Notes under the pieces: model-generated | Database searches by the model: none | What the model was told of the DNA's origin: nothing | The model's input: the letters and a program-made list of their open reading frames with translations, nothing else | Made by a program: the position numbers and the translations under genes | NCBI RefSeq assembly: GCF_000027125.1 | Contig: NC_017626.1 | Source: Escherichia coli 042 | GTDB taxonomy: Bacteria > Pseudomonadota > Gammaproteobacteria > Enterobacterales > Enterobacteriaceae | Reading direction: 5' to 3' (one strand) | Length of the DNA stretch: 64,000 nt | In this document: positions 1 through 64,000 of the stretch, piece after piece | How positions within the stretch are numbered: position 1 is the stretch's first letter | How the letters are laid out: each line of letters opens with the position of its first letter

Positions 1-788
1 TGTGCATTTGACTCCACCGCACCGGTCAGCGGCCAGCAGCCCAGCGTACGGAAACGCACCATCCGTTTTTTAATCACTTCTCCCGGTTGCAGGTCGATAC
101 GGTTGTCATCAATCATCATCAACATACCGTCGCGTTCCAGAACCGGTCGTTCCGCAGCGAGATACAGTGGAACAATGTCAATATTTTCCAGCCAGATGTA
201 TTGCCAGATATCCTGCTCGGTCCAGTTAGAGAGCGGGAAGACGCGGATGCTTTCGCCTTTGTTAATTTGCCCGTTGTAGTTGTGCCACAGCTCCGGGCGC
301 TGATTTTTCGGATCCCAGCGATGGAAGCGGTCACGGAAAGAGTAGATTCGCTCTTTAGCGCGGGATTTCTCTTCGTCGCGGCGCGCACCACCGAAGGCGG
401 CATCAAAACCGTATTTGTTCAGCGCCTGTTTCAGGCCTTCAGTTTTCATAATATCGGTATGTTTCGCGCTGCCATGAACGAATGGATTAATCCCCATCGC
501 TACGCCTTCCGGGTTTTTATGCACCAGCAGCTCGCAGCCGTAGGCTTTAGCCGTACGATCGCGGAACTCATACATCTCGCGGAATTTCCAGCCGGTATCG
601 ACATGCAGCAACGGGAAAGGCAGCGTACCTGGATAAAACGCCTTGCGCGCCAGATGCAGCATGACGCTGGAATCTTTACCGATAGAGTAGAGCATCACCG
701 GATTTGAGAATTCTGCCGCCACCTCGCGAATAATGTGGATGCTTTCCGCCTCCAGTTGCCGCAGGTGAGTAAGTCGTTTTTGATCCAT
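1..788 (-). CDS. cysD: sulfate adenylyltransferase subunit 2, partial (3' end cut by window start; start codon at about 786-788)
   Basis: Reverse-complement translation from about 788 reads [41 protein letters not shown]..., the CysD N-terminus with PAPS-reductase-like fold. Not in the ORF track because it is truncated; the 87..707 + track ORF is its antisense shadow. Confidence 0.85.
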
Positions 789-1039
789 AACCGTTCCTTT
801 GCAATACCGCTATTTTCTTGCCATCAGATGTTTCGACTATAGGGAGCGCAGGAGAACGAATGAAATTACCAATTAGAATGAGTAGTTCCTTAACGGAATA
901 ACGATTTGGCAAAGCTAATATCAAAAAGTGCTTAAGGCACCGGATTTCGGGCGTTTAGGAAGATTTGAAATTGTTTTAGCGCATCGGCAGTTTCATACTA
1001 TGGCGGTAAAAAAATTTGCATGGTATTTAAGGACTCACT

Positions 1040-2077
1040 ATGTTTTCCGCATTGCGCCACCGTACCGCTGCCCTGGCGCTCGGCGTATGCTTTATTCTCC
1101 CCGTACACGCCTCGTCATCTAAACCTGGCGATTTTGCTAATACTCAGGCACGACATATTGCTACTTTCTTTCCGGGACGCATGACCGGAACTCCAGCAGA
1201 AATGTTATCTGCCGATTATATTCGCCAACAGTTTCAGCAAATGGGTTATCGCAGTGATATTCGGACATTTAATAGTCGGTATATTTATACCGCCCGCGAT
1301 AATCGCAAGAGCTGGCATAACGTGACGGGAAGTACGGTGATTGCCGCTCATGAAGGCAAAGCGCCGCAGCAGATCATCATTATGGCGCATCTGGATACTT
1401 ACGCCCCGCTGAGCGATGCTGACGCCGATGCCAATCTCGGCGGGCTGACGTTACAAGGAATGGATGATAACGCCGCAGGTTTAGGTGTCATGCTGGAATT
1501 GGCAGAACGCCTGAAAAATACGCCTACCGAGTATGGTATTCGATTTGTGGCGACCAGTGGTGAAGAGGAAGGGAAATTAGGTGCTGAGAATTTACTCAAG
1601 CGGATGAGTGACACCGAAAAGAAAAATACGCTGCTGGTGATTAATCTCGATAACTTAATTGTTGGCGATAAATTGTATTTCAACAGCGGCGTAAAAACCC
1701 CTGAAGCAGTAAGGAAATTAACGCGCGACAGGGCGCTGGCAATTGCGCGTAGTCATGGAATTGCCGCAACGACCAATCCGGGTTTGAATAAAAATTATCC
1801 GAAGGGTACTGGCTGTTGTAATGACGCCGAAGTTTTCGACAAAGCCGGTATTGCCGTACTTTCGGTAGAAGCAACAAATTGGAATCTTGGGAATAAGGAT
1901 GGTTATCAGCAACGCGCAAAAACAGCTGCATTCCCTGCGGGAAATAGCTGGCATGACGTAAGACTGGATAATCAACAACATATTGATAAGGCACTTCCAG
2001 GAAGAATAGAACGTCGCTGCCGTGATGTTATGCGGATAATGCTACCGCTGGTGAAGGAGCTGGCGAAGGCGTCTTGA
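1040..2077 (+). CDS. iap: alkaline phosphatase isozyme conversion aminopeptidase
   Basis: 345-aa ORF with signal-peptide-like N-terminus (MFSALRHRTAALALGVCFILPVHASS) and M28-type aminopeptidase motifs (HLDT, SGEEEG); position between cysD and the CRISPR array. Confidence 0.85.
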   Translation: MFSALRHRTAALALGVCFILPVHASSSKPGDFANTQARHIATFFPGRMTGTPAEMLSADYIRQQFQQMGYRSDIRTFNSRYIYTARDNRKSWHNVTGSTVIAAHEGKAPQQIIIMAHLDTYAPLSDADADANLGGLTLQGMDDNAAGLGVMLELAERLKNTPTEYGIRFVATSGEEEGKLGAENLLKRMSDTEKKNTLLVINLDNLIVGDKLYFNSGVKTPEAVRKLTRDRALAIARSHGIAATTNPGLNKNYPKGTGCCNDAEVFDKAGIAVLSVEATNWNLGNKDGYQQRAKTAAFPAGNSWHDVRLDNQQHIDKALPGRIERRCRDVMRIMLPLVKELAKAS

Positions 2078-2097
2078 TGGGTTTGAAAATGAGAGCT

Positions 2098-2553
2098 GGG
2101 AGTTCTACCGCAGGGGCGGGGAACTCCAAGTGATGTCCATCATCGCATCCAGTGCGTCCGGTTTATCCCCGCTGACGCGGGGAACACACATGAATGTCGG
2201 TTCAGACCGTGTTTTTACCCGGTTTATCCCCGCTGGCGCGGGGAACACTCGTCGGCGTCTTCACCCGTCGCATAACGCTGCGGTTTATCCCCGCTGGCGC
2301 GGGGAACACTGCCAGCGTGTCGGCGTGCGTTTCGCGCTGCCCGGTTTATCCCCGCTGACGCGGGGAACACTCGATCGATAGCTGCGCGATACCTGCGGGG
2401 ATCGGTTTATCCCCGCTGACGCGGGGAACACGGCAGCTATCGAGGCAGTTATCGAGCGTCGCGCGGTTTATCCCCGCTGACGCGGGGAACACCAAAGGAC
2501 ACCGGGAGGCACCCGGCACCGCAGCGGTTTATCCCCGCTGACGCGGGGAACAC
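2098..2553 (-). CRISPR. CRISPR array (CRISPR2.1-type, cas-adjacent): 7 canonical 29-bp repeats plus one degenerate leader-distal repeat, 7 spacers of 32 bp
   Basis: Repeat CGGTTTATCCCCGCTG(A/G)CGCGGGGAACAC at about 2159, 2220, 2281, 2342, 2403, 2464, 2525 with exact 61-bp period; degenerate copy at about 2098-2126. Transcription inferred on the minus strand from the leader at 2554-2649. Confidence 0.95.
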
Positions 2554-2649
2554 ACTAAGCATACATAACTGTTTTTAAAAAAATTTATTCCGCATCAACA
2601 ATCTACCAACTAAATTAAAACATTTCCTTATTTTTAAAGAACAGATAAC
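2554..2649 (-). promoter_or_regulatory. CRISPR leader (AT-rich) between array and cas2
   Basis: AT-rich about 95 bp abutting the last perfect repeat; shares the motif CAATCTACCAAC with the second leader at about 28409-28500. Confidence 0.7.
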
Positions 2650-3859
<1,210 letters not shown>

Positions 3860-3863
<4 letters not shown>

Positions 3864-4510
3864 GCCTCTGCTCCGGGTTTGATCAGCATCAGACCACAGC
3901 CGAACGCGCGGCTTTTGCCATACCCCTGGCTCAGACGTTGCAGAAATAACCCAGGATCGGTGACCGTAAGCATCCCCGTATAATCCACGCTACAGAACTG
4001 GATCAGTTGCCGGGAGTTTTCCCGCCGCAGTTGCTGTTGTCGGTAGGCATCGACCGAGGTATCCAGTAGTGTAAAACCGCTTCTTTCCCCCTGCGCTGCC
4101 AGCCAGTCCAGCGCCGCCTGTTGTTGATGCAACCAGACATCACGCCCTTCCGCCTGCCCCCTCACCTGCCGTTTCGCCTCTATCAGCAGATCGTGGCGCT
4201 TACCCGCTTTACAGACTGTTGGATTCGCCCGCAGGTTGAAACAAAGGGATTGTCCGGTACGCAGCTCCGGCGCAAATGACCGGCATTCGATGGTGAACGT
4301 ATCACTTTCCGCCGGGCGTTCCTGCGACAGGACAAAAAAGCGAAACGCGCCCTGGAGTTCTTCCCGACGATAAAGAAATTGCCTTTCTTTGCCACCCGGG
4401 AAAAGATCCCACAGCCACTGATGCATCACATATTCACCGCGATCCACCAGATGCAGCAACTGCGCAGGCGAAAGCTGGCCGGTATGTAAGGTTATTCTTG
4501 AGAGGTACAT
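3860..4510 (-). CDS. casE: Cas6e / CasE (Cse3) crRNA endoribonuclease
   Basis: Track ORF 3860..4648; I place the start at the internal Met (MYLSRITLH..., about 4510), which is preceded by AGGAGG. C-terminal glycine-rich segment GCGLMLIK typical of Cas6e. Confidence 0.85.
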
Positions 4511-5238
4511 GGTTCCTCCTTGCTGAGCCACGGCCCCTGATTGACGGTGCGTTCCCCAAACAGCCACTGCTGGCGATTTAAAGGAACATCCCGGCGGCGC
4601 AATATTTTGCTCGCGACCAGGCCGTCGTGCTCCCCTTCCCACCAGCATTCATCCTGAAGTTTCGGGAGTGAGACTTTCAGTTCGTGGAAACGATCCTGAT
4701 ACTGTTGGTATGCGTTACGTAAGACATCAGACGCGTTGCCTTCGAGCAGTAACGGCGCAAGTGGTAACGCCAGCGGATGACTTTTTCGCCCCAGATAAAG
4801 CGGAAAAACCGGATGACGTAAATCTTCCTGCAACTGTTCGAGGCTGTAAGGCGCATCGGGGGTTGTTGCCACCGCCACCATCCACCAGGCGTCGGTGTAA
4901 TAGTCGCGCCGGGAGATAATCGCGCTTAGCAGTTCAAGATTACTCAACTCTTCGCGACGGCTGAAATAACGCGCTTTACGCACCTCTTTTGGCATCTGGA
5001 CCGTGTGATAATCCCGTGCCCAGCGCGGGTTACGGCTGGCGCAAACCACCAGTGAATAGTGGCGATTAAACGCGTTTAAGCGTTCGGTATCATCACGCCG
5101 AATCCCTACCCCGGCAGCCAGCAGCCCCAGCAATGCTGAGCGCGAAGGCAGTTCATGGGTATGACGCACTTCACCGGGGGCATCGACGCCCCAGGATGCC
5201 ATCGGCCCATGAAGCTGAAAAATTAGATATTGGCTCAT
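4492..5238 (-). CDS. casD: Cas5e / CasD
   Basis: 248 aa, MSQYLIFQLHGPMASWGVD...RSALLGLLAAGVGIRRDD matches the Cas5e N-terminal motif; operon position. Confidence 0.9.
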   Translation of the reverse strand: MSQYLIFQLHGPMASWGVDAPGEVRHTHELPSRSALLGLLAAGVGIRRDDTERLNAFNRHYSLVVCASRNPRWARDYHTVQMPKEVRKARYFSRREELSNLELLSAIISRRDYYTDAWWMVAVATTPDAPYSLEQLQEDLRHPVFPLYLGRKSHPLALPLAPLLLEGNASDVLRNAYQQYQDRFHELKVSLPKLQDECWWEGEHDGLVASKILRRRDVPLNRQQWLFGERTVNQGPWLSKEEPCTSQE

Positions 5239-5248
5239 AAGCCGCCCC

Positions 5249-6304
5249 TTACGCGCAGATAAAGTCCAGCACGTCCTTCATGCTTCCCTGTTTGTTCATC
5301 ACGTCAAAACTTGTGTAATCGGTCTTCTGTTCGTAAACCTTATTCATGTTTTCGCGAAGCGTCGTAATACGCTGCACCGCTTCATCTAACTGCCCGGTGC
5401 CGTTAATGGGTTCATAAAAAGCCGCCGCCAGAGAGCGCGGTTGTTCGATACCTTTTTCTGCCATCGCCCAGGAGGCGTAGGCACGACTGGCAAAGCTGTT
5501 TTGTTTACCGGTTGGGGAAACTTTAAACGCGGCTTCCGTAAAGGCGCGCAGGGTCTGATTAGCCAACGCTTCGTCTCCGCCGAGGTTTTCTACCAACAGA
5601 TCTTTATCAATGCAGATATAGGTGTAGAAAAGTGCTGAACCGAATCCGGTTTCACCAAGATGCCCGGCACCGGCATCTTCAGAAGCCTGGCGCAAATCAT
5701 CAACGGCGGTGAAAAAATCATCTTCGACAATCGTTTCACTGACACCAAACGCATGCGCAACCTGGCAGGCGGCTTCAACATTAAACTCGGGTTTATTCGC
5801 CAGCATACGACCAAACATAGCGATATCTACCGCCATGCGATCTTTACGTAACAAAGCGAGATCTTCCTCTTTTGGCGCGCGCTTTTCTTCGGCCAGTTGA
5901 TGGGCCAGCGCTTTTACGGCGTCAAATTCTGCCGGGCTGATATGGACTAGCTGTTCAGTTTCGGCGTTAGTGAGCGGATCTTTTGGTTTTTTGTCGTTTT
6001 TAGCTTTCCCAAGATAATCCGCAATTTTTGCCGCCCATTCGATGGCTTTTTTCTCTTCGATGCCTTTCTCAATCAGGATAGTTGCCGCCTCACGCGCAAT
6101 ACGCCCACTGCGAATACCAATATGGCCCGCCAGTGCCTGTTCAAAATGTGCAGAAGTGCGCCACGCACGTTTCAGACTTTGTGAGGAAACGCGCAGACGC
6201 GTTGCTCCACCCAGTACCACAGTTTTTGGCGCACCGGTGTCATCACGGTTAAGGTTGGCAGCAGGGTAAGCGGTTAACAAATGAAGCTGAATAAATGTCG
6301 TCAT
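5249..6304 (-). CDS. casC: Cas7e / CasC (Cascade backbone)
   Basis: 351 aa, MTTFIQLHLLTAYPAANLNRDDTG...SSQSLKRAWR is the Cas7e signature; operon position. Confidence 0.92.
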   Translation of the reverse strand: MTTFIQLHLLTAYPAANLNRDDTGAPKTVVLGGATRLRVSSQSLKRAWRTSAHFEQALAGHIGIRSGRIAREAATILIEKGIEEKKAIEWAAKIADYLGKAKNDKKPKDPLTNAETEQLVHISPAEFDAVKALAHQLAEEKRAPKEEDLALLRKDRMAVDIAMFGRMLANKPEFNVEAACQVAHAFGVSETIVEDDFFTAVDDLRQASEDAGAGHLGETGFGSALFYTYICIDKDLLVENLGGDEALANQTLRAFTEAAFKVSPTGKQNSFASRAYASWAMAEKGIEQPRSLAAAFYEPINGTGQLDEAVQRITTLRENMNKVYEQKTDYTSFDVMNKQGSMKDVLDFICA

Positions 6305-6318
6305 GAGATAGTCCTTTA

Positions 6319-6855
6319 TTAATTTTGTTCGTTATCGGCGTCGCCAGCCTGGTAATATTCCAGCGCCCAGCGGATACGGATAAATTCTGTTGGCCGCTGC
6401 TGGCGGCGGTGATGATTGAGCAGATCGTCGCTCTCCTGGCACCAGCGGAAAATATCGTCTGCCAAAGAGATAAGATTGACGGAACCATTTAATAATTTGA
6501 CCGCGCGACGTAACTGGCGCAGTAATTCATCCGGCGTTTTGACTGCCGACAGGCGAGTAAAACGCCCCTCAGACATTACCGCCGCCAACTGCGCGGCAAA
6601 AAGCTGCCGTTCATCAATGGCTTTTACATTGGCGGCAACGGCGGCAACCAGCGCCAGTGCGGTAAAACGCCACTCCTGTGATTCAATTTTCCACAACGTG
6701 TGGGTCTGCATCAGCAGAGAACGAAACCCTTCTGACAGACAAACATCATTAACCGTTGTGCTACGCCGCAGACTGGCACGATTGCCTCGTTTTTCCTGCA
6801 ACTCTTCGTGCCATTTACGCAGCGTGGCTTTGTGCTCCTCTTTTACAATACTCAT
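6319..6855 (-). CDS. casB: Cse2 / CasB (Cascade small subunit)
   Basis: 178-aa ORF between casA and casC with ATGA-type overlap to casA; assignment mainly by operon position and size, sequence divergent from my memory of K-12 CasB. Confidence 0.75.
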   Translation of the reverse strand: MSIVKEEHKATLRKWHEELQEKRGNRASLRRSTTVNDVCLSEGFRSLLMQTHTLWKIESQEWRFTALALVAAVAANVKAIDERQLFAAQLAAVMSEGRFTRLSAVKTPDELLRQLRRAVKLLNGSVNLISLADDIFRWCQESDDLLNHHRRQQRPTEFIRIRWALEYYQAGDADNEQN

Positions 6856-8414
6856 TCAGCAGCCTCCTGCTTTTTCTCCCTGGCGGCTTTAGCACTTTGC
6901 TTCTCCGCCGATGTTGTAAAATATTTCTTGCGCGCGGTCATGACGCGTTTCAAATCAACGGGCTCATAAGGATTAGTGAATACACGCTCGTCAAAATCCT
7001 GACGCGCGAATAACCAAATTTCCTTTTGCCATTTGCCGAGTAATTCATCCGCATCCTGACCTTCTTCAATTTGGCGCACTAACCTCAGGAAGCGATGCTG
7101 AGTTTTGTTCCAGAAGTCGATATCCACAAAACTAAAATCACCCCGAGCACCTTTTGGATCGGAGAACCAGGCTTCTTTCAATGCACTCCGTAACAGACTT
7201 AGAATCCGTGAAGCCGTTTGCGCAACCAGCCGCAGCTTCGGTATCTGGCCTTCTTTTTTATTGAGCAGCAGCGGGAAATGGTGTTCGTACCAACAACGGG
7301 CTTTCATGTTGTCAAAATCATAACCAAATCCCCACAGGCCCACTTTTGTCTGCTTCAGACTGCTGGCATTAAAGAGTTTCACCACCAGCGCGGGAAGTTC
7401 CGTATTGTTTTCTGACTTACCCGTTTCGATAAGACCTAACCAGTCGCGCCAGATTAAACCGCCCGGTTGTGGTTTAACGGAGTAAAACTCACCGCCCTCT
7501 TTAAGTGGTACACGGTAAGGCGTTAAGGGATGCTGCCACATGGCATAATTCGCACCATAATTTTTGGTCGTCATCAGGCTCAGGAGCGAGTCATTCTGCT
7601 CGCCGCAAATATCGCAGTTGCCGACTGTCGTGGTATTAAAATCAATACGAATACGCCGCGGCATTCCCCAGTACGCCTGGAGTTTATTGACCTGATCATG
7701 GGTTACCACCGCACCGGCCAGTTCGCTGGTACGCGTCGGGCCAAGCCAGGGGAAAATCAGATCGTCAAATTTTTTGGGTAGCGGTAAGTCGGCTTCATCC
7801 TGCGGCATCACATTGAGCCACAGTTTGCGCCACAAGGGTGTTTGTTGATTGCCCTGATATTCCTGTAATTCAATCAGAGTGGTCATCGGCCCACCGCCGC
7901 GTAAACCGGTGCGATAGCCTTTGCCGCCTGACGGCGCATTTAACTGTAGGGAGAACAGAGCTAACGCAGAACAATGTGGGCACAGGTATTCCGTTACACC
8001 ACGCTTGATAAAGTGGTCTTTATTAAACTTCGTTGTTTGAGCGCCGGGAATCTCAGGCAGTAGCGAAGCGACCGGAATTTTATCTCCGGTGAGCGCCTCG
8101 AAATCCTGCATAAATGAAGGGGAATCTGGGCCAAACTGGAAAGCATGTTCTAAAGATAGCAATGCTTCCCGTAGCTTTTCAGCTTCCAGTCCGTCTTCCC
8201 AGATATCATCCCAACGACGATGATCTTTTGGCGCGAAGCTGGTTTGTAGTAGCCCCAGCAAAAACTGCCACGCCGCTCCCTGGAGATCTGCCCGCGGCGC
8301 AGCGATATCGACAACATTTTCATCCGCCAGATCGACTGGCGCCAGTTTGCCTGTTGTTCCGTCTTTAAAACGAACGGGCAACCACGGGGTTGTCAGAAGT
8401 GAAAACGAGTTCAT
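6852..8414 (-). CDS. casA: Cse1 / CasA (Cascade large subunit)
   Basis: Track ORF 6852..8483; I favour the start at MNSFSLLTTPWLPVRF (about 8414) with GAGAGG 6 nt upstream; the 8420 and 8483 starts remain possible. Size about 520 aa fits the Cse1 family. Confidence 0.8.
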   Translation of the reverse strand: MNSFSLLTTPWLPVRFKDGTTGKLAPVDLADENVVDIAAPRADLQGAAWQFLLGLLQTSFAPKDHRRWDDIWEDGLEAEKLREALLSLEHAFQFGPDSPSFMQDFEALTGDKIPVASLLPEIPGAQTTKFNKDHFIKRGVTEYLCPHCSALALFSLQLNAPSGGKGYRTGLRGGGPMTTLIELQEYQGNQQTPLWRKLWLNVMPQDEADLPLPKKFDDLIFPWLGPTRTSELAGAVVTHDQVNKLQAYWGMPRRIRIDFNTTTVGNCDICGEQNDSLLSLMTTKNYGANYAMWQHPLTPYRVPLKEGGEFYSVKPQPGGLIWRDWLGLIETGKSENNTELPALVVKLFNASSLKQTKVGLWGFGYDFDNMKARCWYEHHFPLLLNKKEGQIPKLRLVAQTASRILSLLRSALKEAWFSDPKGARGDFSFVDIDFWNKTQHRFLRLVRQIEEGQDADELLGKWQKEIWLFARQDFDERVFTNPYEPVDLKRVMTARKKYFTTSAEKQSAKAAREKKQEAAE

Positions 8415-8511
8415 ACGCATCCTCTCGTAAAAAAGACCATCCCAGGTCGGTTGTCCATCATTCCATCCTTTTGGGTGTATCAACTATTCAGAGAGCCCTG
8501 TCGCAGGCATC

Positions 8512-11169
8512 TCAACCAACCTTGCCAGTCAATCCTTCCATAGCCGAATACCCGCAACTTTCGTCATCGGTGACTAAAATCACGTTTGCCATCTCCGGAT
8601 CTTGCCGCTGTTCAATGCACCACTGCCTGAACGCATCCCCTTCCAGTAAAGAAAACTCATCCCGATGTTTTTTCCACCAGCTTCGACGCACTCTGACAAC
8701 GCTCATTTCCCATGCGTGAGCACCGGTGGCATAAGGCTTCACCACACCGTCAATACAGGTAGCCAGCCACAGGGAAACAGATTCCTCAGCCAGACGTGTC
8801 GACAGCTTTTCCGGAAGGTAATCGTTGATATTGGCGGCATAGCCAGGCTTGAAGTTCAGGACAAACTTTTTAGCCATTGCGCGATCGCAGTAATATTTGC
8901 CCACTTGCTCCTGCTCACTGCGGGCAAATCCTTCCGGCATTGCCACGTCTTCACCGTAGACTGATTCAATAAGAAGCCGGGCTGCGTGTGGCATCTGAAT
9001 AGCGCCTTGCTCACGCAGCACACGCTGCGTCAGCCAGATTCGCCCATGATCGGGGTAGACATATGCACTGTTACGCATGGCGCTGCCAAACCATTCGTCA
9101 CCCGGAGAGTCATCCCAGACGGGAGCCAGAATCAGCAATTCAGGAGGGGAACGCTCATCTTTTCCGTCACGCTTTAACTGACCATTAATATCGCGGATAT
9201 GCCGCTGTAATCGCCCCGCCCGCTGGATTAGCAAATCAATGTGGGCCAGGTCGGAGATCATTTCGTCCAGGTCACAATCGACGCTCTGCTCTAATACCTG
9301 AGTACAAATAAGGACTTTTCCGGCACGCTGTGAGTTACCTTCTTTACCAAAGCGTGCCAGCGTTTCCGTTTCAATTCGCTGGCGATCGCTAAAAGCAAAG
9401 CGGCTATGAAAAAGTGAAAGGCTGGAAGCGGGAATGACGCCGCGGGCAAGCAGCTGACGATGAACCTTAATAGCGTCATCGACAGAATTCCGGATCCAGG
9501 CGATGCATTTCCCCTGACTTACCGCCGATTCGATATGTGCAATACATTCTTGTTCGCTATGAAGCCAACCCACACACACGTTGCGCTCAACTTCTTTGCG
9601 CGTCGCTACCCGGTGCGAATGCAAATCGGATTTCGTGACATGCGTCAGCCATGGGTAATCATCCTTTTCAAGGAACGGAGCTTCTTGTTGGCCCTCTGCA
9701 CCACGCGCAAAGGCAGCGACGAGTTTGTCGCGCTGCTGTTGAGATAACGTAGCAGAAAGCAAAATGATACTGTTTCCGCCACGCGCCTGCCGCTCAATCA
9801 ATCCTTCAAGAATGCACGACATGTAAGCGTCACAGGCATGGATCTCATCAGCCAGCAGGATTTTTTTACTCAACCCCAGAAGCCGCAGATTATTATGTTT
9901 GAACGGCATCACCGCCATCATCGCCTGATCCAAGGTGCCGACGCCAATTTCAGCCAGCAACGCCTTCTTGTTACTGTCGGCAAACCAGGCCGCACATCCC
10001 TGGCTGAACGCTTGTTCATCCGGTTCTTCTGACCCGACTAAATCACCGGACCAGAGTGATTCATTGAAGCGGTCCATTAATGTATGGGCACTGTGTGCCA
10101 GCACCAGGCTGGGGCGGGATTCTGGCGAATAGAAAGCAAGCCAGGTTTTGACCAGCCGATCGTACATGGCATTGGCCGTTGCCATTGTTGGCAGGCCAAA
10201 AAACAAACCCTGAGCTTTCCCCGCAGCCATCAACCTGTGGACCATGATAAGCGCTGCTTCTGTTTTACCTGCGCCAGTCACATCCTCCAGAATAAATAAC
10301 TGTGGCCCAGGCTGGCTGATATCCAGATCCAGTACCTTTTGCTGTAACGGTGTCGGGTGCTCAATAAAAGGAAACAGTGTATTAATTCCGGTGAAAGGCG
10401 CGGTTTGTGCTTTTGGAGGAAAGACGGTTAAGGCGTTTTGAGCCTGAACTAAAGCCTTCTGCCAGTAATCTTTAATATCCATTGCCTGTGCAACGCGTGG
10501 AAAAAACCGCGTTGACGATCCCGTCCAGTCTGCGAGTACGACGGTTGCAGAGATATACCAGGAAAGTTGTTTTATAAGTTCAACGCCCTCGTCATCATCC
10601 CAGAATGTGGGGATCTCGATGAGCGGGAACAGTGTCTTGATTGCAAGGAGAAAATCTCGTGCGGCAGCTTTGTCTTCAGGCAGAAAATTATCCAGTTCAT
10701 CCATACGATCAGGAGGCTGACCATGATGCCCGGTAGTCATGGGCATCCACATCTCTATTACCCGTTTAAGTTTGCGGGGAGAGAGTGAAGATGAAGGAAG
10801 CAACTCTTCACATTCAATTAAATAATGATTCCACAACCAGTAGCCCAGCGTTGAATGAGAGATCTTTTCGTAATTTTTTCTTGCACTTTCCGGAACCTTG
10901 AGCTGTGGGTGCAGGTAAAGTTGCTGAAAAGAGCGGGCAAATTTTCCAGTATCGTGCCAACACAGCAACCAGGCGAAAAATTGTGCTGCCTGCTCCGTGT
11001 CAGCGATACCTAATTGACGAAAATAGTCAGCCAACCCGAAACAGTTGTTTTTGACCATTAAATAACCCGTCGCGGCTACATCCAGCGAATGCCAGCAAAG
11101 TAGATGATAGTCGTCGCCGCCCTCTTTCTCGCCACGTCGGGTTTTTCCCCAGAAATCAAAGAAAGTCAC
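8512..11169 (-). CDS. cas3: Cas3 helicase-nuclease (HD domain + DEAD/DEAH helicase), type I-E
   Basis: 885 aa; N-terminal HD motif (HSLDVA...H), helicase motif I (GAGKTEA), DExH-like LADEIH, motif VI QRAGRLQR. Confidence 0.93.
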   Translation of the reverse strand: MTFFDFWGKTRRGEKEGGDDYHLLCWHSLDVAATGYLMVKNNCFGLADYFRQLGIADTEQAAQFFAWLLCWHDTGKFARSFQQLYLHPQLKVPESARKNYEKISHSTLGYWLWNHYLIECEELLPSSSLSPRKLKRVIEMWMPMTTGHHGQPPDRMDELDNFLPEDKAAARDFLLAIKTLFPLIEIPTFWDDDEGVELIKQLSWYISATVVLADWTGSSTRFFPRVAQAMDIKDYWQKALVQAQNALTVFPPKAQTAPFTGINTLFPFIEHPTPLQQKVLDLDISQPGPQLFILEDVTGAGKTEAALIMVHRLMAAGKAQGLFFGLPTMATANAMYDRLVKTWLAFYSPESRPSLVLAHSAHTLMDRFNESLWSGDLVGSEEPDEQAFSQGCAAWFADSNKKALLAEIGVGTLDQAMMAVMPFKHNNLRLLGLSKKILLADEIHACDAYMSCILEGLIERQARGGNSIILLSATLSQQQRDKLVAAFARGAEGQQEAPFLEKDDYPWLTHVTKSDLHSHRVATRKEVERNVCVGWLHSEQECIAHIESAVSQGKCIAWIRNSVDDAIKVHRQLLARGVIPASSLSLFHSRFAFSDRQRIETETLARFGKEGNSQRAGKVLICTQVLEQSVDCDLDEMISDLAHIDLLIQRAGRLQRHIRDINGQLKRDGKDERSPPELLILAPVWDDSPGDEWFGSAMRNSAYVYPDHGRIWLTQRVLREQGAIQMPHAARLLIESVYGEDVAMPEGFARSEQEQVGKYYCDRAMAKKFVLNFKPGYAANINDYLPEKLSTRLAEESVSLWLATCIDGVVKPYATGAHAWEMSVVRVRRSWWKKHRDEFSLLEGDAFRQWCIEQRQDPEMANVILVTDDESCGYSAMEGLTGKVG

Positions 11170-11340
11170 AATGTTTTTATCCTTCAGTAAAACTTAAAGG
11201 ATATTTACGCATATATTAAAAATTATCTGTGATATATATCGTTCAATAAAACATTTACATTATGAATAATCAAATAGTTTTCATCCGTAATATATATGAA
11301 TAATAAACATAGGCATAATATTCACATAAACAATATAAAT
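11170..11340. promoter_or_regulatory. AT-rich cas3 upstream region (probable promoter / nucleoid-protein-bound region)
   Basis: About 170 bp of very AT-rich sequence immediately 5' of the cas3 start; H-NS silencing of E. coli cas promoters is established knowledge, its application here is inference. Confidence 0.5.
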
Positions 11341-11406
11341 TAAAAAAGGGTGCAGGAGACCAAACCATCACAATTCAGTACGCGGGGTTTTACCCCCGCG
11401 TGGTGG

Positions 11407-11559
11407 CTACTTCTTCGATTCGTAAGCGAGAACTGCCTTAAACTCCATACCACGTTCTCTGATACTCAACTCACACAACGAGTCGCCTACCATCAGCGTG
11501 AATCCCAGTACTGTACAACACAGTACGATGATTGCCACAAGGGCATATTTTGTCAGCAT
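11407..11559 (-). CDS. Hok/Gef-family type I toxin, 50 aa (HokE-like), unannotated small ORF
   Basis: Hand translation of the minus strand gives [50 protein letters not shown]; single TM helix, conserved Cys and C-terminal AYE motif, GGGAGG SD upstream, GC hairpin just 3' of the stop. Below the track size cut-off. Confidence 0.8.
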
Positions 11560-11823
11560 GTCTTGCCTCCCTGCAAAGAAGAGACTAACATTCGAATTGC
11601 TTAGGTTCGAACGCTGGCCTCAGGTTGATTGAAATATCGCCTGGGGCTTTTGTCCATCTGGAACCTCGCGAATGCTTAACGCCAGACAGCCTCAAGCACC
11701 CAACGCCATTCTATACCTGTTAATTTTCCCTGCGATGTTCACCTTTAAATGCCGGAATGCTGCTCGCAAAATAAAAACGCCCCCATCATTTCTGACAGAG
11801 GCGTTTAATTTATCCGGCAATAT

Positions 11824-12558
11824 TTACCCTTCGTGTAACCCACATTCCCTTTTTAAGCCAAAGAAACGCGTTTCTTCTTCCGCCATGCCGGGTTCCCATT
11901 TACGGGTTGTATGGGTATCACCGACGGATAAATATCCTTCGTCCCATAATGGATGATATTTCAGGCCATGTTTTTGCAGATACTGATATATCGTTCGGTT
12001 ATCCCAGTCGATAATCGGCAGCACTTTAAATACGCCACGCTGAATTGCCAGCACCGGTAAATTGGCGCGACTGCCGGATTGTTCGCGGCGCAGGCCAGCA
12101 AACCACGTTTGCGCATTCAGTTCTTTCAGCGCCCGGTTCATCGGTTCGACTTTGTTGATGTCATTGTACTTTTCAATGCCTTCAACACCCTGCTCCCACA
12201 GTTTGCCGTAGCGCGCTTCCTGCCAGGCGGCGCTTTCGGTAGCGCGGTACACTTTCAGGTTGAGCTTGAGTTTGTCCGTTAACTCGTCAATAAAGCGGTA
12301 GGTTTCCGGGAACAGATAACCCGTATCGGTCAGGATCACCGGGATATCCGGGTGAATCTGATTCACCAGATGCAGGCTCACCGCCGCCTGAATGCCGAAA
12401 CTGGAAGAAAGTACATATTCACCGGGCAGATTATCCAGCGCCCAGGCAACGCGGCCTTCAGCATCCAGTTTTTCCAGTTCGGCGTTAGTTTCTGCCAGCG
12501 CCAGAATGCGATCTACCTTCGGCAGTTCGTTCAGGGCGTTTAGATCGAGTTTGGACAT
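11824..12558 (-). CDS. cysH: phosphoadenosine phosphosulfate reductase
   Basis: Track ORF 11824..12597; start placed at [16 protein letters not shown] (about 12558), 244 aa; ends in the conserved ...ECGLHEG. Confidence 0.93.
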
Positions 12559-12579
12559 AGATTCCTCACTGTTTGCTTT

Positions 12580-12615
12580 GCCTGATGCGACGCTCACACG
12601 TCTTATCAGGCCTAC
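12580..12615. repeat. REP (repetitive extragenic palindrome) element in cysI-cysH spacer
   Basis: GCCTGATGCGACGCTCACACGTCTTATCAGGCCTAC matches the enterobacterial REP consensus. Confidence 0.75.
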
Positions 12616-12633
12616 AAGACCGGGCTGATGGTT

Positions 12634-14346
12634 TTAATCCCACAAATCGCGCGCCGGATCGAGCACCGGGCGAATGATGCCCGCACGCACCGTAAAGTCG
12701 CCGAAGCCTTCACCCGCTTCGCGCTCTTTCGCCCAGCGCCCTATCAGTTCATCAAGCGACGCCAGGATTTCCGGCTCGGTGATGTTTTCTTTATACATCC
12801 GTGGGATACGTGTCCCAATGCGGTTGCCGCCAAGATGCAGGTTGTAGCGACCCGGCGCTTTACCCACCAGGCCCATTTCCGCCAGCATCGCACGACCACA
12901 ACCGTTCGGGCAGCCTGTTACACGCATCACGATATGCTCATCGCTGACACCATGTTTCGCCATTAAATTATCGATGTTGTCGATAAAAGACGGCAGGAAA
13001 CGCTCTGCTTCCGCCATCGCCAGCGGGCAAGTCGGGAACGAGACGCAGGCCATTGAGTTTTCACGCTGCGGCGTGACGGCATTCATTAACCCGCTCTCTT
13101 TGGCGATCTTCTCGATCTTCGCTTTCTCGCTTTCCGGTACGCCGGCGATGATCAGATTCTGGTTCGCCGTAATGCGGAAATCACCTTTGTGGATCTTCGC
13201 GATCTCCAGCAGGCCGGTTTTCAGCGGACGCCCCGGATAATCAAGGATGCGACCATTTTCGATAAACAGCGTCAGGTGCCAGTTATCATCAATGCCCTTA
13301 ACCCAGCCAATACGATCTCCGCGTCCGGTGAACTCATACGGACGGATCGGTTCAAATTTGATCCCCGCACGACGCTCCACTTCTGCTTTAAACGTCTCAA
13401 CCCCAACGCGTTCCAGCGTGTATTTGGTTTTGGCATTTTTACGATCGGTACGGTTACCCCAGTCGCGCTGAGTCGTCACGACGGCTTCCGCCACCGCCAA
13501 GGTATGCTCCAGCGGCAGATAACCAAACTCACTCGCCGTGCGGGCGTAGGTTTTCTTGTTGCCGTGCTCGATGGAAAGCCCGCCGCCCACCAGCAGGTTA
13601 AAGCCCACCAGCTTGCCGTTTTCGGCGATCGCCACGAAGTTCATATCGTTGGCGTGCAGATCGATATCGTTCTGCGGCGGTATCACCACCGTGGTTTTGA
13701 ACTTACGCGGCAGATAGGTCTGACCGAGTATCGGCTCTTCATCGGTGGTGGCGACTTTTTCCTGATCGAGCCAGATCTCCGCATACGCGCGAGTACGCGG
13801 CAGCAGATGTTCAGAGATTTTCTTCGCCCATTCATAGGCTTCCGCGTGCAGCTGCGACTCGTAAGGGTTCGAGGTGCAGAGTACGTTACGGTTCATGTCG
13901 TTAGCAGTCGCCAGCGCATCAAGACCGACCGAGTGCAGCATCTGGTGCACCGGTTTGACGTTCTTTTTCAGAATGCCGTGGAACTGAAACGTCTGGCGGT
14001 TGGTCAGGCGAATGCTGCCATAGATGGTGTTTTCACCGGCAAATTTATCGATCGCCTGCCACTGTTTGGTGGTAATCACCCCACCCGGCAGACGACAGCG
14101 CAGCAGCATCGCATGACGCGGCTCCAGCTTCTGTTCAGCACGTTCAGCGCGGATGTCGCGGTCATCCTGTTGATACATGCCGTGGAAGCGGATCAGCAGG
14201 AAGTTATCGCCCTTAAAGCCGCCGGTCAGACCGTCGTTTAAATCTTCCGCAATGGTGCCGCGCAGGTAGTTGCTCTCCAGCTTCATGCGCTCGGCGTCTG
14301 CCAGTTTTCCTTCGACCACTAAAGGCCCTGGATGTTTTTCGCTCAT
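12634..14346 (-). CDS. cysI: sulfite reductase hemoprotein beta subunit
   Basis: 570 aa; siroheme/4Fe-4S cysteine cluster ([13 protein letters not shown] ... TGCPNGCGR). Confidence 0.95.
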
Positions 14347-16145
14347 TAGTAGACATCTCGCTGATAACGGCGCTCTACGCGCAGCTCACTTAAAAATTCA
14401 TCCGCCGCTTCGGTGTCCATGCCACCAAATTCGGCAATCACTTCCAGAAGTGCCTGCTCAACGTCTTTCGCCATGCGATTAGCGTCGCCGCAGACATAAA
14501 TGTGGGCACCGTCATTGATCCAGCGCCACAGCTCTGCGCCCTGTTCGCGCAGTTTGTCTTGTACGTAAATTTTTTCTTTTTGATCGCGCGACCAGGCAAG
14601 ATCGATCCGCGTCAGCACGCCCTCTTTGACGTAGCGCTGCCATTCCACCTGGTAGAGGAAATCTTCCGTAAAGTGCGGGTTGCCAAAGAACAGCCAGTTT
14701 TTCCCCGGCGCTTCGTCGGCGGCGCGTTGCTGCATAAAGGCGCGGAACGGCGCGATGCCGGTGCCTGGGCCAATCATAATCACTGGGGTTTCTGGGTTGG
14801 CTGGCAGGCGGAAGTTGTCGTTATGTTCGATAAATACGCGGACTTCGCCCTCTTCTTCCACGCGGTCCGCGAGGAAGCTGGAGGCACCACCGGCACGGGC
14901 GCGGCCTTCCACGTCGTAACGCACCACACCAACGGTGACGTGTACTTCGTTCTCGACTTCCGCCTGCGAGGAGGCGATGGAATACAGGCGCGGGGTCAGC
15001 GGGCGCAGCAGATTAATCAGCGCTTCGGCATTCAGTTGCGCCGGAGAGAAACGCACCATGTCGACAATCGGCGTGGTCGCGGCGTAATGCTGTAACTTCG
15101 CTTTATCGCCCACCAGCGGCAGCAGCGTTTCGCTGCGGGTAAGCGTGGCGTAGTTCTCAACAATGTTGGCGGTGTTGACGGTCAGTTCAAAGTGCCACTG
15201 GAGCGCTTCGCTCAGGGTCAGCGTTTTGCCGTCAACGGTGACAGTTTCATCGCCTTTCAGCCACAGCAGTTCGACAAGTTCTTTCACCAGTGCCGGATCG
15301 TTCTGATACCAGACGCCCAGCGCGTCACCCGGCTGGTAACGCAGGCCCGAGTCACCTAAGTCAATTTCGATATGGCGAACGTCTTTTTCAGAGTTACGCC
15401 CGGTAATTTTCTGGTTAACAGAGAGGCTCGCCACCAGCGGCGCGTCTTTGCTGTACGGGCTGGTGTGGATTTCATTTACCGCGCCAGTAGCGACGGATTG
15501 CGAAGGTGCCGCGACAGGCGCACGCGATTTAAGCGCATCAACCACGCGGGCGCGCCACTCGATGGCAGCAGCCTGGTATTCAACGTCGGCATCGACACGG
15601 TCGAGCAGGCGTTCACCGCCCAGTTCCGCCAGCTTGCTGTCAAAATCTTTCCCGGACTGGCAGAAAAATTCATAAGAGCTATCGCCGAGGCTAAACACGG
15701 CAAACGCGGTGTTTTCCAGCTTTGGCGCTTTTTTGGAGAACAGGAACTTATGCAGCGCGACGGCTTCTTCCGGCGGTTCCCCTTCCCCTTGCGTTGACGT
15801 CACCACGATGAGCAGTTTTTCGCTGGCGATTTGTTTGAATTTATAGTCGCCCGCGTTCACCAGCTTAACGTTCAGTTTTGCCGCTAATAAATCATCGCGT
15901 AATGCTTCAGCAACCCGGCGCGCATTGCCGGTTTGCGAAGCAGAGATAATAGTTATACCCGGCATTTCTGCGGCTGGCGCTGGCGTCGCTGCAAGCGCAG
16001 CAGGCTGCTGATTGAGCACGCCCCAGAAATAGCCAGAAACCCAGGCAAGCTGGGTGGGAGTTAAATCGGTCGTGGCCGCCTGAAGGCGTGCCAGTTGCTC
16101 CGGGTTCAACGGAAGCAACGCGGAAGGTGGGACCTGTGTCGTCAT
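14346..16145 (-). CDS. cysJ: sulfite reductase flavoprotein alpha subunit
   Basis: 599 aa; flavodoxin-like N-terminal domain and FAD/NADPH reductase C-terminus (...RYQRDVY). Confidence 0.95.
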
Positions 16146-16376
16146 GCGTCGTTATGTTCCAGTAAGCAAAGCTGTTTCTGCGCCCTGTCAGCGCCCATAA
16201 AACAGAAGAGAAGGTAAGGTTAACGGGGTGAACGGTGTGGATTAAAGACGGGATAGCGATAACTAATAACCAAATCGACTAACCTGTTTTAGCAATAGTC
16301 TTTAACAACAAAATAGATTAACCAACCCAATGAAAAACAAATGAATTTAGCCAATCATTAAGATAAATTAGCGATT
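16146..16376. promoter_or_regulatory. cysJIH promoter region / divergent queD upstream region
   Basis: Intergenic segment 5' of cysJ; CysB-dependent promoter expected from established knowledge. No sites mapped by me. Confidence 0.45.
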
Positions 16377-16460
16377 TTGCGCAACAAAGTCGTTTTAGAT
16401 AATGCGAAAAAACAGCCTTTCCGGTACTCTACGGCGGTTTTATCGTCCTGTAGAGAAATT

Positions 16461-16826
16461 ATGATGTCCACCACGTTATTTAAAGATTTCACCTTCGAAG
16501 CCGCTCACCGCTTACCACACGTCCCGGAAGGACATAAATGTGGTCGCCTGCACGGGCATTCCTTTATGGTGCGACTGGAAATCACCGGGGAAGTCGATCC
16601 GCATACGGGCTGGATTATCGATTTCGCTGAACTGAAAGCGGCGTTTAAGCCAACCTACGAGCGTCTCGATCACCATTATCTCAATGATATTCCAGGTCTG
16701 GAAAACCCAACCAGCGAAGTTTTAGCAAAATGGATTTGGGATCAAGTTAAACCGGTTGTGCCGCTGTTAAGTGCGGTGATGGTAAAAGAAACCTGTACTG
16801 CAGGCTGTATCTATCGCGGCGAATGA
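16461..16826 (+). CDS. queD: 6-carboxy-5,6,7,8-tetrahydropterin synthase
   Basis: Track ORF 16377..16826; start placed at [18 protein letters not shown] (about 16461), 121 aa; Zn-binding CGRLHGHSF motif. Confidence 0.92.
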
Positions 16827-16903
16827 TAAGAGTGTGTCGGCGGTCAATTTCCCTTAAGTAACGCCATGTTAGGGTGTTGTGTTCTGGATATCTGGGGCAT
16901 GAC

Positions 16904-18175
16904 ATGGAAGACAACTGCGACATTATTATTATTGGTGCGGGTATAGCAGGCACCGCTTGCGCGTTACGCTGCACGCGGGCAGGTTTGTCCGTTCTGTTAC
17001 TGGAACGCGCTGAAATCCCCGGCAGCAAAAATCTTTCCGGCGGGCGTTTATACACCCATGCGCTCGCGGAACTCCTCCCGCAATTTCATCTGACCGCGCC
17101 TCTTGAACGACGCATCACTCACGAAAGCCTTTCTCTGCTAACGCCGGATGGCGCAACGACGTTTTCCAGCTTACAGCCCGGCCGTGAATCCTGGAGTGTA
17201 TTACGTGCACGGTTCGATCCGTGGCTGGTTGCCGAAGCCGAAAAAGAAGGTGTCGAATGCATCCCCGGTGCGACGGTGGATGCGCTGTATGAAGAAAACG
17301 GCAGGGTGTGTGGTGTCATTTGTGGTGACGATATTCTCCGCGCCCGTTATGTGGTGCTGGCAGAAGGTGCCAACAGCGTCCTGGCTGAACGTCACGGGTT
17401 AGTGACTCGTCCTGCTGGCGAAGCGATGGCGTTGGGGATCAAAGAAGTGCTGTCGCTGGAAACATCCGCTATTGAAGAACGTTTTCATCTGGAGAATAAC
17501 GAAGGCGCAGCGTTGCTGTTCAGCGGCGGGATCTGTGATGACTTACCCGGCGGCGCATTTCTTTATACTAATCAACAAACGCTCTCGTTAGGGATTGTTT
17601 GCCCGCTCTCTTCCCTTACGCAAAGTCGTGTTCCGGCAAGCGAGCTGCTGGCTCGCTTTAAAACGCATCCGGCAGTGCGCCCGCTTATCAAAAACACGGA
17701 ATCACTGGAGTATGGTGCGCATCTGGTGCCAGAAGGTGGCTTGCACAGTATGCCGGTGCAATACGCCGGTAACGGCTGGCTGCTGCTGGGCGATGCGTTG
17801 CGCAGTTGCGTCAATACCGGAATTTCCGTGCGCGGCATGGATATGGCGCTAACTGGCGCGCAGGCGGCGGCACAAACGCTGATAAGCGCCTGCCAGCACC
17901 GCGAGCCGCAAAATCTGTTTCCGCTTTATCATCACAACGTCGAGCGCAGCCTGCTATGGGATGTTCTACAACGTTATCAGCATGTTCCGGCGCTTTTGCA
18001 ACGCCCTGGATGGTACCGTGCGTGGCCTGCGTTAATGCAGGATATTTCCCGCGATTTATGGGATCAGGGTGATAAACCTGTTCCACCGCTGCGCCAGTTA
18101 TTCTGGCGTCATTTACGTCGTCACGGCCTGTGGCATCTGGCGGGCGATGTTGTCAGGAGTATTCGATGTCTGTAG
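16904..18175 (+). CDS. ygcN: FAD-dependent oxidoreductase, FixC-like (ETF-quinone oxidoreductase family)
   Basis: Track ORF starts at GTG 16874; internal start MEDNCDIIIIGAGIAG (about 16904) gives the dinucleotide-binding GxGxxG motif at the N-terminus. Confidence 0.85.
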   Translation: MEDNCDIIIIGAGIAGTACALRCTRAGLSVLLLERAEIPGSKNLSGGRLYTHALAELLPQFHLTAPLERRITHESLSLLTPDGATTFSSLQPGRESWSVLRARFDPWLVAEAEKEGVECIPGATVDALYEENGRVCGVICGDDILRARYVVLAEGANSVLAERHGLVTRPAGEAMALGIKEVLSLETSAIEERFHLENNEGAALLFSGGICDDLPGGAFLYTNQQTLSLGIVCPLSSLTQSRVPASELLARFKTHPAVRPLIKNTESLEYGAHLVPEGGLHSMPVQYAGNGWLLLGDALRSCVNTGISVRGMDMALTGAQAAAQTLISACQHREPQNLFPLYHHNVERSLLWDVLQRYQHVPALLQRPGWYRAWPALMQDISRDLWDQGDKPVPPLRQLFWRHLRRHGLWHLAGDVVRSIRCL

Positions 18176-18426
18176 CCCGTAATCTCTGGCGCGCTGCTGA
18201 TGCGCCACATATTGTTCCGGCAGACTCCGTTGAGCGCCAGACGGCACAACAGTTGATTAACGCTTGTCCGGCTGGTCTTTTTTCGCTCACACCGGAGGGT
18301 GATTTGCACGTTGATTATCGTAATTGTCTGGAGTGCGGCACCTGCCGTTTGCTGTGCGATGAAAAAACGCTACAACAGTGGCACTATCCGCCTTCCGGAT
18401 TCGGCATCACCTACCGCTTTGGATAA
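18166..18426 (+). CDS. ygcO: ferredoxin-like protein, FixX-like
   Basis: 86 aa from MSVARNLW; cysteine motif CLECGTCRLLC; overlaps the ygcN 3' end. Confidence 0.85.
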   Translation: MSVARNLWRAADAPHIVPADSVERQTAQQLINACPAGLFSLTPEGDLHVDYRNCLECGTCRLLCDEKTLQQWHYPPSGFGITYRFG

Positions 18427-18442
18427 ATAATAAGGATAATTT

Positions 18443-19018
18443 ATGCCCCTCTTACACCTGCTCCGCCAGAATCCGGTGATTGCTGCCGTTAAAGATAATG
18501 CCAGCCTGCAACTGGCAATCGATTCTGAATGCCAGTTTATTTCCGTGTTGTACGGCAATATCTGCACCATCAGTAATATCGTTAAAAAGATTAAAAACGC
18601 CGGAAAATATGCCTTTATTCATGTTGATTTGCTGGAAGGCGCATCGAACAAAGAAGTGGTGATTCAGTTTCTGAAACTGGTGACCGAGGCGGACGGCATT
18701 ATCAGCACGAAAGCATCGATGCTAAAAGCGGCAAGAGCGGAAGGTTTTTTCTGTATTCATCGCCTGTTTATTGTTGATTCGATTTCGTTTCACAACATTG
18801 ATAAGCAAGTTGCGCAATCGAATCCGGATTGTATTGAGATCCTGCCAGGCTGTATGCCTAAAGTGCTAGGCTGGGTGACGGAGAAAATCCGCCAACCGCT
18901 GATTGCCGGCGGGCTGGTGTGCGATGAAGAAGATGCGCGTAATGCGATTAACGCGGGTGTTGTGGCGCTTTCCACCACGAATACCGGGGTCTGGACGTTA
19001 GCGAAAAAATTGCTTTGA
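18443..19018 (+). CDS. ygcP: GlpP-like glycerol-3-phosphate-responsive antiterminator family protein
   Basis: 191 aa; family assignment from overall similarity to GlpP-like proteins as I recall them and from position. Confidence 0.75.
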   Translation: MPLLHLLRQNPVIAAVKDNASLQLAIDSECQFISVLYGNICTISNIVKKIKNAGKYAFIHVDLLEGASNKEVVIQFLKLVTEADGIISTKASMLKAARAEGFFCIHRLFIVDSISFHNIDKQVAQSNPDCIEILPGCMPKVLGWVTEKIRQPLIAGGLVCDEEDARNAINAGVVALSTTNTGVWTLAKKLL

Positions 19019-19059
19019 CGGGATACTCGTAACGAGTTGAATTTGTGTGATTTGTAGGC

Positions 19060-19164
19060 TGCACGCCACATCCGACATTCAGCGCCTGATGCGACGCTTG
19101 ACGCGTCTTATCAGGCTTACAAGTCCCCAGCCCAGAACCGTAGGCAGGATCATCCGGCTGCACG
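19060..19164. repeat. REP / BIME-like cluster between ygcP and ygcQ
   Basis: GCCTGATGCGACGCTTGACGCGTCTTATCAGGCTTAC plus flanking partial inverted copies (GTAGGC...CATCCGGCTGCAC). Confidence 0.7.
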
Positions 19165-20025
19165 TTATTGGCATTCTGCGTGAATGTTTGTCACCAGTGC
19201 CTCCAGCACCACTTTCCAGTCATCAACCACGCCAACATCTGCCTGTGAAAATACCGCTGCGCTGGCGTCATGATTAATCGCCACCACAAACTTGCTATTG
19301 CGTACGCCCGCCATTAACGCTGCTGCGCCGGAAGCGCCAACAACAATACACACCTCAGGTGCCAGCAGATGTCCGGAAATACCAATCACTTTTTCAGCAT
19401 CAACGCCACCGTTCATCACTCGCGCCCGACTGTAGCCCACTTCGGCTCCCAGCTTTTCTGCCAGCATAGCGATTTCCTGGTTATCTGCCTCTCCGCCCTG
19501 CCCCACCACCAGCACCCGTCTGGCCTCAGCTAATGGGTCACGGGTAACATTTTTCAGATCCTCTGTGCTAACCAGCCAGTCGGGAAGCGCGCCGGGGACA
19601 ATGTTCAGTTGCTGCATACCAGAGGGCAATGTGGCGTTTTTCACTGCTCCCGCCTGGCGGGCAAGGGAAAGGCATAGCGGGCGTTTTTCTGTTTGCAGCG
19701 TCGCCGTTAGCGCATTTCCCCAGTGGGATTTGCGCACGCTTACGGTTGAAATATCTAACGAAGTCACCTGGCAGATGCTTGCACCATGTAAACGCCAGGC
19801 CAGCCGGGTCGACAGTTCATCACCAAACGTTCCCGGCGGAAAGAGAACAACGTCCGCTGGCGTTCGCTGCCACTGTTCCACCAGCGCATCCAGCACCTGT
19901 TCCGCCACTACGGGCTGAGGTTCAATCTGCCAGTGTGCCAGGGTACAACCGCTGAAATCCTGTTCTGCCAGCCAGCTCGCTATTGCGGCATTCTCCTGAT
20001 TTATTGTCACAATTGCGATATTCAT
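19165..20025 (-). CDS. ygcQ: electron transfer flavoprotein alpha-subunit-like (FixB-like)
   Basis: Track ORF 19165..20058; start placed at MNIAIVTINQENAAI (about 20025), overlapping the ygcR stop. Confidence 0.85.
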   Translation of the reverse strand: MNIAIVTINQENAAIASWLAEQDFSGCTLAHWQIEPQPVVAEQVLDALVEQWQRTPADVVLFPPGTFGDELSTRLAWRLHGASICQVTSLDISTVSVRKSHWGNALTATLQTEKRPLCLSLARQAGAVKNATLPSGMQQLNIVPGALPDWLVSTEDLKNVTRDPLAEARRVLVVGQGGEADNQEIAMLAEKLGAEVGYSRARVMNGGVDAEKVIGISGHLLAPEVCIVVGASGAAALMAGVRNSKFVVAINHDASAAVFSQADVGVVDDWKVVLEALVTNIHAECQ

Positions 20026-20801
20026 GGCTGCATCCTTTGGCGTAAATAGTCCTGCCATAGCTTTTGCGCTTTTTCTGCTACCGTTTGCCCATCAATCAGC
20101 GTCGCTCCGCGTTGTTGCTCTGCTCTTGCCAGTTGCAGACACTGCATCGCTGGCGATTCGGCAGCAACAGTTTTACGGATAATTGCTGCTTTCCCCGCCG
20201 CCATTCGCTGACGCATTCCCGGTACTGGCAAGGCCACTTCACCGCACTGACGCACGGCAATCACCGCAGGCAAGCGAACCCGGCAACAGCGCAGCCCATG
20301 TTCAGTACGCTGTTCGAGGGTGATAAACGGCGCGTCGAGAGTGAAACGCTCCACCTGGGTGAAGCAGGGCCAGCCCAGCATTTCCGCCAGCAAAAATGGC
20401 GTTTGCCCATTCTGCCCTTCGCTGCTTTGGCAGCCGGTAATTATCAGATCCAGCGGATTCTGACGCTGCCATTCGGCAATATGGCGAGCGACAAATTCCG
20501 GCGCAAAGCGCAGATCTGCCGCCGTCTCCAGTAATACAGCTTCCTCAAACCCAAGAGCCATGAGATAGCGCAGCCATTGCAACGCCCGTTCATCCCCCAT
20601 GCTCAACGCGGTTAAAGACATCGACGTACCGTTTTTTCTCTGCGTCAACAGCAGCGCGGCGGCAGCCTGTTCATCAGCACCGAGTAAACTTCGCAGAAGC
20701 GAAACATCCGGCCCGCAGTTACCCTGAGCCGCCGCCTGCCACTCTTTTTCCGCCAGCATTCCGGCATCCGGTTCGGCTTTAAACGCTAACAGAATGTTCA
20801 T
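20022..20801 (-). CDS. ygcR: electron transfer flavoprotein beta-subunit-like (FixA-like)
   Basis: About 259 aa from MNILLAFKAEPDAG; ETF-beta-like fold inferred from sequence and its pairing with ygcQ. Confidence 0.85.
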   Translation of the reverse strand: MNILLAFKAEPDAGMLAEKEWQAAAQGNCGPDVSLLRSLLGADEQAAAALLLTQRKNGTSMSLTALSMGDERALQWLRYLMALGFEEAVLLETAADLRFAPEFVARHIAEWQRQNPLDLIITGCQSSEGQNGQTPFLLAEMLGWPCFTQVERFTLDAPFITLEQRTEHGLRCCRVRLPAVIAVRQCGEVALPVPGMRQRMAAGKAAIIRKTVAAESPAMQCLQLARAEQQRGATLIDGQTVAEKAQKLWQDYLRQRMQP

Positions 20802-22116
20802 TCGCACCTCCTACATTTCCCGCCGCCACCAGCGGGAGTGCTTTGGTTTCTGGTGCCCATAGCCAGGTCACAACAAACCCAATCAACAACACTGCCGCCA
20901 GAAGCAATAAGGTGGCCTGCATTCCCCACTGCGCCAGCACCCACGGCAGCAGGCCGGTACTTACCGCCGCGCCCAACCGGCTCATGGCGGTGGCAAAACC
21001 GACGCCCAGAGAGCGAATGTCGGTGGGGAAACTTTCCGCAGGCAAAATGCCCACCAGATTACTGACTGCCGAAATGGTGGTACTGAAGAGAACAAAAAGC
21101 AGCAGCGTTAATGAACTGCCGGAAGGCAAACAGGCCATCACAACCAGCGTTGCCGCCAGCAGCAAAAAACTGCCAAGTAAAAATTTGCGATGTGCCAGCA
21201 GGTGCGTCAGAACTAATCCCAGCAGCGCGCCCACAATTAACAACGCATTAAGCATCAGGCTGGCAGTCAGCGCATCTTCCAGTCCAATCGTCTGGGCGAT
21301 AGTTGGCAGCCAGGTATAAATCACAAACCACGGGATCACGAGGCAGACAAAGAAGACGCTGTTAAACACCGTGCGCCGCCAGTAACGTGAAGAGAACAAA
21401 GTTTTGATATGTTTATGGGTCGCCGTTGCCACTTCATCGCCCAATAAAACATGGGGACCCAAATAGCGATGTACGATAGCGTGAGCTTCTGCAAAACGCC
21501 CCTGGCGCAGTAGCCAGCGCGGCGATTCTGGTGTTCCCCAACGTAACAGGGTAATCAGCAAGGCGGGCAGCGCCGCCGATGCCAGCAGCCAGCGCCAGGC
21601 CTCCGGGCTTTCGCTAATAAAGTGATGTCCGGCAATACTTGCCAGCACATAGCCCACCGTCCACACCACGCTGAATGCGCCCAGCAAAATACCGCGATGG
21701 CGGCGCGGAGAAAATTCAGCCAGCAAGGTGTGGCCTACTGAATAATCGCCTCCCAGTCCAATGCCTATCAAAATGCGCAGGCCAATCAGGTGCTCTGGCG
21801 TGGTGGCAAAAAATTGTAAAAACGAGGCGAGCGTAATCAGCACAAAGCTGAAGGTGAAGATTTTTTGTCGCCCGATATGGTCGGAGATCCACCCCAAAAC
21901 CAGACTGCCAAGAAACAAACCCAGTAGCGCCGAGCCGCCGATCATTCCTGCCATAAACGGCGTCAGTTGCATGGCTGGCGTAAGCTGAATAATGGCGTAC
22001 CCAATGACGCCGAGGACATAACCATCGGTCAGGTGTGCGCCGAAAGTGAGCGCAGCAATTCGGCAGTGAAAACTGTTAAGCGGTAAATCATCCATTCGCA
22101 CCGGTGAAGTGTTCAT
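20779..22116 (-). CDS. ygcS: MFS transporter (sugar-porter-like)
   Basis: Track ORF 20779..22191; start placed at MNTSPVRMDDLPLNSF (about 22116); 12-TM hydrophobic profile with MFS motifs. Confidence 0.85.
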   Translation of the reverse strand: MNTSPVRMDDLPLNSFHCRIAALTFGAHLTDGYVLGVIGYAIIQLTPAMQLTPFMAGMIGGSALLGLFLGSLVLGWISDHIGRQKIFTFSFVLITLASFLQFFATTPEHLIGLRILIGIGLGGDYSVGHTLLAEFSPRRHRGILLGAFSVVWTVGYVLASIAGHHFISESPEAWRWLLASAALPALLITLLRWGTPESPRWLLRQGRFAEAHAIVHRYLGPHVLLGDEVATATHKHIKTLFSSRYWRRTVFNSVFFVCLVIPWFVIYTWLPTIAQTIGLEDALTASLMLNALLIVGALLGLVLTHLLAHRKFLLGSFLLLAATLVVMACLPSGSSLTLLLFVLFSTTISAVSNLVGILPAESFPTDIRSLGVGFATAMSRLGAAVSTGLLPWVLAQWGMQATLLLLAAVLLIGFVVTWLWAPETKALPLVAAGNVGGANEHSVSV

Positions 22117-22209
22117 CTTTACCCCTTCATTGTCCGGTAATAAGAACGGCTTCTCACCTGAGAAGCCGAAAAGGCAACGCCCCGTCACCACGGGACGCTG
22201 CCTGACACA

Positions 22210-23664
22210 TTATTTTTCAATCGGATAGATAGTACCCGTGTTCATAATACCGTTAGGATCGAACTGCTTTTTCAGTCCTTCCAGCAACGCCCATGCGCTG
22301 CCGTGTTCCAGTTTGCTCCAGTGAACGCGATGTTTACCGATACCGTGGTGGTGCACCATCGAACCGCCGAGGCGAATGGTTTCTTCGCAGATGATTTTGT
22401 TGAGCGGATTGTGGTACTTGTCGATTTCCTCTTCCGGTTTGCAGTCTACAACGTTGTAGTCGTACACGAAGTACATGTTGGTGCCGTTCTGGTAGCTGTG
22501 AGAGGAGTGACCGCCCAGCATGGTGATGTCGTCGGCGTGTGGGAACTCGGTACGAATACGGTTGATGACGCTTTCGTAGATTTCGTGGATGCAGCTCCAG
22601 CAGCCGGACACTTCGGTGGTAAAGCCCATGTTGCCAGTTTTGAGGATCTGCACACGTTCGGCAGCCACTTTATCCGGCCCCCAGTTCAGGTTGTTAAACC
22701 AGGTTTCGATCAGTTTGCTGTCTACGCGCTGGCACTGCGGGTAGCGAGCAACAATTTCCGCAATCCCTTCGCCCGTCGCCTTCGCAATGCGTGGGTTACC
22801 TTCAGCCATAAAGATCAGCACGCATTTTCCGTCGGCAAAATGGGTGAAGTGTTGGGTGCCATCTTCAGCGTCATACAAACGAGCGATCGACGGACGATAC
22901 CCTTCCACCATGATTTCACGCAGGATGTTGAAGCCGGTTTTCATGTCTTCCAGGATATAGCCGTAGAAGAGGTTGTTTTCCGGGGTGAACTTAAAGATTT
23001 TCACAGTTACTTCAGTGATATAGCACAATGCACCTTCGTTGCCGATGATGATGTGACGAATGTCCGGGCCAGCTGCGCGGCGTGGCACGTTTTTAATACG
23101 TGTGACGGTGCCATCAGCCAATACTGCTTCCAGACCAACGACCATATCTTCGATTGCGCCGTAGAGTGTGGAAAACTGCCCGATACTGCGGGTCGCCACC
23201 AGGCCGCCCATCTGCGCCAGCGGCTTTGACTGCGGAGAATGCCCCGTGGTGTAACCTTTTTCACGCAACGCGTTTTCCAGCACCTCCAGCGGAACGCCAC
23301 ATTGCGCCGTGGCCTGCATATTCTCAATATCAATATTAATGATTTGATTCATGGCGGAGCCGTCGAGCACCACCGAGTTTTCCACAACGGTTTCCAGCCC
23401 ACCTTCGGTGGCGGAAGCACCGGTACGTGGCACACCGTTAATTTTGTGCGCATTCATAAAATTCAGCACACGGGAGACTTGTTCTGTGGAACCGAGTTTT
23501 ACGACCGCTGCCGGAATCGGCAAAGTATAAATACCATGAATATCCGGAAATTTACGAAAACGGTCAATACTGTTTTTCTTTAATACTGTTTCATCGGTAA
23601 TTACGCGATCTGCACCAACAATTTCCTTTAGCTGGTCGACAATCGCTGCGCGAGATAAAGACAT
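22210..23664 (-). CDS. ygcU: FAD-binding oxidase (FAD-linked oxidase / alkyl-DHAP-synthase-like family)
   Basis: 484 aa; FAD-binding PCMH-type domain signature region. Confidence 0.85.
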   Translation of the reverse strand: MSLSRAAIVDQLKEIVGADRVITDETVLKKNSIDRFRKFPDIHGIYTLPIPAAVVKLGSTEQVSRVLNFMNAHKINGVPRTGASATEGGLETVVENSVVLDGSAMNQIINIDIENMQATAQCGVPLEVLENALREKGYTTGHSPQSKPLAQMGGLVATRSIGQFSTLYGAIEDMVVGLEAVLADGTVTRIKNVPRRAAGPDIRHIIIGNEGALCYITEVTVKIFKFTPENNLFYGYILEDMKTGFNILREIMVEGYRPSIARLYDAEDGTQHFTHFADGKCVLIFMAEGNPRIAKATGEGIAEIVARYPQCQRVDSKLIETWFNNLNWGPDKVAAERVQILKTGNMGFTTEVSGCWSCIHEIYESVINRIRTEFPHADDITMLGGHSSHSYQNGTNMYFVYDYNVVDCKPEEEIDKYHNPLNKIICEETIRLGGSMVHHHGIGKHRVHWSKLEHGSAWALLEGLKKQFDPNGIMNTGTIYPIEK

Positions 23665-23733
23665 AGTAATTCCTTCCTGATAATAAAAATGGAATAATCA
23701 TTAATAAGAGAAAACAGAAACCACCGTTATGGA

Positions 23734-24519
23734 TTAGCGCACTAAATAACCGCCATCAACCACTAATAAATGTCCGTTGACATAATTCGATGCCGGACTT
23801 GCGAGGAATACGGCTGCGCCCATTAAATCCTGAGTATCGCCCCAACGGTTTGCCGGAATATGTTCAAGAACGCGCTGGTTAGTTTCTGGATTACTACGGG
23901 TCGCCAGAGTGATATCGGTAGCGTAATATCCCGGGGCAATACCATTCACCTGAATATTATATTGACCTAATTCATCGCAATAGGCTTTGGTGAATCCGGC
24001 AAGAGCATGTTTAGTGGCAGAATAAGCAGGTGACCATTGTCCACCTAAGTAAGAGAACAATGAACAGATATTAATGATTTTACCGCTTTTCTGCGGGATC
24101 ATAATTTTTGCAGCTTCATAGCTTAACTCGAATGCGGCGGTCAGGTTCACATCAATCATTGGATCCCAGTCGGCACGACCGAAGTCCAGCACCTTATTCA
24201 GCTTACAAATACCGGCATTGTTAACCAGAATATCGACGGTACCGAAACGTTCGCAACAGGCGGCGATTATCTTCTGCGGCGCGCCTTTTGCGGTGATATC
24301 CACCTGCATAAAATCAACTTCAACACCCTGTTTTTCAATCATTCCCTTTGTTTCGCCGTTATCTTTAACGAAGCTTGGAATAAAGATATTTGCACCAGCT
24401 TTGGCCAGCGCCATGGCAAATGCCTGGCCTAAACCGCTATTCCCGCCGGTAACAATTGCGGTTTTACCTTTCAGGGAGAAAAAATCCATTGAGAACGCAT
24501 TGAGAGATTCGATTGACAT
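23734..24519 (-). CDS. ygcW: short-chain dehydrogenase/reductase (KduD-like)
   Basis: Track ORF 23734..24594; start placed at MSIESLNAFSMDFFSLKGK (about 24519); Rossmann motif TGGNSGLG and catalytic YSATK. Confidence 0.88.
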   Translation of the reverse strand: MSIESLNAFSMDFFSLKGKTAIVTGGNSGLGQAFAMALAKAGANIFIPSFVKDNGETKGMIEKQGVEVDFMQVDITAKGAPQKIIAACCERFGTVDILVNNAGICKLNKVLDFGRADWDPMIDVNLTAAFELSYEAAKIMIPQKSGKIINICSLFSYLGGQWSPAYSATKHALAGFTKAYCDELGQYNIQVNGIAPGYYATDITLATRSNPETNQRVLEHIPANRWGDTQDLMGAAVFLASPASNYVNGHLLVVDGGYLVR

Positions 24520-24837
24520 AGTTAGCTCCAATTTCCGTAAGGCAAAAAAAAAGAAAGGTAACTTCCCCCGCGAGAGGGAAGTTACCTTTCTCATTATCTC
24601 TGGTAACTGGAGATAATTTTTATCATAAGGGCATAATCGCTAATGTGATCGTAATCACAGTGTTATATTCGAATTGTCAAATAATTTTAAAAAGCAGAAG
24701 CGTGATTACTCTCACACAACACCACTGCTTTCCATGTTATTTCTTATTGCAATTACTAGAGACCTGAGAAAAGTAATCCACCTGAAAGGGCGGCTTACTT
24801 TTCTCTTTTTTTTGTCTATTACAAATGGGAATACGAT

Positions 24838-26115
24838 ATGCAACACAACTCATATCGCCGTTGGATAACCCTCGCGATAATTAGTTTTAGCGGCGGCGTT
24901 AGTTTCGACCTGGCTTATTTACGTTATATTTATCAAATTCCCATGGCGAAATTTATGGGATTCAGCAATACCGAGATAGGTTTAATAATGAGTACCTTTG
25001 GTATTGCGGCTATTATTCTTTATGCCCCCAGCGGCGTTATTGCCGATAAATTTTCACACCGCAAAATGATTACTTCCGCGATGATCATTACCGGATTACT
25101 GGGTCTGTTAATGGCAACATATCCACCGCTGTGGGTAATGCTCTGTATTCAGGTCGCCTTTGCGATAACGACGATTTTAATGCTGTGGTCGGTGTCGATT
25201 AAAGCCGCCTCGTTGCTGGGCGATCATAGCGAGCAAGGGAAAATTATGGGCTGGATGGAAGGGCTGCGCGGCGTCGGTGTAATGTCGCTGGCGGTGTTTA
25301 CCATGTGGGTCTTTTCTCGCTTTGCACCGGATGACAGCGCCAGCCTGAAAACGGTCATTATTATCTATAGTGTGGTTTACATTCTGCTGGGCATTTTGTG
25401 TTGGTTTTTTGTTAGCGATAACAACAACCTGCGCAATACCAATAACGAAGAAAAACAGTCATTCCAGCTTAGCGACATCCTGGCTGTTTTGCGCATCAGC
25501 ACCACCTGGTATTGCAGCATGGTGATTTTTGGTGTCTTCACCATCTACGCCATTCTGAGTTACTCCACCAACTATCTGACCGAAATGTACGGCATGTCGC
25601 TGGTGGCGGCGAGCTACATGGGGATTGTGATCAACAAAATCTTCCGCGCACTGTGCGGCCCACTTGGTGGCATTATCACCACCTACAGCAAAGTGAAATC
25701 CCCTACCCGCGTGATCCAAATCCTTTCCGTACTCGGCTTGCTGGCGTTAACTGCCCTGCTCGTCACGAACTCTAACCCGCAATCGGTCGCGATGGGGATT
25801 GGCCTGATTTTACTGCTGGGATTCACCTGTTACGCCTCACGCGGGCTGTACTGGGCCTGCCCTGGCGAAGCGAGAACACCGTCTTACATTATGGGCACCA
25901 CGGTAGGTATTTGTTCGGTGATTGGATTCCTGCCGGATGTCTTCGTTTACCCGATTATCGGCTACTGGCAAGACACCCTGCCCGCTGCAGAAGCCTACCG
26001 CAATATGTGGCTGATGGGCATGGCGGCGCTTGCCATGGTGATCGTCTTTACCTTTTTGCTGTTCCAAAAAATTCGTACTGCTGATAGCGCCCCTGCTATG
26101 GCTAGCAGCAAGTAA
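24838..26115 (+). CDS. yqcE: MFS transporter
   Basis: 425 aa, polytopic hydrophobic profile; position between ygcW and ygcE. Confidence 0.85.
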   Translation: MQHNSYRRWITLAIISFSGGVSFDLAYLRYIYQIPMAKFMGFSNTEIGLIMSTFGIAAIILYAPSGVIADKFSHRKMITSAMIITGLLGLLMATYPPLWVMLCIQVAFAITTILMLWSVSIKAASLLGDHSEQGKIMGWMEGLRGVGVMSLAVFTMWVFSRFAPDDSASLKTVIIIYSVVYILLGILCWFFVSDNNNLRNTNNEEKQSFQLSDILAVLRISTTWYCSMVIFGVFTIYAILSYSTNYLTEMYGMSLVAASYMGIVINKIFRALCGPLGGIITTYSKVKSPTRVIQILSVLGLLALTALLVTNSNPQSVAMGIGLILLLGFTCYASRGLYWACPGEARTPSYIMGTTVGICSVIGFLPDVFVYPIIGYWQDTLPAAEAYRNMWLMGMAALAMVIVFTFLLFQKIRTADSAPAMASSK

Positions 26116-26141
26116 GTCCAGAAAATTACAGGAGAAAAATC

Positions 26142-27620
26142 ATGTCGAAAAAATACATCATAGGGATTGATGGCGGAAGTCAGAGCACAAAAGTGGTGAT
26201 GTATGATCTGGAAGGTAATGTGGTTTGCGAAGGCAAAGACTTATTGCAGCCGATGCACACGCCAGATGCCGATACCGCAGAACATCCTGACGACGATTTA
26301 TGGGCATCATTATGTTTTGCCGGTCACGATTTGATGAGTCAGTTTGCCGGGAATAAAGAAGATATTGTCGGTATTGGTCTGGGCTCCATCCGTTGCTGCC
26401 GTGCGTTATTGAAAGCCGATGGCACGCCAGCTGCGCCGTTGATTAGCTGGCAGGATGCACGCGTTACACGCCCTTACGAACATACGAATCCTGACGTGGC
26501 ATATGTCACCTCTTTTTCAGGTTATCTGACGCATCGCTTAACCGGCGAGTTTAAAGACAATATCGCCAACTATTTTGGTCAGTGGCCGGTGGATTATAAG
26601 ACCTGGGCATGGAGTGAAGATGCCGCAGTCATGGAGAAGTTTAATATCCCCCGTCATATGCTGTTTGATGTGCAAATGCCTGGCACCGTCCTCGGACATA
26701 TCACACCACAAGCCGCACTGGCGACACATTTCCCGGCAGGACTGCCGGTTGTTTGTACCACCAGTGATAAACCGGTAGAAGCTCTGGGGGCCGGATTACT
26801 GGATAATGAAACTGCGGTAATTTCTCTTGGCACTTACATCGCATTGATGATGAACGGCAAAGCACTGCCGAAAGATCCGGTGGCGTACTGGCCAATTATG
26901 TCTTCTATTCCGCAAACATTGCTGTATGAAGGTTACGGTATCCGCAAAGGCATGTGGACAGTGAGCTGGCTGCGCGACATGTTAGGCGAGTCGTTAATTC
27001 AGGATGCCAAAGCACAGGATCTTTCACCGGAAGATTTACTCAACAAGAAAGCGTCTTGTGTGCCGCCTGGCTGTAATGGTCTGATGACGGTGCTGGACTG
27101 GCTGACCAATCCGTGGGAACCGTACAAACGCGGGATTATGATCGGCTTTGATTCCAGCATGGATTACGCATGGATATATCGTTCGATACTGGAAAGCGTG
27201 GCGCTGACGCTGAAGAACAATTACGACAATATGTGTAATGAAATGAATCACTTTGCAAAGCATGTGATCATTACTGGCGGTGGTTCGAACAGCGATCTGT
27301 TTATGCAGATTTTTGCCGACGTGTTCAACCTTCCGGCACGACGTAACGCCATTAATGGTTGTGCAAGTCTGGGGGCAGCGATTAATACGGCGGTAGGTCT
27401 GGGGCTATACCCGGATTACGCAACGGCTGTCGACAAAATGGTTCGCATGAAAGATATCTTTATGCCTGTTGAGAGCAACGCCAAACGCTACGACGCGATG
27501 AATAAAGGCATTTTCAAAGACCTAACCAAACACACTGATGTGATCCTGAAAAAATCGTATGAAGTGATGCATGGTGAGCTGGGGAATGAAGATTCGATCC
27601 AGAGCTGGTCGAATGCGTAA
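26142..27620 (+). CDS. ygcE: FGGY-family carbohydrate kinase
   Basis: 492 aa; N-terminal GIDGGSQSTK sugar-kinase motif and C-terminal ITGGGSNSDLFMQIFADVF. Confidence 0.88.
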   Translation: MSKKYIIGIDGGSQSTKVVMYDLEGNVVCEGKDLLQPMHTPDADTAEHPDDDLWASLCFAGHDLMSQFAGNKEDIVGIGLGSIRCCRALLKADGTPAAPLISWQDARVTRPYEHTNPDVAYVTSFSGYLTHRLTGEFKDNIANYFGQWPVDYKTWAWSEDAAVMEKFNIPRHMLFDVQMPGTVLGHITPQAALATHFPAGLPVVCTTSDKPVEALGAGLLDNETAVISLGTYIALMMNGKALPKDPVAYWPIMSSIPQTLLYEGYGIRKGMWTVSWLRDMLGESLIQDAKAQDLSPEDLLNKKASCVPPGCNGLMTVLDWLTNPWEPYKRGIMIGFDSSMDYAWIYRSILESVALTLKNNYDNMCNEMNHFAKHVIITGGGSNSDLFMQIFADVFNLPARRNAINGCASLGAAINTAVGLGLYPDYATAVDKMVRMKDIFMPVESNAKRYDAMNKGIFKDLTKHTDVILKKSYEVMHGELGNEDSIQSWSNA

Positions 27621-27667
27621 GTGAGGAAGACCGGGCGGGAAACTGCCCGGCCTGAACATACCTGAAT

Positions 27668-27804
27668 GGTTATCCCCGCTGACGCGGGGAACATAAGTTC
27701 GACAACTTAAAAAATGATAACAAGTCCGGTTTATCCCCGCTGATGCAGGGAACATAATAAAAACTTTAACTAGTTCGGTTTATCCCTGTTTTTACAAGGA
27801 ATAT
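27668..27804 (-). CRISPR. degenerate CRISPR remnant (CRISPR2.2-like): about 3 decayed repeats
   Basis: Decayed repeat copies at about 27668 (GGTTATCCCCGCTGACGCGGGGAACAT), 27727 (CGGTTTATCCCCGCTGATGCAGGGAACAT) and 27776 (CGGTTTATCCCTGTTTTTACAAGGAATAT); spacing 59 then 49 bp. Confidence 0.7.
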
Positions 27805-28257
27805 TAACTACACTCGATGTCTTTAGAATAAAAGACAATACGAATCGCACTTTATCAATTTTCACTTAAAGTATGAACTGGATATCTTTATTCATAAGAA
27901 CTATTCATCAACAGCGTATAGAGGCGATTATGTAAAATCACTCATTAGCCTCAAAACAAAGACAAATTTCCAGATTTATTACTTAATCAATGAATAATAA
28001 GCTTAAAAAATACACTGTTATTCTAAAGAAAAAATTAACAGGCATTAATTAATATTAAAAAAATAATATATTAAAATTTCTTAACGATTTAAGAATCATA
28101 CAAATAACACTTTGATTAAATTTAATTTTTTGTATCGATAATTGTGAACTTCTCTGGCATGGAGAACTATTTTGAACATGAGGTGTTACGTGGATATGTT
28201 GCTTATTACAAGTACTGCTAATATAAAAACTTGAGAAAGAGATAACGGGTTATATGG

Positions 28258-28408
28258 TGGTTTATCCCCGCTGGCGCGGGGAACTCTTGGCATAGGCGCT
28301 ATAGCGGCGCTCTGTGTCCGGTTTATCCCCGCTGACGTGGGGAACTCAAAGACAAATTTCTTTGTTCCTATGGCCAGACCGGTTTATCCCCGCTGGCGCG
28401 GGGAACTC
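28258..28408 (-). CRISPR. CRISPR array (CRISPR2.3-like): 3 repeats, 2 spacers
   Basis: Repeats at about 28258, 28319, 28380 with 61-bp period, consensus CGGTTTATCCCCGCTGGCGCGGGGAACTC; the middle repeat carries GACGTGGGG. Confidence 0.9.
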
Positions 28409-28500
28409 TCTAAACATAACCTATTATTAATTAATGATTTTTTAAGCCAGTCACAATCTACCAACTTTACAGTATCACACAAACAACACATCCATTATGT
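28409..28500 (-). promoter_or_regulatory. CRISPR leader for the 28258-28408 array
   Basis: AT-rich, abuts the terminal repeat, shares AAACATAAC and CAATCTACCAAC with the 2554-2649 leader. Confidence 0.65.
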
Positions 28501-28746
28501 TAAAGAGCATTTAATCCATTGATTAAAAAGATAAATATTTGAAATAACTCTATTCAAACTAAAATCTACCAAATTTCACCGCAATAATTTTCACTCCAAC
28601 GAAAAATTAACGCCATAAAATTTGTAGAGAATGATAATGATTAGTTCAGGATGGGCAAAATGGAGGTTTTTCAGAGGCGACAAAGAATATAAATGAGTAG
28701 AAGTCTTTACAGGTTCCACCCATTTATAACGCTTATAAATGTTTAA

Positions 28747-29418
28747 TCAGGCAATATTTAAATATTTATGCGTTTGCATCGACAAACGCCAGTTGCGCGC
28801 AATGCACGTATCGATACATAAACGAGTAGCATCATCCTTTTGGCTAATCGGCTGCAGTGCAATGACTCGCGGTTTATCATCGGTCAGTGTTGCCAGTAGT
28901 TCATCCAGTGCTTCAATATCACGTACGCGTCCCACTGGATGCTTGATTTCGTTGGCTCGCTCCAGTGCCTGTGACAACACTTCATAGCCGCCGCGCATGT
29001 TCAGCTTTGGCGATACGGTAACCCAGGTATTCGGTGTGCAGCGTACCTCATGAGTACCACTGGTTTCGATCTGGCAGCTAAAACCGTTCTTTTCGAGCAG
29101 GTCAGTCAGTGGCAGCAAATCATGAATGCAAGGCTCACCACCCGTAATCACCACATGCCGCGCGGTGTATCCCTGGCGACCAATGACAGCCAGCAAGTCT
29201 TCACTGCTCGCCGCCCCCCACTTATCACTCTCTTTGGTCTTCGCCAGAATGCTGAAAAGGGAGACTTCCCGATCCTCAAGCTTTTCCCAGGTGTGTTTGG
29301 TGTCGCACCAGGCACAGCCAACCGGGCATCCCTGTAAACGAATAAAAATGGCGGGGACGCCGGTAAAGTAACCCTCACCTTGCAGGGTCTGGAACATCTC
29401 GTTAATCGGGTACTGCAT
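28747..29418 (-). CDS. queE: 7-carboxy-7-deazaguanine synthase (radical SAM)
   Basis: 223 aa, MQYPINEMFQTLQGEGYFTGVPAIFIRLQGCPVGCAWCDTKHTWEK (radical-SAM Cys cluster). Confidence 0.93.
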   Translation of the reverse strand: MQYPINEMFQTLQGEGYFTGVPAIFIRLQGCPVGCAWCDTKHTWEKLEDREVSLFSILAKTKESDKWGAASSEDLLAVIGRQGYTARHVVITGGEPCIHDLLPLTDLLEKNGFSCQIETSGTHEVRCTPNTWVTVSPKLNMRGGYEVLSQALERANEIKHPVGRVRDIEALDELLATLTDDKPRVIALQPISQKDDATRLCIDTCIARNWRLSMQTHKYLNIA

Positions 29419-29590
29419 AGCATTCTCTGTGAAGTGGATAATTGTTAATTATTGCAGATCCTGCCACAACAATCATGTCTTATTAACATTCTGTTACAGG
29501 CAGGTTTAAGGCAAAAAGTGGATGAGATCATAAAGAATAAAATGAAGCGGCGTATTATGTTTTAAGGAATTAATTAAAAGGGACATAGAC

Positions 29591-30193
29591 ATGCTCAGGA
29601 TATTCATCGTAATTATATTTATTGCCAATTTATCAGGCTGTGGATATAACGATATTCAAACCTATGATGAGCAGGTTAACGCCTCCTGGTCTGAGGTATT
29701 GAATCAATATCAACGTCGCGCCGATCTTATTCCTAATCTTGTCGCCAGTATTAAAGGTTATTCCAGCCATGAACAAGAGGTACTGGAAGCCGTAACATTG
29801 GCACGTAGCCAGGCTAATCGCGCCAGTAGCGATCTTCAGCAAGCTCCGGGAGATGCGCAAAAATTACAAGCCTGGCAACAAGCCCAGGCGCAGGTGTCTC
29901 GCACTCTCGGTCAGTTAACGATAATTAGTGAACGTTACCCTGATTTAAAAGCTCAGGAACTCTATCAAAATTTAATGGTACAGCTCGAAGGAAGTGAAAA
30001 TAGAATTGCCGTTGCGCGAGGAAGATATATTAAAGCCATTGAACAATATAATGTCACTATCCGCAAATTCCCCGCTGTATTAACCGCAAAGGTCATGGAT
30101 TACACACCGAAGAAAAATTATTTGCCGGATGACGTCGCAGCTGTGAGTAAAGCACCAATAATAGATTTTAGCCAGAATGCTAATGCGCATTAA
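29591..30193 (+). CDS. LemA-family protein, probable lipoprotein / membrane-anchored
   Basis: 200 aa; N-terminal hydrophobic segment with lipobox-like LSGC; LemA-like core (ASWSEVLNQYQRRADLIPNLVASIKGY...ERYPDLKA...QLEGSENRIAVARGRY...YN). AAGGGA SD. Confidence 0.85.
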   Translation: MLRIFIVIIFIANLSGCGYNDIQTYDEQVNASWSEVLNQYQRRADLIPNLVASIKGYSSHEQEVLEAVTLARSQANRASSDLQQAPGDAQKLQAWQQAQAQVSRTLGQLTIISERYPDLKAQELYQNLMVQLEGSENRIAVARGRYIKAIEQYNVTIRKFPAVLTAKVMDYTPKKNYLPDDVAAVSKAPIIDFSQNANAH

Positions 30194-30206
30194 GCGGGGA
30201 AGTTAT

Positions 30207-31100
30207 ATGCGAAATTTTATCTTCCTTATGGCTTTCTTCTGTTCATCTGTGTTTGCCACACAAATTCCAGTACCTGAATCACCCAGGTATGTGAATGACT
30301 TAACCGGCACATTGACAAACAGTGAAGTAAACACCCTGACCAACCAGATTAAAGCCCTGACGCAAAAAAACAACGCACAGTTGGTCGTGTTAGTGGTTGA
30401 AACAACAGGCGATGAAACCATCGAGCAGTACGCAACGCGGGTATTCGATAGCTGGAAACCGGGTGATAAAGACCGCGATGATGGCGTTCTACTGTTAGTC
30501 GCCTGGCAGGATAATACCGTGCGTATTGAAATTGGTTACGGACTGGAAGGTATTATTACGGATGCGCAGTCCGGGAAAATTATTCGCAACAGTATTATTC
30601 CGGCATTTAAAAAAGGCGACCTGGCTGGCGGTTTACAAAAGGGGATCAGCGATATTGAAAGTCGTCTGACGGGGAATAATTTAGCAACGATAACACCGAC
30701 CGATTACCCTTTGCCCTTTAGTGGTTGGTGGGCTTTGTTAGTCTGGGCGATAGTACTGACGTTTATTTCTGCCAGAGGATATGTCAAAACACTGGGACTA
30801 ATTTGCTTCGCAGCTATTGTACTGGCCTTTGTTTTACCTATAGCAGGTTTCAGCGGAAGCTGGGGAGTGCTCGCAACATTACTCTGCTTCGCCACACCGT
30901 TCCTGGCTGTCGCCATCGCTTTTACTCCCTTCGGCAAAAAGGTTCGGGATTCGATGCGTAATACCAACCAGCCATCACGCCATACAAGAAACAATTCTTC
31001 CTCCCACTATTCGTCATCGTCATCCTCTTCATTCGACAATGACAATTTCCGCGGTGGTGGCGGTTCATCTGGTGGCGGTGGCGCTTCCGGGCGCTGGTAA
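30207..31100 (+). CDS. TPM-domain membrane protein (YgcG-like), paralog 1, Gly/Ser-rich C-terminal tail
   Basis: Track ORF 30177..31100; start placed at MRNFIFLMAFFCSSVFA (signal peptide). TPM-like domain (LVVLVVETTGDETIEQYATRVFDSWKPGD...GVLLLVAWQDNTVRIEIGYGLEG), then TM segments, tail ...FRGGGGSSGGGGASGRW. Confidence 0.85.
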   Translation: MRNFIFLMAFFCSSVFATQIPVPESPRYVNDLTGTLTNSEVNTLTNQIKALTQKNNAQLVVLVVETTGDETIEQYATRVFDSWKPGDKDRDDGVLLLVAWQDNTVRIEIGYGLEGIITDAQSGKIIRNSIIPAFKKGDLAGGLQKGISDIESRLTGNNLATITPTDYPLPFSGWWALLVWAIVLTFISARGYVKTLGLICFAAIVLAFVLPIAGFSGSWGVLATLLCFATPFLAVAIAFTPFGKKVRDSMRNTNQPSRHTRNNSSSHYSSSSSSSFDNDNFRGGGGSSGGGGASGRW

Positions 31101-31114
31101 CAAAAGGAATTGAT

Positions 31115-32263
31115 ATGCGTATTTTTCTCTTACTTCTGATGCTATGCGGTTTTCAGGTATTCGCTGAACGATTGCCTTCAGTGACTGACTTAACCGGGAC
31201 ATTAACGACAGAAGAACAAAGTGCTTTAAATCAACAATTACAGACTCTCGAGCAGCAAAACCACTTCCAGGTGGCCGTGTTGGTTACGCCGACCACAGGG
31301 GGCAAAAATATTAAACTTGCAGCCTCGCAGAGCTACGGGTTATATCACTGGAAACCCGTTGGAGAGAAGCGATATGGCGAAGGAATCTTAATTCTCGTCC
31401 TCTGGCCGGAAGGGCTGGCGTCAATGAAGATTGGACATGGACTGGAACAGATGTTGCCGCCGGAACAAGCTGCACAAATTGTTCGTTACCATATGCAGCC
31501 AGAATTCGAAAAAAACAATCTCTTTGCTGGATTAACGGGCGGAATTGAAAGCATCGCACAGTTTACCCATATCAAAGCGAACCTTAGCCCTTTGGATGCT
31601 TTAGCCAATCATCTGTTTGCTAATCCGCAACGTTCGCTGCCATGTCTTGCCTGGACACTGCTGATGATCGTTGCCATCGTTGTCCTCTGGCGATTTGCCA
31701 GCCGCCCAGGGCGTGGCATATGGATGATATCGATGATTACCCCTATGGTCTGGTTTTTCTTCTTTCAGGACGATGTCATCATTCGGCGGGTGTCGATCGT
31801 TTGTTTTAGTTTATTGTTCGCAACAACCTGCTGGCAGCGTCTCGCGGTAGTTTTTAATATGTGCCGCGCATTTCCTATGATGCTGGCCCCCAAAAATAAA
31901 AACACTAAAGTGAAAAAACAAAAGAAGACTCCGCAGGTTCGTGAATCAGGACGAAATTCATTGTTTGTCGTGATGCTGATAATTATTGTGGGATGGTGCC
32001 TGGTGTTCGCCAGTAATAAAGATATTGCATTCATCTCAACAATTATTGGGCTAATTGATCATTTTATCGGCCCAATAACCATTGCTGGCATAGTTCTGCT
32101 GATCATTGTGGCCAAATTTACTGGCAATCTTAAACTGGGGTCAGGAGAAAAAAGCAACAGGAAAACGGGGAATCGTAATGCTCATTCTCGCTCTTCGTCG
32201 AGAAATTCTTTCCGCGGTGGTGGTGGTTCTTCAGGAGGCGGCGGTTCATCCGGACGCTGGTAA
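31115..32263 (+). CDS. TPM-domain-like membrane protein, divergent paralog 2 with extended polytopic region and Lys-rich loop
   Basis: 382 aa; signal peptide, degenerate TPM-like region (VAVLVTPTTGGKNIK...ILILVLWPEGLASMKIGHGLEQ), several hydrophobic helices, loop KNKNTKVKKQKK, tail ...FRGGGGSSGGGGSSGRW. Confidence 0.8.
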   Translation: MRIFLLLLMLCGFQVFAERLPSVTDLTGTLTTEEQSALNQQLQTLEQQNHFQVAVLVTPTTGGKNIKLAASQSYGLYHWKPVGEKRYGEGILILVLWPEGLASMKIGHGLEQMLPPEQAAQIVRYHMQPEFEKNNLFAGLTGGIESIAQFTHIKANLSPLDALANHLFANPQRSLPCLAWTLLMIVAIVVLWRFASRPGRGIWMISMITPMVWFFFFQDDVIIRRVSIVCFSLLFATTCWQRLAVVFNMCRAFPMMLAPKNKNTKVKKQKKTPQVRESGRNSLFVVMLIIIVGWCLVFASNKDIAFISTIIGLIDHFIGPITIAGIVLLIIVAKFTGNLKLGSGEKSNRKTGNRNAHSRSSSRNSFRGGGGSSGGGGSSGRW

Positions 32264-32268
32264 TCATT

Positions 32269-33162
32269 ATGCGCTTAATCTTTTTTCTACTTACTTTATG
32301 GTGCCTTCCTGGGCTTGCCCAGCAAATTGCTGTGCCGGAGCTGCGCCAACAGGTGACCGATATTACTGGTACGTTAAGCACGTCTGAACAACAATCACTG
32401 ACACAACAGCTGCAGGATATCACACAAAAAACACGGGCCCAGGTCGCCGTATTAATAGTGCCATCCACCGGAGACGATACCATTGAACAATATGCAACAC
32501 GCGTTTTTGATAGCTGGAAACTGGGAGATAAGCAGCGAAACGATGGTATTTTACTGCTGGTTGCCTGGGAAGATCATGCTGTCCGTATAGAAGTGGGCTA
32601 CGGGCTGGAAGGGGTGGTTACCGATCTGCAAGCAGCGAAGATTATCCGTAATATATTAATCCCAGCCTTCAAAAGTGATGACTTGATGGGTGGGTTAACA
32701 CTGGCAAGCGAAAATATCGGAGCGCTTCTGTTGAATGGTGAATTACCGGAAGACAGGGGGGATTATTACAGTATCAATCCCCCTATTCCATTATCGCTTG
32801 CTGTAATTATATTGCTGGCGGTACTTTCATATTTTATTGTTTTTACCGATCCGTCGAATTTACCCTGGATAGCACTGACTGGCGGAATTTATGGGATGGT
32901 ATTCCTCTATGTTGCCGAGCCAGGACCATGGACGAATTTAATCGTTGCCTGCGGTATGCTCACGCCTTTTGCTATCGTACCACTGGTTATTTTTTGGCTT
33001 ATCGTTAATAAAAAGCTACGCGCCAAATACAAAAAACTCAGTAAAGAAAGAGCTTCAAGAAAAGGTTCTTCTTCATCCTCTTCCGGTGGCGGCTCAAGTG
33101 GCGGCGGATTTAGCGGCGGGGGCGGTTCTTCTGGCGGTGGCGGCGCGTCCGGTCGCTGGTAA
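32269..33162 (+). CDS. TPM-domain membrane protein (YgcG-like), paralog 3
   Basis: 297 aa; signal peptide, TPM domain close to paralog 1 (AVLIVPSTGDDTIEQYATRVFDSWKLGDKQRNDGILLLVAWEDHAVRIEVGYGLEG), TM helices, tail ...GGGSSGGGFSGGGGSSGGGGASGRW. Possibly the ygcG ortholog; not certain. Confidence 0.85.
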   Translation: MRLIFFLLTLWCLPGLAQQIAVPELRQQVTDITGTLSTSEQQSLTQQLQDITQKTRAQVAVLIVPSTGDDTIEQYATRVFDSWKLGDKQRNDGILLLVAWEDHAVRIEVGYGLEGVVTDLQAAKIIRNILIPAFKSDDLMGGLTLASENIGALLLNGELPEDRGDYYSINPPIPLSLAVIILLAVLSYFIVFTDPSNLPWIALTGGIYGMVFLYVAEPGPWTNLIVACGMLTPFAIVPLVIFWLIVNKKLRAKYKKLSKERASRKGSSSSSSGGGSSGGGFSGGGGSSGGGGASGRW

Positions 33163-33171
33163 CTCAACCAT

Positions 33172-33202
33172 AAAAAATGCCAGCCCGAAGGCTGGCATTT
33201 TT
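33172..33202. terminator. bidirectional rho-independent terminator between the LemA-TPM cluster and eno
   Basis: AAAAAA-TGCCAGCC-CGAA-GGCTGGCA-TTTTT: perfect stem flanked by A-tract and T-tract. Confidence 0.8.
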
Positions 33203-33221
33203 AAATCAGATAAAGTCAGAC

Positions 33222-34535
<1,314 letters not shown>

Positions 34536-34565
34536 TCACTAGTTAAACTGAAACTCCAGACAAAC

Positions 34566-34588
34566 AACGCGTACCCAGGGTACGCGTT
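34566..34588 (-). promoter_or_regulatory. perfect palindrome in pyrG-eno intercistronic region (probable RNA stem-loop / processing site)
   Basis: AACGCGTACCC-AGG-GTACGCGTT between the pyrG stop and the eno start. Confidence 0.5.
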
Positions 34589-34607
34589 GCCGTTCTAACT
34601 TTTTTAC

Positions 34608-36260
<1,653 letters not shown>

Positions 36261-36472
36261 TTAGGTTGAAAAGACGATGGAATAACCAGGACGGGAAAGC
36301 AGTATACCCGAACATGACCTGTGCCACAAACTTTCATTATCCCTCCTCTTCGCCAGCGCACTATTGAAATCAGGAGTGAGAAAATAGCCCCTTTGGGGTA
36401 AATGTTTTTGACGCAAATCAAGCGCTTGTCATTTAAAAAATGACACAAATCGCGCTTGACCACGTAATTCCC

Positions 36473-37264
36473 TTAGAGATCAATTTCCTGCCGTTTTACC
36501 TGTTGCCAGACTTCTTCCATTGTTTCGAGGTCAACACCTGTCATTTCCAGTCCACGCGCGGCAACAATACGCTCCACTTCGCGAAAACGGCGCTCGAATT
36601 TTTCATTGGCTTTTTGTAGTGCAATCTCTGCTTTTGTCCCTAAATGGCGTGCCATGTTGACCGTGGCAAACAGCAGGTCACCCATTTCCTCCTCCAGTTT
36701 AGCCTGGTCGATAACAGCCTGCCGCGCCTCGTACATCACCTCGTCGATCTCTTCGTAGACTTTATCGACTACCGGACCAAGCGTCGTCCAGTCGAAACCA
36801 ACGTTGGCGCAACGTTTCTGGATTTTTTGCGCACGCATTAAAGCCGGTAAACTACGAGGAATATCGTCCAGCGCTGAATGCTGCGCTTTCTGCGCGCGCT
36901 CTTCGGTTTTGATTTGCTCCCAACGGGTAAGCACTTCACTACTGTTTTCGGCAGAACTGTCAGCAAAAACATGCGGATGGCGACGCTCTAATTTATCGCT
37001 AATAGCAGCGCAAATATCATTAAAGTCAAAGCGCCCTTCTTCCTGAGCCATTTGCGCGTAAAACACCACCTGGAATAGCAGATCGCCCAGTTCACCGCGA
37101 AGATCGTCAAAATCTTCACGGGCGATGGCGTCCAGCACTTCGTAGGTTTCTTCAAGGGTGTAAGGCGCAATGGTGGCAAATGTCTGCTCTTTATCCCACG
37201 GGCAGCCGTTTTCCGGGTCGCGCAGGCGCTGCATAATAGTGAGCAAACGGTCGATTTGATTCAT
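36473..37264 (-). CDS. mazG: nucleoside triphosphate pyrophosphohydrolase MazG
   Basis: 263 aa, MNQIDRLLTIMQRLRDPENGCPWDKEQTF... Confidence 0.95.
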   Translation of the reverse strand: MNQIDRLLTIMQRLRDPENGCPWDKEQTFATIAPYTLEETYEVLDAIAREDFDDLRGELGDLLFQVVFYAQMAQEEGRFDFNDICAAISDKLERRHPHVFADSSAENSSEVLTRWEQIKTEERAQKAQHSALDDIPRSLPALMRAQKIQKRCANVGFDWTTLGPVVDKVYEEIDEVMYEARQAVIDQAKLEEEMGDLLFATVNMARHLGTKAEIALQKANEKFERRFREVERIVAARGLEMTGVDLETMEEVWQQVKRQEIDL

Positions 37265-37359
37265 TGAATTGTCCTGAAAATTGCGGGTCTGTCAGGTGTA
37301 ATACCTTCGAGTAAAAGATATCGCTGGATACGGCTGACGCCATATCCAGCTATATAAGA

Positions 37360-39594
37360 CTAACTCCCGTGCAACCGACGCGCGTCGATAACATCCGGCA
37401 CCTGGTTGAGTTTACCCAGCACGCGCCCCAGCACTTGCAGGTTGTAAATCTCAATGGTCATGTCGATGGTCGCCAGTTGCTGTTTGGTATCGCTACGGCT
37501 GGCAACGCCAAGCACGTTCACTTTCTCATTGGCGAGAATGGTCGTGATATCACGTAACAACCCACTACGATCATTAGCCACCACGCGGACCACCAGCGAA
37601 TATCCGGCGGAGTAGCTCTCACCCCATACCGCGTCAACAATGCGTTCTGGCGCATGGGAGCGCAGTTCCGCCAGTTGTTCGCAATCGGCGCGGTGTACTG
37701 AAATACCGCGTCCCTGGGTAATGAAGCCGACAATCTCATCTCCAGGAATCGGCTGGCAGCAGCGCGCGATGTGGTGCATCAGGTTACCGACACCTTCAAC
37801 CACCACACGACCGTTATCTTTACTGCGGTTTTGCGGCGTATAGCTTTTTTGCTGAAGTTGCTTCAGCGCGGCGGCATCCTGCTCTTCGGCACTCGGCTTA
37901 TTAAATTGCGATTGCAGGAAGTTCACCATCTGATTGAGACGGATATCCCCGCCACCAATTGCCGCCAGCAACTCGTCGACATCATTGAAGTTGTAACGCG
38001 GCAGCAGATGTTTTTCTGCTTCTTTCAGGCTGATCCCCAGATGTTCCAGCTCGTCGTCAAGGATTTGCCGCCCAGCCAGAATGTTTTTGTCACGGTCCTG
38101 TTTACGGAACCAAGCGTGAATTTTCGAACGCCCACGGCTGGTTGTGACGTAACCGAGGTTTGGGTTTAACCAGTCACGGCTGGGGTTCGGCTGTTTCTGG
38201 GTGATAATTTCAATCTGGTCGCCCATCTGCAGCTGGTAGGTGAACGGCACAATGCGCCCGCCTATTTTTGCCCCGATGCAGCGGTGTCCGACATCACTGT
38301 GGATGTGGTAAGCGAAGTCCAGCGGCGTTGATCCCGCAGGCAAATCAACAACATCACCTTTCGGCGTAAAGACATACACCCGGTCGTCAAAGACCTGGCT
38401 GCGTACTTCGTCGAGCATTTCGCCGGAATCAGCCATCTCTTCCTGCCACGCAATCAGTTTACGCAGCCAGGCAATCCGGTCTTCATGTCCCGAACGTGCG
38501 CCGCCAGCAGCCGCGCCCTCTTTATATTTCCAGTGCGCAGCAACACCCAACTCTGCATCTTCATGCATCTGTTTGGTGCGGATTTGGATCTCAACGGTTT
38601 TGCCACCCGGCCCCAGAACCACGGTATGAATAGACTGATAACCGTTTGGTTTCGGGTTAGCGACGTAATCGTCAAACTCATCCGGCAGGTGGCGATAGTG
38701 AGTGTGCACTATCCCCAGTGCGGCATAACAATCCTGTAAACGCTCGGCGACAATACGTACCGCACGCACATCAAACAGCTCATCGAAGGCGAGGTTCTTT
38801 TTCTGCATTTTGCGCCAGATGCTGTAGATGTGTTTCGGTCGACCATACACTTCAGCTTTAACGCCTTCAGCTTTCATCTCAGCGCGCAGATGGCCGACAA
38901 ACTCTTCGATATAGTGTTCGCGGTCGAGACGGCGTTCATGCAGCAGTTTTGCGATGCGTTTGTATTCGGTCGGGTGGAGATAACGGAAGCAGTAATCTTC
39001 CAGCTCCCATTTCAGTTGTCCAATCCCAAGACGGTTCGCCAACGGCGCGTAGATATTGGTGCACTCTTTTGCCGCCAGTACGCGTTCATCTTCCGGCGCG
39101 TCTTTTACTTCGCGCAGATGAGCAATACGCTCTGCCAGTTTGATGACCACGCAGCGGAAATCATCGACCATCGCCAATAACATCCGGCGAACGTTATCGA
39201 CCTGTTCGGAGGAAACAGAATCGGTATGCGTCGCTTTCAGCTGGCGGATCGCCGCCATATCACGCACGCCGTGAATAAGGTTAACGACCGACTTACCGAC
39301 GCTCTCACGCAGCACATCTTCGCTGACTACGTTGGCATCCGCCAGAGGGAACAGCAGCGCCGCCCGCAGCGTGTCAATGTCCATACTTAATGTCGAGAGG
39401 ATCTCCACCATCTCAACACCACGCCACAATAACAGACTGGCATCCGGATGCCCCTGCGTCTGTTGCAGACAATACGCCCAGGTTTCGGCTAAGCACTCAC
39501 ACGACTTCTGGCTGGTAATACCCAGACTTGCGATCCATTTTTCCGGATCAAATTCACCAGCCTTATTGATATGTGCACTTCTTACCGCAACCAT
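37360..39594 (-). CDS. relA: GTP pyrophosphokinase, (p)ppGpp synthetase I
   Basis: 744 aa, MVAVRSAHINKAGEFDPEKWIASLGITSQKS...; RelA/SpoT synthetase domain with TGS and ACT C-terminal domains. Confidence 0.97.
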   Translation of the reverse strand: MVAVRSAHINKAGEFDPEKWIASLGITSQKSCECLAETWAYCLQQTQGHPDASLLLWRGVEMVEILSTLSMDIDTLRAALLFPLADANVVSEDVLRESVGKSVVNLIHGVRDMAAIRQLKATHTDSVSSEQVDNVRRMLLAMVDDFRCVVIKLAERIAHLREVKDAPEDERVLAAKECTNIYAPLANRLGIGQLKWELEDYCFRYLHPTEYKRIAKLLHERRLDREHYIEEFVGHLRAEMKAEGVKAEVYGRPKHIYSIWRKMQKKNLAFDELFDVRAVRIVAERLQDCYAALGIVHTHYRHLPDEFDDYVANPKPNGYQSIHTVVLGPGGKTVEIQIRTKQMHEDAELGVAAHWKYKEGAAAGGARSGHEDRIAWLRKLIAWQEEMADSGEMLDEVRSQVFDDRVYVFTPKGDVVDLPAGSTPLDFAYHIHSDVGHRCIGAKIGGRIVPFTYQLQMGDQIEIITQKQPNPSRDWLNPNLGYVTTSRGRSKIHAWFRKQDRDKNILAGRQILDDELEHLGISLKEAEKHLLPRYNFNDVDELLAAIGGGDIRLNQMVNFLQSQFNKPSAEEQDAAALKQLQQKSYTPQNRSKDNGRVVVEGVGNLMHHIARCCQPIPGDEIVGFITQGRGISVHRADCEQLAELRSHAPERIVDAVWGESYSAGYSLVVRVVANDRSGLLRDITTILANEKVNVLGVASRSDTKQQLATIDMTIEIYNLQVLGRVLGKLNQVPDVIDARRLHGS

Positions 39595-39641
39595 CGTCCT
39601 CTCCTTTAGGGACCAGACCTGCCGAAATCGGCAAATCGTAA

Positions 39642-40943
39642 CTATTTAACGCGCGAGAAAAGTACCATCGATTCCAGATGTCCCGTGTGTGGGAACATAT
39701 CCAGCATCGCCAGTCGCGCAATGGTATATCCTGCTTTTAATAACGCTTCGCTATCCCGAGCCAGCGTTGCAGGGTTACAGGATACATAAACTATACGAAT
39801 AGGTTCCAGTTTTATAATTTGCTGCATAACACCTGCGGCACCTGCTCGCGCGGGGTCCAGCAACACTTTATCGAAGCCGTTTTTCGCCCACGGCTGCTTT
39901 GTGACATCTTCTTCAAGATTTTCGTGATAAAACGTCACATTGTGTAAGTCATTAAGACGCGCATTCTGCTGGCCTTTTTCCACCAGCGCCGGAACACCTT
40001 CTACACCCACCACACTGGCAGCTTGTGTCGCCAATGGCAGTGTAAAATTGCCCATACCGCAGAACAGATCCAGTACGCGATCTTCAGGTTGTACATCCAG
40101 CCATTCCAACGCACGCGCTACCATTTTTTGGTTCACACCCGCATTGACCTGAATAAAATCGCGCGGGCTAAAAGTTAAGCGCAACCCGTTTGAGTCATAC
40201 CAGGGCATCTCACCAGAGACGGTTTCGAGTATCTCACTATCGGGGGCGAGATACAGATCCAGGCCTTCAGAATGCGAAAAGCGTTCCAGTTTTTCGCGAT
40301 CAGCCGAACTTAGCGGTGCGGTATGGCGCAAAATCATCAGCGTGCCGCTGGTTGCCTGTACCAGTTCAACATGACCAAGATGGCGCATAGCTTGTAAGCT
40401 GCCCAGGCATGCCCTGACTTTGGGCAGTAATGCTTCAAGTTGGGGCACTAAAATGGGGCATTGTTTAACGTCGACAATGTCACTGGAGCCCGCTTTGCGA
40501 AAGCCCATCTGAAGTTGCTGTGTTTTCGGTAAGTAGTTCAAACTTAAACGCGCGCGACGGCGATAGCCCCAGGGAACATCGGCGATCACTTCAGAGACTT
40601 CGTGTTTCATTAATCGGGCGAGTGCCGCACTTTTGCTTCGCTGCTGTAAATCCACGCTGGCGTGTTGTTGCTGACAGCCACCGCATACGCCAAAATGAGG
40701 GCAGAGTGGCGTTTCGCGTTCCGGGCTATCGCTTAACCGGCGCACGACTTTAGCGCGGGCGTACTGTTTTTTATCTTCAGTAACAGTAACTTCCGCGTTT
40801 TCCTGTGGCAGTAATCCAGGAATAAATAACGCTTTGCCGTTATGTCGTGCCACGCCCTGACCAAAAGAGTCGAGGTCGTTGACTGAAACAGTTATGATCT
40901 GACGCGTCGTCGTGCGTCGTTTTGCAGAGTAGAATTGCGCCAT
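39642..40943 (-). CDS. rlmD: 23S rRNA (uracil1939-C5)-methyltransferase
   Basis: 433 aa; TRAM domain plus Fe-S cysteines ([14 protein letters not shown]) and SAM methyltransferase fold. Confidence 0.93.
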
Positions 40944-40999
40944 TGGCGAGACTTTCTCAATTTAACAGTGTGACCTTAATTGTCCCATAACGGAACTCC

Positions 41000-43756
41000 A
41001 TGACCAACTACAGCCTGCGCGCACGCATGATGATTCTGATCCTGGCACCGACCGTCCTTATTGGTTTATTGCTGAGTATCTTTTTCGTTGTGCATCGCTA
41101 TAACGACTTGCAGCGTCAACTGGAAGATGCCGGAGCCAGCATTATTGAGCCGCTTGCAGTTTCTACTGAATATGGCATGAGCCTGCAAAATCGCGAATCT
41201 ATCGGTCAGTTAATAAGCGTACTGCATCGTCGCCATTCCGATATTGTTCGCGCGATTTCGGTTTATGATGAAAATAACCGACTCTTTGTCACCTCCAATT
41301 TTCATCTTGATCCCTCATCAATGCAGCTCGGCAGCAACGTGCCGTTTCCTCGCCAGCTCACTGTCACTCGTGACGGCGATATTATGATCCTCCGCACGCC
41401 GATTATTTCTGAGAGTTACTCCCCCGACGAATCGCCCAGTAGCGATGCCAAAAATAGTCAAAATATGTTGGGATATATTGCGCTTGAGCTGGATCTTAAA
41501 TCGGTTCGCTTGCAGCAATATAAAGAGATCTTTATTTCCAGCGTGATGATGCTGTTTTGTATCGGTATTGCGCTTATTTTTGGCTGGCGCTTAATGCGCG
41601 ATGTAACCGGTCCGATTCGCAATATGGTGAATACCGTCGACCGCATCCGTCGCGGGCAACTCGACAGCCGTGTGGAAGGATTTATGCTCGGCGAGCTGGA
41701 TATGCTGAAAAACGGTATCAACTCGATGGCAATGTCGCTGGCTGCTTATCACGAAGAGATGCAGCACAATATCGATCAGGCGACGTCCGATCTGCGTGAA
41801 ACGCTGGAGCAGATGGAAATTCAGAACGTTGAGTTGGATCTGGCGAAAAAGCGTGCCCAGGAAGCGGCGCGTATTAAATCCGAGTTTCTGGCAAATATGT
41901 CACACGAGCTGCGTACACCACTGAATGGTGTTATTGGCTTTACCCGCCTGACGCTGAAAACAGAATTAACACCAACGCAGCGCGATCACCTGAATACGAT
42001 TGAACGTTCGGCAAATAATTTGCTGGCAATTATTAATGATGTTCTCGACTTCTCGAAACTGGAAGCAGGTAAGCTGATTCTGGAAAGTATTCCATTCCCA
42101 CTACGCAGCACGCTGGATGAAGTCGTTACCCTGCTGGCACATTCTTCTCACGATAAAGGGCTGGAACTGACGCTCAATATTAAAAGCGACGTGCCCGATA
42201 ACGTAATTGGCGACCCACTACGATTACAGCAAATCATCACTAACCTGGTGGGGAATGCAATTAAATTCACCGAGAATGGCAACATTGATATTCTGGTAGA
42301 AAAACGTGCGCTGAGTAATACCAAAGTTCAGATTGAAGTGCAGATTCGGGATACCGGCATTGGTATTCCTGAACGCGATCAATCGCGCTTATTCCAGGCC
42401 TTCCGACAGGCTGATGCCAGTATTTCCCGCCGTCATGGTGGCACCGGGCTGGGGCTGGTGATTACACAAAAACTGGTTAATGAAATGGGCGGCGATATTT
42501 CGTTCCATAGCCAGCCGAATCGCGGTTCAACTTTCTGGTTCCACATTAATCTCGATCTGAATCCGAACATTATTATCGAAGGGCCATCCACCCAATGCCT
42601 CGCCGGCAAGCGCCTGGCCTATGTCGAACCAAACTCCGCAGCAGCGCAATGTACGCTGGATATTTTAAGTGAAACGCCGCTGGAAGTGGTTTATAGCCCA
42701 ACGTTCTCCGCGCTGCCTCCCGCGCATTACGACATGATGTTATTAGGCATTGCGGTGACCTTCCGCGAGCCGCTAACAATGCAACATGAGCGATTAGCGA
42801 AAGCGGTATCGATGACCGATTTTCTGATGCTGGCACTTCCTTGCCATGCACAAGTCAATGCTGAAAAACTTAAGCAAGATGGTATCGGCGCGTGTCTGCT
42901 GAAACCATTAACACCTACGCGCCTGTTACCTGCCCTGACGGAATTTTGTCATCACAAACAAAACACGCTTTTGCCTGTAACCGATGAAAGTAAGCTGGCA
43001 ATGACAGTCATGGCGGTTGATGACAACCCCGCTAACCTGAAACTTATCGGCGCATTGCTGGAAGATATGGTGCAACATGTGGAACTTTGCGATAGCGGGC
43101 ATCAGGCGGTTGAACGGGCGAAACAGATGCCGTTCGATTTGATCTTAATGGATATTCAAATGCCGGACATGGACGGCATTCGGGCCTGCGAACTCATCCA
43201 CCAGCTCCCCCATCAGCAACAAACGCCAGTTATCGCGGTAACGGCGCATGCAATGGCCGGGCAAAAAGAGAAGCTGCTTGGCGCAGGGATGAGCGATTAT
43301 CTGGCGAAACCGATTGAAGAAGAGCGATTGCATAATTTGCTGTTGCGCTACAAGCCTGGCAGCGGCATTTCCTCTCGCGTCGTGACGCCTGAAGTCAACG
43401 AAATTGTGGCGAACCCGAATGCAACCCTCGACTGGCAACTGGCACTACGCCAGGCAGCAGGAAAAACCGATTTAGCGCGCGATATGCTGCAAATGTTACT
43501 CGATTTCCTGCCTGAAGTTCGCAACAAAGTTGAGGAACAGCTGGTTGGAGAAAACCCGGAAGGCCTGGTTGATTTGATTCATAAACTGCATGGCAGTTGC
43601 GGCTATAGCGGTGTGCCGCGTATGAAGAATCTCTGCCAACTGATCGAACAACAGCTACGTAGCGGTACTAAAGAAGAAGATTTGGAGCCGGAGCTGCTGG
43701 AACTGTTAGACGAGATGGATAATGTAGCGCGCGAAGCCAGCAAAATTCTAGGGTAA
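41000..43756 (+). CDS. barA: hybrid sensor histidine kinase BarA (HisKA-HATPase-REC-HPt)
   Basis: 918 aa; H-box SHELRTPLN, receiver [12 protein letters not shown]...[15 protein letters not shown]-terminal HPt domain. Confidence 0.95.
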
Positions 43757-43831
43757 TGGACCGTCTTGCCGAGTAGCAATCGGCTTTTTATGAAGCTGGT
43801 TTCAGACTGGTGACAAAGTGCCTGTGTTTAT

Positions 43832-43865
43832 GCCGGATGCGGCGATAACGCCTTATCCGGCCTAC
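43832..43865. repeat. REP element downstream of barA
   Basis: GCCGGATGCGGCGATAACGCCTTATCCGGCCTAC. Confidence 0.75.
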
Positions 43866-43952
43866 AAAACCAATTAAATTCAATGAATTAAAAAGTATGT
43901 TGGCCTGATACGTAGCGCAACAGGCAATTTTGCGTTTGGCATCAGACTCAAC

Positions 43953-43985
43953 CCGGCTCCTGACAGAGCCGGTTTTGGTTTTCTG
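43953..43985 (+). terminator. rho-independent terminator shared by barA and the convergent gudD
   Basis: CCGGCTC-CTGACA-GAGCCGG followed by TTTTGGTTTTCTG. Confidence 0.7.
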
Positions 43986-43987
43986 TC

Positions 43988-45328
43988 TTAACGTACCATG
44001 CACGGACGCTTGTTATCGAACGTCCAGCCAGGAATCAGATACTGCATTCCCATTGCATCGTCACGCGCGCCAAGCCCGTGCTTCTGATACAGCTCGTGGG
44101 CTTTCATCACCTGATCCATATCGATTTCTACGCCCAATCCTGGTTTTTGCGGCACCTGTACCAGCCCGCCTTTGATCTCAAACGGTTCTTTGGTCAGACG
44201 CTGATTGCCTTCCTGCCAGATCCAGTGTGTATCAATCGCGGTGATTTTACCCGGTGCAGCAGCGGCTACATGGGTAAACATCGCCAGGGAGATATCGAAA
44301 TGATTGTTAGAGTGTGAACCCCAGGTCAGGCCAAATTCATGGCACATTTGCGCCACACGTACCGAACCTTGCATCGTCCAGAAATGCGGATCCGCCAGCG
44401 GGATATCAACGGATTGTAACGAGAGCGTATGGCCCATCTGCCGCCAGTCGGTGGCGATCATATTGGTTGCGGTTGGCAGGCCAGTCGCGCGACGGAACTC
44501 TGCCATCACTTCACGCCCGGAGAAACCTTGCTCCGCACCACACGGATCTTCTGCATAAGCCAGCGAACCTTTCAGGTATTTACCGATTTTAATCGCTTCG
44601 TTCAGCGACCAGGCACCGTTAGGATCGAGGGTAATACGCGCCTGTGGGAAGCGTTGCGCCAGTGCCACAATAGATTCGGCTTCTTCTTCCCCGGCCAGTA
44701 CACCGCCCTTCAGTTTGAAATCGTTGAAGCCATATTTTTCATATGCCGCTTCCGCCAGGCGCACCACCGCATCCGGCGTCATCGCTTCTTCGTGACGCAG
44801 GCGATACCAGTCACATTTATCATCCGGCTGGCTTTGATACGGCAGCGGTGTGGCTTTGCGATTACCGACGAAGAACAGATAACCGAGCATTTCGACTTCG
44901 CTACGCTGTTGACCATCGCCCAGCAGCGATGCCACGTTAACCCCCAGATGCTGCCCCAGCAGATCCAGCATTGCCGCTTCTATACCGGTAACCACATGAA
45001 TAGTGGTCCGCAAATCAAATGTCTGCAAACCGCGCCCGCCGGCATCACGATCGGCAAATGTATTACGCACCAGCGTCAGAACGTTTTTGTATTCACCCAG
45101 CGTTTTACCCACCACTAGCGGAATCGCATCTTCCAGCGTTTTACGGATTTTCTCGCCGCCGGGAATTTCCCCTACGCCGGTGTGACCAGAATTATCTTTG
45201 ATAATCACAATATTACGCGTGAAGAACGGTGCGTGTGCACCACTCAGATTCATCAGCATACTGTCATGGCCCGCCACCGGGATGACCTGCATTTCAGTAA
45301 CAACAGGCGTCGTAAATTGAGAACTCAT
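43988..45328 (-). CDS. gudD: glucarate dehydratase
   Basis: Track ORF 43988..45352; start placed at [25 protein letters not shown] (about 45328), 446 aa; enolase-superfamily fold. Confidence 0.9.
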
Positions 45329-45348
45329 ATTTATGTCCTTTTTCAAAA

Positions 45349-46689
45349 TCAATGACGGCCGAAAACGGGACGTTTACGGTCAAAGGTCCAGCCGGGGATC
45401 AGGTACTGCATCGGGCCCGCGTCGTTACGCGCACCGCCAGGCAGACGTTTATAGGCCTCATGCGCCTTTTGTACCTGCTCCCAGTCCAGTTCCACGCCCA
45501 GACCGGGCGCATCAGGAACGGCAATTTTTCCGTTTTTAATCTCCAGCGGATTTTTGGTCAGGCAACAATCTCCCTCCTGCCAAATCCAGTGGGTATCGAT
45601 AGCAGTAGGATTACCCGGTGCCGCCGCGCCCACATGGGTAAACATCGCCAGAGAGATATCAAAGTGGTTATTGGAATGGCAGCCCCAGGTCAGCCCCCAG
45701 TCGTCGCAAAGTTGCGCCACGCGGACTGCACCGGAAAGCGTCCAGAAGTGCGGATCGGCAAGTGGAATATCTACCGCATTGAGCATCACCGCATGGCCCA
45801 TTTCGCGCCAGTTGGTGGCGATCATGTTAGTCGCGACGGGCAAGCCGGTCGCCCGCCGAAACTCCGCCATCACTTCACGTCCGGAGAAACCCTGTTCTGC
45901 GCCACATGGATCTTCGGCATAGGTGAGAACATCATTCAGCCCTTTGCACAGAGAAATGGCTTCATCAAGCAGCCATGCACCGTTGGGATCAACGGTAATT
46001 CGCGCATCCGGGAAGCGTTTCTTCAATGCACGAACAGTGTCGATTTCTTGCTCGCCAGGTAACACTCCGCCCTTAAGTTTGAAATCTTTAAAGCCATAGC
46101 GATCCTGTGAAGCTTCCGCCAGACGCACAACGGCTTCGCTGTTCATCGCTTTCTGATGCCGCAATTGATACCACTCATGGTTGCCCGGCGTATTTTCCAG
46201 ATAAGGAAGATCGGTTTTGGTCCGATCACCGATATAAAACAGATAACCGAGGACGGTAATAGCATCGCGTTGCTTGCCTGGCCCTAACAGTTCGCAGACC
46301 GGAACATTCAGCGCCTTACCTAGCAGGTCAAGCAAGGCGGCTTCCAGCGCCGCCACGGCATTAACGCGCAATTCAAAAGTCCAGGCACCTTTGCCGAAGG
46401 TATCAAAATCGGCTGCCTGATTACCTTTATGCACCTGCTGAACCACTTTATTCAGGCGCGCAACTTCCTGGCCCAGCACCATCGGAATAGCATCGACCAG
46501 TGTCTGATAAATCACCTCTCCGCCCGGCGCTTCACCAATACCGGTATGCCCGGCGTTATCGGTGAGTACCACAATATTGCGGGTGAAATATGCGTTATGT
46601 GCACCACCAATATTAAGCAACATGCTGTCATGCCCGGCCACCGGAATGACTTTCATATCAGTAATAACAGGACTGGATTGTGTCGTCAT
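45349..46689 (-). CDS. gudX: glucarate dehydratase-related protein (paralog of GudD)
   Basis: 446 aa, [31 protein letters not shown]...; strongly paralogous to the adjacent gudD. Confidence 0.9.
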
Positions 46690-46690
46690 C

Positions 46691-48043
46691 TTATTGCCCC
46701 GCGACAGGTTTCAGCTCGATACGCTTGATATCGCCCACCAGCACCAGGTAGCTCAGCACCGCGATTAAGGCATGAACACCAACATAAATCAGCGCCCCAT
46801 TAAACGAGCCAGTCGTGCCAACGATATAACCAATTGCGATTGGCGTGACGATGCCAGAAATGTTACCGAACATGTTGAACAGGCCACCGGAAAGACCGCT
46901 GATCTCTTTTGGCGCGGTATCTGCCATTACTGCCCAACCCAGCGCCCCGATGCCCTTACCGAAGAAGGCCAGCGCCATAAAACCGATGATCATCCACTCA
47001 ACGTTGACGTAGTTGCAGAACACCATCACCATCGACAGCAACATGCCCATTACGATCGGTGTTTTACGCGCAATGTTCAGCGATCCCGTGCGGCGCATCA
47101 GCCAGTCGGAAATAATCCCACCCAGCACACCGCCGATAAAACCGCAAACCGCCGGAACGGAAGCCACAAAGCCCGCTTTCAGAATCGACATCCCACGCGC
47201 CTGCACCAGATAAACCGGAAACCAGGTAATGAAAAAGTAAGTCAGGGCGTTGATACAGTACTGACCGATATAAACGCCGATCATCATCCGTGACCCGAGC
47301 AGCTGTTTGATCTGCCCCCACTTCACGCTGAACGGCACTTTAACTTTGGTATTTTGCTGATCCATATTGATCAGCGCGCCACCCGCGGCGATGTACTCCA
47401 GCTCTTTCTGATTTACACCCGGATGTTGATTTGGCTCGTGGATGACTTTCAACCAGATAAAGCTGATGACAATGCCCAGACCGCCCATAAAGAAGAAGAC
47501 GTGTGACCAGCCCACTTCATGCGTCAGCCAGCCCATAATCGGCGCGAAGATCACCGTTGCGAAGTATTGAGCGGAGTTAAAAATCGACACCGCCGTTCCC
47601 CTTTCCTGCGCCGGAAACCAAGCCGCAACAATGCGACTGTTGCCGGGGAAAGATGGCGCTTCAGCAAGCCCGACCAGGAAGCGCAGCGTAAACAGGGCAA
47701 CGATAATGCCGAATCCACTAAAGATATCGACGAAGCCTTGCAGCAAGGTAAACATCGACCAGATAAAGATCGACCAGAAGTAGACGCGTTTTGAACCAAA
47801 ACGATCCAGCAACCAACCACCAGGGATCTGCCCGATAACATAAGCCCATGAGAAGGCAGAGAACACATAGCCCATTCCCACGGGATCAAGGCCGATATCT
47901 TTGGCCATTTCCGAACCGGCAATAGAAAGCGTAGCGCGGTCGCCGTAGTTGAAGGATGTGACGATAAACAACATCACCACTATCCAGTAACGAGCATTCG
48001 TGCGTTTTTCCACACTGCTCGCAGCCTGACTTAAAGAACTCAT
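46691..48043 (-). CDS. gudP: glucarate/galactarate MFS transporter
   Basis: 450 aa polytopic MFS protein, first gene of gudPXD. Confidence 0.9.
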
Positions 48044-48370
48044 TGTTGCACTCCTGAAAATTCGCGTTAGCCACGCTCACTCTGGACTGCGACATCGCCA
48101 GGAAATCAGAGGTGACGTAGGGTGTTTTTTGCCGTTTTTATAGGTCGTTCGCCGAATACGGCGCGTGTTTATATCTGGCAATAGCAGTATAAAAAGCGCG
48201 CCATAGCGGCTCACCGTGCAACAACACAACATTAATGCGTTCAATGAGGCCCAATTTTGGCATTAGCCCTGGACGGTGGAATCCACTTCACGGAAATGAA
48301 AACAAGAACAAGAAAGGAAGGGTTAAAACGAAGAAATAAAGAAGAGTATGAAATGGATCGCTTGACTCCA

Positions 48371-48421
48371 GGCAAACGCCAGTAAAAATCCGCGCTATGA
48401 AGCAGTTTTTACTGGCATTTG
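48371..48421. repeat. 17-bp-arm inverted repeat in the yqcA-gudP intergenic region
   Basis: GCAAACGCCAGTAAAAA ...17 bp... TTTTTACTGGCATTTGC (one mismatch). Confidence 0.7.
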
Positions 48422-48442
48422 CCTGAAAAGATTCGATTCAGC

Positions 48443-48502
48443 ACCGCTAAAACGGCATTTACACCGCTAAAACGGCATTTACACCGCTAAAACGGCATTT
48501 AC
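48443..48502. repeat. perfect tandem repeat, 3 x 20 bp, plus partial fourth copy
   Basis: ACCGCTAAAACGGCATTTAC repeated three times head-to-tail, followed by CCGCT. Confidence 0.9.
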
Positions 48503-48517
48503 CGCTCGCTGAACGTA

Positions 48518-48967
48518 TCAGGACAACAGCGTGCCCCAATGTTCGACCCACGGATTTGATTCCGTTTCCGGTTCCGGGTTCTCACTGGCGTCAATCAACA
48601 GCATTTCTCCCACTCGCTGAGCGCTCTGTTCCTGCAACAAGGCATCGAACTGTTTGCCGCCATTGCAGAAATTCACATAACTACTGTCGCCGAGCGCAAT
48701 CACGCCATAACGCAGATTCGGCTGGAAGCCCAGGGTATCTTTGATTCCCTGAAAGAGCGGCACAATGCTATCAGGAAGGTCGCCCTGCCCGGTCGTGGAC
48801 GTAACCACCAGAACATACTTATCCTGATAGGGCAGCCAGTCGCTTAATTCAGGATCTTCAAATACCGTTGCTTTGTGGCCCTGTGCGGTCAGAATTGCTT
48901 CTGCTTCTTCCGCCACTAACAGCGAATTTCCGTACATGGTGCCGACAAAAATACCAATTTCCGCCAT
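48518..48967 (-). CDS. yqcA: flavodoxin-like protein
   Basis: 149 aa, [23 protein letters not shown]...; flavodoxin fold. Confidence 0.9.
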
Positions 48968-48984
48968 ACCGTTTTCTCCCTGGA

Positions 48985-49767
48985 TTAGGAACTTATCTCT
49001 CCATCCTGACCCGATGGCGCACTGAACTCAACCCTTTCATTTTCAGGAAGCAGACCGCGCCAGCCAAATTGTGATAACGCCTGCATCCAGGTGTCGTCCA
49101 GGCCCGCGTGAATAGTCAGCGGCTCGCCAGTAAAAGGATGCGTCAATGACAACTGACTGGCATGCAACATTAACCGCTGAAGGCCAAAATGTTCAGCACC
49201 GCTGCGATTCTGGCGTAAATCACCATGTTTGCTGTCGCCAATAATCGGGTGGCGCAAATGGGCAAGATGGCGACGGAGCTGGTGCTTGCGTCCGGTTTTC
49301 GGCTCCAGTTCCACCAGGCCGTAGCGCGTGGTCGGGTAACGTCCGGTCGCTACCGGCATTTCTACGGTCGCCAGACCGCGATAATGCGTCACTGCTGGCT
49401 GTGGGCCTTTATCTTCGCGGGCAAATTTATCAGCGATTTTGTCCAGTTCTTCCACCAGTGGATAATCCAGAACTGCTTCTTCCATCAACCAGCCGCGCAC
49501 AATCGCATGGTAACGTTTCTGGATTTGGTGCTGTTCAAACTGTTGTGCCAGCAGCCGTCCGGCCTCGCTGGATAATCCCATCAACAACACACCAGAAGTT
49601 GGTCGGTCCAGACGATGAGCAGTAAACACATGCTGGCCTATCTGGTCACGCACGGTTTGCATGACCACTACTTTCTCGTCGCGATCCAGCCAGCTGCGGT
49701 GAACCAGCCAGCCGGAGGGTTTATTTACCGCAACCAGCCATTCATCCTGATAGAGTATTTCCAGCAT
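48985..49767 (-). CDS. truC: tRNA pseudouridine(65) synthase
   Basis: 260 aa; RluA-family motif [12 protein letters not shown]. Confidence 0.92.
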
Positions 49768-50096
49768 TAGCTCGCATCATCCGCAAAAAGAGCATCCAGT
49801 TTTTCCAGCTCAGCCAGAATAAGCGCGCGTTGCGGGTGGTCCGTCGCCAGCGCCATTTCATAATAGGGTGCAACGGCAAAAGCGCCCGGTAACGGCTGGT
49901 TGTTATCTAACAAATCGTGCATTCGCGGGATCAGCACCCACTGCAACCACTCCAGTGGTTCCATGGTGTCCATAAAGAACGGTTGGGTACTGTTAAATTG
50001 ATGCGGCTGGGGTTCATCGTTTTGCCAGTGCTGATGTTCACGCAGTAATGCTTCAAGCGCCTGCAGCTGGAGACGAACGCGGTCATGAGTGGTCAT
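49767..50096 (-). CDS. yqcC: DUF446-family protein
   Basis: 109 aa, overlapping the truC start; position upstream of csrB. Confidence 0.85.
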   Translation of the reverse strand: MTTHDRVRLQLQALEALLREHQHWQNDEPQPHQFNSTQPFFMDTMEPLEWLQWVLIPRMHDLLDNNQPLPGAFAVAPYYEMALATDHPQRALILAELEKLDALFADDAS

Positions 50097-50141
50097 AAAG
50101 CAACCTCAATAAGAAAAACTGCCGCGAAGGATAGCAGGAAT

Positions 50142-50498
50142 AAAAAAAGGGAGCACTGTATTCACAGTGCTCCCGGTTCGTTTCGCAGCATTCCAGCTAC
50201 TTTTGTTGCTCCCTGCTCATCCTTGACAACTTTTCCTCTGGCCTTGCGGCCAATCGTTCATCCTGAACTATTGCTTCCTGCTCACACCACCCCGATGTGA
50301 TACTTCATCCTGAAGTGTCCCTGGCCTTCCTGGCCCACCGAATCATCCTGACCGGTTCTCATTCTCCATCCTGGAGGTGTCCTTTAACGCGTCCTGCGTC
50401 ATCCTCTTCGCTTCATCCAGAAGCCTTTCCCTGAAACACCATCCTGGTGTGTCCTTCAGAAGTGTCATCATCCTGATGTTCACTTCGTTGTCTGACTC
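50142..50498 (-). ncRNA. csrB: CsrB regulatory sRNA (CsrA-sequestering)
   Basis: About 357 nt with many CAGGATG / AGGA motifs (seen as CATCCTG on the + strand); 5' end GAGTCAGACAACGAAGTGAACATCAGGATG; 3' terminator GGGAGCACTG...CAGTGCTCCC plus U-tract. Track ORFs 50085..50300 and 50377..50565 lie inside it and are not coding. Confidence 0.95.
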
Positions 50499-50680
50499 CC
50501 TGTCGACGAAGATAGAATCGTCTTTTTCGCGAAGTCTTACAAGGCGCTTACAGACAATGCCTTAAGGAAAATTTCATATGAAAGTTAAGGATTAACAAGC
50601 AATATATTGATTTTAAATGAAAATAACGATTCTTATCTTTTTAAGTATTCGCTTATTTCCTGGCGATCTCCTACAGAGTC

Positions 50681-50698
50681 TGTAAGAGATCTCTCACA
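50681..50698. promoter_or_regulatory. 18-bp palindrome TGTAAGAGATCTCTCACA upstream of csrB (UvrY/SirA-type box)
   Basis: Near-perfect inverted repeat about 185 bp upstream of the csrB 5' end; matches the UvrY-type recognition sequence as I recall it. Confidence 0.7.
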
Positions 50699-50717
50699 AC
50701 CAGATGGGGTATTTGGA

Positions 50718-51263
50718 TTACAGAAGAGGCTTAAGTTGATTAAGGAATTCCGCAAGATTTGAGGCTAAATGCGCCCGTTTACGTGTTCCCAGCGTCTCTT
50801 TGCACACTTCACCGGAGAGATTACACACCGAGATGACCTCTAACTCTTCTTCCAGCGTCGCGATAAATAGCGTGGGCGGCAGTTTTAGCCTTTTCTGAGT
50901 CACCAGATGACCAATCAGATTTTCCTGCACCCGACGGAAGTCGTCTTCACTCCAGGTTTGCAGCAATGTCAGTTTAATATCGCCAAACTGCGCGTGCATA
51001 TCCCCGGCAAACTGAGTCGTATAAAAGGTATGAATTGTGGGTTGTATCACAATATCAAAAGCGCGTTCAACCGCGTTTACATTTTGTTCCCCGGTAAACG
51101 GCTGGGGTTGCCAGTATACGGCGTCTTCGGTGGTTGAAATAATGCACGGTGAAGGAACGCCGTACAGTTCCTCACTCAACGGCCAGCTTTTATGCTCTTC
51201 ATGCCACGCATCGCAGTAGCGTGCAGTAAAATCTTTCAGGGCTTGTGCGGTCAAATCGTCCAC
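50718..51263 (-). CDS. syd: SecY-interacting protein Syd
   Basis: 181 aa, [24 protein letters not shown]... Confidence 0.92.
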
Positions 51264-51330
51264 TAATTTCTCTCTTCACTTAAACCAGATACACTTGTCG
51301 TTTAGTTTATCTGGTTTATGACGGTGAAAC

Positions 51331-52179
51331 ATGTCTTCTTATGCAAACCATCAGGCACTTGCGGGCCTGACTCTTGGAAAATCAACCGATTACCGGGATA
51401 CCTATGACGCCAGCCTACTGCAAGGCGTTCCGCGTAGTCTGAATCGCGATCCGCTGGGTCTGAAAGCGGATAACCTGCCTTTTCACGGTACGGATATCTG
51501 GACGCTATATGAACTTTCCTGGCTGAATGCGAAAGGTTTGCCGCAGGTCGCCGTCGGTCATGTTGAACTTGATTACACCAGCGCAAATCTGATTGAGTCG
51601 AAGAGTTTTAAGCTCTATCTCAACAGTTTTAACCAGACGCGTTTTAATAACTGGGATGAGGTGCGCCAGACGCTGGAGCGCGACTTAAGCACTTGCGCTC
51701 AGGGTAAGGTTAGCGTGGCGTTATATCGTCTTGATGAACTGGAAGGCCAACCGATAGGTCATTTCAATGGCACTTGCATTGATGACCAGGATATCGCTAT
51801 CGATAACTATGAATTCACCACTGACTATCTTGAGAATGCCACCAGCGGCGAGAAAGTAGTGGAAGAAACACTCGTTAGCCACCTGCTGAAATCAAACTGC
51901 CTGATTACTCATCAGCCAGACTGGGGATCTATCCAAATTCAGTATCGTGGACGCAAGATTGACAGGGAAAAACTGCTGCGTTATCTGGTTTCTTTCCGTC
52001 ATCATAACGAGTTCCATGAACAGTGCGTAGAACGCATTTTTAATGACCTGTTACGCTTCTGCCAGCCAGAGAAATTGAGCGTTTACGCACGTTATACCCG
52101 TCGTGGCGGTCTGGACATTAACCCGTGGCGCAGTAATAGCGATTTTGTCCCATCGACCACAAGACTGGTTCGGCAATAA
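51331..52179 (+). CDS. queF: NADPH-dependent 7-cyano-7-deazaguanine reductase
   Basis: 282 aa; two-domain YqcD-type QueF with Cys in ...[17 protein letters not shown]. Confidence 0.93.
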
Positions 52180-52290
52180 ATTTTTTCTCAATTTTGCGTG
52201 CTGGATTCACGCAGAAGGTTGTGAAAGGTCATCAGGCAGGGCTATTGTAATCAAAGGGAATGACGATATTCGTCCCATAAGGAGTTTTTC

Positions 52291-53655
52291 TTGATTACAC
52301 ATATTAGCCCGCTTGGCTCCATGGATATGTTGTCGCAGCTGGAAGTGGATATGCTTAAACGCACCGCCAGCAGCGACCTCTATCAACTGTTTCGCAACTG
52401 TTCACTTGCCGTACTGAACTCCGGTAGTTTGACCGATAACAGCAAAGAATTGCTGTCTCGTTTTGAAAATTTCGATATTAACGTCCTGCGCCGTGAACGC
52501 GGCGTAAAGCTGGAACTGATTAATCCCCCGGAAGAGGCTTTTGTCGATGGGCGAATTATTCGCGCTTTGCAGGCCAACTTGTTCGCGGTTCTGCGTGACA
52601 TTCTCTTCGTTTACGGGCAAATCCATAACACCGTTCGTTTTCCCAACCTGAATCTCGACAACTCCGTCCACATCACTAACCTGGTCTTTTCCATCTTGCG
52701 TAACGCTCGCGCACTGCATGTCGGTGAAGCGCCAAATATGGTGGTCTGCTGGGGCGGGCACTCAATTAACGAAAACGAGTATTTGTATGCCCGTCGCGTC
52801 GGGAATCAGCTGGGCCTGCGTGAGCTGAATATCTGCACCGGCTGTGGTCCGGGAGCGATGGAAGCGCCAATGAAAGGTGCTGCGGTCGGACACGCACAGC
52901 AGCGTTACAAAGACAGTCGTTTTATTGGTATGACAGAGCCATCGATTATCGCCGCTGAACCGCCTAACCCGCTGGTCAACGAATTGATCATCATGCCGGA
53001 TATCGAAAAACGTCTGGAAGCGTTTGTCCGTATCGCTCACGGTATCATTATCTTCCCTGGCGGTGTGGGTACGGCAGAAGAGTTGCTGTATTTGCTGGGA
53101 ATTTTAATGAACCCGGCCAACAAAGATCAGGTTTTACCATTGATCCTCACCGGCCCAAAAGAGAGCGCCGACTACTTCCGCGTACTGGACGAGTTTGTCG
53201 TGCATACGTTGGGTGAAAACGCGCGCCGCCATTACCGCATCATCATTGATGACGCCGCTGAAGTCGCTCGTCAGATGAAAAAATCGATGCCGCTGGTGAA
53301 AGAAAATCGCCGCGACACAGGCGATGCCTACAGCTTTAACTGGTCAATGCGCATTGCGCCAGATTTGCAAATGCCGTTTGAGCCGTCTCACGAGAACATG
53401 GCTAATCTGAAGCTTTACCCGGATCAACCTGTTGAAGTGCTGGCTGCCGATCTGCGCCGTGCGTTCTCCGGTATTGTGGCGGGTAACGTAAAAGAAGTCG
53501 GTATTCGCGCCATTGAAGAGTTTGGTCCTTACAAAATCAACGGCGATAAAGAGATTATGCGTCGTATGGACGACCTGCTACAGGGTTTTGTTGCCCAGCA
53601 TCGTATGAAGTTGCCAGGCTCAGCCTACATCCCTTGCTACGAAATCTGCACGTAA
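52291..53655 (+). CDS. ppnN: nucleotide 5'-monophosphate nucleosidase (LOG-family, YgdH-type)
   Basis: 454 aa; LOG-family motif [10 protein letters not shown]. Confidence 0.9.
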
Positions 53656-54210
53656 TCCCCCTCCCCCGGTGACGTTTGTTGCCGGGTTTTCTCGTTTTTG
53701 GTCACATACCCATCAATTTATTTCATTTGTTATATGAATGTTTCTTACCACCCTCACGCGATAAATATCATTACAGTTAATATGTCATACAATTTATGTT
53801 GTAACGCAAACGTTTCCCTATTTTCATAAACCACATTTTATCGCTATGAAAAAGAAATTATCGCCATGATTAACTAAAAGTATTGATTTTTTCAGTTCAA
53901 CCTACATATATTGCGCGCCCCGGAAGAAGTCAGATGTCGTTTAATGGGCAAATATTGCCCTTAAATTCTCTTTTACTTTTGATTTACAGAGTAAAGCGTT
54001 GGGATAATCTATCTTCCAAGTAGATTATTGTATTTGGGATCAAGATCACTGATAGATACATAACTTGTGTGTATCTTTCCGCCCTCAAATTATTACGGCG
54101 GTAAATGATTAAGCCATCGCCGATAGACAGATTTCATTTTTACGGTCAGGCACCTTCCCGGGCTGAACTGGCTAAAAGCTGAATTATTTGCATTCCTCCA
54201 GGAGAAATAG

Positions 54211-55500
54211 ATGGAAACGACTCAAACCAGCACGATTGCGTCGAAAGACTCTCGTAGTGCCTGGCGCAAGACAGACACCATGTGGATGCTGGGCCTTTAC
54301 GGCACGGCAATCGGCGCGGGCGTGCTGTTCCTGCCAATCAACGCCGGTGTTGGCGGTATGATCCCGCTGATCATCATGGCTATCCTTGCGTTCCCGATGA
54401 CATTTTTTGCTCACCGCGGTCTGACTCGCTTCGTACTGTCTGGTAAAAACCCGGGCGAAGACATCACCGAGGTTGTAGAAGAACACTTTGGTATTGGCGC
54501 AGGTAAACTGATTACCCTGCTCTACTTCTTCGCTATCTACCCGATCCTGCTGGTTTATAGCGTGGCAATCACCAATACAGTTGAAAGCTTCATGTCTCAC
54601 CAGCTGGGTATGACGCCACCGCCGCGTGCGATTCTGTCGCTGATCCTGATCGTGGGTATGATGACCATCGTTCGCTTTGGTGAGCAGATGATCGTTAAAG
54701 CGATGAGTATTCTGGTATTCCCGTTTGTTGGCGTACTGATGCTGCTGGCTCTGTACCTGATCCCGCAGTGGAACGGCGCAGCACTGGAAACGCTGTCTCT
54801 GGACACTGCATCGGCAACCGGAAACGGTCTGTGGATGACCCTGTGGCTGGCAATTCCGGTAATGGTGTTCTCGTTCAACCACTCTCCGATCATCTCTTCT
54901 TTCGCCGTTGCGAAGCGTGAAGAGTACGGCGATATGGCAGAACAGAAATGCTCGAAGATCCTGGCATTCGCACACATCATGATGGTGCTGACCGTAATGT
55001 TCTTCGTATTCAGCTGCGTACTGAGCCTGACTCCGGCAGACCTGGCTGCGGCTAAAGAGCAGAACATCTCGATTCTGTCTTACCTGGCTAACCACTTTAA
55101 CGCACCGGTTATCGCGTGGATGGCTCCGATTATCGCGATTATCGCAATCACCAAATCCTTCCTCGGCCACTACCTGGGCGCACGTGAAGGCTTCAACGGT
55201 ATGGTGATTAAATCTCTGCGTGGTAAAGGTAAGTCTATCGAAATCAACAAGCTGAACCGTATCACTGCGCTGTTCATGCTGGTAACGACCTGGATTGTTG
55301 CCACCCTGAACCCGAGCATCCTGGGTATGATTGAAACCCTGGGCGGCCCAATCATCGCGATGATCCTGTTCCTGATGCCGATGTACGCAATTCAGAAAGT
55401 ACCGGCAATGCGTAAGTACAGCGGTCACATCAGCAACGTATTCGTTGTCGTGATGGGTCTGATTGCAATCTCCGCAATCTTCTACTCTCTGTTCAGCTAA
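54211..55500 (+). CDS. sdaC: serine:H+ symporter
   Basis: 429 aa, [42 protein letters not shown]... Confidence 0.95.
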
Positions 55501-55557
55501 GTCCTTTCGCGCCGCTTTCGGGCGGCGCTTCCTCCGTTTTAACGCGATGTATTTCCT

Positions 55558-56925
55558 ATGATTAGCGTATTCGATATTTTCAAAATCGGCATTGGCCCTT
55601 CCAGTTCTCATACCGTTGGACCAATGAAAGCGGGTAAACAATTTACCGACGATCTGATTGCCCGTAATCTGCTTAAAGACGTGACCCGCGTGGTGGTTGA
55701 CGTGTACGGCTCGCTCTCTCTGACCGGTAAAGGCCACCACACTGATATCGCCATTATTATGGGCCTGGCGGGTAACCTGCCGGATACCGTGGATATCGAT
55801 TCCATCCCTGGTTTTATTCAGGATGTGAATACTCATGGTCGCCTGATGCTGGCAAATGGTCAGCATGAAGTGGAGTTCCCGGTTGATCAGTGCATGAACT
55901 TCCATGCCGACAACCTTTCTCTGCATGAAAACGGTATGCGCATTACCGCACTGGCGGGCGATAAAATCGTTTACAGCCAGACTTACTACTCTATCGGCGG
56001 TGGCTTTATCGTTGATGAAGAACATTTTGGCCAGCAGGATAGCGCACCGGTTGAAGTTCCTTATCCGTACAGTTCAGCAGCCGATCTGCAAAAACATTGT
56101 CAGGAAACCGGGCTGTCACTCTCTGGCCTGATGATGAAAAACGAGCTGGCGCTGCACAGCAAAGAAGAGCTGGAACAGCACCTGGCGAACGTCTGGGAAG
56201 TCATGCGTGGCGGTATTGAGCGCGGTATTTCCACCGAAGGCGTGTTGCCTGGCAAACTGCGCGTTCCACGCCGTGCTGCGGCACTACGCCGGATGCTGGT
56301 CAGCCAGGATAAAACCACCACTGACCCGATGGCGGTTGTTGACTGGATCAACATGTTTGCACTGGCAGTGAACGAGGAGAACGCTGCTGGCGGTCGCGTG
56401 GTGACTGCGCCGACTAACGGTGCGTGCGGGATTATCCCGGCTGTGCTGGCGTACTACGATAAGTTTATCCGCGAAGTGAACGCTAACTCACTGGCTCGTT
56501 ACCTGCTGGTAGCCAGCGCCATTGGTTCTCTTTATAAGATGAACGCGTCGATTTCTGGTGCCGAAGTGGGTTGCCAGGGTGAAGTTGGCGTGGCGTGCTC
56601 AATGGCGGCGGCTGGTCTGGCAGAACTGTTAGGCGCAAGCCCGGCGCAGGTGTGCATCGCGGCGGAAATAGCCATGGAGCATAACCTCGGTCTGACGTGT
56701 GACCCGGTTGCTGGACAGGTGCAGGTACCGTGCATCGAGCGTAACGCCATTGCGGCAGTAAAAGCGGTGAACGCCGCGCGTATGGCGCTGCGCCGTACCA
56801 GCGAGCCGCGCGTCTGCCTCGATAAAGTTATCGAGACCATGTACGAAACAGGTAAAGATATGAACGCCAAGTACCGCGAAACCTCTCGCGGCGGCCTGGC
56901 AATGAAGATCGTTGCCTGCGATTAA
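55558..56925 (+). CDS. sdaB: L-serine dehydratase 2
   Basis: 455 aa, MISVFDIFKIGIGPSSSHTVGPMKAG... Confidence 0.95.
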   Translation: MISVFDIFKIGIGPSSSHTVGPMKAGKQFTDDLIARNLLKDVTRVVVDVYGSLSLTGKGHHTDIAIIMGLAGNLPDTVDIDSIPGFIQDVNTHGRLMLANGQHEVEFPVDQCMNFHADNLSLHENGMRITALAGDKIVYSQTYYSIGGGFIVDEEHFGQQDSAPVEVPYPYSSAADLQKHCQETGLSLSGLMMKNELALHSKEELEQHLANVWEVMRGGIERGISTEGVLPGKLRVPRRAAALRRMLVSQDKTTTDPMAVVDWINMFALAVNEENAAGGRVVTAPTNGACGIIPAVLAYYDKFIREVNANSLARYLLVASAIGSLYKMNASISGAEVGCQGEVGVACSMAAAGLAELLGASPAQVCIAAEIAMEHNLGLTCDPVAGQVQVPCIERNAIAAVKAVNAARMALRRTSEPRVCLDKVIETMYETGKDMNAKYRETSRGGLAMKIVACD

Positions 56926-57792
<867 letters not shown>

Positions 57793-57845
57793 CGGCGTGC
57801 CGGATGCAAACGATTATCAACACATTGAATTTAATGAACTTATAC

Positions 57846-57879
57846 GCCGGATAAGACGCAGCTAGCGTCGCATCCGGCA
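57846..57879. repeat. REP element between xni and fucO
   Basis: CGCCGGATAAGACGCAGCTAGCGTCGCATCCGGCA. Confidence 0.7.
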
Positions 57880-57896
57880 TTATCACATCAGCGCAT

Positions 57897-59048
57897 TTAC
57901 CAGGCGGTATGGTAAAGCTCTACAATATCCTCAAGCGTTGCTTCGCGCGGGTTGCCACCGGTACAAACGTCATCAAGCGCCGCCTGCGCCAGTGCCGGAA
58001 TGTCTTCCTTGCGTACACCAACGTCACGCAAATGTGGCGGAATACCGACATCACGGTTGAGAGCAAACACCGCTTCAACAGCGGCATTACGCGCCTCTTC
58101 CAGGCTCATACCTTCCACTTTCACGCCCATAACGCGCGCGATATCGCGGTACTTCTCACCGGTAAAGTCAGCGTTATAGCGCATGACATGCGGTAACAGG
58201 ATGGCGTTCGCAACACCGTGTGGAGTGTTATAAAACGCGCCCAGTGGATGCGCCATACCATGCACCAACCCTAACCCAACATTCGAGAAGCCCATACCCG
58301 CAACATACTGCCCGAGCGCCATTTCTTCTCCGGCATCCTTATCACCAGCAACCGATCCTCGCAGCGCCCCAGCAATGATTTCAATCGCTTTAATGTGCAG
58401 TGCATCGGTTAGCGCCCACGCGCCACGGGTAATATACCCCTCAATAGCATGAGTGAGCGCATCGACACCCGTCGCAGCTTTCAGCGCTGGAGGCATACCA
58501 TCCATCATGTCAGCGTCAATAAACGCCACCTGCGGGATATCATGCGGATCAACGCAAACAAACTTGCGCCGTTTCTCTTCGTCAGTGATCACGTAGTTAA
58601 TGGTCACTTCTGCCGCAGTGCCTGCTGTGGTGGGGATTGCCAGAATCGGTACACTGGGTTTATTGGTCGGGGAAAGTCCTTCCAGGCTACGCACATCGGC
58701 AAACTCCGGGTTGTTGCTGATAATGCCAATCGCTTTGCACGTATCCTGTGGAGAACCACCACCAATAGCGATCAGGTAATCCGCGCCGCTATTCTGGAAT
58801 ACACCGAGCCCTTCTTTGACGACAGTAATTGTTGGGTTGGGCACTACGCCGTCGTAAATCGCCCATGCCAGCCTTGCAGCATCCATCTTATCGGTCACTT
58901 TTGCCACCACGCCGCATTGCACCAGCGTTTTATCGGTGACGATCAGCGCCTTCTGATAACCACGGCGTTTCACCTCATCGATTAAAGCTCCAACAGCACC
59001 CCGACCAAACCATGCCGTTTCGTTCAGAATCATTCTGTTAGCCATCAT
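57897..59048 (-). CDS. fucO: L-1,2-propanediol oxidoreductase (lactaldehyde reductase)
   Basis: 383 aa (start may be the second Met); iron-containing alcohol dehydrogenase family. Confidence 0.95.
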   Translation of the reverse strand: MMANRMILNETAWFGRGAVGALIDEVKRRGYQKALIVTDKTLVQCGVVAKVTDKMDAARLAWAIYDGVVPNPTITVVKEGLGVFQNSGADYLIAIGGGSPQDTCKAIGIISNNPEFADVRSLEGLSPTNKPSVPILAIPTTAGTAAEVTINYVITDEEKRRKFVCVDPHDIPQVAFIDADMMDGMPPALKAATGVDALTHAIEGYITRGAWALTDALHIKAIEIIAGALRGSVAGDKDAGEEMALGQYVAGMGFSNVGLGLVHGMAHPLGAFYNTPHGVANAILLPHVMRYNADFTGEKYRDIARVMGVKVEGMSLEEARNAAVEAVFALNRDVGIPPHLRDVGVRKEDIPALAQAALDDVCTGGNPREATLEDIVELYHTAW

Positions 59049-59072
59049 CCTTCTCCTTGTTGCTTTACGAAA

Positions 59073-59720
59073 TTACTCTTCAATCCGTAACCCGTAGGTT
59101 TTGAATTTCTCCAGCACTACGGCAATCTCTTCATCGCTCAGCACTGGCACCGGGTCCGTAATCGCCAGGGTCGTCAGGTAAAGTTGCGCCAGCACTTCAA
59201 CTTCATGCGCCAGCCATAACGCTTTTTCCAGATTCACCTCACAAGCGATAAGCCCATGATGTTGTAACAAAGTTGCCTTACGATTTTTGAGAGCCAGCGC
59301 AACATGTTCAGAAAGTTCGCGTGTTCCAAAGGTCGCATAAGGCGCGCAAGGAATAGAATTACCGCCAGCCGCCGCAATCATGTAGTGAATAGCGGGGATC
59401 GGTCGGTTAAGAATGGAAACTGCTGTGCAATGAACGGCATGATTGTGAACAACCGCGTTGGCATCCGGTCTGCTTTGATAGGCCGCCATATGGAAACGCC
59501 ATTCGCTTGAGGGGAGTTTTCCTTCCTCATGTTTACCGTTGCCATCAATAAAGACAATATGCGACTCCGTCAGTTTTTCATATGGAATACCTGTAGGCGT
59601 AATCAGCATCCCATCCTGATAACGTACACTGACGTTACCCGCTGTCCCCTGGTTCAGTCCCAGGCGGGTCATTTCCAGGCAAGTGTCAATAATCTGACGA
59701 GCAAGTTTATTTCGTTCCAT
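59073..59720 (-). CDS. fucA: L-fuculose-phosphate aldolase
   Basis: 215 aa, MERNKLARQIIDTCLEMTRLGLNQGTAGNVSVR... Confidence 0.95.
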   Translation of the reverse strand: MERNKLARQIIDTCLEMTRLGLNQGTAGNVSVRYQDGMLITPTGIPYEKLTESHIVFIDGNGKHEEGKLPSSEWRFHMAAYQSRPDANAVVHNHAVHCTAVSILNRPIPAIHYMIAAAGGNSIPCAPYATFGTRELSEHVALALKNRKATLLQHHGLIACEVNLEKALWLAHEVEVLAQLYLTTLAITDPVPVLSDEEIAVVLEKFKTYGLRIEE

Positions 59721-60266
59721 TAGCTACCTCTCTCTGATTCAAAACAGGGCAATAATGTTGTTCCTTTCACACTATTGAATTAGCCGTTTAATTACCCACC
59801 ATCTTCTTCCTGATTAACAAGAAAGAAATTCACAAGCTTATATTTTGTGACCTGGTTCAACTAATCACAGTAAATAACTGCAACTTCTCTTTTTATAATC
59901 CCATTAAAAATGACCGCTCTTAAAAATATTTATCAAAACGGTCATTTTTCCATTCCCTCTCGCCAGAAATGCCCGTTTTCGGCACAAACAATTAATACGG
60001 TCATCGGGTTTGTGTTTTTTATGATTTATTTTCTGAAACGGGCATGAAATTTCGATTATTAAAGTGATGGTAGTCACATAAAGTCACCTCCCAGCTAATA
60101 AGTGTGACCGCCGTCATATTACAGAGCGTTTTTTATTTGAAAATGAATCCATGAGTTCATTTCTGACAGGCAAATATTCACTGATATGAAGCCCGAACTC
60201 GCTGGTTTTGCACTTTTGAAAACATAACCGATTACGTGCTTAAGCTTCTGAACCTAAGAGGATGCT
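59721..60266. promoter_or_regulatory. divergent fucAO / fucPIK control region
   Basis: About 545-bp AT-rich intergenic segment between divergent operons; FucR/CRP control is established knowledge, no sites mapped by me. Confidence 0.5.
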
Positions 60267-61583
60267 ATGGGAAACACATCAATACAAACGCAGAGTTACC
60301 GTGCGGTAGATAAAGATGCAGGGCAAAGCAGAAGTTACATTATTCCATTCGCGCTGCTGTGCTCACTGTTTTTTCTTTGGGCGGTAGCCAATAACCTTAA
60401 CGACATTTTATTACCTCAATTCCAGCAGGCTTTTACGCTGACAAATTTCCAGGCTGGCCTGATCCAATCGGCCTTTTACTTTGGTTATTTCATTATCCCA
60501 ATCCCTGCCGGGATATTGATGAAAAAACTCAGTTATAAAGCAGGGATTATTACCGGATTATTTTTATATGCCTTGGGCGCTGCATTATTCTGGCCCGCTG
60601 CAGAAATAATGAACTACACCTTATTTTTAGTTGGCCTATTTATTATTGCAGCCGGATTAGGTTGTCTGGAAACTGCCGCAAACCCTTTTGTTACGGTATT
60701 AGGGCCGGAAAGCAGTGGTCACTTCCGCTTAAATCTTGCGCAAACATTTAACTCATTTGGCGCAATTATCGCGGTTGTCTTTGGGCAAAGTCTTATTTTG
60801 TCTAACGTGCCACATCAATCGCAAGACGTTCTCGATAAAATGTCTCCAGAGCAATTGAGTGCGTATAAACACAGCCTGGTATTATCGGTACAGACACCTT
60901 ATATGATCATCGTGGCTATCGTGTTACTGGTCGCCCTGCTGATCATGCTGACGAAATTCCCGGCATTGCAGAGTGATAATCACAGTGACGCCAAACAAGG
61001 ATCGTTCTCCGCATCGCTTTCTCGTCTGGCGCGTATTCGTCACTGGCGCTGGGCGGTATTAGCGCAATTCTGCTATGTCGGCGCACAAACGGCCTGCTGG
61101 AGCTATTTGATTCGCTACGCTGTAGAAGAAATTCCAGGTATGACTGCAGGCTTTGCCGCTAACTATTTAACCGGAACCATGGTGTGCTTCTTTATTGGTC
61201 GTTTCACCGGTACCTGGCTCATCAGTCGCTTCGCACCACACAAAGTCCTGGCCGCCTACGCATTAATCGCTATGGCACTGTGCCTGATCTCAGCCTTCGC
61301 TGGCGGTCATGTGGGCTTAATAGCCCTGACTTTATGCAGTGCCTTTATGTCGATTCAGTACCCAACAATCTTCTCGCTGGGCATTAAAAATCTCGGCCAG
61401 GACACCAAATACGGTTCGTCCTTCATCGTTATGACCATTATTGGCGGCGGTATTGTCACTCCGGTCATGGGGTTTGTCAGTGACGCAGCGGGCAACATCC
61501 CCACTGCCGAACTGATCCCGGCACTCTGCTTCGCAGTCATCTTTATCTTTGCCCGTTTCCGTTCTCAAACGGCAACTAACTGA
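60267..61583 (+). CDS. fucP: L-fucose:H+ symporter
   Basis: 438 aa MFS protein; position in fuc operon. Confidence 0.95.
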   Translation: MGNTSIQTQSYRAVDKDAGQSRSYIIPFALLCSLFFLWAVANNLNDILLPQFQQAFTLTNFQAGLIQSAFYFGYFIIPIPAGILMKKLSYKAGIITGLFLYALGAALFWPAAEIMNYTLFLVGLFIIAAGLGCLETAANPFVTVLGPESSGHFRLNLAQTFNSFGAIIAVVFGQSLILSNVPHQSQDVLDKMSPEQLSAYKHSLVLSVQTPYMIIVAIVLLVALLIMLTKFPALQSDNHSDAKQGSFSASLSRLARIRHWRWAVLAQFCYVGAQTACWSYLIRYAVEEIPGMTAGFAANYLTGTMVCFFIGRFTGTWLISRFAPHKVLAAYALIAMALCLISAFAGGHVGLIALTLCSAFMSIQYPTIFSLGIKNLGQDTKYGSSFIVMTIIGGGIVTPVMGFVSDAAGNIPTAELIPALCFAVIFIFARFRSQTATN

Positions 61584-61615
61584 ACATATTTTCCGAATAA
61601 AGTGAGGAATCAGTA

Positions 61616-63391
61616 ATGAAAAAAATCAGCTTACCGAAAATTGGTATCCGCCCGGTTATTGACGGTCGTCGCATGGGTGTTCGTGAGTCGCTTGAAGAAC
61701 AAACAATGAATATGGCGAAAGCCACGGCCGCACTGCTGACCGAGAAACTGCGCCATGCCTGCGGAGCTGCCGTCGAGTGTGTCATTTCCGATACCTGTAT
61801 CGCGGGTATGGCTGAAGCCGCTGCTTGCGAAGAAAAATTCAGCAGTCAGAATGTAGGCCTCACCATTACGGTAACGCCTTGCTGGTGCTATGGCAGTGAA
61901 ACCATCGACATGGATCCAACCCGCCCGAAAGCCATTTGGGGCTTTAACGGCACTGAACGTCCCGGCGCTGTTTACCTGGCAGCGGCTCTGGCAGCTCACA
62001 GCCAGAAAGGCATCCCGGCATTCTCCATTTACGGTCATGACGTTCAGGATGCCGATGACACATCGATTCCTGCTGATGTTGAAGAAAAACTGCTGCGCTT
62101 TGCCCGCGCCGGTTTGGCCGTCGCCAGCATGAAAGGTAAAAGCTATCTGTCGCTGGGCGGCGTTTCGATGGGTATCGCCGGTTCCATTGTTGATCACAAC
62201 TTCTTTGAATCCTGGCTGGGAATGAAAGTCCAGGCGGTGGATATGACCGAACTGCGTCGCCGTATCGATCAGAAGATTTACGACGAAGCCGAACTGGAAA
62301 TGGCGCTGGCCTGGGCTGATAAAAACTTCCGCTATGGCGAAGATGAAAATAACAAACAGTATCAACGCAATGCCGAGCAAAGCCGCGCAGTTCTGCGCGA
62401 AAGTTTACTGATGGCGATGTGTATCCGCGACATGATGCAAGGCAACAGCAAACTGACCGATATTGGTCGCGTGGAAGAATCACTTGGCTACAACGCCATC
62501 GCTGCGGGCTTCCAGGGACAACGTCACTGGACCGATCAATATCCCAATGGCGACACCGCCGAAGCGATCCTTAACAGTTCATTTGACTGGAATGGCGTGC
62601 GCGAACCCTTTGTCGTGGCGACCGAAAACGACAGTCTTAACGGCGTGGCAATGCTAATGGGCCACCAGCTCACTGGTACCGCTCAGGTATTTGCCGATGT
62701 GCGTACCTACTGGTCACCAGAAGCAATTGAGCGTGTAACGGGGCATAAACTGGACGGACTGGCAGAACACGGCATCATCCATTTGATCAACTCCGGTTCT
62801 GCTGCGCTGGACGGTTCCTGTAAACAACGCGACAGCGAAGGTAACCCGACGATGAAGCCGCACTGGGAAATCTCTCAGCAAGAGGCTGACGCTTGCCTCG
62901 CCGCTACCGAATGGTGCCCGGCGATCCACGAATACTTCCGTGGCGGCGGTTACTCTTCTCGCTTCCTTACCGAAGGCGGCGTCCCGTTCACTATGACTCG
63001 AGTCAACATCATCAAAGGCCTGGGACCGGTACTGCAAATCGCGGAAGGCTGGAGCGTGGAATTGCCGAAGGATGTGCATGACATCCTCAACAAACGCACC
63101 AACTCAACCTGGCCAACCACCTGGTTTGCACCGCGCCTCACCGGTAAAGGGCCGTTTACGGATGTGTACTCGGTAATGGCGAACTGGGGCGCTAACCACG
63201 GGGTTCTGACCATCGGCCACGTTGGCGCAGACTTTATCACTCTTGCCTCCATGCTGCGTATCCCGGTATGTATGCACAACGTTGAAGAGACCAAAGTGTA
63301 TCGTCCTTCTGCCTGGGCCGCGCACGGCATGGATATTGAAGGCCAGGATTACCGCGCTTGCCAGAACTACGGCCCGTTGTACAAGCGTTAA
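61616..63391 (+). CDS. fucI: L-fucose isomerase
   Basis: 591 aa, [32 protein letters not shown]... Confidence 0.97.
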
Positions 63392-63499
63392 TACATTACT
63401 CCCTGATGTGATGCCCGGTCGCTCCGGCTACCGGGCCTGAACAAGCAAGAGTGGTTAGCCGGATAAACAATGTTATCCGGCTATATTGCAGGAGCGATT

Positions 63500-64000
63500 A
63501 TGAAACAAGAAGTTATCCTGGTACTCGACTGTGGCGCGACCAATGTCAGGGCCATCGCGGTTAATCGGCAGGGAAAAATTGTTGCCCGCGCCTCAACGCC
63601 TAATGCCAGCGATATCGCGATGGAAAACAACACCTGGCACCAGTGGTCTTTAGACGCCATTTTGCAACGCTTTGCTGATTGCTGTCGGCAAATCAATAGT
63701 GAACTGACTGATTGCCACATCCGCGGTATCGCCGTCACCACCTTTGGTGTGGATGGCGCTCTGGTAGATAAGCAAGGCAATCTGCTCTATCCGATCATTA
63801 GCTGGAAATGTCCGCGAACAGCAGCGGTAATGGACAATATTGAACGGTTGATCTCCGCACAGCAGTTGCAGGCTGTTTCTGGCGTCGGAGCCTTTAGTTT
63901 CAATACGTTATATAAGTTGGTGTGGTTGAAAGAAAATCATCCACAACTGCTGGAACGCGCGCACGCCTGGCTCTTTATTTCGTCGCTGATTAACCACCGT
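63500..64000 (+). CDS. fucK: L-fuculokinase, 5' portion (truncated by window end)
   Basis: ATG at about 63500 after GGAGCG; translation [33 protein letters not shown]... (FGGY kinase N-terminus). Confidence 0.88.

Follow-up and report, generated by a model that had tools for sequence, protein, structure and literature searches.

The iap-cas2 array of Escherichia coli 042 as a type I-E CRISPR-1 locus shortened, most parsimoniously, by spacer deletion

The CRISPR array located between iap and cas2 of E. coli was the first CRISPR to be described (Ishino 1987, cited in PMC10011333; also PMC4422515). For the K-12 system, transcription of the array, processing by Cas6e, interference by Cascade and Cas3, integration of new spacers by Cas1-Cas2 and IHF, and silencing by H-NS have been summarized, and the leader, the IHF site, and the PAM-derived G of the repeat have been described (PMC10011333). 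Two sequence variants of the E. coli type I-E system are known, with polymorphism in casB, cas3, cas7, cas5, and cas6; the repeats of this system share the core TTTATCCCCGCTGGCGCGGGGAAC, in whose 24 nt point mutations are known from some E. coli strains (PMC12736100). E. coli arrays are reported to be stable, with deletion as the main route of diversification, and to target P1, RCS47, and SJ46 more than any other known phages (PMC10910852). The type I-E system of E. coli is generally reported to be silenced by H-NS under laboratory conditions (silencing in PMC10910852).

We analyzed an array of this kind in a 64,000-nt stretch of the E. coli 042 genome, hereafter the window. The coordinates of the array and its neighbors are listed in Table 1, with the spacers named W1 to W7 from the iap side to the leader. 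The locus is almost certainly an ordinary type I-E CRISPR-1 locus of E. coli, also called CRISPR2.1 or CRISPR I, from which spacers have been lost by deletion.

Table 1. Features of the iap-cas2 region of E. coli 042 (positions in the window)
Feature	Position	Strand	Details
iap (alkaline phosphatase isozyme-conversion aminopeptidase)	1040..2077	+	NCBIfam NF007568, 705 bits
Array	2098-2553		8 repeats of 29 nt, 7 spacers of 32 nt, register 61 bp
Repeat starts	2098, 2159, 2220, 2281, 2342, 2403, 2464, 2525		step exactly 61
Degenerate terminal (leader-distal) repeat	2098..2126	-	+ strand reads GGGAGTTCTACCGCAGGGGCGGGGAACTC
Spacer W1, oldest	2127..2158	-	
Repeat 2	2159..2187	-	loop A (TGAC)
Spacer W2	2188..2219	-	
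Repeat 3	2220..2248	-	loop G (TGGC)
Spacer W3	2249..2280	-	
Repeat 4	2281..2309	-	loop G (TGGC)
Spacer W4	2310..2341	-	
Repeat 5	2342..2370	-	loop A
Spacer W5	2371..2402	-	
Repeat 6	2403..2431	-	loop A
Spacer W6	2432..2463	-	
Repeat 7	2464..2492	-	loop A
Spacer W7, leader-proximal	2493..2524	-	
Repeat 8, leader-proximal	2525..2553	-	loop A
AT-rich leader	2554..2649	-	96 bp, GC about 0.22
cas2e	2650..2943	-	TIGR01873, 131.6 bits
cas1e	2940..3863	-	TIGR03638, 380.9 bits
cas6e (casE), repeat-hairpin endoribonuclease	3860..4510	-	TIGR01907, 283.7 bits
cas5e (casD)	4492..5238	-	TIGR01868
cas7e (casC)	5249..6304	-	TIGR01869
cse2 (casB)	6319..6855	-	TIGR02548
cse1 (casA)	6852..8483	-	TIGR02547, 613 bits
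cas3	8512..11169	-	Cas3 HD and helicase core domains above cut-offs

The array lies between iap and cas2, and a complete type I-E cas operon follows beyond the leader, consistent with its earlier description as a cas-adjacent array. All eight cas ORFs (2650-11169) were full length and scored well above the NCBIfam cut-offs for type I-E families. The cse1 ORF was drawn from the earliest start codon, and its family match starts at residue 28. Cse1 and Cas3 failed the K-12-type equivalog models, Cas3 falling below the cut-off of NF007248, and passed the general type I-E and domain models. The RefSeq annotations of K-12 and of the relatives of strain 042 have the same order, cysD / iap / CRISPR / cas2e / cas1e / cas6e. 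When aligned with the K-12 CRISPR-1 leader, the cas-proximal, AT-rich stretch shares TTAG at the junction and, some 55-67 nt upstream of the repeat, a GTTGGTRGRTTGT block, and is thus a putative leader homologous to that of K-12. A sigma-70 promoter scan found no site in this leader; it found none in the experimentally active K-12 leader either, so the scan is uninformative. Just past cas3, at 11544-11701 (-), there was an Rfam match to the sok antitoxin RNA (109.6 bits), implying that a remnant of a hok/sok-type toxin-antitoxin system separates the cas operon from the genes that follow.

The seven regular repeats read CGGTTTATCCCCGCTG(A/G)CGCGGGGAACAC, each with 0-1 mismatch to CGGTTTATCCCCGCTGACGCGGGGAACAC, and possess the length of about 29 nt, the core (as given in PMC12736100), and the palindromic stem of type I-E repeats. 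The inserts between them are unique, and 7/7 are 32 nt long, in keeping with the roughly 32-nt spacers and 61-bp period of such arrays. The coordinates and counts of the first-pass annotation, which had described seven 32-bp spacers in a 61-bp register, were all correct, and the letters it quoted for the leader-proximal spacer matched the sequence. The repeat pattern was matched 11 times in the window, seven times in the array and four times at a second locus, versus 0 matches expected from 100 shuffles of the window. Allowing up to 6 mismatches, none of the spacers recurred elsewhere in the 64-kb window. No CRISPR direct-repeat family of Rfam was matched, either in the whole window with the gathering threshold or in the array with E<=1, which may simply mirror the content of the library (Rfam 15); the only match in the array was a weak echo of STnc100, due to spacer W7.

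Other features were observed elsewhere in the window. A second array without cas genes, at 28258-28560, has three repeats (28258, 28319, and 28380) and two spacers, with an AT-rich leader-like stretch on its right that is homologous to the CRISPR-1 leader, and looks like the CRISPR-2 (2.2/2.3) locus between ygcE and ygcF. Its repeats end in AACTC, the K-12 type, versus AACAC in the cas-adjacent array. Three decayed repeat remnants (around 27661, 27727, and 27777; region 27650-27810) lie about 500 bp upstream of it. Farther along, the intergenic space flanked by the minus-strand ORFs 46691-48043 and 48518-48967 contains a perfect three-copy tandem of the 20-mer CACCGCTAAAACGGCATTTA (48442-48502). 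A full-length CsrB sRNA gene (50139-50498, -; Rfam RF00018, 383.9 bits) is located about 1.6 kb away from this tandem.

To place the spacers, we carried out the searches against phages and plasmids and the PAM inspection that the first-pass annotation had proposed. Two spacers, W2 and W7, matched P1/P7-like phage-plasmids. W2 was identical over 32/32 nt to a site in the upf94.2 gene of P7-like phage-plasmids, namely P7, SJ46, pKBN10P04869B, and pO111_2, and its perfect protospacers were flanked by CTG, not AAG or ATG, in 4/4 elements examined. The homologous site in P1 has ATG and four mismatches, one of them at seed position 4. The target of W7 is the upl-tciA intergenic region of P1-like phage-plasmids, with 32/32 identity and AAG in RCS47 and an IncY plasmid; in reference P1, the site carries AGG and differs from W7 at three positions, including seed position 1. 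P1/P7-like plasmids bearing a perfect W2 or W7 protospacer were common in E. coli (303 plasmid places). W3 matched, with 32/32 identity and the PAM ATG, the replication endonuclease gene of a P2-like prophage of E. coli 40EC, which also holds terminase, portal, and ogr genes. Among the spacers with mobile-element targets, an AWG PAM was thus found for W7 (AAG) and W3 (ATG), W2 (CTG) being the exception. With P1/P7-like phage-plasmids and a P2-like prophage as its targets, the array adds to the evidence that temperate elements are what E. coli spacers mainly recognize.

The W7 protospacer overlaps the 3' end of a sub-threshold Rfam match to STnc100 near the tRNA genes of P1-like phages (positions 1411-1532 of the RCS47 extract and 1411-1531 of the P1 extract). 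The central 21 nt of W7, CACCGGGAGGCACCCGGCACC, were found exactly in several hundred genomes of Stx-converting, Klebsiella, and other temperate phages; this search matched 486 phage records, one of which annotates the site as STnc100. Through these 21 nt, conserved exactly within an STnc100-family sRNA gene in about 480 temperate phage genomes, W7 might conceivably, though this is unlikely, prime adaptation against a wide range of phages. A terminator-like hairpin within W7 on the minus strand has a poor U-tract and was set aside as a structure that came with the captured phage sequence.

W1 is the species-wide anchor spacer, with two mismatches (30/32 identical) to the oldest K-12 spacer. 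No phage or true plasmid target was found for it, the matches in the plasmid collection being CRISPR arrays in chromosome-sized records; one further exact match (H162) was located in a 293-kb plasmid record. For W4-W6, INPHARED phages, PLSDB plasmids, E. coli genomes outside arrays, and IMG/VR yielded no convincing target. Exact-pattern scans with every sixth base left free did not find W4, W5, or W6 in IMG/VR, W6 in JGI metagenomes, or W5 in GTDB genomes. Partial matches of W1 and W3-W6 to phages and plasmids, e.g., 25/29 to a Peduovirus terminase and 27/30 to a Duffyella plasmid, were sub-significant and were rejected. An 11-mer, TCGATAGCTGC, occurs in both W5 and W6, on opposite strands, a match equaled in 3/20,000 shuffles, and W6 contains a tandem 12-mer, TCGATAACTGCC TCGATAGCTGCC. 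These features suggest that a single element with an iteron-like repeated region, absent from the databases searched, may be the source of both spacers.

The set of spacers was then compared with those in complete E. coli genomes, and the arrays of six relatives, O17_K12a, A10, CH4796, THO-008, GN25, and CB6837, were parsed. At least four of W1-W7 were present in about 30 complete E. coli genomes, always within the iap-cas2 array, and W3-W6 were present in only 36 of the 5,426 complete genomes. The flanks, leader, and cas1/cas2 of the six relatives were identical or nearly so to those of E. coli 042; 1471/1471 and 1147/1147 flanking positions were identical in O17_K12a, A10, THO-008, and CB6837 (three relatives were compared byte for byte). 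Read from iap to the leader, with the additional spacers designated x1 to x12, the array of A10 (19 spacers) is W1 W2 W3 W4 x1 W5 x6 x7 x2 x3 x4 x5 x8 x9 x10 x11 W6 W7 x12, and that of CH4796 (17 spacers) has the same order minus x6 and x7. The arrays of O17_K12a (12 spacers), THO-008 (11 spacers), GN25 (10 spacers), and CB6837 (4 spacers) are W1-W4 x1 W5 x2-x5 W6 W7; W1-W4 x4 x5 x9 x10 x11 W6 W7; W1-W4 x1 x7 x3 x4 x5 W7; and W1-W4, respectively. The relatives' arrays, of 4 to 19 spacers, are therefore ordered subsets of one series, and the comparison of spacer order with other strains, which had also been proposed, gave the same order in all six relatives.

The E. coli 042 array differs from that of O17_K12a in being without x1 and x2-x5, and from that of A10 in being additionally without x6-x12. 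At the level of sequence, two deletions, one of x1 and one of x2-x5, turn the O17_K12a array into the E. coli 042 array. The W4|W5 and W5|W6 junctions, and an identical seven-spacer array, were absent from the 5,426 complete genomes. Most parsimoniously, the E. coli 042 array arose by repeated loss of repeat-spacer units from an ancestor that had at least 19 spacers. The first-pass annotation had called the array small, and with seven spacers it is; its smallness would, however, reflect the erosion of that longer ancestor and not the acquisition of few spacers. The same annotation had regarded W7 as the most recent acquisition. W7 is the youngest of the seven retained spacers, but it is old and shared: nearly all of the approximately 30 related complete genomes whose arrays extend beyond the first four or five spacers have it, the isolates with it come from several continents and hosts, and x12 lies between W7 and the leader in A10 and CH4796. 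Among the compared arrays, x12 is the sole candidate for a gain, a possible one, and the other differences are explicable by loss. What is new here is only this spacer-loss allele, since the array lineage is already present and annotated in public genomes. The set W1-W7 with its unique W4|W5 and W5|W6 junctions constitutes a strain-level typing marker in a lineage that loses spacers.

Explanations other than an ordinary CRISPR-1 locus, and the opposite polarity, were weighed against these results. A tandem repeat arising by chance or belonging to a non-CRISPR class, such as a REP-like element or a minisatellite, was ruled out: identical 29-mers alternate with unrelated 32-nt inserts at an exact 61-bp period for which shuffles predict no matches, a complete cas operon adjoins the array, RefSeq calls the orthologous region CRISPR, and three spacers match mobile elements exactly. 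The order of spacer recency given in the first-pass annotation depended on the leader not being on the iap side. If the leader were there, the array would be read on the plus strand and W1 would be its newest spacer; the iap-side copy is indeed unlike the other repeats, a formal point only, and we regard this arrangement as extremely improbable. The sequence to the right of the array is homologous to the characterized K-12 leader, and the gap from the iap stop codon to the terminal repeat is only 20 bp. The PAMs suit the minus-strand reading alone, because the W7 and W3 protospacers are preceded by AAG and ATG in that orientation, with a final G equivalent to the last repeat base. K-12 has the degenerate repeat and W1 too, which makes them the oldest part of the array, and all differences among the relatives lie between an invariant W1-W4 block and the leader, further in and at the cas-side end. 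On this sequence evidence, the leader is on the cas2 side and the minus strand is the predicted crRNA sense, so the recency order is retained.

With this polarity, and by analogy with K-12, transcription would start in the leader (2554-2649) and run leftwards on the minus strand through the array, and Cas6e would cut every repeat at the foot of the 7-bp hairpin, on its 3' side. Each crRNA would be 61 nt long, with an 8-nt AUAAACCG handle in front of the 32-nt spacer and the hairpin behind it. Cascade carrying this crRNA would find matching DNA beside AAG or ATG, after which Cas3 would degrade the target DNA. Cas1-Cas2, together with IHF, would insert new spacers at the leader-repeat junction with duplication of the leader-proximal repeat, and repeat 8 (2525..2553) would serve as the template for duplication at the next acquisition. 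Since Cas6e is 27% identical to its K-12 counterpart and the other Cascade subunits have probably diverged too, the PAM set and the processing, both derived from K-12, may differ in detail in this system. It is possible, though in our judgment somewhat improbable, that the array is instead a frozen relic, intact in sequence, that neither acquires spacers nor interferes in nature, changes only by deletion between repeats, and persists as a neutral passenger useful for typing. Loss can explain all differences among the seven related arrays, with x12 as the one possible gain, and the same spacers recur in isolates from Denmark, Sweden, Germany, Japan, China, and Mexico, from both humans and birds, in line with the reported stability of E. 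coli arrays and silencing of the system (PMC10910852); moreover, E. coli commonly harbors P1/P7-like plasmids that W2 or W7 match exactly. On the other hand, all eight cas ORFs have their full length and match their families strongly, the leader is conserved, and the canonical AAG and ATG PAMs at two targets indicate acquisition by the normal machinery, while silencing in the laboratory is no proof of inactivity in the wild. It is unlikely that the CTG and AGG PAMs and the W7 seed mismatch in present-day P7 and P1 are marks of escape from natural type I-E activity. If they do reflect escape and not drift, the supposedly silent type I-E system of E. coli has exerted selection on P1/P7 phage-plasmids.

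The leader-distal repeat had been described as heavily decayed, and this was borne out: the terminal copy, still in register, is identical to the consensus at 18/29 positions, for which the chance probability is ~3e-5 at one fixed position. It retains the 3' GCGGGGAAC and has lost the left arm of the stem. The orthologous terminal repeat of K-12 (3141-3170 of the K-12 extract) differs from it by one substitution and one extra G. When folded alone with ViennaRNA, the terminal copy adopted a structure other than that of the canonical repeat, GAGUUC...GAACUC, with -12.6 kcal/mol and z = -5.0. Because the decayed repeat cannot form the canonical hairpin in this model, the W1 transcript probably lacks a normal 3' end, and a W1 crRNA would probably be without the canonical 3' hairpin and the Cas6e site. 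The role of such old spacers is regarded as uncertain for the same reason (PMC4422515). The hairpin of the terminal copy, GGAGTTC-N14-GAACTCC, is conserved between the E. coli 042 window and K-12.

The repeats vary at one position of the loop, with TGAC in five copies and TGGC in two (Table 1), exactly as the first-pass annotation had noted. On the crRNA strand, the repeat reads GUGUUCCCCGCG(U/C)CAGCGGGGAUAAACCG, and ViennaRNA predicted a stem of 7 bp, running from U5-A22 to C11-G16 and capped with the tetraloop G(U/C)CA. The varying base falls inside this predicted tetraloop, at its position 2, and the minimum free energy was -15.2 kcal/mol in both variants; the change therefore leaves the predicted stem and energy unaltered and is neutral in the folding model. 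The polymorphism is real but not peculiar to the E. coli 042 genome, since the order from the oldest to the youngest repeat, A G G A A A A, was the same in every relative parsed, and A10 has A in all 16 repeats on the leader side of W4. Judged from these sequences, the loop pattern is an inherited, position-fixed record. The oldest regular repeat of K-12 also has A at the loop position (TGAT) and also ends in AACAC. In the simplest history, the A of the oldest regular repeat would be ancient and predate the split from K-12, repeats 3 and 4 keep what is, by sequence comparison, the G of the species consensus, and a single G-to-A change in the then leader-proximal repeat, after the acquisition of W4, would have been copied into all later repeats because each acquisition duplicates the leader-proximal repeat. 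Deamination at a Dcm site was rejected as the cause by inspection, the context being GCCAGC and not CCWGG. The position-fixed polymorphism offers a clean example of a mutation of the leader-proximal repeat propagating to later repeats.

Compared with known systems, the E. coli 042 locus resembles K-12 CRISPR-1 in its position between iap and cas2, the core of its 29-nt repeat, the 61-bp period, the homologous leader, and the degenerate terminal repeat. It is unlike the K-12 array in that its repeats end in AACAC versus AACTC, most of its loops carry A versus G, and it has seven spacers versus twelve, of which W1 alone is shared. Iap is 99% identical to that of K-12 and Cas1 is 85% identical, whereas Cas6e has only 27% identity to K-12 CasE. 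The hairpin of the repeat is nearly unchanged from K-12 although Cas6e (3860-4510) is so divergent. As in the second variant described in PMC12736100, Cas1 and Cas2 are conserved and Cas6e is strongly diverged from K-12. This pattern of divergence, taken alone, suggests that the Cascade genes belong to a non-K-12 variant, like 'var. B-8552' as opposed to 'var. K-12', and that the Cascade module may have been replaced by that of a distant variant while the adaptation module and the type of array were kept. The locus is thus already known, and nothing in it departs from the known biology of E. coli type I-E arrays.

What the first reader, a model, noticed from the sequence alone, without database searches (positions are those of the whole stretch)
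8415..8511. Very short cas3-casA spacer; casA start codon ambiguous
Only about 30-100 bp separate the cas3 stop (8512) from the possible casA starts (8483, 8420, 8414). In K-12 I recall a several-hundred-bp intergenic region carrying the H-NS-silenced Pcas promoter. Here Pcas would have to lie within the cas3 3' end, or cas3 and Cascade genes are co-transcribed from the AT-rich region at 11170-11340.
Basis: inference. Interest (0 to 1): 0.35.

Follow-up and report, generated by a model that had tools for sequence, protein, structure and literature searches.

The report
Short cas3–casA spacer, E. coli I-E1
The 97-base gap between cas3 and casA is the normal spacer of the common non-K-12 form of the E. 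coli CRISPR-Cas locus: casA clearly starts at ATG 8414, the gap holds no promoter region like the one in K-12, and it does hold a small conserved RNA hairpin next to the ribosome-binding site.

Summary
The cas3 stop is at 8514-8512, and in-frame casA start candidates lie at 8483 (TTG), 8420 and 8414 (ATG). The start is not ambiguous. ATG 8414 is supported by Shine-Dalgarno spacing, by an 8-nt indel in E. albertii that puts TTG 8483 out of frame, by ATA replacing ATG 8420 in O157:H7, by 120 Cse1 N-termini and by RefSeq annotation.

The window carries the known "I-E1" cas variant, found in about 45% of complete E. coli genomes. Its spacer is 97 bp with GC 0.50; in K-12 the spacer is 414 bp with GC 0.30. 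It has no AT-rich DNA, no promoter match above chance, no CRISPR-like mini-array and no convincing terminator. In relatives the gap ranges from 11 bp (Salmonella cas-STM, Citrobacter) to more than 800 bp, and published surveys say short gaps are typical of I-E loci.

Most likely cas3 and the Cascade genes are transcribed together from the AT-rich region upstream of cas3. This is inferred; I found no transcription-start data for this variant.

The last ~35 nt of the spacer are nearly invariant. They form a hairpin with GGA in its loop, 20 nt upstream of a GGA-containing Shine-Dalgarno sequence. The hairpin covaries across genera and matches the RsmA/CsrA site reported 5' of cas8e in Serratia. 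This is an ordinary finding of low to moderate interest.

The parts
8512..11169 (-). cas3 open reading frame as it stands in the window (GTG 11169 to TGA 8514-8512). In other strains the gene starts at the equivalent of ATG 11212.
   Evidence: ORF list; NCBIfam cas3_core and cas3_HD; PGAP annotation.
8415..8511 (-). cas3-casA intercistronic spacer, 97 nt, GC 0.495.
   Evidence: The length is identical in seven diverse E. coli I-E1 loci and is 89 nt in E. albertii and Escherichia sp..
8491..8513 (-). Imperfect hairpin overlapping the cas3 stop (GAGAUGCCUGCGACAGGGCUCUC, -10.7 kcal/mol) with no U-tract. It is probably the eroded remnant of the strong GC hairpin that follows cas3 in relatives with a long gap.
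   Evidence: Folding of the post-stop 40 nt in 13 loci: -16 to -26 kcal/mol in seven of the eight long-gap loci, and -8 to -11 in Escherichia. The stem is not maintained among E. coli strains (alignment).
8481..8483 (-). TTG, the first in-frame start candidate. Rejected.
   Evidence: Weak Shine-Dalgarno pairing (-3.1 kcal/mol). An 8-nt indel in E. albertii and Escherichia sp. puts it out of frame with casA. No homologue carries such an N-terminal extension.
8452..8467 (-). 8-bp tandem duplication GATGGAAT|GATGGACA, specific to E. coli. It accounts for the 97 vs 89 nt difference.
   Evidence: Alignment of E. coli, E. albertii and Escherichia sp..
8457..8483 (-). Best promoter-like match in the area: TTGATA (8483-8478), 15-nt spacer, TGgAATGAT (-10 at 8462-8457), predicted start near 8450. 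It is marginal.
   Evidence: PWM score 8.53, against a mean best score of 9.12 +/- 1.65 in shuffled sequence. The -10 element varies among E. coli strains (AAAGAT, AAGGAT) and is absent in E. albertii. The tool scan did not call it.
8435..8448 (-). Small hairpin GACC-UGGGAU-GGUC presenting GGA in its loop. In O157:H7 it is GACCA-GGGA-UGGUC.
   Evidence: MFE folds of 15 homologous 5' regions. Covariation: 89% of cells paired, 3 of 5 pairs with compensatory changes, score 0.49 vs 0.14 +/- 0.05 in shuffles, 0 of 500 shuffles as high. Hairpin energy -6.0 to -7.0 kcal/mol.
8429..8434 (-). T6 (U6) tract directly after the hairpin. Together they resemble a weak intrinsic terminator.
   Evidence: Not called in the window, where the stem has 4 pairs. 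Called terminator-like in the O157:H7 allele, where the stem has 5 pairs.
8420..8426 (-). Shine-Dalgarno region GAGAGGA (core GAGG 8424-8421). It contains the second GGA, 20 nt downstream of the loop GGA.
   Evidence: Anti-SD duplex -5.8 kcal/mol with a 5-6 nt spacer to ATG 8414. GAGAGGA is conserved in Intestinirhabdus and in the Salmonella locus L041.
8418..8420 (-). ATG, the second start candidate. Rejected.
   Evidence: It abuts the SD core with zero spacing. It is ATA in O157:H7 SS17 and ATT in Intestinirhabdus and Salmonella L041.
6852..8414 (-). casA (cse1/cas8e), 520 aa, starting at ATG 8414-8412.
   Evidence: TIGR02547. PGAP start in 7 strains. The conserved Trp of the PWLPV motif is residue 11, as in 62 of 120 homologues, and residue 9-10 in 40 more. 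Residue 2 of the solved K-12 CasA aligns to residue 5.
11213..11400 (-). AT-rich region (GC about 0.28) between hok and cas3. This is the most likely site of the promoter(s) for cas3 and, by read-through, for casABCDE-cas1-cas2.
   Evidence: Composition profile. Most of the best-scoring sigma-70-like matches in 8300-11700 fall here or in the adjoining hok region, although none individually exceeds chance.

Best explanation
Positions 8415-8511 are the intercistronic spacer between cas3 and casA (cse1/cas8e) in the E. coli 'I-E1' cas variant, which differs from the K-12 'I-E2' variant. casA starts at ATG 8414. The spacer does not contain what fills the 414-bp K-12 gap: AT-rich H-NS-type DNA, the Pcas promoter, or a CRISPR-like mini-array. 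The most likely arrangement is that cas3, casABCDE, cas1 and cas2 form one transcription unit driven from the AT-rich region upstream of cas3 (about 11213-11400). Ribosomes would then initiate independently at casA, using the GAGG Shine-Dalgarno sequence at 8424-8421. The casA-proximal third of the spacer is a conserved translation-control module: a small hairpin with GGA in its loop (8448-8435) lies 20 nt upstream of a second GGA inside the Shine-Dalgarno sequence. This is the classic two-site target of the CsrA/RsmA dimer, and CsrA would probably dampen casA translation. Shown here: the anatomy, the start codon, the absence of promoter, AT-rich and mini-array features, and the conservation and covariation of the hairpin. 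Inferred: co-transcription with cas3 and CsrA binding.
For: Start codon:
- SD spacing favours ATG 8414.
- An 8-nt indel removes TTG 8483 from the casA frame in E. albertii and Escherichia sp..
- ATG 8420 is ATA in O157:H7 and ATT in two other genera.
- The N-termini of 120 homologues place the conserved Trp where the 8414 start puts it.
- The K-12 CasA structure aligns from residue 5 of the 8414 protein.
- PGAP annotates this start in 7 strains.

Variant identity:
- The locus is cysH-hok/sok-cas3...cas2-CRISPR-iap.
- It is 94-100% identical to O157:H7, E. coli W and other strains.
- Almendros et al. 2014 define the E1 and E2 variants (PMC3903273).

No local promoter:
- The tool scan finds none on the cas strand in 8400-8900.
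- The best PWM hit is below the shuffled mean and is not conserved.
- GC is 0.48-0.53 here, against 0.28 upstream of cas3 and 0.295 in the K-12 gap.
- Third-codon-position diversity in the last 150 nt of cas3 (0.116) equals the gene-wide value (0.1125), so no embedded conserved element is evident.

Read-through is plausible:
- The post-cas3 hairpin has no U-tract.
- Relatives with 69-76% identical Cse1 have 11-28 bp gaps: Salmonella cas-STM, C. youngae, Phytobacter and E. kobei. A more distant relative, Serratia aquatilis (48% identical Cse1), has a 24-bp gap.
- Archaeal homologues have gaps of -4 to +13 bp.
- Kushwaha et al. call cas-STM 'contiguous' (PMC7712790).
- Shmakov et al. report gaps over 200 bp in only about 20% of I-E loci.
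- In Serratia the major I-E promoter is at cas3 (PMC8450108).

Hairpin/SD module:
- The last ~35 nt of the spacer are nearly invariant, while spacer-wide diversity (0.057) is about half that of third codon positions.
- The hairpin is predicted in most of the 15 homologous leaders, including all Escherichia alleles but one (RM9245).
- It shows covariation.
Against: - I found no transcription-start, RT-PCR or RNA-seq evidence for the I-E1 variant, so co-transcription is unproven.
- A marginal promoter-like site (TTGATA-15-TGgAATGAT) does lie in the spacer. Simple consensus scans miss many real promoters, including those dependent on LeuO or other activators.
- The hairpin plus U6 resembles a weak terminator in some alleles, which could limit read-through.
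- GGA enrichment within this single spacer is marginal (5 observed vs 2.3 expected, P about 0.05).
- The hairpin alignment was assembled by hand around the GGA, and it has only 13 sequences and 5 pairs.
- I could not inspect the Serratia sequence itself to confirm positional homology.
- In this particular strain cas3 carries a 5' frameshift, so the locus may be decaying.
Confidence: 0.62

Rival explanations
1. A dedicated, weak Pcas-like promoter sits inside the spacer: -35 TTGATA at 8483-8478, 15-nt spacer, extended -10 TGgAATGAT at 8465-8457, start near 8450. It would produce a casA mRNA with a ~35-nt leader that begins at the GGA hairpin. The E. coli-specific 8-bp duplication would have created the -10 element.
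For: It is the top-scoring sigma-70-like match in 8400-8900. The -35 element matches 5 of 6 positions. The duplication at 8452-8467 is what generates AATGAT.
Against: Its score of 8.53 is below the mean best score of shuffled sequence (9.12 +/- 1.65). The 15-nt spacer is suboptimal, and the tool scan did not call the site. The -10 element is AAAGAT or AAGGAT in other E. coli strains and is missing in E. albertii and Escherichia sp., while the rest of the module is conserved. The DNA is not AT-rich.
Confidence: 0.15
2. The Cascade promoter lies inside the 3' coding part of cas3, upstream of 8512. Cascade genes are then expressed independently of cas3, as in K-12 and S. Typhi.
For: Independent control of cas3 and Cascade is the rule in the two experimentally studied enterobacterial systems (K-12, and the S. 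Typhi cas-STY type). Internal promoters within coding DNA are common, and consensus scans detect them poorly.
Against: No promoter-like site scores above 5 in 8512-8900. GC is 0.50-0.53 there. Synonymous-site diversity in the last 150-300 nt of cas3 is not reduced (0.116 and 0.091 vs 0.1125 gene-wide). The S. Typhi data come from a different variant with an inverted cas3 and a 357-nt gap.
Confidence: 0.1
3. The hairpin at 8448-8435 plus U6 is an intrinsic terminator or attenuator that ends most cas3 transcripts. The Cascade genes would then be poorly expressed or silent in I-E1 strains, and the conserved hairpin would serve termination rather than CsrA binding.
For: The O157:H7 allele satisfies a terminator-like pattern: 5-bp stem, 3 G-C pairs, T6. 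The T-tract is invariant in Escherichia.
Against: The stem has only 4-5 bp and -6 to -7 kcal/mol, far weaker than typical terminators. The window allele fails the pattern. The homologous hairpins in Klebsiella, Cronobacter, Pectobacterium and Atlantibacter have no U-tract, yet all keep GGA in the loop, which points to the loop sequence as the selected feature. No room remains downstream for a promoter.
Confidence: 0.1
4. casA starts at TTG 8483 or ATG 8420, giving a CasA longer by 23 or 2 residues and a spacer of only 28 or 91 nt.
For: Both codons are in frame with no intervening stop. ATG 8420 is conserved in most Escherichia sequences examined.
Against: See the start-codon evidence under the best explanation: the frame-breaking indel, ATA/ATT substitutions at 8420, zero or poor SD spacing, the N-termini of homologues and the solved K-12 CasA. 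The 23-residue extension has no Pfam match.
Confidence: 0.03

Closest known systems
[quoted passage not shown] 2014, mBio, PMC3903273). The same variant is found in O157:H7 and E. coli W.
   Same: Gene order and chromosomal position are the same (cysH-hok/sok-cas3-casABCDE-cas1-cas2-CRISPR-iap). Nucleotide identity is 94-100%. The 97-bp cas3-casA spacer and the annotated casA start are identical.
   Different: Nothing essential differs. This strain's cas3 has a +1 T frameshift near its 5' end.
E. coli K-12 (I-E2) cas3-casA intergenic region with the H-NS-silenced, LeuO-activated Pcas promoter and a CRISPR-like mini-array (Pul 2010 and Westra 2010, as cited; Shmakov 2023).
   Same: It occupies the same position between cas3 and casA in an orthologous locus, with casA as the first Cascade gene.
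   Different: The K-12 region is 414 bp with GC 0.295 and carries a repeat-like remnant. The window's spacer is 97 bp with GC 0.495, has no repeat-like sequence and no promoter match above chance. The Cas proteins are only distantly related: CasA scores 108 bits against the K-12-type model, whose cut-off is 576.
Salmonella enterica cas-STM type, Citrobacter youngae and Phytobacter I-E loci with contiguous cas3-cse1.
   Same: Cse1 is 74-76% identical. Gene order and orientation are the same, with cas3 directly upstream of cse1.
   Different: Their gap is 11 bp, with no hairpin module. The E. coli I-E1 spacer keeps 97 bp that include the GGA hairpin.
RsmA (CsrA) site 5' of cas8e in the Serratia sp. 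ATCC 39006 type I-E operon (Campa et al. 2021, NAR, PMC8450108).
   Same: It is described as a GGA in the loop of a predicted hairpin next to a GGA within the cas8e RBS, in an operon whose major promoter is at cas3. The window shows the same architecture at the same gene junction.
   Different: Binding was shown by RIP-seq in Serratia only. I tested nothing for E. coli, and I could not retrieve the Serratia sequence to align it.
CreR / regulatory mini-arrays between cas3 and cas8e (Liu et al. 2023, bioRxiv 10.1101/2023.03.10.532045; Shmakov et al. 2023, 10.1101/2023.03.03.530964).
   Same: Relatives with 420-860 bp gaps carry an inverted two-repeat mini-array right after cas3, as these papers describe for I-E.
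   Different: The mini-array is absent from the window: the best match is 14 of 29, which is chance level. [quoted passage not shown]

Membership tests
[quoted passage not shown] | Full I-E gene set in the order cas3-cse1-cse2-cas7-cas5-cas6e-cas1-cas2 | tested here: met
   All eight ORFs exceed the curated NCBIfam cut-offs for I-E models.
[quoted passage not shown] | Located between cysH and iap, with hok/sok upstream of cas3 (E1 strains keep hok/sok; E2 strains do not) | tested here: met
   Annotation of an identical strain. Rfam sok hit at 11544-11701. The criterion comes from Almendros 2014.
[quoted passage not shown] | Sequence is of the O157:H7 type, not the K-12 type | tested here: met
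   96% nucleotide identity to O157:H7 SS17. The K-12-type models NF007247 and NF007248 score below their cut-offs.
K-12-type Pcas regulatory intergenic region | Several-hundred-bp AT-rich region between cas3 and casA | tested here: not met
   97 bp with GC 0.495, against 414 bp with GC 0.295 in K-12.
K-12-type Pcas regulatory intergenic region | Sigma-70 promoter upstream of casA | tested here: inconclusive
   The only candidate is marginal and not conserved. No experimental data were found.
K-12-type Pcas regulatory intergenic region | Binding and silencing by H-NS, activation by LeuO | not testable with these tools
   This needs ChIP, footprinting or reporter assays.
CsrA/RsmA translational-repression site | GGA motif in the loop of a short hairpin | tested here: met
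   Predicted in the window and in most of 15 homologous leaders. The stem covaries.
CsrA/RsmA translational-repression site | Second GGA overlapping the Shine-Dalgarno sequence, 10-63 nt from the first (the range is from my own knowledge of the CsrA literature) | tested here: met
   GAGAGGA at 8426-8420. The two GGA motifs are 20 nt apart in E. coli and in Salmonella L041.
CsrA/RsmA translational-repression site | Physical binding by CsrA and CsrA-dependent expression | not testable with these tools
   Only the Serratia precedent is available (RIP-seq and reporters).
Intrinsic (Rho-independent) terminator | G+C-rich stem of at least 5 bp followed by a U-tract | tested here: inconclusive
   The window allele has a 4-bp stem and is not called. 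The O157 allele has a 5-bp stem and is called. Energy is only -6 to -7 kcal/mol.
CreR / CRISPR-like mini-array | Two repeat-like sequences flanking a spacer-like sequence between cas3 and cas8e | tested here: not met
   The best 29-mer match in the spacer is 14 of 29, equal to the shuffled expectation. Long-gap relatives reach 21-27 of 29.

The most novel reading that the evidence does not exclude
In the I-E1 variant, carried by about 45% of complete E. coli genomes, Cascade expression may have been rewired. The H-NS/LeuO-controlled Pcas promoter and the CreR-type autoregulatory mini-array of the long-gap ancestor would have been deleted. What remains is an eight-gene operon driven from the cas3 promoter, with the Cascade:Cas3 ratio set after transcription by CsrA acting on the conserved GGA hairpin and SD at 8448-8420. 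That would tie CRISPR immunity in most wild E. coli to the Csr carbon and stress network rather than to the K-12 regulatory model.
Probability: 0.3. Interest if true: 0.5.

Novelty: new member of a known kind. Interest (0 to 1): 0.25.

Why it matters
Almost everything known about E. coli CRISPR-Cas regulation comes from K-12 (the I-E2 variant): H-NS silencing, LeuO activation, Pcas and the mini-array. The window shows that the I-E1 variant, found in O157:H7, O111, E. coli W and many commensals, has none of that regulatory DNA between cas3 and casA. K-12 rules should therefore not be transferred to it. If co-transcription and CsrA control hold, Cas3 and Cascade would be produced from one mRNA, with translation-level tuning. 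The practical gains are modest: a firm casA start for annotation and expression constructs, and a short defined RNA element (8448-8420) that can be tested directly.

Tried and rejected
- Longer CasA from TTG 8483 or ATG 8420. Rejected on the indel, substitutions, SD spacing and homologue N-termini.
- S. Typhi casA promoter work as a model. Rejected because S. Typhi carries the cas-STY variant, with an inverted cas3 and a 357-nt gap. The primary paper (PMC3133143) is not held.
- Known RNA families. Rfam finds nothing in 8000-11400 except sok and a sub-threshold ctRNA hit further upstream. It finds nothing in the long gaps of relatives either.
- Antisense ORF 8390-8719(+) and the 23-residue upstream extension. 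Neither has a Pfam match.
- An 8-codon mini-ORF at 8510-8484 (MPATGLSE*). Its ATG is ATA in O157:H7, so I treated it as chance.
- The post-cas3 hairpin as a terminator. It has no U-tract and its stem is not maintained among E. coli strains.
- A hidden repeat-like or CreR element in the spacer or upstream of cas3. None is present.
- Self-targets of the mini-array spacers in relatives' gaps. No exact match of 9 nt or more was found (the longest was 8 nt), so I do not claim these are functional CreR genes.
- Transcription-start data for I-E1 strains. Five literature searches found none.
- The Serratia hairpin sequence in the paper's supplement. The figure is held only as an image.

Full report
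**What is there.**
- The cas genes lie on the minus strand. The ORF list and NCBIfam identify, in order: cas3 (8512-11169), casA/cse1 (frame open from 8483, ending at 6852), casB, cas7, cas5, cas6e, cas1 and cas2. A CRISPR array follows at 2159-2553.
- cas3 ends with TGA at 8514-8512. The casA frame has three in-frame start candidates: TTG 8483, ATG 8420 and ATG 8414.
- A 100%-identical RefSeq strain, and six E. coli strains spanning 94-97% identity, are all annotated with the cas3 stop and the casA start at these positions. The gap is 97 bp in each.

**Which locus this is.**
- The junction occurs in 2450 of 5426 complete E. coli genomes.
- The locus sits between cysH and iap, with hok/sok upstream of cas3.
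- It is 96% identical to O157:H7.
- Its CasA and Cas3 score below the curated cut-offs of the K-12-type NCBIfam models.
- This is the "cas-E1 / I-E1" variant defined by Almendros et al. 2014. K-12 carries the other variant, E2 (PMC3903273).
In the window the gap is 97 bp with GC 0.495. The only AT-rich stretch (GC about 0.28) lies upstream of cas3, at about 11170-11400.

**The start codon is not ambiguous.**
1. The anti-Shine-Dalgarno duplex with GAGG (8424-8421) is -5.8 kcal/mol and lies 5-6 nt from ATG 8414. The same core directly abuts ATG 8420. TTG 8483 has only a -3.1 kcal/mol pairing.
2. E. albertii and Escherichia sp. MOD1 have CasA proteins 95-97% identical to the window's. Both lack 8 nt of the spacer, which puts TTG 8483 out of frame with casA.
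3. The codon at the 8420 position is ATA in O157:H7 SS17. It is ATT in Intestinirhabdus and in one Salmonella lineage, while the downstream ATG is kept.
4. Among 120 Cse1 homologues, the conserved Trp of the PWLPV motif is residue 11 in 62 and residue 9-10 in 40. The 8414 start gives residue 11. The other starts would give residue 13 or 34.
5. Residue 2 of the solved K-12 CasA aligns to residue 5 of the 8414 protein.

Homologue starts are mostly gene-caller predictions. The indel and the substitutions are independent of them.

**Is there a promoter in or near the spacer?**
- The tool scan finds no sigma-70-like site on the cas strand between 8400 and 8900.
- My PWM scan finds one candidate: TTGATA at 8483, a 15-nt spacer, and TGgAATGAT at 8465-8457.
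  - Its score (8.53) is below the mean best score of shuffled sequence (9.12 +/- 1.65).
  - Its -10 element is partly created by an E. coli-specific 8-bp tandem duplication (8452-8467).
  - That element varies among E. coli strains and is absent in E. albertii.
- Nothing inside the cas3 3' end scores above 5.
- Third-codon-position diversity in the last 150 nt of cas3 (0.116) equals the gene-wide value (0.1125). No conserved element appears to be embedded there.
- The hairpin overlapping the cas3 stop (-10.7 kcal/mol) has no U-tract, and its stem is not maintained among strains.

**Comparative picture.**

| Locus | cas3-cse1 gap |
|---|---|
| Methanosarcinales archaeal homologues | -4 to +13 bp |
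| Salmonella cas-STM, Citrobacter youngae, Phytobacter | 11 bp |
| Serratia aquatilis, Enterobacter kobei | 24-28 bp |
| Escherichia | 89-97 bp |
| K. indica, Intestinirhabdus | 151-176 bp |
| Another S. enterica lineage, Cronobacter, K. aerogenes, C. rodentium, K. spallanzanii, Atlantibacter | 420-500 bp |
| Chimaeribacter | about 860 bp |
| Pectobacterium (higBA pair inserted) | 2127 bp |

- Kushwaha et al. describe Salmonella cas-STM as contiguous. They describe cas-STY (Typhi) as having an inverted cas3 and a 357-nt gap. The S. Typhi promoter studies therefore concern a different variant.
- Shmakov et al. report gaps over 200 bp between cas3 and cas8 in only about 20% of I-E loci. They describe the typical I-E locus as lacking room for an extra RNA gene.
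- In Serratia the major promoter of the I-E operon is at cas3.

The short E. coli I-E1 spacer is thus the ordinary state for I-E loci, and K-12 belongs to the minority.

**What the long gaps contain and the window lacks.**
- Seven of the eight long gaps start with a strong GC hairpin (-16 to -26 kcal/mol, covarying) right after the cas3 stop. Pectobacterium, whose gap holds the higBA insertion, is the exception.
- In these seven loci a reversed I-E repeat then follows at 23-36 nt (21-27 of 29 matches; shuffles reach 19 at most). In Pectobacterium the reversed repeat lies about 1.5 kb downstream of the cas3 stop.
- A second, degenerate reversed repeat lies 50-60 nt further on in those seven loci.
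- K-12 keeps one such degenerate repeat.
- This is the mini-array / creR element already described for I-E by Shmakov et al. and by Liu et al., who showed a Salmonella CreR repressing PcasA.
- The window has no repeat-like sequence in the spacer or upstream of cas3.
- By alignment, the E. coli spacer looks like a deletion derivative. It keeps an eroded copy of the post-cas3 hairpin and the casA-proximal ~45 nt.

**The conserved proximal module.**
- Spacer diversity among E. coli strains (0.057) is about half that of third codon positions (0.09-0.12). The last ~35 nt are nearly invariant.
- They contain a hairpin, GACC-UGGGAU-GGUC (8448-8435), which is GACCA-GGGA-UGGUC in O157:H7. A U6 tract and then GAGAGGA follow.
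- Most examined homologues with a gap of 89 bp or more have a hairpin at the equivalent place, with NGGA in the loop but a different stem (it is not clearly formed in Intestinirhabdus): GGCCA/UGGCU, GCGCCA/UGGCGC, GGCC/GGCC, CCGCA/UGCGG.
- On a 13-sequence alignment, 89% of cells pair, 3 of 5 pairs show compensatory changes, and the covariation score is 0.49 against 0.14 +/- 0.05 in shuffles (0 of 500 as high). Slid controls drop to 17-43% paired.
- Caveats: I chose the segments by eye around the GGA, the helix is short, and the shuffle control ignores phylogeny.
- The two GGA motifs are 20 nt apart, one in the loop and one in the Shine-Dalgarno sequence. This is the canonical CsrA two-site arrangement (my own knowledge of the CsrA literature).
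- Campa et al. report for the Serratia I-E operon an RsmA RIP-seq signal and "another RsmA binding site ... [quoted passage not shown]
- I could not retrieve that sequence to align it, so homology of the two sites is inferred.

**Most likely mechanism.**
- Transcription starts in the AT-rich DNA upstream of cas3, which is probably H-NS-prone, and reads through the spacer into casABCDE-cas1-cas2.
- casA is translated from ATG 8414 using its own Shine-Dalgarno sequence.
- CsrA probably binds the loop GGA and the SD GGA and lowers casA translation.
- Confidence by step: start codon about 0.95; absence of a K-12-like regulatory region about 0.95; co-transcription about 0.65-0.7; CsrA control about 0.4-0.45.
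- Rivals are a weak spacer promoter (0.15), a promoter inside cas3 (0.1), and a hairpin-U6 attenuator (0.1; the O157 allele is called terminator-like).

**Verdict.**
- The finding is real but ordinary.
- It is the known I-E1 arrangement with a well-supported start codon, and a short cas3-cas8e gap is typical of I-E systems.
- What is modestly new is the recognition that the I-E1 spacer retains a covarying GGA hairpin and SD module of the kind shown to bind RsmA in Serratia.
- It is also modestly new that I-E1 lacks the Pcas and mini-array regulatory DNA on which the K-12 model rests.

Noticed in passing
window 11177-11212 (minus strand): cas3 in this window has an extra T in a T-run (AAGTTTTACTG at 11189-11192, against AAGTTTACTG in six other I-E1 strains). 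This frameshifts codon 8 of the 899-aa Cas3 that starts at ATG 11212 and creates an in-frame TAA at 11179-11177. PGAP calls the identical gene 'frameshifted'. A GTG at 11169 could restart an 885-aa product that still has the HD and helicase domains.
   Followed up: partly
L041 4081-4200; L006 2165-2290; L055, L054, L009, L052, L010 (first ~120 nt after the cas3 stop); L049 (K-12) about 8480-8510: Relatives with long cas3-cse1 gaps carry a covarying 8-10 bp GC hairpin immediately after the cas3 stop, followed by an inverted two-repeat mini-array (21-27 of 29 matches to the I-E repeat). K-12 keeps one degenerate copy. This matches the published mini-array / creR elements. I found no exact self-target of 9 nt or more (longest 8 nt) for the spacers within those gaps.
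   Followed up: partly
window 11407-11701 (minus strand): A hok/sok toxin-antitoxin locus lies between cysH and cas3: a Hok/Gef ORF at 11407-11559 and an Rfam sok hit at 11544-11701 (110 bits). It is transcribed in the same direction as cas3 and is followed by a GC hairpin (CGCGGGG...CCCCGCG) at about 11375-11400.
   Followed up: no
window 27666-27800 and 28258-28408: Two further short clusters of I-E repeat-like 29-mers (25-27 of 29 matches, 61-bp spacing). They are presumably the second E. coli CRISPR locus (CRISPR2.2-2.3).
   Followed up: no
L025-L033, L036 (Methanosarcinales, Methanoperedenaceae): Archaeal genomes encode Cse1 and Cas3 that are 37-41% identical to the E. coli I-E1 proteins, with cas3 and cse1 overlapping or at most 13 bp apart in most of them. 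They are closer to I-E1 than many bacterial I-E systems are, which suggests inter-domain transfer.
   Followed up: no
L002 (JAIJJM010000114.1, 'Collinsella sp.' MAG): A 7-kb contig binned as Collinsella carries cas3-casA that is 95-97% identical to E. coli I-E1, including the same 97-bp spacer. This is almost certainly a mis-binned E. coli contig.
   Followed up: no
L051 2363-3202 (Pectobacterium carotovorum): A higB/HTH antitoxin pair is inserted, in antisense orientation, between cas3 and cse1 (2127-bp gap). A reversed repeat (25 of 29) lies about 580 bp upstream of cse1. This fits the reported enrichment of toxin-antitoxin genes next to I-E mini-arrays.
   Followed up: no
L048 1-436 (E. coli O111:H8): An IS421 (IS4-like) transposase replaces the cysH-hok region upstream of cas3. 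It ends about 350 bp before the cas3 start, so the putative cas3 and operon promoter context differs in this lineage.
   Followed up: no
window 8662-8680 (minus strand): A terminator-like hairpin plus T-run (CTGGTGGAAAAAACATCGG GATGAGTTTT) lies inside the cas3 coding sequence, about 150 nt before its stop. It is also present in O157:H7. The number of such matches in the region is at the level expected by chance.
   Followed up: no

Follow-up and report, generated by a model that had tools for sequence, protein, structure and literature searches.

The intergenic region between cas3 and cysH in Escherichia coli 042 contains a short minus-strand open reading frame, which raises two questions: does this ORF belong to an intact type I toxin-antitoxin locus, and does that locus serve the CRISPR-Cas genes beside it? 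The window, i.e. the whole stretch of 64,000 nucleotides analysed here (contig NC_017626.1), places the ORF between two neighbours that are also on the minus strand, the cas3 ORF at 8512-11169 and cysH, which ends at 11824. We conclude, with a probability of roughly 0.88, that the ORF belongs to an intact hokX/sokX locus, a type I toxin-antitoxin system of the chromosome, with an mRNA closed by tac/fbi pairing, a block by SokX, coupling through a leader ORF, and a membrane toxin as its product.

Toxin gene and family assignment

The toxin gene is described by two features:

11407-11559, minus strand: hokX coding sequence, 50 amino acids plus stop; protein identical to RefSeq WP_000956458.1
11566-11571, minus strand: hokX Shine-Dalgarno sequence GGGAGG, 6 nt before the ATG at 11559, read from the sequence

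Both are as an earlier sequence-only reading of this DNA had given them, including the translation. Members of the Hok/Gef family are about 50 amino acids long, have a hydrophobic helix at the N terminus, carry a conserved Cys, and show an AYE motif at the C terminus. HokX has about 50 residues, its SLCE and LAYE motifs are conserved in the alignments, and it matches the HOK_GEF profile (Pfam PF01848) with an i-E of 6.3e-10, residues 5-46 aligning to positions 1-42 of the 42-position model. The Hok/Gef assignment, which had been made from the letters alone, is borne out by this profile search, which confirms that type I toxin loci can be recognised by a reader who has only the sequence.

Among the K-12 paralogues, HokE is the closest, as the sequence-only reading had stated, with 78% identity (39/50), followed by HokA with 48% (24/50), HokC and HokD with 37%, and HokB with 32%. 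The best NCBIfam match, the HokA equivalog NF007290, is a misleading label: HokX reaches 53 bits, below the curated cut-off of 89, and we rule out a HokA identity because HokX is far closer to HokE pairwise. The NCBIfam Hok subfamily NF007279 gives a significant score of 39.5 bits (E 3.6e-10), yet below its curated cut-off of 73; PGAP names the protein 'Hok/Gef family protein' despite this score. The plasmid Hok proteins of E. coli are about 42-44% identical to HokX in the tblastn matches sampled, and of 168 matching plasmid records, 155 lie below 60% identity.

The Rfam model RF01794 ('sok') matches 11544-11701 on the minus strand over its full length (1-157), with 109.6 bits against a gathering score of 59 (E 1e-25), and the match at the hokX leader recurs in a scan of the whole window. 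Since its consensus ends in the hok Shine-Dalgarno sequence and AUG, this model describes the leader of the hok mRNA in the sense orientation, not the antisense RNA. Automatic annotation may therefore get the orientation wrong, the model named 'sok' giving the strand of the hok mRNA.

Earlier descriptions of the locus

The sequence-only reading had called the locus unannotated, which does not hold. The identical protein WP_000956458.1 is found in RefSeq in B2, O157:H7 and other strains and is annotated in thousands of genomes, and each related genome examined carries the name 'Hok/Gef family protein' for its copy. A hok/sokX pair between cysH and cas3 or iap has been described in three papers. 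The arrangement with E1-type cas genes keeps hok/sok, referred to as the 'hok sok system' of the CRISPR-I locus (Almendros et al. 2014); strains with the K-12 (E2) cas variant are without hokX. In 90% of urinary isolates hok and sokX adjoin cysH, the K-12-like remainder having sokX alone (PMC12736100). The gene was named hokX and first found in E. coli B, and it lies in the cysH-iap intergenic region in a B2 strain (PMC7232551). K-12 MG1655 itself has sokX (b4701, 2887353-2887411, plus strand) annotated between cas3 and cysH, the position that the sequence-only reading had given for it. Cas3 of the window is only 28% identical to K-12 Cas3, and the window thus carries a type I-E variant (E1-type cas3) other than that of K-12.

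The locus is an intact copy of a system that RefSeq annotation and the literature already cover, and it is not novel. Only three points are mildly new: the canonical mok start is missing and a leader ORF with an overlapping stop is present, IS186 has repeatedly inserted into the 3' hairpin, and the Rfam model has the orientation given above. As it stands, the result matters little. It does assign exact coordinates to each regulatory element of an intact hokX/sokX, for which K-12, being without the toxin gene, is no source.

The hokX mRNA and its folding

The comparisons below draw on a species scan, with one genome per species, that gave 56 loci encoding proteins 50-100% identical to HokX, and on 51 full-length mRNAs aligned and folded as a set. 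The elements of the mRNA in the window are as follows:

11736-11731, minus strand: -35 box of the hokX promoter, weak, ATCGCA
11708-11713, minus strand: -10 box of the hokX promoter, TAGAAT, 6 nt upstream of the GGGUGC 5' end, read from the sequence
11338-11701, minus strand: hokX mRNA, predicted full length about 360 nt; 5' end from the Rfam start and conservation, 3' end from the U-run and the end of homology
11688-11701, minus strand: tac element GGGUGCUUGAGGCU at the mRNA 5' end, paired with 11361-11348 in the MFE fold
11348-11361, minus strand: fbi element GGUCUCCUGCACCC, complementary to tac and followed by U6 at 11347-11342
11381-11400, minus strand: 3'-UTR hairpin CGCGGGG-GUAAAA-CCCCGCG (7-bp GC stem, 6-nt loop), starting 6 nt after UAG; conserved; an IS186/IS421 site

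The start GGGTGCYTGA is common to all chromosomal paralogues and the 51 related loci. A TAnnAT box stands exactly 6 nt before GGGTGC in 51/51 related loci, which lie in varied genomic contexts, and also in K-12 hokB, hokC and hokE. We take 11701 as the mRNA start because this sequence and its spacing from the -10 box hold across unrelated contexts. At the other end, the cas3-, iap- and O157-type contexts cease to be homologous directly behind GCACCC-UUUUUU, and GCACCC is also found downstream of K-12 hokA and hokB. The promoters were assigned by positional conservation over paralogues and orthologues because a generic promoter and terminator scan scored neither the hokX nor the sokX promoter, which counts against the assignment, as does the fact that no local intrinsic terminator hairpin was found before the U-run at 11347-11342. 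The one promoter-like match in that scan is inside the coding sequence and within chance expectation (2.0 +/- 1.3), and its sole terminator is that of cysH at 11806-11775. Two low-scoring Rfam matches at 11766-11866, ctRNA_p42d (24.9 bits against 50) and Spot 42 (19.7 against 80), were rejected, as they correspond to this same cysH terminator.

The predicted transcript, 11701-11338, folds with an MFE of -126.9 kcal/mol (z = -3.17), with its 5' and 3' ends paired. The tac/fbi duplex that could be expected of a hok mRNA is part of this fold; it has -20.6 kcal/mol in the window and from -13.7 to -24.4 across the 51 relatives. Its core, pairs 1-6, is kept in 51/51 relatives with changes from G-C to G-U only, and because this core helix barely varies, covariation is neutral on it. 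Elsewhere, double compensatory changes occur at 19 of the 66 consensus pairs of the 51-mRNA fold. They are seen in the 5' hairpin (19 sequences at one pair), in a GAGGC/GUCUC helix (7 sequences), in a CGAA/UUCG stem-loop overlapping the SokX 5' end (22, 8 and 8 sequences), and at the pair 319/339 of the 3' hairpin (15/51 relatives). This 3' hairpin had been noticed in the sequence-only reading as a GC-rich element following the stop codon, and it is present there as described.

When 30-50 nt are removed from the 3' end in silico, the 5' end forms a local hairpin, GGGUGCUUGA...UUAAGCAUUC (the tac hairpin), in all three truncations, and the 40-nt truncation alone adds a 10-bp leader stem-loop at about 11616-11582. 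In these folding models the mRNA behaves as expected from plasmid R1 hok/sok.

The SokX antisense RNA

An antisense RNA was expected on the plus strand at around 11560-11700, and homology does place SokX within this interval:

11599-11657, plus strand: SokX, 59 nt; coordinates of K-12 b4701 transferred by alignment, 56/59 bases identical
11563-11591, plus strand: sokX promoter, -35 box TTGCCT at 11563-11568, 17-nt spacer, -10 box TAACAT at 11586-11591, 7 nt to the annotated start

The search for a promoter of this RNA has a divided outcome. TTGCCT-17-TAACAT can be read from the sequence and is identical in K-12, whereas the generic scan scored none; the promoter has 8/12 consensus matches and falls under the threshold of that scan. 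Its -35 box is the complement of GGAGGCAA, the hok Shine-Dalgarno region, which shows no variation in the alignment of the 51 relatives. SokX folds into a terminator-like hairpin followed by CUUUUGU, with -21.3 kcal/mol (z = -2.67). Judged by these elements, SokX is a predicted cis-encoded Sok RNA that has its own promoter and terminator and overlaps the hokX leader. According to the K-12 literature, SokX RNA is detected under all conditions tested, and expression is known from K-12 only.

The missing mok start and a 12-codon leader ORF

The mok genes annotated for K-12 hokB and hokC begin directly past a GAGG box, some 50 nt before hok, and Sok overlaps their starts. An AUG is found at -50 or -51 in relatives from Kluyvera, Klebsiella and Enterobacter. 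At this position (about 11610-11608 in the window), UCG stands in every E. coli hokX copy examined, which counts against an active system; hokE is also without the canonical mok start. Upstream of hokX, the hok frame contains no start codon, and a mok frame that overlaps hok and has a start codon, one of the hallmarks of hok/sok, was not found in the leader. An R1-type mok frame is closed by UAG at 11587-11585. A 36-codon ORF starting with TTG (11695-11585) was considered as mok and rejected, as it ends before hok.

What the leader does contain is a short ORF that ends on the toxin start codon:

11553-11591, minus strand: leader ORF of 12 codons; AUG at 11591-11589 (position -32), reading through the hokX Shine-Dalgarno sequence, with a UGA that overlaps the hokX AUG (AUGCUGA)

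This AUG and its overlapping UGA recur in every syntenic orthologue whose leader can be read, and the equivalent AUG in leaders of the hokE type lies at -36, in frame with hok. The region complementary to SokX stops 8 nt upstream of the -32 AUG, which should be near enough to block initiation. We consider the 12-codon ORF a candidate functional equivalent of mok, and see about even odds that it acts as one on the basis of its sequence. Counting against it, the -32 AUG is preceded only by a weak Shine-Dalgarno sequence (UAAG). Moreover, the sokX -10 box is complementary to AUGUUA, and 7 relatives have AUAGUA at that site, still a good -10 (TACTAT). The AUG might therefore be a by-product of the promoter, as it complements the sokX -10 box and these 7 relatives keep the box without the AUG.

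Proposed mechanism

The sequence elements with their conservation and covariation, the purifying selection and the in-silico refolding come from the present analysis; taking the RNA half-lives, the 3' processing, the leader-ORF coupling and the toxicity by analogy from plasmid R1 hok/sok, we propose the following course of events. A weak constitutive promoter (-10 box at 11713-11708) would yield a stable transcript of about 360 nt (11701 to about 11340), in which tac pairs with fbi and closes hokX to ribosomes and antisense RNA alike. Slow trimming at the 3' end would take off fbi; in the trimmed mRNA, the 5' end would snap to its local hairpin and the leader would refold, exposing a stem-loop (about 11616-11582 in the fold truncated by 40 nt) that extends over 11599-11616, the 5' end of the region complementary to SokX. 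SokX (11599-11657, plus strand), which would be short and unstable, would pair with the refolded leader immediately upstream of the leader ORF (11591-11553), and this pairing would both block translation of the leader ORF and mark the duplex for cleavage. Once SokX is exhausted, for example after a stop in transcription, ribosomes would translate the leader ORF, thereby opening the hokX Shine-Dalgarno sequence, and termination at the UGA overlapping the hokX AUG would lead to synthesis of HokX, a predicted 50-aa single-pass membrane peptide that would depolarise the inner membrane.

A broader idea can be offered only tentatively, and we hold it to be doubtful. In the Escherichia hokX/hokE lineage, a minimal leader ORF, of 12 codons in hokX, may replace the long mok, with Sok control exerted by termination-reinitiation coupling. 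As a second possibility under the same reserve, read-through from the hokX promoter into cas3, in the lack of a terminator past fbi, could constitute a SokX-sensitive input to CRISPR-Cas, which would be most plausible in K-12. Because the canonical mok start is missing, hokX and hokE of E. coli lend themselves to a study of how Hok translation is coupled.

Conservation, loss and the possibility of a relic

Twelve of the 56 loci from the species scan are syntenic with cysH, in several Escherichia species, Pseudocitrobacter, Kluyvera, Lelliottia and an Enterobacteriaceae isolate; the gene that comes next is iap or an E1-type cas3. Within E. coli, we surveyed 5426 complete genomes with segments of the locus:

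11560-11720: leader/sokX segment, match in 5413/5426 genomes
11340-11556: hokX coding sequence and 3' UTR, match in 4220/5426 genomes
11340-11556: the same segment with coverage of at least 80%, match in 3417 genomes

None of the 4744 hokX places in the E. coli set is on a plasmid. The leader and sokX of the window are 95% identical to K-12, and the K-12 intergenic region is nearly identical to that of the window from cysH through the leader and Shine-Dalgarno sequence to the hokX ATG, with complete divergence from the next base. As the alignment breaks directly after the ATG, K-12 keeps sokX and the leader and is without the hokX coding sequence and 3' UTR; a fusion there has brought the promoter and leader of hokX to about 85 bp ahead of cas3.

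Many of the partial matches to the coding sequence stop at 11385, within the 3' hairpin. In strain CH4796, an insertion of the IS421/IS186 family lies in this hairpin, with a junction, ...CCC|ATAAGCGCTAACTTAAGGG, that equals the IS186 junctions beside K-12 hokC and hokE. The E. coli B type likewise has IS186/IS421 in the hairpin, and strain PSJ-42 has IS1 within the hokX coding sequence. A junction-specific query found IS186 at hokX in 949 genomes, and partial coverage gives 803 (4220 - 3417); as these counts disagree, we state the IS-disrupted copies as a range of about 800-950, about a fifth of hokX carriers. In the window, the locus runs from promoter to fbi without a break and is free of the K-12 deletion and of the IS186/IS421 and IS1 lesions.

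The locus is thus dispensable, as it is lost in K-12-type strains and hit by IS elements in about a fifth of its carriers, and this counts against reading it as an active system. It could instead be a silenced relic, in which the toxin ORF and RNA structures persist, HokX is never translated for want of a canonical mok start, leaving SokX and the leader as the only parts that are functional or neutral. The UCG in place of the mok AUG in all E. coli copies examined and the frequent loss or disruption with no apparent cost would fit such a relic, and all five hok loci of K-12 are reportedly inactive, according to work cited in PMC7232551. The coding sequence itself points the other way. Across the E. 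coli phylogroups the HokX amino acid sequence is constant and changes are confined to synonymous sites; the comparison with O157:H7 gives 5 synonymous changes and 0 nonsynonymous ones. Over the related coding sequences 50/50 are intact, with dN/dS against the window of 0 to 0.36, which indicates purifying selection. This selection and the recurrent IS disruption are the indirect evidence for a toxic HokX. The retention of the -32 leader ORF and its overlapping stop in the syntenic orthologues also speaks against a relic, and the repeated IS186 insertions, which part fbi from the mRNA, are what would be expected if they disarmed an active toxin gene. We therefore regard a relic as improbable.

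Relation to the CRISPR-Cas genes

Even less probable is that hokX/sokX is an accessory of CRISPR-Cas I-E, either as an addiction module or stabiliser for the cas genes or as a phage-triggered suicide back-up controlling cas3 by read-through. From its place beside cas3, the sequence-only reading had seen in the locus a possible locus-stabilising or phage-responsive element. Indeed, hokX points in the same direction as cas3 and the other cas genes, and hokX and cas3 are separated by the U-run and 168 bp of DNA of 20% GC, with no local terminator hairpin. The short distance to cas3 in K-12 would fit as well, and R1 hok/sok is reported to exclude phage T4. We regard this explanation as unsupported because the linkage of hokX is to cysH and not to cas: the identical HokX protein adjoins iap in B2 strains that have no cas genes, the cysH-hokX synteny in Escherichia species, Pseudocitrobacter, Kluyvera and Lelliottia holds with cas3 present or absent, carriers of the K-12 (E2) cas genes are without hokX, and the leader/sokX segment occurs whatever the cas content. 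A dedicated role for hokX/sokX in the cas module is accordingly not supported. Given the lack of a terminator hairpin, transcription of hokX may nonetheless run through into cas3, and a general role in abortive infection is possible by analogy with R1 hok/sok.

Comparison with named hok/sok systems

The intact hokX/sokX of the window does not differ in kind from E. coli hokX/sokX elsewhere, which likewise lies between cysH on its upstream side and cas3 or iap on its downstream side. With R1 hok/sok, and likewise with K-12 hokB/mokB/sokB and hokC/mokC/sokC, it shares a PF01848 Hok protein, an mRNA of about 360-400 nt with pairing of 5' tac and 3' fbi, a Sok RNA of some 60 nt that is encoded antisense in cis, with a promoter overlapping the hok Shine-Dalgarno region, a GC hairpin just past the stop codon, and the predicted refolding upon 3' trimming. 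It differs from R1 hok/sok in having no long mok frame overlapping hok, the canonical start codon being absent, and in being chromosomal and syntenic across genera instead of plasmid-borne. Post-segregational killing has no obvious meaning for such a chromosomal copy.

K-12 hokE/sokE is alike in its leader architecture, in the 8 nt from the Sok 5' end to the upstream AUG, and in the loss of the canonical mok start. In hokE, however, this AUG lies 36 nt before hok and in frame, which gives an extended Hok of 62 aa, whereas the spacer of hokX is 4 nt shorter, putting the AUG out of frame and creating the 12-codon ORF that stops on the hok start. A further difference is in the tac element, where C7 of hokE pairs with a G in fbi and U7 of hokX faces a U. 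K-12 hokE has IS186 next downstream, and the 3' hairpin is a repeated IS186 target at hokX, hokC and hokE.

Fate of hokX in K-12 and the start of cas3

Homology between the window and K-12 stops exactly past the hokX ATG (L002, a K-12 locus, 3721-3935, compared with window 11556-11560). K-12 thus retains an intact hokX promoter, leader, Shine-Dalgarno sequence (SD), and ATG, which are joined about 85 bp upstream of the cas3 start, and this ATG now opens a 5-codon ORF, MCISL followed by a stop. Since the hokX promoter and leader are fused upstream of cas3 in K-12, this promoter could contribute to transcription into cas3, opposed by SokX.

In the window, 168 bp (11170-11337) with 20% GC, compared to a window mean of 50.5%, lie between the end of hokX and the beginning of cas3. 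This stretch, which is missing from cas-less strains and in whose place another sequence stands in K-12, presumably contains the promoter of cas3, and H-NS is likely to bind it. The window and Ecol_316, its nearest relative, have TTTT at window 11189-11192, whereas O157:H7 and PSJ-42 have TTT. The extra T closes the reading frame from ATG 11212, the cas3 start used by PGAP (window 11169-11212), and Ecol_316 cas3 carries a PGAP frameshift flag. Nevertheless, an 885-aa ORF from GTG 11169 stays open in the window, and because its alignment to K-12 Cas3 begins at residue 6, the window cas3 may be an intact gene whose product has a shortened N-terminus.

Insertion sequences at hokX

IS186/IS421 has repeatedly inserted in the GC hairpin directly 3′ of the hok stop codon (window 11381-11400). 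The same junction (...CCC followed by ATAAGCGCTAACTTAAGGG) is found in hokX of strain CH4796 (L009, about 1500-1525), in E. albertii hokX, and in the K-12 paralogues hokC and hokE, and a junction query suggests that it occurs at hokX in 800-950 of the about 4220 hokX-carrying E. coli genomes. Insertion in the hairpin cuts off fbi, the 3′ element that pairs with the 5′ tac, from the hokX mRNA. The hokX CDS of strain PSJ-42 holds IS1B (L010 1568-2394) and lacks its N-terminal part, which is a second, independent route to hokX inactivation.

The Pseudocitrobacter segment

The cysI-cysH-hokX segment of three Pseudocitrobacter loci (L016, L017, L018) shows 88-92% DNA identity to window 9950-13060, a level that matches other species of Escherichia; one case also has the E1-type cas3, the type I-E variant of the window. 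CysH is 97-99% identical, but the iap protein only about 80%, and Kluyvera is about 80% identical in DNA. These identities suggest that the segment is of mosaic origin or has been exchanged horizontally.

Rfam matches in the window

The match to Rfam RF01794 ("sok antitoxin") has the orientation of the hok mRNA leader (window 11544-11701, minus strand) and covers 157 nt ending with the hok SD and AUG, antisense to the 59-nt sokX annotated in K-12. "Sok" annotations drawn from Rfam will therefore have the wrong orientation and excessive length, an example being "sok_15/sokX" of 152 nt (PMC5331693). Apart from RF01794, CsrB alone among Rfam families scores above threshold within the window; weak sub-threshold matches to ctRNA_p42d and Spot 42 are spurious and come from the cysH terminator.

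Other RNA features in the window
11775-11806, minus strand, cysH intrinsic terminator (14-pair stem and T-run)
50139-50498, minus strand, gene for the sRNA CsrB, full length (383.9 bits to Rfam RF00018)

Follow-up and report, generated by a model that had tools for sequence, protein, structure and literature searches.

What controls cas3 in the O157-type CRISPR-Cas locus of Escherichia coli, and what part is played by the extremely AT-rich DNA that lies in front of the gene? [quoted passage not shown] In a genome 99.8 % identical to it the genes, all on the minus strand, follow the order cysJ-cysI-cysH, a Hok/Gef gene, cas3, casA, casB, cas7e, cas5e, cas6e, cas1e and cas2e, and then the CRISPR array and iap. 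Based on this gene order, on the type-A array repeats (CGGTTTATCCCCGCTGACGCGGGGAACAC), on a counterpart in O157:H7 (region present at 89.7 % identity) and on the lack of homology to the K-12 cas3, the locus was assigned to the O157-type cas-EO variant of type I-E. This variant was described as having a Cas3 unlike that of K-12 and a type-A array between iap and cysH (PMC3737337), and was also named 'var. B-8552' (PMC12736100). The array of the window (2100-2553, type-A repeats with 61-bp spacing) is about 305 bp, or five repeat-spacer units, shorter than in the near-identical Ecol_316.

When the AT-rich DNA upstream of cas3 was delimited as a maximal-scoring AT segment, the block listed in Table 1 was obtained, with a GC content of 0.191 versus 0.505 for the whole window. 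The sequence-only reading had reported the slightly shorter interval 11170-11340 (GC 0.199) as an extremely AT-rich block upstream of cas3; the block was confirmed and lies far beyond chance expectation, and the AT-rich run quoted in that reading was found on the plus strand at approximately 11290-11347. Only 0.13 % of the equal-length windows in the 64 kb are as AT-rich, and a lower GC content was observed at one other place (27740-28265). TpA accounts for 16.9 % of the dinucleotides in the block and for 4.6 % window-wide, which places the block in the top 0.02 % of windows. It is the sole strongly AT-rich tract of the cas locus. Its flanks were also as claimed, with the cas3 ORF on one side and the 3' end of the hok mRNA, at about 11342, on the other. 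The block is bounded exactly by the cas3 start codon, GTG at 11169 on the minus strand, and by the U-run ending the hok mRNA, which forms its last 6-7 bp. An Rfam search at a permissive E-value found no RNA family inside the block. Elsewhere in the window, the CsrB sRNA (RF00018) was found at 50139-50498 on the minus strand (383.9 bits). The stretch at 27740-28265, the most AT-rich of the window (minimum GC 0.16), is flanked by two short degenerate CRISPR arrays (27663-27816 and 28259-28420) between ygcE and queE; 27663-28420 resembles the known CRISPR2.2/2.3 locus with its leader.

Table 1 Coordinates of the AT-rich block, its predicted elements and the neighboring features in the window
Feature	Position	Strand	Remarks
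AT-rich block	11170..11347	none	178 bp, GC 0.191 (19 %), 81 % A+T, TpA 17 %; single-copy in E. coli genomes
Proximal half of block	11170..11274	-	Conserved, 12 % variable columns (6 E. coli alleles); putative cas3 promoter, operator and leader
Distal half of block	11275..11341	-	Poorly conserved, 27 % variable columns among 6 E. coli alleles
cas3	8512..11169	-	885 aa, GTG start; ORF intact
Shine-Dalgarno GAAGGA	11180..11185	-	Ends 10 nt before GTG
T4 run	11189..11192	-	T3 in O157:H7 and other alleles (allele comparison)
Predicted hairpin AUAUCCUUU/UGAAGGAUA	11178..11204	-	-8.7 kcal/mol; would bury the cas3 Shine-Dalgarno
Candidate -10 AAATAT	11201..11206	-	Invariant in 8 Escherichia-group sequences
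CRP/FNR-family site TTGAACGATATATATCACAGAT	11225..11246	-	TCACA at 11232-11228; 8.3 bits (approximate CRP matrix)
Alternative sigma-70 candidate	11222..11250	-	-35 TTTATT, 17-nt spacer, -10 GATAAT (11227-11222); overlaps the CRP-like site
Full-length hok mRNA	11342..11701	-	RF01794 leader, hok ORF 11559-11407, 3' element GGUCUCCUGCACCC and U6 pairing with the 5' end
K-12 sokX-equivalent (Sok antisense RNA)	11599..11657 (approx.)	+	Coordinates transferred via K-12 alignment
Segment absent from cas-less E. coli	2089..11340	none	CRISPR array, cas2 through cas3, AT block; ~9.25 kb

The neighbor of the block was examined for its structure and orientation. The hok leader was matched by Rfam family RF01794 at 11701-11544 on the minus strand (109.6 bits; gathering score 59), and the hok ORF encodes 50 aa annotated as Hok/Gef. 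In the minimum-free-energy fold of 11701-11336 (366 nt), the 5' GGGUGC..GAGGC pairs with GGUCUC..GCACCC, which is followed by U6 at 11347-11342. Pairing of the 5' and 3' ends is typical of hok mRNAs. With leader, ORF and end pairing all found, the neighbor was classed, by these sequence features, as a complete member of the hok/sok type I toxin-antitoxin systems. It has the same architecture as chromosomal hok/sok (hokX/sokX), but it is a neighbor and not part of the block, which begins where the hokX/sokX-type mRNA stops. The hok gene had been described as convergent with cas3, so that its transcription could interfere with the cas3 promoter. This rested on a misread strand: the minus strand carries the hok ORF, the RF01794 leader, cas3 and cysH alike, hok being upstream of cas3 and co-directional with it, and Sok, the only plus-strand RNA of the hok module, runs away from cas3. 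The collision mechanism is refuted by this gene orientation, and we regard its probability as practically nil. What is left of the proposed interference is co-directional read-through, the only conceivable transcriptional coupling for two genes in tandem. No local hairpin was found next to the U-run in the fold of the hok 3' end, and leaky termination is therefore possible.

Several genomes are rearranged within hok. In E. albertii (locus L004, ~1600-1830) the hok mRNA is reduced to its final ~55 nt beside the AT block, comprising the stem-loop, the end-pairing element and the U-run, and unrelated sequence replaces the remainder of hok. In E. coli VTB97432v (locus L019) an IS4-like IS421 element interrupts hok just upstream of the AT block, and several other genomes lose homology at that same point, near window-equivalent 11396.

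Comparison with cas-less E. coli defined the cassette to which the block belongs. In these strains iap, hok and cysH are kept, homology to the window stops at 2088 and resumes at 11341, and ~48 bp of unrelated sequence stands in for the segment between. From these junctions, the array, every cas gene and the AT block are gained or lost together as one unit; by alignment the block forms the upstream, cas3-proximal end of the CRISPR-cas cassette, with the hok U-run as the boundary. The block adjoins this cas3 in every genome record examined. A 901-bp query around the block had a partial or better match in 5425 of the 5426 complete E. coli genomes and was at least 80 % covered in 2244, and a block-centered 301-bp query (11120-11420) was at least 80 % covered in 2768, O157:H7 included.

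From cysH up to the hok ATG the K-12 sequence is the same as that of the window, and beyond this codon the two diverge completely. K-12 has no homology to the cas3 of the window, and it carries its cas-EK cassette where the window has the hok ORF, the AT block and cas3. The K-12-type and O157-type cassettes part at a breakpoint exactly behind the hok ATG (window 11557-11559; K-12 locus L002); K-12 retained the hok leader and sokX and lost the Hok ORF. It had been suggested to check the block against published ChIP results for H-NS in the homologous region. However, K-12 has no homologous region, as homology ends at the hok ATG, and it was rejected as a source of ChIP or transcription start site (TSS) data; with a non-homologous cas3 promoter, such K-12 data are not transferable to the block.

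According to PGAP, the cas3 gene starts inside the block, at ATG 11212. It is called 'frameshifted' in the T4-allele genomes Ecol_316 and R32_14_1F, whereas an intact 899-aa Cas3 is called from the same ATG in O157:H7 and other T3-allele strains; the length of the T run sets the frame of this ATG and thereby the call. If these annotations were correct, part of the block would be coding and cas3 would be a frameshifted pseudogene here, which we consider very improbable. A start codon (GTG, TTG or ATG) was found at the position aligned to 11169 in 10 other taxa, and an in-frame upstream ATG occurs in at most two of them: in one (locus L025) it is the called start itself, two codons upstream, and S. 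bongori has two ATGs 6-7 codons upstream in a cas3 called in several pieces. In addition, a Shine-Dalgarno sequence precedes GTG 11169 and none precedes ATG 11212, the 14-codon extension is unconserved AT-rich sequence, and the 885-aa ORF is otherwise intact. Because of the position of the start codon across genera, we conclude that GTG 11169 is the true cas3 start and that the block is wholly non-coding, and the 'frameshifted cas3' pseudogene call is probably an artefact of the T3/T4 leader polymorphism.

For comparison of the upstream regions, cas3 orthologues (69-93 % identical) were collected from Escherichia sp., E. albertii, Pseudocitrobacter, Intestinirhabdus, Citrobacter, Klebsiella, Salmonella and Phytobacter, and more were obtained via protein look-ups. 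Short-fragment Cas3 matches added few useful upstream regions; one was a Shigella-like pseudogene (L027), and in Buttiauxella (L028) the immediate upstream neighbor is a CRISPR array. In most cases (Escherichia, Pseudocitrobacter, Citrobacter, Klebsiella, Salmonella and Phytobacter) about 150 bp at GC 0.1-0.3 precedes cas3. This holds whatever the neighbor is, cysH directly adjoining in Citrobacter and Klebsiella instead of hok. Within the block, the conserved cas3-proximal stretch measures 105 bp, and the distal half is largely deleted in Escherichia sp. L003.

When the upstream regions were aligned across genera, one conserved island was observed, xxxGA-N6-TCACA. The sequences were scored with an approximate CRP matrix, which gave 15.8 bits for the lac control. 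In 8 of 11 taxa the best match in the 200 nt upstream had its center 63-70 nt ahead of the start codon, and in the window, K. grimontii, Phytobacter and a Klebsiella-like contig this distance was exactly 66 nt. Phytobacter (17.1 bits) and K. grimontii (16.9 bits) scored above the lac control, and the range at the orthologous position was 7.4-17.1 bits across the other taxa and E. coli alleles. Individual shuffle p values were 0.03 or lower in six taxa. The window allele is weak by this approximate matrix (8.3 bits, shuffle p 0.18); its right half, TCACA, is perfect and its left half, AACGA, is poor. The O157 and AZ155 alleles reached 10.6 and 11.6 bits, respectively, on the same approximate scale. 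Three taxa of the 11-taxon scan, K. indica, C. youngae and S. bongori, lack the CRP-like site. For the Klebsiella sites (TTGAT-N4-ATCAT/C) the palindrome could be read as an FNR site; in Escherichia, CRP is favored over FNR because of the C of ATCAC.

The promoter prediction suggested by the sequence-only reading returned no call: no near-consensus sigma-70 promoter was found in the block, and the promoter and terminator scan found nothing there. A position-weight scan gave about 10 weak sigma-70 candidates per strand, as expected for AT-rich DNA. A -10-like hexamer was read 19-28 nt after TCACA in every taxon with the site. If AAATAT is the -10, the predicted +1 falls at about A11194 and the center of the CRP-like site at -41.5, a class II geometry. 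The conserved proximal half, the positionally kept CRP-type site and the conserved start codon with its Shine-Dalgarno sequence all point to a cas3 promoter in the block, in line with the original proposal, and the block is very probably the 5' regulatory region of cas3.

With moderate confidence, we favor the view that the block is a cas3 control region with a putative weak promoter at about 11194, assisted by cAMP-CRP and silenced by H-NS. RNA polymerase would start near 11194 from the weak -10 AAATAT with no -35 element, and cAMP-CRP bound at -41.5 would assist it. The 81 % A+T, TpA-rich DNA would nucleate H-NS filaments, and in ordinary growth these would silence the cas3 promoter together with the many spurious promoter-like hexamers on both strands. 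Transcription of hok, if any, would enter the block as co-directional read-through without a head-on collision.

An H-NS-silenced cas3 promoter in the block could also start further upstream, for example at about 11215 from GATAAT, with the palindrome serving as an operator through which CRP, FNR or another factor represses; with this -10 directly after the site, bound CRP would repress. We consider this arrangement unlikely, though several observations fit it. The GATAAT/TTTATT pair scores equal to any other candidate, a perfect TATAAT immediately follows the Phytobacter site, and CRP is cited as a repressor of the K-12 Cascade promoter in PMC4782391 and PMC8616872. The leader hairpins point the same way. 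The hairpin predicted in the window includes sequence upstream of the predicted +1 and would form only in transcripts starting upstream of it. Analogous anti-Shine-Dalgarno hairpins of different sequence were predicted in E. albertii, K. indica and C. youngae, and none in the K. grimontii and Phytobacter leaders. The predicted hairpins of 4-5 genera that bury the Shine-Dalgarno sequence would fall inside a transcript from about 11215, and those of several genera reach upstream of the predicted +1, which favors a more upstream TSS. However, Intestinirhabdus, Salmonella and Klebsiella lack a hexamer immediately behind TCACA, whereas all of them have one 19-28 nt downstream.

Another reading is that the block is functionless AT-rich DNA bordering a cassette that moved horizontally, with cas3 expressed by read-through from the hok promoter. 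The co-directional genes, the possible leakage at a hok 3' end without a local hairpin, and the variable, partly deletable distal half are all compatible with this. We nevertheless judge it improbable, as the proximal 105 bp are conserved and the position of the palindrome is kept in genera without hok upstream (Klebsiella, Phytobacter and Intestinirhabdus). In addition, cas3 of S. Typhi was reported as an independent, H-NS-silenced transcription unit with its own promoter (PMC8039139). A further idea, which we regard as quite unlikely, is that the K-12-type and O157-type cas3 promoters are independently under cAMP-CRP and that the leader of the O157 type shields Cas3 synthesis from transcription arriving from upstream. 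In the predicted hairpin the anti-Shine-Dalgarno arm would overlap the -10 to +1 region, so that the ribosome-binding site would be accessible only in transcripts from the proper promoter, and read-through from hok or spurious transcripts of the AT block would be translationally silent.

The favored reading, a cAMP-CRP-assisted cas3 promoter under H-NS silencing, was also considered from the side of H-NS. H-NS prefers DNA that is AT-rich over at least 100 bp and rich in TpA steps, and by its composition the block is a plausible silencing target. The block had been proposed as such a target both for its AT bias and for its curvature, and the second part failed. In the Bolshoy-Trifonov wedge model (29-41 degrees for phased A-tract controls and 6.4 for random DNA), the block gave a mean of 8.3 and a maximum of 16 degrees, the level of random DNA, and it was straighter than its own shuffles. 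Lang is said to have reported in 2007 a high-affinity nucleation motif for H-NS, tCGATAAATT (TCGATAAATT). No match to it with two or fewer mismatches was found in the block, the best being CGATATATAT with three. In K-12, cas3 transcription is under H-NS control in stationary phase (PMC4782391). The literature search yielded no usable H-NS ChIP, TSS or reporter data on cas3 of cas-EO, EHEC or O157 strains, and a K. pneumoniae study on H-NS and cas3 gives no promoter detail.

By analogy, the block is probably an ordinary AT-rich promoter region akin to the cas promoters of K-12 and S. Typhi, which are silenced by H-NS and modulated by CRP. The cas3-casA intergenic region of K-12 (IGLB) contains Pcas and anti-Pcas, which are H-NS-silenced and LeuO-relieved (Pul 2010 and Westra 2010, as cited in PMC4782391). 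Both are AT-rich DNA in a type I-E cas locus with weak promoters; H-NS control is expected here, and CRP acts in the IGLB too. However, the IGLB lies between cas3 and casA and the block upstream of cas3, and there is no sequence homology. The K-12 cas3 promoter, which is activated by CRP-cAMP and non-homologous to the block (PMC7019758), has the role proposed for the block, lies likewise between the hok/sokX remnant and cas3 and has a CRP-type site upstream of the start, as is predicted in the block. Its region is 134 bp long and less AT-rich, and its CRP footprint extends from -38 to -66, compared with the predicted center of -41.5 in the window. In Salmonella, Cas3 of S. enterica subsp. diarizonae is 69 % identical to that of the window and is preceded by AT-rich DNA with a degenerate palindrome at the same distance, but the upstream neighbor is different, the site reads TCAAA, and the site of S. 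bongori has a 1-bp insertion. We assumed that the S. Typhi cas3 is orthologous to that of the window and of the same group as that of diarizonae.

In the window itself, the cas3-casA gap (8415-8511) measures 97 bp, compared with 414 bp in K-12, and has an ordinary GC content. No sigma-70-like match was found in it, and at its end a weak hairpin (GACC..GGTC) and then T6 immediately precede the casA Shine-Dalgarno sequence. Inside the 3' end of cas3, at 8566-8587, ATCGGTGACTAAAATCACGTTT forms a strong CRP-like site (15 bits, approximate matrix); casA starts ~150 bp further downstream, at 8414, and the site may be part of a Cascade promoter. The best two CRP-matrix matches of the window are at 24641-24662 (18.7 bits), in the ygcW-yqcE divergent intergenic region, and at 60060-60081 (17.8 bits).

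Approximately half of the complete E. coli genomes (the 2768 counted above) carry this cas3 upstream region. The work on H-NS and CRP regulation of E. coli cas3 that we found was all on K-12, whose cas3 promoter differs in sequence. As the putative control region of the cassette itself, the block would show where to seek the cause of CRISPR-Cas silence in pathogenic lineages such as O157:H7, and the likely CRP-family operator predicted in it would narrow that search. In many genomes the 'frameshifted cas3' annotation is probably due to a polymorphism in the leader rather than to an inactive gene.

Follow-up and report, generated by a model that had tools for sequence, protein, structure and literature searches.

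Ten genes lie at positions 16904-27620 of the window, the 64-kb stretch of Escherichia coli DNA analyzed here. All ten reading frames of this ygcNOPQRSUW-yqcE-ygcE block, originally predicted as an island, are intact, and the same ten genes are annotated in RefSeq for a 99.7%-identical genome. Position 16874 opens the longest GTG-initiated frame; the annotated ygcN ATG lies 30 nucleotides further in.

16904-18175, plus strand: ygcN, FixC-like flavoprotein of the ETF:quinone-oxidoreductase type (Pfam DAO and ETFQO_UQ-bd)
18166-18426, plus strand: ygcO, FixX-like ferredoxin (Pfam Fer4_9 and Fer4_7)
18443-19018, plus strand: ygcP, GlpP-family RNA-binding antiterminator (PF04309, G3P_antiterm, 210.6 bits, full length)
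19165-20025, minus strand: ygcQ, ETF alpha subunit, short and divergent (Pfam ETF_alpha, 64 bits, and a partial ETF domain)
20022-20801, minus strand: ygcR, ETF beta subunit (PF01012, 61 bits)
20779-22188, minus strand: ygcS, MFS transporter, sugar-porter/NiaP/organic-cation-like (Pfam Sugar_tr, 180 bits)
22210-23664, minus strand: ygcU, AGPS-type FAD enzyme (Pfam FAD_binding_4 and FAD-oxidase_C)
23734-24519, minus strand: ygcW, KduD/gluconate-5-dehydrogenase-like SDR (Pfam adh_short, 178 bits)
24838-26115, plus strand: yqcE, MFS transporter of the anion:cation symporter (D-galactonate-like) type (Pfam MFS_1, 93 bits)
26142-27620, plus strand: ygcE, FGGY-family kinase (Pfam FGGY_N and FGGY_C)

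Pfam bore out each gene family originally named: a FixC-like flavoprotein with an ETF-QO ubiquinone-binding domain (30.6 bits against a cutoff of 27.7), ETF alpha, ETF beta and FAD_binding_4 with FAD-oxidase_C, as well as a 4Fe-4S ferredoxin, G3P_antiterm, two MFS transporters, an SDR and an FGGY kinase. None of the ten proteins reaches an NCBIfam equivalog cutoff. YgcN scores 378 bits with PRK10015 and 364 bits with FixC, both below cutoff; YgcO scores 76.9 bits with FixX (cutoff 166) and YgcW 349.7 bits with PRK06935 (cutoff 369), and the best models for YgcE, XylB (143 bits) and LsrK (142 bits), fall far short of theirs. YgcS matches TIGR00895 at 183 bits and the organic cation family TIGR00898 at 136 bits; YqcE matches TIGR00893 at 67.9 bits. 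The best solved relative of YgcE is the AI-2 kinase 5ya0 (E 1e-29), and YgcP matches PDB 3kts (E 1e-27). The phenotypes recorded in the literature are all indirect: ygcR appears as a MazF-linked 'death gene', ygcS overexpression gives a higher NMN titre from nicotinamide (PMC8601175), and ygcU is slightly induced by D-serine and has no deletion phenotype. Full-text literature searches found no substrate or pathway for the cluster, in keeping with its original description as unassigned.

The three transcription units proposed earlier fit the layout ygcNOP (plus), ygcQRSUW (minus) and yqcE-ygcE (plus), with neighboring genes in each unit either overlapping (ygcN and ygcO by 10 nucleotides, ygcR by 4 with ygcQ and by 23 with ygcS) or separated by 16-69 nucleotides. 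Divergent promoters occupy the gap that separates ygcW from yqcE; ygcP and ygcQ are convergent. Of 5426 complete E. coli genomes, 5060 have at least 80% of the block, and most of it is missing from about 7%. 'Island' overstates the case: the GC content is ordinary, and the cluster occupies the queD-queE interval in every Enterobacteriaceae locus examined. Type I-E CRISPR repeats occur at 2158-2553, 27670-27806 and 28262-28410 of the window, so the cluster does lie between two CRISPR loci, though the cas operon, cysHIJ and queD share that interval. Among the Enterobacteriaceae loci compared, this CRISPR neighborhood is specific to Escherichia, and the proximity is incidental.

The same genes cluster in dozens of other genera, and their grouping is not due to chance; in these ten ygc genes E. 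coli has its own version of a module spread over many phyla. YgcW, YgcU and YgcE form the invariant core of the module, found as a trio in essentially every locus uncut by a contig end and usually accompanied by the antiterminator YgcP, present in most complete loci across phyla, and by the ETF pair. Of all the proteins in the system, YgcU is conserved best (65-76% identity in Firmicutes, Desulfobacterota and Actinomycetes). YgcW, always the neighbor of YgcU, retains 64-82% identity across phyla, and YgcE, always in the core, 43-59%. Sequence change is much faster in the ETF and FixCX proteins than in the core (YgcQ is 56-63% identical to its Citrobacter counterpart and only 27-40% across phyla), so their role could be looser or different. 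The ETF pair adjoins YgcU in most anaerobes; several aerobes have the core without ETF. ygcN adjoins the core only in Enterobacterales; the FixCX-like YgcNO pair, originally counted as part of the set, is an enterobacterial add-on outside the conserved core.

E. coli has paralogous electron-transfer sets in fixABCX, which accompanies caiTABCDE (carnitine), and in ydiQRST with ydiO. There too, ETF alpha and beta, a FixC-like flavoprotein and a FixX-like ferredoxin are dedicated to a single catabolic flavoenzyme, and the cai/fix system works on a quaternary ammonium compound that a BCCT transporter imports. Unlike these systems, however, the ygc cluster has a VAO/AGPS-family flavoprotein as partner enzyme rather than an acyl-CoA dehydrogenase, lacks CoA-transferase and CoA-ligase genes, and carries its ETF genes in the catabolic operon with the C and X genes beside the regulator; all ygc proteins score below the Fix and Ydi equivalog cutoffs.

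Outside Enterobacterales, the transporter beside the core is of the BCCT family in 14 of 24 long loci and an OpuA/C-type ABC system in another 5 (19 of 24 together), while the core enzymes of these loci are 60-80% identical to those of E. coli. BCCT or Opu transporters take the place of ygcS in other phyla, and the Enterococcus cluster has an osmoprotectant ABC system embedded within it. Methylamine and formaldehyde genes often lie near the core in these genomes: recurrent neighbors are MttB (508 bits), a corrinoid protein with its methyltransferase, Fae (above its NCBIfam cutoff) and a betaine-aldehyde-dehydrogenase-like enzyme, and an aspartase-like enzyme is also found. This company makes the originally proposed substrate, a sugar, polyol or sugar acid, doubtful.

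The central flavoenzyme points the same way. YgcU had been called an FAD-linked oxidase; the family is right, but the best PDB relatives and residue alignment place it more exactly as an AGPS-type enzyme. Its closest solved relatives are AGPS structures (PDB 4bby and 2uuu; 4bby at E 2.8e-40 alone and 2.3e-56 with a profile), which match it in both domains. The catalytic residues R419, Y578 and H615-617 of AGPS align, in a comparison including a Y578F mutant chain, with R262, Y398 and H438-440 of YgcU, all invariant in 14 diverse orthologs. Unlike AGPS, YgcU (484 residues against 658) lacks the N-terminal portion of about 175 residues, the alignment beginning at AGPS residue 180; its context is soluble and catabolic, with no lipid genes nearby; and it is genetically linked to ETF. 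The AGPS exchange is redox-neutral and would need no ETF, so AGPS chemistry leaves this tight link unexplained. A second comparison is with the ETF-coupled D-2-hydroxy-acid dehydrogenases, namely the LctBCD lactate dehydrogenase/ETF complex (PDB 7qh2) and the mitochondrial D-lactate and D-2-hydroxyglutarate dehydrogenases, which belong to the same flavoenzyme superfamily and, like YgcU, have an adjacent ETF pair. Anaerobe loci carry a second oxidase of this type, with a GlcD-type (G/S)EHG motif in place of HHH and sometimes a ferredoxin-domain ETF. YgcU has HHH instead of the Glu-His site, and E. coli lacks the second oxidase.

Degradation of an ordinary sugar, polyol or sugar acid, as first proposed, would involve MFS import, the kinase YgcE, YgcW as an NAD-dependent dehydrogenase and YgcU as a flavin dehydrogenase, with quinone receiving the electrons by way of the ETF pair and YgcNO. 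Enzymes of these families typically serve sugar metabolism, YgcW being closest to KduD and gluconate 5-dehydrogenase, YqcE falling in the D-galactonate-type family and YgcS among the sugar porters; the cluster is under CRP control; and a kinase followed by a flavin dehydrogenase acting on a polyol phosphate has precedents in glycerol and erythritol catabolism. Given the onium-type transporters and methylamine genes beside the same enzymes in other phyla, the unreached equivalog cutoffs, and the AGPS-type residues of YgcU without the GlcD-type carboxylate and metal site, we consider this route unlikely, although far from negligible. The AGPS features of YgcU, taken with the BCCT and OpuA/C transporters and the methylamine and formaldehyde genes, suggest that an onium-bearing, glycerol-like compound is more likely than a plain sugar. 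The organic-cation-family match of YgcS is in line with such an onium group.

The regulatory features of the cluster are concentrated between ygcW and yqcE:

24539-24618, minus strand: ygcW leader RNA element (covariance model R1, 77 bits, E 1e-12)
24644-24659, unstranded: CRP site 1, perfect consensus TGTGATCGTAATCACA, serving the ygcW promoter
24701-24716, unstranded: CRP site 2, one mismatch, serving the yqcE promoter
24741-24817, plus strand: yqcE leader RNA element (covariance model R1, 74.9 bits, E 3e-12)

CRP site 1, predicted earlier by PhyloScan (PMC1794230), is the sole zero-mismatch match within the window. By sequence reading, its center lies about 41 nucleotides upstream of the start of the ygcW RNA element, and that of site 2 about 41.5 nucleotides upstream of 24750. 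The perfect site and the presence of yqcE-ygcE on a list of Crp-activated genes (PMC8085971) indicate catabolite control. The original view of a coherent, intact catabolic cluster with its own electron-transfer proteins is supported.

In the ygcW leader, the antiterminator strands 24608-24602 (AGUUACC) and 24586-24580 (GGUAACU) compete with an intrinsic terminator (24592-24551; 19 bp with 8 GC pairs in the terminator scan) that is followed by a run of nine U residues, 30 nucleotides before the ATG. The yqcE leader pairs 24752-24757 (AUUACU) with 24772-24777 (AGUAAU) and has its terminator at 24766-24805, followed by eight U residues, 33 nucleotides before the ATG. The free energies of both leaders favor termination by default: -34.2 kcal/mol (z -6.7) for the terminator versus -6.7 for the antiterminator in ygcW, and -22.3 (z -4.1) versus -1.4 in yqcE. 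The motif pattern matches twice in the window, where 0.04 matches are expected, and 108 times across the fetched loci, in every case shortly upstream of cluster genes or transporters, including yqcE homologs in Photobacterium (L004) and Enterococcus (L085). Its consensus is AGUUACY with RGUAACU, forming 6-7 bp around a loop with invariant AGAG...GAGAAA. Across the alignment the terminator helix is 91.6% paired and the antiterminator helix 88.5%, versus 17-56% when slid. Antiterminator pair 13-43 is GC in 28 sequences and AU in 12, pair 18-38 is UA in 32 and CG in 6, and column 38 covaries with both of its partners, these counts coming from related sequences in an alignment of our choosing. The element has no Rfam entry. 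The covariance model finds exactly two matches in each of 26 enterobacterial loci and, outside enterobacteria, matches all 19 loci with YgcP versus 1 of 17 without it. We therefore propose YgcP as the predicted regulator of the ygcW and yqcE leaders.

Very strong terminators blocking both operons could also be expected of a cryptic or decaying remnant, kept by linkage, never expressed and without current function in E. coli. The literature yielded no growth phenotype, the genes are still in the y-ome, the ETF and FixCX parts diverge fast, and some genomes lack most of the block. The chance of this is nevertheless slim: all ten frames are open, YgcU, YgcW and YgcP are 93-97% identical to their Citrobacter counterparts at a syntenic position, and the compensatory changes of the regulatory RNA and the CRP sites are kept across genera, which is not expected of dead DNA.

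The closest regulatory parallel is the glp regulon of Bacillus subtilis and Staphylococcus aureus, whose regulator GlpP shares family PF04309 with YgcP. The glp leaders likewise place promoter, protein site and terminator in that order in the 5' UTR, as described for B. subtilis (PMC9604022), and the canonical S. aureus glpF and glpD leaders share both the ygc layout and the AAGUUA and GAGA repeats; in both systems the phosphorylated inducer is presumably made by the regulon's kinase. The ygc version, in contrast, belongs to a Gram-negative bacterium, is subject to CRP as well, and governs an SDR, an AGPS-like flavoenzyme, ETF and betaine-type or MFS transporters rather than glpF, glpK, glpD and glpTQ. 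This resemblance, the RefSeq name of YgcP (glycerol-3-phosphate responsive antiterminator) and the glycerol kinases among the PDB relatives of YgcE could suggest a second glycerol/glycerol-3-phosphate route, with YgcE as a glycerol-kinase paralog, YgcU and ETF as an alternative G3P dehydrogenase and YgcP sensing G3P. We find this very improbable: with 103 bits YgcE stays below the GlpK cutoff of 590 and aligns poorly in the N-terminal substrate domain, the route would leave nothing for the invariant SDR or the betaine-type transporters to do, the covariance model parts the ygc element, a distinct variant (about 75 bits), from glp leaders (about 13 bits), and E. coli already has glpK, glpD and glpABC. 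That YgcU is a true alkyl-DHAP synthase in a cluster making ether-linked glycerolipids or exchanging DHAP substituents is hardly credible despite the conserved AGPS residues, given the missing N-terminal part, the absence of lipid-synthesis acyltransferase or reductase genes from all of the loci, and the CRP activation, two importers, kinase and ETF chain, which point to catabolism.

We instead favor the reading that the ten ygc genes form a single regulon serving the breakdown of a small polar compound, a proposal whose full mechanism we regard as evenly balanced between right and wrong. As sequence and comparison show, two divergent CRP-dependent promoters drive transcription from the region between ygcW and yqcE, and each RNA opens with a conserved leader that by default folds into a strong intrinsic terminator, against which the weak alternative helix of 6-7 bp competes. 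Once bound by inducer, YgcP, made from the separate ygcNOP unit, would hold the antiterminator; as GlpP senses glycerol-3-phosphate, by analogy the phosphorylated intermediate that YgcE produces is the most likely inducer. YgcS and YqcE would import the substrate or substrates, YgcE would phosphorylate a terminal hydroxyl and YgcW would oxidize the neighboring one, in that presumed order, giving what is probably a 2-keto phosphate resembling dihydroxyacetone phosphate with a substituent at C1. YgcU, with the Arg, Tyr and His-His-His of alkyl-DHAP synthase, would act at C1 so that the substituent is removed or oxidized, exchanging electrons in one direction or the other with YgcR/YgcQ, which in Enterobacterales YgcN/YgcO would wire to the quinone pool. 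The betaine/choline/carnitine-type transporters and the methylamine and formaldehyde neighbors make a head group with an onium function the probable C1 substituent. Candidates, and no more than that, are diesters resembling glycerophosphocholine or the betaine-lipid head group glyceryl-trimethylhomoserine, and since the E. coli importers are MFS proteins, neither BCCT nor Opu, the enterobacterial substrate could differ. We infer the chemistry and the substrate; the predicted regulatory model is well supported, and the on/off RNA switch of the ygc cluster can now be read from sequence.

The ygc genes form an old syntenic block, not a recent island. Searching with the block at 16874-27620 gave 5431 matching records, with a top identity of 99.7%, and 5060 of 5426 complete E. 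coli genomes carry 80% or more of it. All ten ygc ORFs are intact in the window. Their RefSeq order in a near-identical genome is queD, ygcN-ygcO-ygcP (plus strand), ygcQ-ygcR-ygcS-ygcU-ygcW (minus strand), yqcE-ygcE (plus strand), a CRISPR array, then queE. The ten-gene cluster is as the original prediction described it, and each protein family named there was recovered by Pfam. The term 'island' did not survive: a foreign origin is rejected on the ordinary GC content (50-55%, the AT-rich regulatory region excepted) and on a position that is syntenic across Enterobacteriaceae. In all Enterobacteriaceae loci examined, the cluster lies between queD/cysJ and queE, with queE directly after ygcE. 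The predicted location between CRISPR loci is correct, with type I-E repeats at 2158-2553, 27670-27806 and 28262-28410; the cas operon (with an intact cas3), cysHIJ and queD also lie in between. The adjacency is peculiar to Escherichia, and a functional link to CRISPR is rejected on the arrangement in other genera.

Three further features of the region were seen. A degenerate short CRISPR remnant (27670-27806; three repeats, 63-93% alike) starts 50 nucleotides past the ygcE stop codon, and a better-preserved array (28262-28410) follows 450 nucleotides beyond the remnant, where other Enterobacteriaceae have queE. The 146-nucleotide gap between the converging ygcP and ygcQ weakly matches the REP-derived nucleoid-associated RNA naRNA4 of Rfam (19035-19117, plus strand; 30.4 bits, E 0.034), and the matching stretch is probably a REP element that serves as a stop in both directions. 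Between cas3 and cysH, a 50-amino-acid ORF (11407-11559, minus strand) occupies the place where a near-identical genome is annotated with a Hok/Gef-family toxin gene.

The original prediction regarded the cluster as unassigned, and no published substrate or pathway for it was found in the full-text literature, in which subscription journals are thinly covered. Existing reports are indirect: Crp activation is listed for yqcE-ygcE (PMC8085971), a CRP site has been predicted in the ygcW-yqcE gap (PMC1794230), overexpression of YgcS, picked as a 26.5%-identical NiaP homologue, gave more NMN from nicotinamide (PMC8601175), and ygcR has been described as a 'death gene' linked to MazF when DNA is damaged (PMC2646832). 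The ten proteins are members of known families, from which specificity does not follow. None of the ten reached an NCBIfam equivalog cutoff. YgcW fell below both models for KduD, the 2-dehydro-3-deoxy-D-gluconate 5-dehydrogenase (PRK06935, 349.7 bits versus 369; TIGR01832, 274 versus 339). YgcE reached no cutoff among the FGGY kinases GlpK, XylB, LsrK, GntK, AraB and FucK, the best scores being for XylB (143 bits versus 380) and LsrK (142 versus 528). PDB searches with YgcU, YgcE, YgcW and YgcP returned no entry naming a relevant substrate.

To place the cluster phylogenetically, a YgcU profile scan with one genome per species was run; it confirmed at least 553 of the 600 pattern matches listed, and homologues of the ten ygc proteins and of extra seed proteins were tabulated in each of the best 80 loci. 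Across these best 80 of at least 553 loci, the core is invariant (YgcW at 64-82% identity, YgcU at 65-76%, YgcE at 43-58%), and YgcP is found in most complete loci (39-61%). YgcU is 71-73% identical in Sporomusa, Alkalihalobacillus, Desulfobacula and Photobacterium. Within the same 80 loci, an ETF pair follows YgcU in Enterobacteriaceae and most anaerobes at just 27-40% identity; Halobacillus-type, Saccharopolyspora, SAR324 and Erwinia/Pantoea-type loci lack it, and YgcN and YgcO are confined to Enterobacterales. In many anaerobes YgcQ is followed by another FAD_binding_4 oxidase, in some cases accompanied by a second ETF with a ferredoxin domain. Streptomyces clavuligerus has the smallest version, made up of YgcP, the SDR, YgcU and the kinase.

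Between E. coli and Citrobacter (loci L006-L032 and L041), YgcU is 93-94%, YgcW 95-97% and YgcP 96-97% identical, and the electron-transfer proteins evolve much faster (YgcQ 56-63%, YgcR 70-74%, YgcO 65-77%, YgcN 72-77%). Two loci probably reflect contaminated public assemblies: one lies on a contig attributed to a Planctomycetota MAG (L005), whose YgcU is 100% identical to that of E. coli, and the other is an Enterobacteriaceae-type ygc locus in a 'Chryseobacterium sp.' assembly (L028).

The closest solved structures to YgcU are alkyl-DHAP synthases (4bby, E 2.8e-40, or 2.3e-56 with a profile), followed by glycolate oxidase, LctD, and D-lactate and D-2-hydroxyglutarate dehydrogenases. AGPS residues Arg419, Tyr578 (pinpointed via the Y578F mutant chain 4bca) and His615-617 align with R262, Y398 and H438-440 of YgcU, all of them invariant in 14 orthologues from five phyla. 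Unlike AGPS, YgcU (484 amino acids) has no counterpart to the first ~175 residues, the alignment beginning at AGPS residue 180 of 658. Given this missing N-terminal part, YgcU is read as acting in an AGPS-like manner at C1 of a DHAP-like molecule, and not as an ether-lipid synthase. The second oxidase of the anaerobe loci differs from YgcU in having the GlcD/D-lactate-dehydrogenase motif (G/S)EHG where YgcU has HHHG. As for electron transfer, YgcQ and YgcR match the ETF alpha and beta subunits (PF00766, 64 bits; PF01012, 61 bits), the FixC-like flavoprotein YgcN matches the quinone-binding domain ETFQO_UQ-bd (30.6 bits, cutoff 27.7), and the FixX-like ferredoxin YgcO has Fer4 domains and a FixX score of 76.9 bits. 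Scores fell short of the NCBIfam cutoffs for Fix orthology (FixC, 364 bits versus 610; FixX, 77 versus 166; FixB, 63.5 versus 549); the ygc proteins are paralogues of the Fix proteins.

The 318-nucleotide intergenic region between ygcW and yqcE carries two divergent copies of a conserved leader element, each with a CRP site centred, as read from the sequence, about 41 nucleotides upstream of its start:

24644-24659, CRP site 1, perfect consensus
24701-24716, CRP site 2, one mismatch
24592-24551, minus strand, terminator of the ygcW leader, 30 nucleotides before the start codon, followed by a U run (8-9)
24766-24805, plus strand, terminator of the yqcE leader, 33 nucleotides before the start codon, followed by a U run (8-9)

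Both terminators share the pattern GAGAAARGUAA...UUACYUUUCUY followed by the U run, which has two matches in the 64-kb window versus 0.04 expected. In the fetched loci the leader element occurs 108 times, always directly upstream of ygcW, yqcE, ygcU, BCCT, MFS or ABC-transporter genes, in Enterobacterales, Photobacterium, Clostridia, Bacilli and Syntrophomonadaceae. Pattern and covariance-model searches found no element before ygcN, and no Rfam family matched the leader over 16300-28800 at E values up to 1, the sole match being the REP-like naRNA4 elsewhere. A further hairpin in the E. coli ygcW leader (24617-24593) was rejected as part of the element, as it is not conserved in other genera; transcription probably starts downstream of its 5' arm.

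When 46 distinct copies of the element were aligned, two mutually exclusive helices emerged. The terminator helix is 91.6% paired, and at seven of its pairs both positions vary. In the antiterminator, an upstream AGUUACY pairs with RGUAACU of the terminator 5' arm (88.5% paired, versus 17-56% when the partner is slid), and compensatory changes are seen at pair 13-43 (GC in 28 copies, AU in 12) and pair 18-38 (UA in 32, CG in 6). Column 38 covaries with its terminator partner and its antiterminator partner alike, and the loop between the antiterminator strands contains an invariant AGAG...GAGAAA. The two terminators are far more stable than the antiterminators (-34.2 and -22.3 kcal/mol versus -6.7 and -1.4), suggesting that termination is the default and that a protein is needed to prevent it.

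The distribution of the element follows that of ygcP. The covariance model has exactly two matches in each of 26 enterobacterial loci, and among the other loci compared it finds the element in 19 of 19 with ygcP, including those of Sporomusa, Dethiosulfatibacter, Streptomyces, Saccharopolyspora, Enterococcus and Eubacterium, versus one of 17 without it, on a contig that ends at ygcW. In Limnobaculum eriocheiris (L036, 3083-3175), the two leader terminators have merged into a single palindromic hairpin that is read from either strand, with flanking A and T runs and the upstream antiterminator strand missing. Three clostridial loci (L063, 9842-9915; L065, 9820-9916; L068, 8707-8801) have a second copy with its own promoter-like -35/-10 boxes between the kinase gene and ygcU, which splits the core there into two separately gated units.

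YgcP matches G3P_antiterm (PF04309) over its full length (210.6 bits; residues 12-184 versus profile positions 1-173 of 173) and has a PDB relative in 3kts (E 1e-27). Three features of GlpP-type control are present: a full-length PF04309 regulator, a 5' UTR terminator directly downstream of a promoter, and a conserved competing antiterminator that co-occurs with the regulator gene. The glp leader layout has been described in B. subtilis (PMC9604022). For canonical glp leaders, we used the S. aureus glpP-glpF-glpK-glpD genes, taken from a record mislabelled 'plasmid'. The glpF and glpD leaders have the same layout as the ygc element and share its AAGUUA and GAGA repeats, but score just 13 bits with the ygc covariance model. 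The ygc element is thus a distinct variant of the GlpP-type leader. The ligand of YgcP may differ from G3P. GlpP paralogues of B. thuringiensis, C. butyricum and Listeria adjoin other genes and are uninformative for ygc; in the first two (L088, L087) they lie ahead of ABC transporters, Ugp-like or for sugars, that come with a HAD phosphatase or sugar-phosphate isomerase, and the ygc-type RNA element is absent from both. The GlpP family seems to control several different regulons.

The clue to the substrate comes from transporters and neighbouring genes. Outside Enterobacterales, in loci of at least 13.8 kb, the transporter adjoining the core is a BCCT in 14 of 24 cases and an OpuA/OpuC-type ABC system in five; the cluster on an Enterococcus gilvus megaplasmid has an 'osmoprotectant' ABC system within it. 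Recurrent neighbours include MttB-family methyltransferases (508 bits) with a B12-binding corrinoid protein and an MtrH-like methyltransferase, a formaldehyde-activating enzyme above its NCBIfam cutoff, a betaine-aldehyde-dehydrogenase-like enzyme and a class-III-type alcohol dehydrogenase. YgcS, which takes the BCCT/Opu place in E. coli, also matches an organic-cation transporter family. A YqcE-like MFS protein accompanies BCCT or Opu in Photobacterium, Enterococcus and rumen Eubacterium, so that two transporters seem to be the rule. Together, the betaine-type transporters, the methylamine and formaldehyde neighbours and the YgcS match point to an onium substrate, one with a quaternary ammonium or similar group and a hydroxylated end on which the kinase and SDR could work. 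Glycerophosphocholine-like diesters are candidates, and so is glyceryl-trimethylhomoserine from betaine lipids, for which the ygc-type operon of Alkalihalobacillus, which includes an aspartase-like lyase, would give a complete route to fumarate and trimethylamine. In Erwinia/Pantoea-type Enterobacterales (L039, L048, e.g. 2459-2962, and L050), Fae homologues above the NCBIfam cutoff adjoin ygcS, an aldo-keto reductase and an aldehyde dehydrogenase; these bacteria are not known to make methanopterin.

The original prediction read the ten genes as a complete catabolic pathway for a sugar, polyol or sugar acid. Its catabolic part is supported, and a plain sugar substrate is doubtful. An ordinary pathway of this kind is somewhat unlikely overall, and is conceivable for Enterobacterales in that their transporters are of the MFS type. 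We favor, at about even odds, a regulon for the catabolism of a compound that probably bears an onium group, and rate as unlikely its most far-reaching form: a widespread and undescribed pathway, with the ygc genes as its E. coli copy, in which an ETF-coupled AGPS-type flavoenzyme cleaves a C1-heteroatom bond (ether, phosphoester or C-N) of a keto-phosphate. The kinase and SDR would make this keto-phosphate from an onium-substituted glycerol-like compound, such as deacylated betaine-lipid or phosphatidylcholine head groups, and the switch of the pathway would be a leader RNA of a new, protein-dependent class to which a GlpP paralogue binds. A cryptic remnant and a second glycerol route are both very improbable, each being contradicted by specific results. 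True ether-lipid synthesis, against which specific results also speak, is scarcely credible.

In the favored reading, YgcE and YgcW would convert the imported compound to a DHAP-like keto-phosphate, and YgcP, together with a phosphorylated inducer made by YgcE, would hold the antiterminator. YgcU would act at C1 of the keto-phosphate and exchange electrons with YgcRQ, which YgcNO would link to quinone. The AGPS-type reaction is redox-neutral and does not explain the need for an ETF. YgcU may oxidise its substrate or break it by reductive cleavage. For such a cleavage, quinol would be the electron donor or, in anaerobes, a neighbouring D-2-hydroxy-acid dehydrogenase, a supply resembling that of the Fix proteins feeding CaiA.

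Among the unassigned genes of E. coli, the most studied bacterium, the ten ygc genes rank with the best conserved. They were already known and annotated, and the cluster as originally described was a modest finding; the cross-phylum core, AGPS-type active site, link to betaine-type transporters and new leader RNA turn it into a directly testable problem. The two leaders offer a ready-made reporter for an inducer search, the transporter and neighbour evidence narrows the candidates to betaine-like compounds with a glycerol-like end, and from the AGPS-type active site an unusual flavin reaction is predicted. Should these readings be confirmed, the leader would be a newly recognised RNA element that responds to a protein and could serve as a genetic switch, as the glpD leader already does, and the electron-transfer genes would represent a third function for the Fix-like sets of E. 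coli. AGPS chemistry would gain a new, catabolic role, and a new breakdown route would be in place for abundant osmolytes or for the lipid head groups plentiful in gut, marine and saline habitats; this route may bear on how methylamines form in guts and sediments.
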